A stretch of DNA of 16,957 bases from Pedosphaera sp. (GTDB lineage: Bacteria; Verrucomicrobiota; Verrucomicrobiia; Limisphaerales; SIBH01), in assembly GCA_031414955.1 (NCBI GenBank), contig JANOQV010000058.1:1-16957 (forward strand). Reading direction: 5' to 3'. A program made the translations under genes and the position numbers. The notes below the pieces were generated by a model that worked only from the letters and a program-made list of their open reading frames with translations, was not told the DNA's origin and did not search any database. Shown piece by piece: positions 1 to 16,957 of the stretch. The first letter of the stretch is position 1. The number at the start of each line of letters is the position of its first letter.

Positions 1-348
1 CCATTGCTCCGCTTCCTCCTGGGACAAAACTTTCGTCGCGGTCGCGGGTGGCGAGGAAGCCAGGCGCATCATCATCATCTCCGCGCAATTGCCCTCCGAC
101 CACCAAGTGTTGGTGCCACCACTGGGCACGTTCACTTCCGCCACCCGCCAGAAAATGGGCGGGATGAGACGGTCGGTCCAATACACGGTGTAGAACTCAC
201 CCGGATGGCTGACCCAGGTGAGCGTGGTGCATTCGCCGTCGCGCACGATGGAGGTGAGGCGCAGGTCGGTGGCGGCGCGCGCGGCGGTGAGGGTGAGGAG
301 GCTGATGAGCAGCGCGAGGAAAAGGAAAAGAGGGAGCGGTTGTTTCAT
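1..348 (-). CDS. Secreted hypothetical protein, 5' portion only (runs off the window start)
   Basis: Not in the ORF track. Manual translation from ATG at 348 is open to base 1: MKQPLPLFLFLALLISLLTLTAARAATDLRLTSIVRDGECTTLTWVSHPGEFYTVYWTDRLIPPIFWRVAEVNVPSGGTNTWWSEG... It has a classic Sec signal peptide with an A-x-A cleavage site and GC-biased third codon positions. Confidence 0.8.
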   Translation of the reverse strand, partial: MKQPLPLFLFLALLISLLTLTAARAATDLRLTSIVRDGECTTLTWVSHPGEFYTVYWTDRLIPPIFWRVAEVNVPSGGTNTWWSEGNCAEMMMMRLASSPPATATKVLSQEEAEQW

Positions 349-418
349 GGGATTGCTGAGGTGCTGCGGGCGGTTCCAGAAATAGAAGGGCGCGAACTTA
401 ACGCACCCCGTCTCTGGC

Positions 419-500
419 ACCGCGAAGCGCCTCCTCAGAAGTACGCCAAGCCGCGCCGTAGGGCGCGTGCTTGGGCGGTTCTGAGGAGGAAATTCGCGGT
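419..500. repeat. Long imperfect palindrome (~82 nt) in the divergent intergenic region
   Basis: Nested inverted arms: ACCGCGAA 419-426 / TTCGCGGT 493-500; CCTCCTCAGAA 430-440 / TTCTGAGGAGG 479-489; CCAAGC / GCTTGG; CGCGCC / GGCGCG around a GTAG loop. Confidence 0.75.
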
Positions 501-692
501 TTCGAGACAGACCGGAGCCAATGCTCGCAAAAGTTGGTTTAGAATTTTGTTACATACAGATTTGATTGGTGGACGGAGGGAACTCTTGGCGAACCGGCTC
601 CGCTTGACCAGCCAAATCATCCGATGGCTGGTCGGTCCGTGGATTTTACATCGCTGATTGAACCCTCGGCGGGCGGGATGTGTTTGGCCTTC

Positions 693-1121
693 ATGGATTT
701 CTCCTGCCTGGAAAACGATCCGGATTTTGCGGCGGCCCGAAATTACAGCGCCAAGGAAATGGCCGCACATTTCAAAATCCACCGCCGCCGGTTGCTGCGC
801 GAGTTTCAGGAGCGGCTCCACCTGACACCCGAGCAGTGGCTGGAGGCCGAGCGGGATCGGCGCGCGGTGAATCTGCTGCGCGGGAGCCGGCTCTCGATCA
901 AGGAGATCTCGCAACTGCTCAAGTACAGCCAGTCTTCGGCTTTTGGCCGCGCGTTCAAACGTGAGCATGGGGTCTGGCCCCGGGCCTTTCGGCGGCTGCA
1001 GCGGAAGGTCGAAACCGCCCGTTCGGCGCGGGCCGAGTCGCCGCCGCGCGACCACTGCCACCTCGGCCACGGCCAAGGTGGCGGCGCTTTCTCCGAACCC
1101 CAACGGGGTTCCATCCCATAG
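693..1121 (+). CDS. Stand-alone AraC/XylS-family helix-turn-helix protein (DNA-binding domain only)
   Basis: YSAKEMAAHFKIHRRRLLREFQERLHLTPEQWL...RAVNLL...LSIKEISQLLKYSQSSAFGRAFKREHGVWPRAFR matches the double-HTH AraC signature. Start is uncertain (624, 678 or 693). The C-terminal tail runs into a repeat element. Confidence 0.85.
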   Translation: MDFSCLENDPDFAAARNYSAKEMAAHFKIHRRRLLREFQERLHLTPEQWLEAERDRRAVNLLRGSRLSIKEISQLLKYSQSSAFGRAFKREHGVWPRAFRRLQRKVETARSARAESPPRDHCHLGHGQGGGAFSEPQRGSIP

Positions 1122-1284
1122 CCCAGCGTTGCGAGTCGGACGAGCTACCTTGGGCGACGCGATGCCATCCCTTTGGGCTTGGGGAAGCGGGCGTTTCACG
1201 CGGCATGATGGTCGTGCGCCGCGCCTCTCGGGCGGCCCGCTCGGCGCGGGCCGGGCAGTCGCCGCGCGACGACTGCCACCTCGG
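1017..1284 (+). repeat. 50-bp direct repeat (1017-1066 and 1235-1284)
   Basis: GCCCGTTCGGCGCGGGCCGAGTCGCCGCCGCGCGACCACTGCCACCTCGG versus GCCCGCTCGGCGCGGGCCGGGCAGTCGCCGCGCGACGACTGCCACCTCGG, 44/50 identical by manual count. Confidence 0.85.
1095..1155. repeat. REP-like multi-hairpin element
   Basis: GAACCCC-AAC-GGGGTTC hairpin followed by TA-GCCCAGCGTTGC...GCTACCTTGGGC imperfect hairpin. Same layout as the element at 11787-11870. Confidence 0.6.
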
Positions 1285-1448
1285 AGCGCTTGTCCCCAAA
1301 TGTATAGTTTGCCGCATTGCCCACCGCCGATTGCGGATGAAATGCTTGCGGCGTTCCCAAGGCCCGCGTGCCTGGTCGGCGATTGCATCCGATCCCTGGC
1401 GCGGCCCGGATGGGCGGTGCAGGTGCGAGGGCGGCGGAACAAAATGGC

Positions 1449-2033
1449 ATGGCCGATCCGTTACTGTGGAATGCCCCGGGGCAAACTTGGAACGCCCCGG
1501 GCCTGACCTGGAATGGTTTCGTGCCGCCGCCTCCGAACACACCCCACGTTATGACAGATGACAATAAAGTATCGGCCACCCTCACCACCGCCAACACCAC
1601 CGCGATCAAGGACGGCATCGCGGCCATCCGCACTCTGCTGCCCTTCCTGATTTCGCTCAGCAACCAGGACCGCATGGAGATGGCCAAGCTGGGCGACAAG
1701 TAGATGGGCTTCGACGCCAAGTGCGCCGCCTACATGGCGAGCAACCCGGCCTTCCTGCCCGGCTTCATCGTCCTGGCCGAGGTGTTGAAGGACCGCGAAC
1801 TGCGCGAGGCCTTCATGGAGTTCGTGCCGGACCTGCGCACCCTGTGCGATGGGGTGGAGGACACGCTCATGGTGATCAACAGTGAACTCTGGATGGCGGA
1901 CCTGGCCTATTACCAGAGTGTGCGCGAGGCCAGTCGCCGGAATCGGGCCGGGGCCGAGGTCATTTATACCGACCTGCGCTCCCGGTTCCCCGGAGCCAAC
2001 CCGACGACCCCGCCGCCGCCGGTCAATCCTTAA
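1449..2033 (+). pseudogene. Hypothetical alpha-helical protein (194 codons) interrupted by an in-frame TAG at 1701-1703 (nonsense allele, readthrough or sequencing error)
   Basis: ORFs 1368..1703 and 1704..2033 share one frame and strong GC3 bias, separated only by TAG: ...LPFLISLSNQDRMEMAKLGDK*MGFDAKCAAYMASNPAFLP... From memory this resembles a widespread uncharacterised family with an LPFL...KxGDK(S/T)xxF...NPxFLP pattern. Start is ATG 1449 or 1551. Confidence 0.65.
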
Positions 2034-2048
2034 AGCATTGTGATTGCG

Positions 2049-2342
2049 AGTCTTAATAAGATCCAGGGAGTGCCTCGGAGGTACCCCCTGGATGCTCGGA
2101 GGTGCCCGGCCGACCCTTGGAGGGACCCCGGCGATACTTTTAGCTCCCCGTCCGACTCTCCGAGGTGCCCAGGCGATGCTCGAAGGTGCCCGACCGATGC
2201 TTTGAGCCTCGGGCCACCACCTAAAAGTAGCCCCGCTGACCCTCCCAGGTTCGGCGGCGTATCCCGAAGTTGCGCCGGGGATGGTCACCGGTGGCGACAC
2301 CCACCTCGAAGCATCGGCTGGGAAGCGAAAAGCACCGGCGTT
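2049..2342. repeat. Degenerate 21-bp tandem repeat tract (up to ~14 units)
   Basis: Clearest units start at 2091, 2112, 2133, 2154, 2175 and 2196 (e.g. GATGCTCGGAGGTGCCCGGCC, GATGCTCGAAGGTGCCCGACC). AG occurs at unit positions 10-11 in 12 of 14 consecutive 21-mers. Confidence 0.75.
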
Positions 2343-2427
2343 TTGGGTCGCGCGACGGCGGAGAAGAAAACGCAAACCGTGATCCTCACCGCGCGACCTT
2401 CGCCCTCTCGCGCGACCTGTTTTCCAT

Positions 2428-2453
2428 CCGCCCTCAACCCTCAACTCTCAACC
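2428..2453 (+). repeat. Heptamer repeat (CTCAAC(C/T))n, left arm of an inverted pair
   Basis: CCGCCCTCAACCCTCAACTCTCAACC; 24/26 match to the reverse complement of 2937-2962. Confidence 0.8.
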
Positions 2454-2463
2454 TTCACCAACC

Positions 2464-2925
2464 ATGCCCTTTGATCCGAATCTTCCCGCCCACAACTCGC
2501 CGCTCGATGCAGGCGAGATGCGCCAGCAACTCAACAGCCTGCACGCCCTCACCCTCGGCAGCGGGCCCGTCGGCGGACTGGCCGCGTGGTTGAAAAGTTT
2601 TCCCAACACGCCTGCGCTGCCCGCGACTTGGGCCGAGTGCAACGGGCAGGCGATCAATGATCCGGCCTCGCCCTTCCACGGACTGAGCGTGCCCGACCTC
2701 AATGGCGCGCAAGGAGGGGTGCCGCTTTTTCTGCGCGGGGCCAACGTCAGCGGTGGCACCGGCGGCAGCGAGACGCACTCGCACGGGCTGCCCTTGAACA
2801 TCAACGGCGGGACCGTGCAGCAGGGCGCGGATGTGGCGGTGTTTCCTCCGGGCAATTACGGGAGCGACCCCGCGTCGAGCCTGCCGACCTATTACGAAGT
2901 GGTGTGGATTGTGCGGATCAAGTGA
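2464..2925 (+). CDS. Phage tail-collar / tail-fibre-like domain protein
   Basis: PVGGLAAW...LPATWAECNGQ...VPDLNG...FLRGA...GGTGGSETHSH...SLPTYYEVVWIVRIK follows the tail-collar pattern (PxGxIxxW, PxGWxxCxG, PDL, FxRG, GG...HxH, PPY...I). Confidence 0.8.
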   Translation: MPFDPNLPAHNSPLDAGEMRQQLNSLHALTLGSGPVGGLAAWLKSFPNTPALPATWAECNGQAINDPASPFHGLSVPDLNGAQGGVPLFLRGANVSGGTGGSETHSHGLPLNINGGTVQQGADVAVFPPGNYGSDPASSLPTYYEVVWIVRIK

Positions 2926-2936
2926 GGGGTGGAGGC

Positions 2937-2962
2937 GGTGGAGGGTTGAGGGTTGAGGGCGG
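2937..2962 (-). repeat. Heptamer repeat, right arm of the inverted pair
   Basis: GGTGGAGGGTTGAGGGTTGAGGGCGG, between convergent genes. Confidence 0.8.
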
Positions 2963-2978
2963 CAGAAGCAAAAACGGC

Positions 2979-3386
2979 CTAACCGCACCGGAACGAAATG
3001 CGCGCGATCGTTTCCTTGCCGAAGCTGTTCTGGAGGCGGTCGATGATTTCCTTGCGGCGGTAGCGCACGATCTCGGAGAGCCAGACGTTGTTGTCCACGG
3101 TCACGAAGAGCGTGCCCTTGTGAATGCCGGTGGGCTGGGCGTGGGCGGCGACTTCGGGGTCGATGAGGTGGTTCCACACGCGGACGATTTCCGCCTCGGC
3201 GCGACGCCGGTCCATGCCGAGGCTTTGCATGACACTGGAGACGAGAAGGCCCGCGCCTTTTTCCCGGCGCTGCCCGGCCTTGACCAGCGGAGTGACATCC
3301 ACGCCGCGCCAGGCGGCGAGGACTTTATCCCGCTGGGAGAGGCGGGGCGCTCCCTTGGCCGGAATGAACTGGGGCGGTCGTCGCAT
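2979..3386 (-). CDS. dciA: DUF721 / DciA-family protein (replicative helicase-operating protein-like)
   Basis: IVRVWNHLIDPEVAAHAQPTGIHKGTLFVTVDNNVWLSEIVRYRRKEIIDRLQ...ISFR matches the DUF721 pattern. The predicted start overlaps the 3' end of the GH42 gene by 62 nt. Confidence 0.8.
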   Translation of the reverse strand: MRRPPQFIPAKGAPRLSQRDKVLAAWRGVDVTPLVKAGQRREKGAGLLVSSVMQSLGMDRRRAEAEIVRVWNHLIDPEVAAHAQPTGIHKGTLFVTVDNNVWLSEIVRYRRKEIIDRLQNSFGKETIARISFRCG

Positions 3387-5457
3387 TTTCTGCGGCAGCT
3401 TGGCGATGCTCGGGTTGTTCGTCCAGCACGAGCACGCCGTGGGGCGGCATGTCGTAGCTGCCGGTGAAGGTGTTGCCGGAGAGGAAGTCGTGCATGGGTT
3501 TGTAGAAGTGCAGGCGCACGGGGGAACTCTGGTGGTTGAGCAGGAAGAAGATGCGCTGGCCGTCTTTCTCGCGCAGGCTGACCTCGATGGTGTCCGGCAC
3601 CTTGAGCAGCGGATGCAGGCCGCACAGATTGCGCAACCAGGTCACGAGGTCGTGGTAGAAGGACTGGTCGCTCATGGTGCCGAGGTAAACGGCGCGACCC
3701 TGGCCATACTGGTTCAGGGTCATGGCCGGTTTGCCCGCGTAGAAGTCCTTCGAGTAAACACCGATGACCTGGCAGCCCTTCGGCTCAATGATGTCACACC
3801 ACAGTTTCCCCGGATGGAGATGCGTGGCCGGAAACGCGCCGCGAAAGGTGAGGTGGTTCTCCTCGCCCGGCGGCAAGGGATCGAACTCGCGCACCTCCAG
3901 GCCGAAGACATCGGTCAGGTCGTGCGGGTAGCCGCTGTCCGGCGCGATGTGGTGTTCGTCCACCAGTCCGGTGTTGAAGGTGCTGACGAGGGTGCCGCCG
4001 TTCTGCACGTAGAGTTTCAACAAATCGGCCTCGCCGCCGGCGAGCAAACTGAGCGAGGGGGCGAAGACGATCTTGTAGCGCGACAAGTCCTCGGTGGGCC
4101 GGGCGAAATCGACCGGGATGTTTTTGTCGTGCAGCGCGGTGTAGAAAAGCTGGATGTGCTCGCGGTAACGGAAGTGCTGGTTGGGCTGCTTGGTCAGGCG
4201 CAGGCTCCAGTCGTTGTCGTGGCTGTAGAGGATGCAGACGTCGGCCATCACCCGGGTGTTCTTGAGCACGGGCGCGAGGCGTTTGATCTCCTGGCCGATT
4301 TGTTTGATCTCCTTGTAGGCCCGGGTCTCGGGCGAACCGTCGTGGCCGAGTACGCCGCCGTAAAACTTCTCCGAGCCGATGCGCGGCTGGCGCCAGAGGA
4401 AGTAAAGCACGCCGCACGCGCCGCGCGAAATCAGTTGATGGGTGAAGAGCCGCACCACACCCGGACGGACCAGCGAGTTCACGTCCTGCCAGTTCACGTT
4501 CCCGGCCTTTTGCTCGATGACCCAGAAGCCGCAGTCGCCGTCCGGCGTCTTCACGCCGTGCTTCTTGAGCGAGCGCATCATGTCGATCTCGCAGGCCAGC
4601 TCGGCGGACTTGCTCTTGATGGTGGCGTTGCTGTCCAGCGAGACGAAGTCCAGCGCTTCGGCCATGTCGAAGTGATCGAAGCTGCGCCAGAGCGCGCGCA
4701 GATTGTTCGTGACCGGGAGGCCCGGCGTGAGCGTGTGCAGCAACTCGGCCTGCATCCGCACATAGGCCACCAAGGTGTCGCTGGAGAAACGCATCCAGTC
4801 CACGACCAGGGCCGGATTGTGGACGGTGGGCGTGTGCTGGGGCATCGGCACATCTTCAAATTTGGTGACGCGCTGGGACCAAAAGCTCAACCCGAGCAGG
4901 TCGTTCAGCCGATCCACCGTCTCGTATTTGGCCGCCAGCCAGGCGTGCCAGTCGCGGCGCGTCTCCTCGTTGAAGGAGGTTTCGGTGTCGTGTCCGCCCA
5001 GGCCGTTGTCAATCTGCCAGGCGATCAGCGCGGGATGATGGCCGAGAGCCCCGACCAGGGCGCGAATGATCTTCTGCGAATAGGCCCAATACACATCGCT
5101 GTTGGCGCAATAGGCCCGGCGCGTGCCTTCGTGTTTGATCTGGCCGTGGGCGTCGATGGGCAGAATCTCCGGGTGTTTCTTCAGGAGCCAGACCGGTGGC
5201 GCGGCCGTGGGCGTGCCGAGCACGACCTTGATGCCGACATCGTGGAAGAGGTCCATCGCCCGACGCATCAAGGAGAAGTTGAACTGGCCTTCCTCCGGCT
5301 CATAAAGACCCCAGGCGAATTCCCCCATGCGCACGACGTTCACGCCGGCTTCGAGCATGAGCTGGATGTCCACGAGCCAGCGGGCCTCCGGTTCCTCCGC
5401 CGTGCCCGCATAAGGAAAGACCCAATGTTCAGGATAATAATCGACGCCGAAATACAT
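3325..5457 (-). CDS. Glycoside hydrolase family 42 (beta-galactosidase-like) protein with an atypical active site
   Basis: YFGVDYYPEHW, VRMGEFAW, LGTPTAAPPVW, RRAYC and FWVIEQKAGNVNW motifs plus trimerisation and C-terminal domains. RBS-like GGAGG lies upstream on the minus strand. The acid/base motif reads WQIDNG rather than WxxxNE. Confidence 0.92.
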   Translation of the reverse strand: MYFGVDYYPEHWVFPYAGTAEEPEARWLVDIQLMLEAGVNVVRMGEFAWGLYEPEEGQFNFSLMRRAMDLFHDVGIKVVLGTPTAAPPVWLLKKHPEILPIDAHGQIKHEGTRRAYCANSDVYWAYSQKIIRALVGALGHHPALIAWQIDNGLGGHDTETSFNEETRRDWHAWLAAKYETVDRLNDLLGLSFWSQRVTKFEDVPMPQHTPTVHNPALVVDWMRFSSDTLVAYVRMQAELLHTLTPGLPVTNNLRALWRSFDHFDMAEALDFVSLDSNATIKSKSAELACEIDMMRSLKKHGVKTPDGDCGFWVIEQKAGNVNWQDVNSLVRPGVVRLFTHQLISRGACGVLYFLWRQPRIGSEKFYGGVLGHDGSPETRAYKEIKQIGQEIKRLAPVLKNTRVMADVCILYSHDNDWSLRLTKQPNQHFRYREHIQLFYTALHDKNIPVDFARPTEDLSRYKIVFAPSLSLLAGGEADLLKLYVQNGGTLVSTFNTGLVDEHHIAPDSGYPHDLTDVFGLEVREFDPLPPGEENHLTFRGAFPATHLHPGKLWCDIIEPKGCQVIGVYSKDFYAGKPAMTLNQYGQGRAVYLGTMSDQSFYHDLVTWLRNLCGLHPLLKVPDTIEVSLREKDGQRIFFLLNHQSSPVRLHFYKPMHDFLSGNTFTGSYDMPPHGVLVLDEQPEHRQAAAENATTAPVHSGQGSAPPLPAG

Positions 5458-5631
5458 ACGTGTTGCCTCCGTTAATGCCGCGCTGGATTCGTTTCGAGGC
5501 TAACGCGGCGGGCCAGCAGCAGCAACGCCCAAAAGGGATGTTCCGGGCGAATCTGAAAACGGCGCGACGGCGCGACACCAGCCGCCACTGCTCCGCCCGG
5601 CGATGGGGCCGGCCGGCAACCGCTTGCCAGA

Positions 5632-5668
5632 GGGCGGACGTGGCCGTGCCCGAGTGGGGCGCACTCCG
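5632..5668 (-). repeat. Degenerate REP copy
   Basis: GGGCGGACGTGGCCGTGCCCGAGTGGGGCGCACTCCG resembles the right REP arm GGGCGGACGTTGCTGCGCCCGGGGACGGGCGCACTCCG of the adjacent element. Confidence 0.55.
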
Positions 5669-5700
5669 TAACCACCACTTTTCCTCGCGCTCGCGGCACG

Positions 5701-5873
5701 GGGTGGGATTGAAAGTGGCGGGCACGGAGTGCGCCCGTCCTCGGGCGCAGCAAGCTGGAGCGCAGCGGGGTGCCGAAATTTTCTCAAGTTCTCGCGCGGG
5801 CGGACGTTGCTGCGCCCGGGGACGGGCGCACTCCGGCGGGCCGGCTTCGCGGCCCGCCACTTCCAATCGCACC
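5701..5873 (+). mobile_element. 173-bp MITE-like element carrying an inverted REP pair (copy 1)
   Basis: Terminal IRs GGTGGGATTGAAAGTGGCGGG / CCCGCCACTTCCAATCGCACC. Internal REP pair at 5725-5753 and 5807-5835. Flanks TCGCGGCACG (5691-5700) and TCGCGGCCCG (5874-5883) form a 9/10 direct repeat. Confidence 0.8.
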
Positions 5874-5931
5874 TCGCGGCCCGGGCAGCTTTGACATCCG
5901 CCGCGCCAGCGCGGAATCTCAGCCCGCGAAT

Positions 5932-6486
5932 ATGCTCAAGCACTGGCAAAAAACTGGTTCCAAGATGGCGGGCGATTTCCGGATCTTCAAAATTCGGTCC
6001 GACGAGAAGCTCAATCCCCGCACCGGCCAGCCCTGCGACTTCTTCGTCATCGAATCCGTGGACTGGGTGAACATCCTCGCGGTGACGCCCCATGACGAAC
6101 TGGTGATGGTGGAACAATACCGGCACGGCTCGAACTCGGTGGAACTGGAAACCCCCGGCGGCATGATGGATCCGCACGAGAAAGATCCGGTCGCGACCGG
6201 GGAACGCGAACTGCGCGAGGAGAGCGGCTACGTCGGAGACTCGGCGCGGGCGTTGGGCTGGGTTTACGCCAACCCCGCCATCATGAACAACCGGCTGCAT
6301 TTTGTGCTGGTTGAGAATTGCGTGCTCAAGCACGAGACGGAGTTCGATCACAGCGAGGATTTGGTGACACGGCTGGTGCCTTGGAAGGACATTCCGAAGC
6401 TGGTGCAGGAGGGGCAAATTCGTCACCCGCTGGTGGTGGTGGCGCTGTATCACTACGACCTGCTGCGCCGCGCGCGAACAACCTGA
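5932..6486 (+). CDS. NUDIX hydrolase (ADP-ribose pyrophosphatase-like)
   Basis: Nudix box GGMMDPHEKDPVATGERELREESGY, preceded by VMVEQYRHG...LETPGG. ATG 5932 is preferred because the ORF-track start at 5770 lies inside the MITE. Confidence 0.92.
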   Translation: MLKHWQKTGSKMAGDFRIFKIRSDEKLNPRTGQPCDFFVIESVDWVNILAVTPHDELVMVEQYRHGSNSVELETPGGMMDPHEKDPVATGERELREESGYVGDSARALGWVYANPAIMNNRLHFVLVENCVLKHETEFDHSEDLVTRLVPWKDIPKLVQEGQIRHPLVVVALYHYDLLRRARTT

Positions 6487-6495
6487 TCACAACCT

Positions 6496-7524
6496 GTGAA
6501 TGACTTTGCCTTGCGACTCCCGAGCCGCTCCCTACCTTCGCGTAGCGTGAACGTAATCGTGTCGAAACTTTTCCTCCCGCTGCTCATGGCGGGCCTGGTC
6601 GCCGGGGCCGCCCCAGCTTTGGGGCGACCAGCGGACTCCCCGGAGGGTCCGGCGACCATCCTGACCGACACCAACGCGCTGTTGCTGCGCAGCATCCAGT
6701 TGCTTCAGGAACAGTTGCGCGCGACCGAACGCGCCGTGGAGCAGGCTCGGGCCGAGGCGCAGGCGGAATCCAAGCGCAACGCCGATCTGATGGCCGCGCG
6801 GATGAAGCTGATTGAGCACACGCTGGAAGCGCAACGGCAACAGCAGATCGAGTCATGGCAAAGCACCACGCGCACCATGGTAACCGTCGTGGGCCTCATC
6901 ACGGGCGTCGGTTTCCTGGCGGTCCTGTTTGCGGGCGTGGTGCAAGTCCGCACCATGACTCGCCTGGCCGATGTGTCCCGGCAGTTTCAAGCCCTGCTGC
7001 CGGGGCCGCGCGCCGGAGGGCCGCCCGGTTTGCTGGCTGGGCCGGAGGCCATGGAACCGGGAGGGAGCCATCTGCTCGGGGCGATTGATCGACTCCAGAA
7101 GCGCCTGGAAGAAATGGAAGGCAAGGCCGCCGGGACGCACCCTGTGACCAACGGTCACAAGCCACTGTCCGTGCCCGCAACCGGCAGCGCCCAAGTGGCG
7201 GCGCTGCTCGCCAAAGGTCAGTCGCTCTTGAACGACCATCAACCGGCGGAAGCCCTGGAACAATTCGAGCATGCGTTGCACCTCGATCCAAATTACCTGG
7301 AGGCGCTGATCAAAAAGGGCAGTGCGCTGGAGCGGATGCAGAAGATTGACGAAGCCATCGCCGCCTATGATCAAGCCATCGCGGTGGACGCTTCACAAGC
7401 CACGGCTTATCTCTTCAAGGCTGGCGTCTATAACCGGCAGAAGAAATACGCGGAAGCATTGCAGTGCTACGAGAAGGCTTTAAGCGTGCAGCAGAAATCG
7501 CGCGGGGCACAGGTCAAGTCGTAG
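6496..7524 (+). CDS. Membrane-anchored tetratricopeptide-repeat protein
   Basis: Signal-like N-terminus (probable GTG start at 6559), coiled coil, one TM helix (MVTVVGLITGVGFLAVLFAGVV) and about 3 C-terminal TPRs (ALEQFEHALHLDPNYLEALIKKGSAL...). Confidence 0.85.
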   Translation: MNDFALRLPSRSLPSRSVNVIVSKLFLPLLMAGLVAGAAPALGRPADSPEGPATILTDTNALLLRSIQLLQEQLRATERAVEQARAEAQAESKRNADLMAARMKLIEHTLEAQRQQQIESWQSTTRTMVTVVGLITGVGFLAVLFAGVVQVRTMTRLADVSRQFQALLPGPRAGGPPGLLAGPEAMEPGGSHLLGAIDRLQKRLEEMEGKAAGTHPVTNGHKPLSVPATGSAQVAALLAKGQSLLNDHQPAEALEQFEHALHLDPNYLEALIKKGSALERMQKIDEAIAAYDQAIAVDASQATAYLFKAGVYNRQKKYAEALQCYEKALSVQQKSRGAQVKS

Positions 7525-7534
7525 AGTTGCGGAC

Positions 7535-7707
7535 GGTGCGATTGAAAGTGGCGGGCCGCGAAGCCAACGAGCCGGAGTGCGCCCGTCCCCGGGCGCAGCA
7601 ACGTCCGTCCGCCCGAAGAGTTTGGAATTTGCCGACACCTTGCTGCGCTCCAGCTTGCTGCGCCCGAGGACGGGCGCACTCCGTGCCCGCCACTTTCAAT
7701 CCCACCC
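7535..7707 (-). mobile_element. 173-bp MITE-like element carrying an inverted REP pair (copy 2, opposite orientation)
   Basis: Reverse complement aligns without gaps to 5701-5873 (~154/173 by manual count). Perfect 10-bp flanking direct repeat AGTTGCGGAC at 7525-7534 and 7708-7717. Confidence 0.85.
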
Positions 7708-7768
7708 AGTTGCGGACGGTTGGAGGAGGAACGTCTGGGGCCGAGTCGCAGGCCCGACGGCCTTTCAA

Positions 7769-9187
7769 CTAATTCCAATCCACCCGGCCGCGGGCGAGTT
7801 CCGCTTCCAGTTCCTGCTTGGCCAGGGCGATCTTGGCCCGAATCAGATCACGGTTCTGCTCCTCGGCCGAAGCCAGTTCCTTTTCCAGACCGGTGATGCG
7901 CCGCTCATAGGCCTGAAATTTTACCAGCATCTGGGCTTGCACTTTCTCCAGCCGGGCCTCGATTTCCCCAGCCTGGAGCGCGGCCGACTGGTTCTCGTTG
8001 AGCAGAAGAGCGCGCTGGGCGATGAGTCGCTGCACCGCCGACTGCCCGAGCAACTTCGTCAGGTGCTCGACCAGGCGGGCGCGAATGATCGGGTCATTGC
8101 GCAACGCGATCACCGCCTCCTGCCCGAGCGATTCCGGGAGCAGGGCCAGGGCCATGTTCTGCCGCCGGGCACGAATCAGCGAGATGATCACCACTCCCAG
8201 CGCCACCGCCGACACCGCGCCAACCAGCACCCACGGCACGACCGAGGGTGCGGGTGCTTCGGGTCCGCGCAGCGCGGTCAGTCGCGCGCGGAATTCATCA
8301 AGCGCGGCCTTGCCGCCAGCCGTGACCAATTCGCCAGGGCGCACGATCACGTCGCCCGGACGGTATTGAGCGGCGCTCGTCAGATCGCGCAATTGCTGGT
8401 CACGCCATGTCCGCGTCCACGCGACCTCGGGAAAGCAATTGGGCTGGATGAGGGTGGCGAGGAAGCGCGCCGTCGCCTTCTCCTCCGAGGAAAACGCCTT
8501 GGTCGCTTCCGCGCGCCATTTGCTCAACACCAGGATGTTGCTCCGGGCCATGAGTTTGACCCGCTCCACCTCCAAGTCGGACAGCGGAGTGGCGGCGTCG
8601 CTCGAAATAACCTTGGCCTGGTAGCCCGTCTTGAACTCCGCCGGCTGATCATCCGCGCGAATGAATCGCGACATGGCCAGCACCAGCTTCTCCTGGTGGG
8701 GCGTGATAAAATCCGAGTCGGACGCGCCCACGCTCCAAGCCTGGGCCAAGGGTGTGGTCAGGGGGAAATTCTTAAAGGCGGACTGAAACGAGGCTACGAG
8801 CCGGGCAAAACGCTGGTTCGTAAACGCGGCTTCCTCCACAAATCGCCGGTTGTAAGCCGAGGCCACGCGGACCATGAAATTCTGGCGGTTGGTGGCAAAC
8901 GACTCATGGAGATTTTCGATGGCCCGGGCCACCGCGTTCGTATCCAGACGGTAGATCGCCGGCGTGCGATTTGATTCGCGAAGTTTCAGCGCTTCAGTCT
9001 TTTCGGGATCGATGGCGGTGAATCCAAGTGTCGCCACCACCTCCACCCGGGCCGTCTCGCCGATCTGGTAAACCGGCACGATGGAATCCTGGGCGGCGCC
9101 AACGCCCCGGCCAGCGGCCAGCAGAAGGCCCAGCGAGAGCAGAAGTTTGGCGCAACGATGATTCACGAACGAGGCGCGATGATTCAC
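7769..9187 (-). CDS. Single-pass membrane protein with a 7TM-HD-extracellular-domain-like region and a cytoplasmic coiled coil
   Basis: Signal peptide; YQIGETARVEVVA...IDPEKTE, IQPN and YRPGDVIVRPGELVT recall the 7TMR-HDED domain. Followed by one TM helix (WVLVGAVSAVALGVVIISLI) and a heptad-rich tail. Confidence 0.7.
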   Translation of the reverse strand: MNHRASFVNHRCAKLLLSLGLLLAAGRGVGAAQDSIVPVYQIGETARVEVVATLGFTAIDPEKTEALKLRESNRTPAIYRLDTNAVARAIENLHESFATNRQNFMVRVASAYNRRFVEEAAFTNQRFARLVASFQSAFKNFPLTTPLAQAWSVGASDSDFITPHQEKLVLAMSRFIRADDQPAEFKTGYQAKVISSDAATPLSDLEVERVKLMARSNILVLSKWRAEATKAFSSEEKATARFLATLIQPNCFPEVAWTRTWRDQQLRDLTSAAQYRPGDVIVRPGELVTAGGKAALDEFRARLTALRGPEAPAPSVVPWVLVGAVSAVALGVVIISLIRARRQNMALALLPESLGQEAVIALRNDPIIRARLVEHLTKLLGQSAVQRLIAQRALLLNENQSAALQAGEIEARLEKVQAQMLVKFQAYERRITGLEKELASAEEQNRDLIRAKIALAKQELEAELARGRVDWN

Positions 9188-9321
9188 CGCTCAATCCTCT
9201 GAGGCAAGTCGGAACTCGGCGGGGGTTGCTTGGAACCAGCGGCGTGTGGAAGAGCAGACGAACCGCCACGACAGGCGACAGAAAACCCTGTTTCTGCCGA
9301 TAACAAGTCAGGAAAGGTAAA

Positions 9322-10914
9322 ATGACCAAAACAACCAGCAGCAACCACGACCTCGACGGCGGGGACGACGTATCTCTCGCGGCCTTGGAATCGGCCTCGC
9401 CCGGTGCGACCGCATTTGCCTGGACGACCGTGCCGAAGCGCGGGTCGAAATCCAAAGAGGCGGCGGACGCCGCGAACAACTGGCTCGATACCGGCCCCTC
9501 AAGAGCGTCCCAGGAACTCAGGGCCGAACGTCAAGATTGCTACGACCGGCTCGCGGCGAAACGCCCGGCGGAGTTGAGTCGGCACTACCATCGTTTGCTC
9601 AGGGACTACTATTCGTTCCTGGTTCCGCCCGGCCAGCGCATCCTCGAACTGGGCTGCGGTCTCGGCGATTTGCTCGCCAGCTTGAAGCCTGCGCGCGCGG
9701 TAGGCGTCGAGTTTAGTCCGAAGTGCTTTGAACTAGGCCAAGCACGCAATCCCGCCGTGAAGTTCCGCCTCGAAGACGCGGCGGAGTTCAACACCGCGGA
9801 AAAGTTTGACTACATCATCATGTCCGACCTGGTGAATGATGCCCCGGACGTGCAAAAATTGTTGGAGCGGGCCCGACGTCACGCCACTTCCGACACGCGG
9901 CTGGTGCTGAATTTCTTCAACAGCCTCTGGCGGCCCGTCCTCTCGGTCGCACAGAAACTGGGACTGAAAGCCCCCAACCCGGCCCAGAACTGGCTCTCGC
10001 TCGACGACGTAGCGAACCTGCTCCAGCTCGCCGGATGGGAAGTGGTGAAGAGCGACGTGCGGATGCTTTGGCCGGTGAAGACACCTCTCGTCGAGCGCTT
10101 CCTGAACCGCTGGGTCGCTCCGTTGCTCAAACATTTCTGCCTGAGCATCTTCATTGTGGCCCGGCCCAAACCGAAGCCGGAGGCGGACCGGCATTACCGC
10201 TGCACGGTGGTCATTCCCGCGCGCAACGAATCGGGCAACATCGAAGCTGCGGTGCAACGCGTGCCGGAAATGGGGCGCGGCACGGAGATTATTTTCATCG
10301 AGGGCGGCTCGAAGGACAACACCTGGGAGGAAATCCAGCGCGTGGTGAAAGCCTATCCCAACCGTGACATCAAGGTGATGAAGCAGCAGTCCAAGGGGAA
10401 AGGCGGCGCGGTTCGCGAAGCGTTTGCCCAGGCCACGGGCGACATCCTGTTCATCCTCGACGCCGACCTGACCATGCCGCCGGAGGAGTTGCCCAAATTC
10501 TACGAAGCCGCGCGCAACGGCACGGCGGATTTCGTCAACGGGGTCCGTCTCGTCTATCCGATGGAACAGCAAGCCATGCAGTTCCTGAACATGGTCGCCA
10601 ACAAGTGTTTTGGACTCACCTTCTCCTGGCTGCTCGGCCAGTCGATCAAGGACACGCTCTGCGGCACCAAGGTCTTGTTCCGCTCCCAATACGAACTCAT
10701 CGCGAAGAATCGGGCCTACTTTGGCGACTTCGATCCGTTCGGCGACTTCGACCTGCTTTTCGGCGCGGCCAAGCTGAATGCGCGAATCATCGACCTGCCC
10801 ATTCGCTACCAGGCGCGCACTTACGGCGAGACGAACATCTCGCGCTGGAAACATGGCTGGCTGCTGCTGCGCATGACGTGGTTCGCGGCGCGACGGTTGA
10901 AATTTTTGGCGTGA
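9322..10914 (+). CDS. Fusion of a class I SAM-dependent methyltransferase-like domain and a GT2 glycosyltransferase
   Basis: ILELGCGLG motif I in the N-terminal half. VVIPARNE, EGGSKD, GKGGAV, ILDADL, DTLCGTK and YQARTYGET (polyprenol-phosphate glycosyltransferase-like GT2) in the C-terminal half. Confidence 0.92.
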   Translation: MTKTTSSNHDLDGGDDVSLAALESASPGATAFAWTTVPKRGSKSKEAADAANNWLDTGPSRASQELRAERQDCYDRLAAKRPAELSRHYHRLLRDYYSFLVPPGQRILELGCGLGDLLASLKPARAVGVEFSPKCFELGQARNPAVKFRLEDAAEFNTAEKFDYIIMSDLVNDAPDVQKLLERARRHATSDTRLVLNFFNSLWRPVLSVAQKLGLKAPNPAQNWLSLDDVANLLQLAGWEVVKSDVRMLWPVKTPLVERFLNRWVAPLLKHFCLSIFIVARPKPKPEADRHYRCTVVIPARNESGNIEAAVQRVPEMGRGTEIIFIEGGSKDNTWEEIQRVVKAYPNRDIKVMKQQSKGKGGAVREAFAQATGDILFILDADLTMPPEELPKFYEAARNGTADFVNGVRLVYPMEQQAMQFLNMVANKCFGLTFSWLLGQSIKDTLCGTKVLFRSQYELIAKNRAYFGDFDPFGDFDLLFGAAKLNARIIDLPIRYQARTYGETNISRWKHGWLLLRMTWFAARRLKFLA

Positions 10915-10915
10915 G

Positions 10916-10972
10916 AGGTGGGTTGCCTCGCGCTGCGAGGCAACACCGGTCGCAGCGCGACCGGCCCCACCT
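10916..10972. repeat. Compact double-hairpin REP-like element
   Basis: AGGTGGG [TTGCCTCGC-GCT-GCGAGGCAA] CA [CCGGTCGC-AGC-GCGACCGG] C CCCACCT forms a three-way junction. Confidence 0.7.
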
Positions 10973-11038
10973 TCCGGCGCTGATCAAGTTTGGATGTTTG
11001 CGCCGGCTGCAGTCGGCGACTACAAAAGCGGCACGCGC

Positions 11039-11779
11039 ATGACCCCGCTGGATCAGCACCAGATCGAAATCGAGCGAAACCTCGCCCTGTGGCGCGGCAA
11101 GCCGCTCCTGCAAAAAATCTACGCCGGCTTCTACGAGAAGATTCTCCGGCACATCGACACCACCGCACCGGGCGCGGTCGTGGAAATCGGCTCTGGCATC
11201 GGCAACCTCAAGGCCCACTTGCCTCGCGCCCTCTGCACCGACTTGTTCCCGAACCCGTGGCTCGACCTCGTGGGTGACGGTTACGAACTGCCCTTCGCCG
11301 ATGCCAGCGTGTCGCACCTGATTCTCTTCGACGTGTTTCATCATCTCCGCTGCCCGCGAGCATTCCTCAATGAAGCACGTCGCGTCCTCACCCCGCACGG
11401 CCGCGTGATTCTCTTCGAGCCGTTCATCAGCACCGCGAGCTATTCTGTGTATGGCTTGCTCCACCACGAACCAGTGGCCATGCAGGCGACGATTGATTTC
11501 GCGCAATCGTACCCGCGTCCCCGCGACTACTACGCCGCACAAGGCAACGCCACACGCCTCTTCTTCCGACGGGAAGACACGGAGTGGCTGGCGGGCTGGA
11601 AAATCCAACACGCCGAAGCCTTCAGCGCCTTCAGCTACCTGCTCAGCGGCGGCTACAGCAAGCCGGCGATCTATCCGGCGGGGATGTTGGGAGCGATGCG
11701 CGGCCTGGATGGAATACTCTCGTGCTGCCCGCGTATCTTTGGCGGGCGATGTCTCGTCGAATTGCGCCGCATCTCGTAG
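11039..11779 (+). CDS. Class I SAM-dependent methyltransferase
   Basis: VVEIGSGIG, DGYELPFADAS, DVFHHL and VLTPHGRVILFEP motifs. ATG 11039 is preferred over 10994. Confidence 0.9.
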   Translation: MTPLDQHQIEIERNLALWRGKPLLQKIYAGFYEKILRHIDTTAPGAVVEIGSGIGNLKAHLPRALCTDLFPNPWLDLVGDGYELPFADASVSHLILFDVFHHLRCPRAFLNEARRVLTPHGRVILFEPFISTASYSVYGLLHHEPVAMQATIDFAQSYPRPRDYYAAQGNATRLFFRREDTEWLAGWKIQHAEAFSAFSYLLSGGYSKPAIYPAGMLGAMRGLDGILSCCPRIFGGRCLVELRRIS

Positions 11780-11786
11780 CCACCCC

Positions 11787-11870
11787 GGCCCTGGAGGGGC
11801 CAAACGTGAATAGCCCCGGATGCAATCCGGGGTAACGGTTTCAAAATGGAGAACGACCCCGAAAGGGTCG
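11787..11870. repeat. REP-like triple-hairpin element between convergent genes (may also act as a terminator)
   Basis: GGCCC-TGGAG-GGGCC; TAG-CCCCGGA-TGCAA-TCCGGGG; CGACCC-CGAAA-GGGTCG. Confidence 0.7.
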
Positions 11871-11916
11871 AATAATCACACCACGTTCAATCGTTCCGCG
11901 GTTGGCGGACGCAGGA

Positions 11917-12987
11917 CTAAATCTTCACCTTAAACTGCTCGCCCTTCTTCAACGACAGGGCGAAGCCGGCCATCAACTGGGGAATCTGCTCGAGGTCCTT
12001 GAGGTTCACGACCTCGACGGGTGAGTGCATGTAGCGGTTCGGCAAACTGATCAGGCCCGACGGGATGCCGCCGCGCGTCCAGAAGATCACATCCGTGTCT
12101 GTGCCGCTGCTGTTCGACATCGCTTCATGCTGCAACTTGATCTTCTGCTGCTTGGCGACGGCTTCGAGACGCGCGACGACTTCAGGGTGGTTGCAGCCGC
12201 CGTGCGTGATGGCCGGGCCGTGGCCGAGCTTCACATCGCCGTGGGCGGCCTGGCTCACGGTCGGGTAATCCGTGGCGTGCGTCACATCCACGACGAGCGC
12301 CACGTCGGGTTGGAGCGAGTAGGCAATCTGCCGCGCGCCCAGCAGGCCGACTTCTTCCATGATATTCGAGACCGCGCAGACTTCCGCGTTCAGCTTCTTA
12401 CCGCTCTCCTTGAGCAACCGCAGGGTCTCGATCACGGAGAACGTGCCGATGCGATTGTCGAAAGCGCGTGCAATCACCACGTCGCCGCGCAGCACCTCGA
12501 ATTCATCCACCAGCGTGATGGGGTCGCCGATGCGAACGATCTTCTCCGCCTCCGACCGTGTGCCCACGCCGATGTCGATGAACAGGTCTTCCATCTTTGG
12601 CACCTTGCGCTCGCCCTCCTGCTTGGTGAGATGCGGCGCGACGTTGCCGATGACGCCGCGCACGTCGCCGCCCTGGGTGTGAATGTTCACGCGCTGTCCG
12701 CGCATGATGGCCGGGTCGATGCCGCCGACTTTGCGCACATGGATGAAGCCCTTGTCGGTGATGAAGTTCACGGCCAGGGCGATTTCATCCGCGTGGCCGG
12801 CGAGCATGAGGCGCGGACCGCCGCCCTTGTTCAAGACGGCCACGCAATTGCCATAGGCATCCCAGTAGGTTTCATCCGCGAACTGCTTGGCATAGTCCAG
12901 CCACACGCGCTGCCCGCGCAATTCGTTGCCGGACGGACTCGGCGTGTTCACCAACCGCTTCAGGAAGTCGAGAGATTCAGTTCGCAT
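11917..12987 (-). CDS. M42-family metallo-aminopeptidase (TET/FrvX-like)
   Basis: Metal-binding and catalytic motifs AGHADE, AFDNRIG, MEEVG, VVDVT and YMHSPVE. ATG 12987 (MRTESLDFLKRL) is preferred because the upstream extension crosses a heptamer repeat. Confidence 0.93.
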   Translation of the reverse strand: MRTESLDFLKRLVNTPSPSGNELRGQRVWLDYAKQFADETYWDAYGNCVAVLNKGGGPRLMLAGHADEIALAVNFITDKGFIHVRKVGGIDPAIMRGQRVNIHTQGGDVRGVIGNVAPHLTKQEGERKVPKMEDLFIDIGVGTRSEAEKIVRIGDPITLVDEFEVLRGDVVIARAFDNRIGTFSVIETLRLLKESGKKLNAEVCAVSNIMEEVGLLGARQIAYSLQPDVALVVDVTHATDYPTVSQAAHGDVKLGHGPAITHGGCNHPEVVARLEAVAKQQKIKLQHEAMSNSSGTDTDVIFWTRGGIPSGLISLPNRYMHSPVEVVNLKDLEQIPQLMAGFALSLKKGEQFKVKI

Positions 12988-13009
12988 GGCGCGAAAGGTA
13001 GGGAAGGAG

Positions 13010-13037
13010 GTTGAGAGTTGAAAGTTGAGAGTTGAGC
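13010..13037 (-). repeat. Heptamer tandem repeat (GTTGAGA) x4
   Basis: GTTGAGA GTTGAAA GTTGAGA GTTGAGC; same family as 2428-2453 and 2937-2962. Confidence 0.85.
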
Positions 13038-13136
13038 GGAAGACCGGGCGCGGCCGAACCGGTCTGAAATGGCACTCAACGACCTTCCGCAGCCTGCCGA
13101 TGGGAAGGAGTAGTGCGATCAACCGAAGAAACAATT

Positions 13137-14669
13137 ATGACCAGCAGTTCATTGGCGAACACGAACGCAACCTTGTCCCATAATCCTCTCCCCGGCACCG
13201 CTTTCGCCAATGCCGCCCGGGGCAGCGGTCCTCGTCCAGTCCGGCGCCTGGCCCAGCGCGGCCGACGTTTCGAGAAGCTTTCCATTCTCATTCCCGCCTT
13301 CAACGAAGAGGCCACCTTGCACGCCTGCGTCGCCGCCGTCCTCGAATCCCCGCTCCCGGCGGGACTGGCGCGCGAAATTATCGTGGTGGATGACGCTTCC
13401 ACCGACGCCACCTGGCTGCTGGCGCAACAACTTGCGGCGGCCCACCCCGAGGTGCGCGTGTTCCGCCAGGATAAGAATCAAGGCAAGGGAGCGGCCATCC
13501 GGCGCGCGATCTCGGAACTGACCGGCGACCTGGCCATCTTTCAGGACGCCGATTTGGAATACGATCCGCAGGACTACGGACGGCTCCTCGTGCCGATCAT
13601 TGAGGGTCGCGCCGACGTGGTCTTTGGTTCGCGCTTCACCGGCGCGGAGCGCAAGGTTCTCTACTTCTGGCACACCGTCGGCAACCGCGCGCTGACGCTG
13701 TTGGCCAACATGTTCAATGACATGAACCTCACGGACATGGAAACCTGCTACAAGGTTTTCACCGTCGAGGCGCTGCGCACGCTGCCCCTGGAAGCAAACC
13801 GTTTCGGCATCGAACCGGAAGTCGTGGCCAAAGTGGCCCGCAACCGGTTCCGCGTTTATGAAGTGCCCATCACTTACAACGGACGCACCTACGAAGAAGG
13901 GAAGAAAATCACCTGGCGCGACGGACTGGCGGCCTTCTGGTTCATCCTGAAATTCCGCTTCAGCTCGCGCTACGCGGACGTGGGCAAGGTCGCGCTCGAT
14001 TCGCTGGAACAGGCTCCGCGTTTCAACGAATGGATGTATGAACGCATCAAGCCCTTCCTCGGCCAGCGCATCGCGGAGCTTGGTTCCGGGCGCGGCAACC
14101 TGAGCAAGCTGCTCAAGCAAAGCGGACAGGTGCTCCTCACCGACAACCGCGCGGAATACCTTGATGGCCTCAGCCAGCGTTGGGGCCACTTGCCGACGGT
14201 GAAGATCGCGCCGCTCGACTTGCAAGACTCGGGCGACTACCAGGCGCTCACCGAGTTCAATGCCGACACCGTGGTGTGCCTGAATGTGCTCGAACACATC
14301 GAAGACGACGTGTTCGTGCTGCAACGCCTCGCGCAAACCCTGCCGCACGGCGCGCGCCTCGCGTTTCTCGTGCCGTTCAATCCCAAGCTCTACAGCAACT
14401 TTGATCGTGAGCTGGGGCATTTTCGCCGTTACCAGAAGGGTGAGTTGGAGCGGAAGATGAAAGACGCAGGCTTCGTGGTGGAGCGTCAGTTCTTCTTCAA
14501 CAAGGCGGGAGTGCTGGCCTGGTGGGTGGGCAACACCTTGTGCAAACAGCGCACCATCACGCCGTGGCAGTTGAAGATTTACAACTTCCTCACTCCGCTC
14601 TTTCGCGTCCTCGACCACTGCCTGCCGATGGCGGGCCTCTCCACGGTCGTGATCGCGCGCCAACCCTGA
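13137..14669 (+). CDS. Fusion of a GT2 (polyprenol-phosphate sugar synthase / DPM1-like) and a class I methyltransferase-like domain
   Basis: [47 protein letters not shown] and FGIEPE, followed by [18 protein letters not shown] and GHFRRY. Confidence 0.92.
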
Positions 14670-14672
14670 GTC

Positions 14673-16499
14673 ATGCGCGCCGAGATGCTGCCACTGATGA
14701 AACGCTGGGGGCCGGGGGCCTTGCTCACCGCGCTGGTGCTGCTGGTCTGGGGCCAAAGCATCTCGTTCCAGTTCGTCTGGGACGACAAGTTCTTCATCAA
14801 GGATCTCCAGAGCATCCGTTCTCTCCGCCAGGTGCCGGAGATGTTTTACTCGCTCGCCGCGCAATCGAGCCAACCGGAAGCCTTCACGCTCTTCCGCCCA
14901 CTGCGCACGCTGCACTACGCGATCCTTTACGCCCTCGGCGGGGACACGGCGCAGCCCTGGCTGTTTCACCTGGCAAACCTCGTCTGGCACGCTGCCGCCA
15001 CCCTGCTCTTCCATCAGGTTCTGTTGCTGATTCTCGGGCGGAAGATCGGCGAGAAGCAGGATTCCATCCGCTGGTTTGCCTGGCTCGGAGCGGCGGCCTT
15101 CGCCGTGCATCCGGTGGTCTCGGAAGTCGTGTGCTGGGCCAAGAGCCTGGACGACTTGATGGCGACGGCCTTCGTCCTCGCCAGTTGCCTGGCCTTGTTG
15201 CGCGATCAGCCGGAACCACTCGCGCGACGAAGCTACGGGTGGGCGGTGACCTTCTTCATTCTCGCGCTTTACTCCAAGGAGTCAGCCGTGCCGTTCGCAC
15301 TCTTTTGCCTCCCGCTCCTCGCCTGGCGGATGCGCCGGGGTTGGTGGCCTTCGCTTCAGGCCAGCCTCCCGTTTTTCGTCGCGGCCTTCGGCTTTGTGGT
15401 GCATCGCCATCTGGTCATCGGGCGGACGAGCCAAACCGCGCCCATTTCGGGCGGCTACGTTCAAACCCTCATCGACACCCTGCCGGCCGGGCCGATTTAC
15501 GCACGGCTGCTCGCGGGGATTCCGCCCTTTTGCATCGACTACAGCTACATGGATTCCAACCAGGTGCTCAGCACGCCCTCCGTGATGCTGGGCTACGCCC
15601 TGCTCGCGGGGTTGATCCTCGGCATCCTGCTGGCCTGGCGGGGCGGCCAGAAACTTCTGAGTGCGGGACTGCTGTGGTTCCTGGTCTTCATGCTCCCCTG
15701 CTCCAACTTGATTCCGATGATGCAGTACTGCGCGGAACGCTTTCTGTACCTCCCGCTGCTCGGCTGGATCGCGGCCCTGACCAGTCTGGCCATGCTCATC
15801 CCACGTCGAAACCTGTCCTTGGCGATATGCATGCTCACGCTGGTGATTTGGTCCGGGGTCGCGTGGCAGCGTTCCTGGATTTGGCGCGACCCGCTCACTC
15901 TCTTCGTGCAAAGCCATCTCGAAGGTCCGACCACGCCCCGTGTGCAAAACAACGCCATCTCGGCGGCCTTCGGGCAACCGCACCTGCGCGCGGCCTTTTC
16001 CCGTGGGGCCAGGCCCGGCTACCCTTCGGAAGTCGCGGTCTCGCCAACCATCACCAATCATCCGCCCGATTGGCCCGCCGTCGTAGCGACTCTGGCCCAA
16101 CTGCACCAACTGTTCCCGGACGATATGGCCGTGGTCACAGCTTTGGGGCATAGTCACATCCTGCGCGGTCAGGCGGCGGAAGCGATCCCATTCTTCGAAC
16201 GCGCGACTCTACAGCATCCCGACCAGCTTTCCTTCTGGAGCAGCCTGAGCCGCGCGCAAGTGGCGGCGGGGCGCGACGACCAGGCGGCGGAAACCTGCCA
16301 ACGCGCCCTCGCCCGCGACGCCAGTCATCTCCTGACCTTGGAGTTGCTCGCCACCATCCAGCACCGCCAGGAGAAATACTCCGACGCGCACCAGACTTAC
16401 CTCAAGCTCCACGCCGCCGCGCCGGACAACCGTGAGTTCGCCCAACGCGCAGCAGACTTGGAACGCCAACTGGCTGCGCTGCTCACGCCCGCAAGGTAA
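14673..16499 (+). CDS. TMTC-like multi-pass GT-C glycosyltransferase with C-terminal TPRs (putative protein O-glycosyltransferase)
   Basis: FVWDD, FRPL, HLANLVWH, FAVHPVVSEVVCW, SKESA, AERFLYLP and WRDPLTLF motifs; many TM segments; TPR tail; starts 3 nt after the GT2-MTase stop. Confidence 0.85.
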   Translation: MRAEMLPLMKRWGPGALLTALVLLVWGQSISFQFVWDDKFFIKDLQSIRSLRQVPEMFYSLAAQSSQPEAFTLFRPLRTLHYAILYALGGDTAQPWLFHLANLVWHAAATLLFHQVLLLILGRKIGEKQDSIRWFAWLGAAAFAVHPVVSEVVCWAKSLDDLMATAFVLASCLALLRDQPEPLARRSYGWAVTFFILALYSKESAVPFALFCLPLLAWRMRRGWWPSLQASLPFFVAAFGFVVHRHLVIGRTSQTAPISGGYVQTLIDTLPAGPIYARLLAGIPPFCIDYSYMDSNQVLSTPSVMLGYALLAGLILGILLAWRGGQKLLSAGLLWFLVFMLPCSNLIPMMQYCAERFLYLPLLGWIAALTSLAMLIPRRNLSLAICMLTLVIWSGVAWQRSWIWRDPLTLFVQSHLEGPTTPRVQNNAISAAFGQPHLRAAFSRGARPGYPSEVAVSPTITNHPPDWPAVVATLAQLHQLFPDDMAVVTALGHSHILRGQAAEAIPFFERATLQHPDQLSFWSSLSRAQVAAGRDDQAAETCQRALARDASHLLTLELLATIQHRQEKYSDAHQTYLKLHAAAPDNREFAQRAADLERQLAALLTPAR

Positions 16500-16556
16500 G
16501 GGTAAGCCTTCCCGCCAACTTAACGCCGCGCTCCGTTCAGGCGATCTCGACCTCGG

Positions 16557-16590
16557 AAAATAAAAAACCCCGGCCCACAAGGGACGGGGT
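16557..16590 (-). terminator. Rho-independent terminator (minus strand)
   Basis: Minus strand ACCCCGTCCC-TTGT-GGGCCGGGGT followed by TTTTTATTTT. Confidence 0.85.
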
Positions 16591-16598
16591 GTGAAAGC

Positions 16599-16875
16599 TC
16601 CAGGCACGCGTTTTTCAACATTGGCGCTCCCACAACACTATTGTCGGCAGCACCACCGCCCAGCCTTAGCCGAAAAGCCCCGGCGACTGCACCACGAGCG
16701 ATGGCCCTGGCAATCTACGCACGGTCTCCACACTGCGTGTCTTGGAGGTCGAGAGCCGACTTGATGCCACCAACCGGATTCGTTCCGAGAAGCGGATGAG
16801 GAAGAAACTGCCCATGAACTTGGCTCACTACTTGAACGCAATCGGACCCCTTCCGGCGCCAGCTCGCTCCCTGGA
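16599..16875 (-). ncRNA. Candidate structured non-coding RNA (~277 nt), family not recognised
   Basis: Ends pair (UCCAGG/CCUGGA), with many nested stems found by eye. A terminator lies directly downstream and a TATGAT -10-like box directly upstream. No convincing CDS overlaps it. Confidence 0.55.
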
Positions 16876-16878
16876 TTG

Positions 16879-16906
16879 ATCATAACCCGTTAAGAGCCGG
16901 TCTGAA
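16879..16906 (-). promoter_or_regulatory. Possible sigma70-type promoter for the candidate ncRNA
   Basis: Minus strand TTCAGA-N16-TATGAT, ending a few nt before the 5' arm of the closing stem. Confidence 0.35.
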
Positions 16907-16935
16907 AAGTCACTGGTGGAGCGCAAGCCCAGCCC

Positions 16936-16957
16936 CGGAGTGCGCCCGTCCTCGGGC
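16936..16957 (+). repeat. GGAG-type REP arm, truncated by the window end
   Basis: CGGAGTGCGCCCGTCCTCGGGC is identical to 5725-5746 but lacks the MITE terminal repeat upstream. Confidence 0.85.

Follow-up and report, generated by a model that had tools for sequence, protein, structure and literature searches.

A probable sigma-28-driven small RNA cassette limited to one genus of the Verrucomicrobiota

Small RNAs (sRNAs) under sigma-28 control are described in the accessible portions of two reports. CJnc170 (FlmR) of Campylobacter jejuni is an unprocessed, non-coding, FliA-dependent stand-alone sRNA of 47 nt that acts on flagellar genes (PMC11187230), and UhpU, MotR, FliX and FlgO of Escherichia coli are sigma-28-controlled, UTR-derived RNAs that tune flagella, with Hfq among the keywords of the report (PMC10578931). 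For WhiG-type promoters of Actinomycetota, the accessible text gives the consensus sequences T(A/C)AA-N16-GCCGATAA (WhiG2) and CTCA-N16-17-GCCGAACT (WhiG1) (bioRxiv 10.64898/2026.01.14.699351; also PMC2602773). The locus described here lies on the minus strand of a 16,957-nt stretch of DNA (the window) that makes up an entire contig (C58) of a Pedosphaera sp. genome of 6.5 Mb and 62% G+C. It resembles CJnc170, as far as that RNA is described in the source, in being a short stand-alone sRNA with a sigma-28-type promoter; it resembles the E. coli RNAs in its putative sigma-28 control, and the WhiG-type promoters of the bioRxiv text in N16-17 spacing, a GCCGA -10 box and putative use of a non-flagellar sigma-28. 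Unlike CJnc170 with its flagellar targets, this sRNA belongs to a genome without a flagellin hit, and Rfam gave no match for it; unlike the UTR-derived E. coli RNAs, it forms a stand-alone cassette in a genome with neither an Hfq nor a flagellin hit. The fourth letter of its -35 box (in the TAAG register) is G rather than the A of the Actinomycetota consensus, and the phylum is different. No description of an sRNA like this in the lineage was found in the literature covered, most subscription journals and motif-discovery supplements being outside its scope, and the locus likely represents a new genus-limited sRNA family of an already known kind, the sigma-28-dependent sRNA.

The conserved element is probably a stand-alone cassette of about 115 bp, composed of a promoter, an RNA of about 75 nt and a terminator, which would yield a sigma-28-driven, genus-limited, trans-acting sRNA. 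The first-pass annotation had proposed an ornate RNA of about 277 nt at this place; what holds of that proposal is a non-coding, free-standing minus-strand RNA that ends at this terminator and is absent from Rfam. The size does not hold: relatives share with the window only positions 16557-16670, homology ends at about 16670, and the proposed RNA has the conserved promoter within it. Homologues were found for the 3' 114 nt and none for the 5' 190 nt. Eight distinct sequences are known, namely the window and copies from genome G006 (found by BLAST), loci L042 and L048 (from a pattern scan of metagenomes) and genomes G001, G004, G007 and G009 (from covariance model R1); loci L047 and L050 are duplicates of the G006 copy. 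None of the seven other copies has the 5' part of the proposed long RNA. The L048 copy is 92% identical over exactly 16557-16670 and no further, and the genes flanking it match counterparts on three other contigs of the window's genome at 85-87% identity; a longer RNA has no room there, because the -35 box starts about 12 nt after the stop codon of a peroxiredoxin-like gene. Contigs of sequencing runs X8 and X20 match 16558-16651 and 16562-16650, respectively, and then diverge in the promoter spacer.

The RNA was found in six of the 12 genomes of the genus, and none was found outside the genus. Covariance model R2, built from the eight sequences, matches seven of 14 family genomes (the six training genomes, plus a weak match in G011 that is not counted as a copy), and with 25 candidates per genome and strict filters it matches three of 151 genomes of the order and two of 151 of the class, all of the same genus. 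BLAST with the 3' 111 nt against 401 genomes of the order (E<=0.05) matched 60 genomes, only the window's own (G000) and G006 being real; the other matches inspected are short chance matches, mostly to coding DNA. Pattern scanning gave one real locus of 11 in the genome collection (a duplicate of L010) and three of seven in metagenomes (L047 again duplicating L010). Viral pattern scans returned 0, 33 and 6 loci, none of them a real copy, the phage collection one 31-nt chance match and the plasmid collection none. A promoter-plus-terminator pattern applied to 14 genomes found no new copy, its matches being no more frequent than those of the control. R1 matches of 18-28 bits were read as ordinary terminators and discarded, except at L114 and L103 (see below), and sequencing runs with a small word share were excluded as evidence of habitat. 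In G011, L097:1501-1616 (35 bits) has a two-hairpin layout like that of the sRNA, without recognisable sigma-28 boxes; it is possibly a diverged copy or an unrelated leader, and is not counted.

The RNA (16633-16559, minus strand) consists of one 12-bp hairpin and an intrinsic terminator. The 5' hairpin (16591-16633) has a single G-A mismatch in its stem, and its 19-nt loop contains a conserved core; the terminator (16557-16589) comprises a hairpin at 16589-16568, with a pair probability of 1.00, and a U-tract; the strong intrinsic terminator first noticed here is present. Because the hairpin begins 6-8 nt past the -10 box in all copies (for L042, automatic detection chose an earlier GAGG, and the 8-nt start comes from separate analyses of the locus), the transcription start is placed at G16633. 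Across copies the RNA measures 71-75 nt, made up of the hairpin with its loop of 16-19 nt, one or two linker bases, the terminator and its U-tract, and it folds in all eight with z-scores of -3.1 to -5.5. In a model-fitted alignment, which leans toward the structure, 95% of cells are paired and six of 21 pairs have double changes, a level reached by none of 500 shuffles; in the first hairpin 92% of cells are paired and three of 12 pairs are doubly changed, and in the terminator three of nine pairs have double changes among homologues. An unfitted MAFFT alignment has double changes in five of 20 pairs. When the comparison is limited to the five closest copies, changes in the first stem are all single-sided (G-U/A-U/G-C), and the two pairs with double changes belong to the terminator. 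In a subtype made up of the G004, G007 and G009 copies the loop sequence is different, a point against a single fixed seed; the homology of these three is supported by the oxidoreductase gene that follows them, as it also follows the G006 copy. A single 199-nt contig of X20, the sole RNA run, spans the promoter and extends beyond the terminator, and may be DNA.

The most likely function, to which slightly less than even confidence is attached, is that of a trans-acting regulatory sRNA that would pair with mRNA through its loop without Hfq. RNA polymerase with non-flagellar sigma-28 (FliA/WhiG family) would bind TAAG-N16-GCCGACAA and start at G16633, and the transcript would form the 5' hairpin, presenting a loop of about 19 nt, and end at the adjoining intrinsic terminator. 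The loop may then pair in trans with one or a few mRNAs, independently of Hfq, so that the sRNA would constitute the post-transcriptional arm of a sigma-28 programme. Among 4840 start regions of the window's own genome, the best duplex energies of candidate mRNA targets equal those of shuffled loops, and common-seed sites near its start codons occur at chance level. The genome has no hit for Hfq and, at 96% completeness, none for CsrA (PF02599). The second likeliest reading, itself unlikely, is that the short RNA is real and binds a protein through its loop as a sponge or decoy: the closed hairpin with an A-rich loop, the difference in loop between the two subtypes, the missing Hfq hit and the lack of any target above background would all suit such a role, but no CsrA hit and no linked partner gene accompany it, and in five of the six copies listed the GGA words are in stems or in the terminator, outside the first loop. 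A CsrA/RsmA sponge was rejected on the lack of PF02599 and on the presence of just 2-4 GGA words per copy, mostly paired.

The putative promoter of the sRNA has two sigma-28/WhiG-type boxes on the minus strand: a -35 box CTAAG (16665-16669), whose distance to the -10 box is unchanged in seven of eight homologues (G004 deviates), and a -10 box GCCGACAA (16641-16648) whose GCCGA is invariant in all eight copies. In the window the promoter reads TAAG-N16-GCCGACAA (16668-16641). The 40 nt upstream of the RNA have the properties of a promoter, in that the two boxes are at a fixed distance, the spacer between them is poorly conserved (just 35% identical among copies) and GCCGA is invariant; GCTAAGGC is also found at equal spacing in relatives X8 and X20, with different spacers. 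The N16 spacing agrees with the WhiG-type sigma-28 consensus as given in the accessible published text; E. coli FliA sites, in the accessible table of PMC4183435, have a spacer one base shorter than that of the cassette, and the accessible part of PMC12282069 gave no sigma-28 spacing. Flagellin-domain loci of the order have the same boxes at N15 in four of 30 cases, at N16 in none and on the reverse strand in none, and one flagellin promoter within the genus is likewise one base shorter. Intergenic motif hits peak at the cassette and flagellin spacings (14 and 17, versus 3-8 at 13 others), and one of them precedes a gene that we take to be PilT-like. When the matrix is built solely on three flagellin promoters, 117 sites in the genome equal or exceed the score of the cassette promoter, and the top motif rank of the cassette promoter is partly circular. 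In the flagellin genes of the genus (L190, L192, L193; G011, G006), promoter and start codon are separated by a long 5' leader that is conserved among them.

The window's genome encodes one protein above the TIGR02479 (FliA/WhiG) cut-off, and a search of this genome for flagellin gave no hit. Its sigma-28 (G000:C173:20544-21458) shares 87-92% identity with the orthologues of four genomes that carry the sRNA, and 54-58% with the flagellar FliA of G006, a genome that has flagellins and two sigma-28 proteins, one 92% identical to that of the window's genome and the other, beside motA-like genes, 56%. The close paralogue is found in ten of the 12 genomes of the genus, and the best match outside the genus is 68% (201 genomes searched). 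Five of the six RNA-bearing genomes have a sigma-28, G009 (94% complete) being without a hit, and five genomes have the sigma paralogue and no clear RNA hit (G002, G003, G005, G008 and G011). A sigma-28-type promoter directly upstream of the RNA and a cognate sigma-28 are both present in the same genome, and the promoter is probably read by the non-flagellar sigma-28 of the genus. It is distinctly unlikely that another sigma factor (sigma-70 with an extended -10, or an ECF sigma) reads it instead: four copies have GACAAT, which is similar to a -10 hexamer, G009 has no sigma-28 hit and the spacing is one base over that of flagellin promoters, but the invariant letters are GCCGA, not AAT, and N16 is the WhiG spacing in the accessible published text.

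If the assignment to sigma-28 is true, the cassette provides a handle on the role of sigma-28 in those members of a little-studied lineage that lack flagella, and exemplifies regulation by an sRNA in a genome without a hit for Hfq or CsrA; its reach is narrow (one genus), and it will concern mainly specialists in bacterial sRNAs and sigma factors. A wider possibility, put forward tentatively, is that the genus has a duplicated, WhiG-like sigma-28 of non-flagellar type in charge of a small regulon of its own, with short hairpin RNAs (this family and the unit at L114 and L103) among its main outputs, free of Hfq and CsrA and relocating as complete promoter-RNA-terminator cassettes (at least seven contexts). 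The unit at L114:1501-1610 (G000:C123:17419-17528, plus strand) and L103:1501-1609 (G002) lies upstream of cobA/hemD in both genomes and combines a promoter of the same type with a short hairpin, U-rich in its loop, and a terminator; it may be a second sRNA or an attenuator. A sigma-54-like sequence, TGGC-N7-TTGC, closely precedes the gene for the non-flagellar sigma-28 at two of five orthologous loci (L123, about 2430-2415 on the minus strand, and L185), and suggests a sigma-54 to sigma-28 cascade.

The sRNA copies have different neighbourhoods: a TPR gene, a peroxiredoxin-like gene, P-II-like/pheS-like genes, an oxidoreductase gene, the convergent gene of L042, and those of X8 and X20. In the window the next gene is convergent, as the first reading had it; it encodes a TPR-repeat membrane protein with C-terminal TPR (14673-16499, plus strand), lies outside the sRNA module, and is missing beside all seven other sRNA copies checked (eight loci, one a duplicate). 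It is very unlikely that the cassette is a cis element, whether an attenuator or leader or a conserved promoter-terminator insulator without RNA function. Four copies (G004, G006, G007 and G009) are upstream of the same Gfo/Idh/MocA-type oxidoreductase gene, and much of the covariation falls in the terminator, but the downstream gene varies among copies and the loop core is kept across five different neighbourhoods. With the next gene convergent in two copies (the window and L042), and the cassette absent at ten other orthologous oxidoreductase loci, including that of the window's own genome, the sRNA is not a leader.

Large ornate RNAs such as OLE, GOLLD, ROOL and raiA, and 6S RNA (RF00013), are like the sRNA in being free-standing non-coding RNAs with their own terminator; unlike them, the conserved unit here has 75 nt, two hairpins and no Rfam match at any threshold beyond seven at E<=10 in the window, all over the terminator and far below threshold. 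A scan with Rfam 15 at the gathering threshold gave 0 matches in the window, so that novelty is not removed, and 0 in nine homologous loci. Hallmarks of tmRNA, RNase P and SRP had not been recognised at first reading; the window has no Rfam, ARAGORN, tRNA or tmRNA match, and tmRNA, RNase P and SRP are each located elsewhere in this genome. The idea of a divergent 6S-like RNA fails, since there is no RF00013 match here, and the best of the genome, full-length at C229:8653-8837 with 36.7 bits (under the cut-off of 46.4), lies elsewhere.

The multi-stem fold that gave the proposed RNA its ornate character is at the level of chance. The 284-nt minus strand folds with a z-score of 0.08 (101 of 200 shuffles fold equally well), its perfect stems of at least 4, 5 and 6 bp number 110, 23 and 4 versus dinucleotide-shuffle means of 113, 28 and 7, and two 5' sub-regions have z-scores of -0.27 and 0.19. 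The words of the listed stems are present in the sequence, but the number of stems is not above chance. Ensemble pair probabilities, obtained for 13 of the 14 listed stems (GCG/CGC was left out), are 0.94 for the closing stem UCCAGG/CCUGGA in the long molecule, 0.58 for GCCG/CGGC, 0.57 for ACAA/UUGU, 0.39 for GUCG/CGAC, 0.37 for UGGCGC/GCGCCA, and 0.43 for CUCCA/UGGAG, the last value representing ordinary pairing because ViennaRNA cannot model pseudoknots; the remaining seven are at 0.24 or below, with AGCC/GGCU and GGCAGUUU/AGAUUGCC at 0.00. GCGCCA and CCUGGA, the 3' arms of proposed long-range stems, form a local stem together within the conserved 75-nt hairpin. With folding at chance level and with homology only in the 3' 114 nt, a large ornate ncRNA class was rejected, and a chance-level 'ornate RNA' gives way to a compact sRNA family absent from Rfam.

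The spacer at 16670-16890, corresponding to the 5' 190 nt of the proposed ornate RNA, is non-conserved and apparently non-coding. These 190 nt have no DNA homologue among 60 other genomes or elsewhere in their own. The best coding frame of the spacer looks intergenic, 35% of 1446 intergenic stretches scoring as high and only 0.1% of 3251 coding stretches as low. ORF 16638-16883, whose coding-type conservation would have spoken against a non-coding RNA, has a strongly non-coding dicodon score of -1.04 per codon versus a gene median of 0.46, and protein searches with it and with a 68-codon plus-strand frame found no relative; on these grounds the ORF is not a gene. One contig of run X7 (depth 3.7) has 16737-16813 unchanged and about 70 extra bases at 16792-16795 (a 4-base overlap), which are either an indel or a small insertion in a close relative.

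The promoter first assigned to the long RNA, a sigma-70-like site TTCAGA-N16-TATGAT (16879-16906, minus strand), is present and scores 9/12, against a shuffle mean of 0.1 sites, but the conserved promoter is a different one and this site is strain-specific, its -35 coming from a repeat end and its -10 from the flank. The hexamer TTCAGA sits in a repeat end with 85 occurrences across the genome, and a match of at least 5/6 to TATAAT at 16-18 nt outward is found at one of these 85 ends, which is this site; by a rough estimate, about one such match among 85 ends is expected by chance. Hybrid promoters that take their -35 from an insertion element are documented in the accessible part of PMC9330008, and the site could be a working promoter of this type. 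If it fires, a 320-nt read-through would form the closing stem (pair probability 0.91 in that transcript) and lose the short conserved hairpin (0.00). That a multi-junction RNA of about 277-320 nt from this promoter is the functional unit is barely credible: the score of the site, the closing stem that displaces the short hairpin, the precedent of hybrid promoters and the unchanged stretch in X7 are in its favour, but folding is at chance level, the 5' part is in none of the seven other copies, the -35 derives from the repeat, and X7 has its extra bases within the unchanged stretch. The best explanation is that a repeat insertion locally added the upstream 190 nt and the sigma-70-like site to the compact cassette.

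The repeat concerned is MITE/REP-like and about 178 nt long; its left end (16894-16957), preceded by TAA at 16891-16893, is cut by the contig end and has 27 matches within its own genome. A contig joined across the repeat at 16894 was sought and not identified. The family, which we take to resemble IS5-family MITEs, is palindromic and abundant, with 87 terminal motifs of several variants, 18 whole elements of 121-178 nt and 106 core arms in the genome; it has inverted termini, most of its flanks fit a TNA target, and it is found no more than 120 nt from an end on 36 of 313 contigs. Core arms also occur elsewhere in the window, at 5725-5836 and 7572-7683. Between 3124 and 9187 of the window, long ORFs overlap on opposite strands (783 versus 710 aa; 465 versus 472 aa), and a further overlap of this kind is near 12000 (329 versus 405 aa). 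Plus-strand frames of these ORFs, the only frames scanned, gave no Pfam match, and among the overlapping ORFs the dicodon caller favoured the minus-strand frames 3325-5457, 7769-9187 and 11917-12951.
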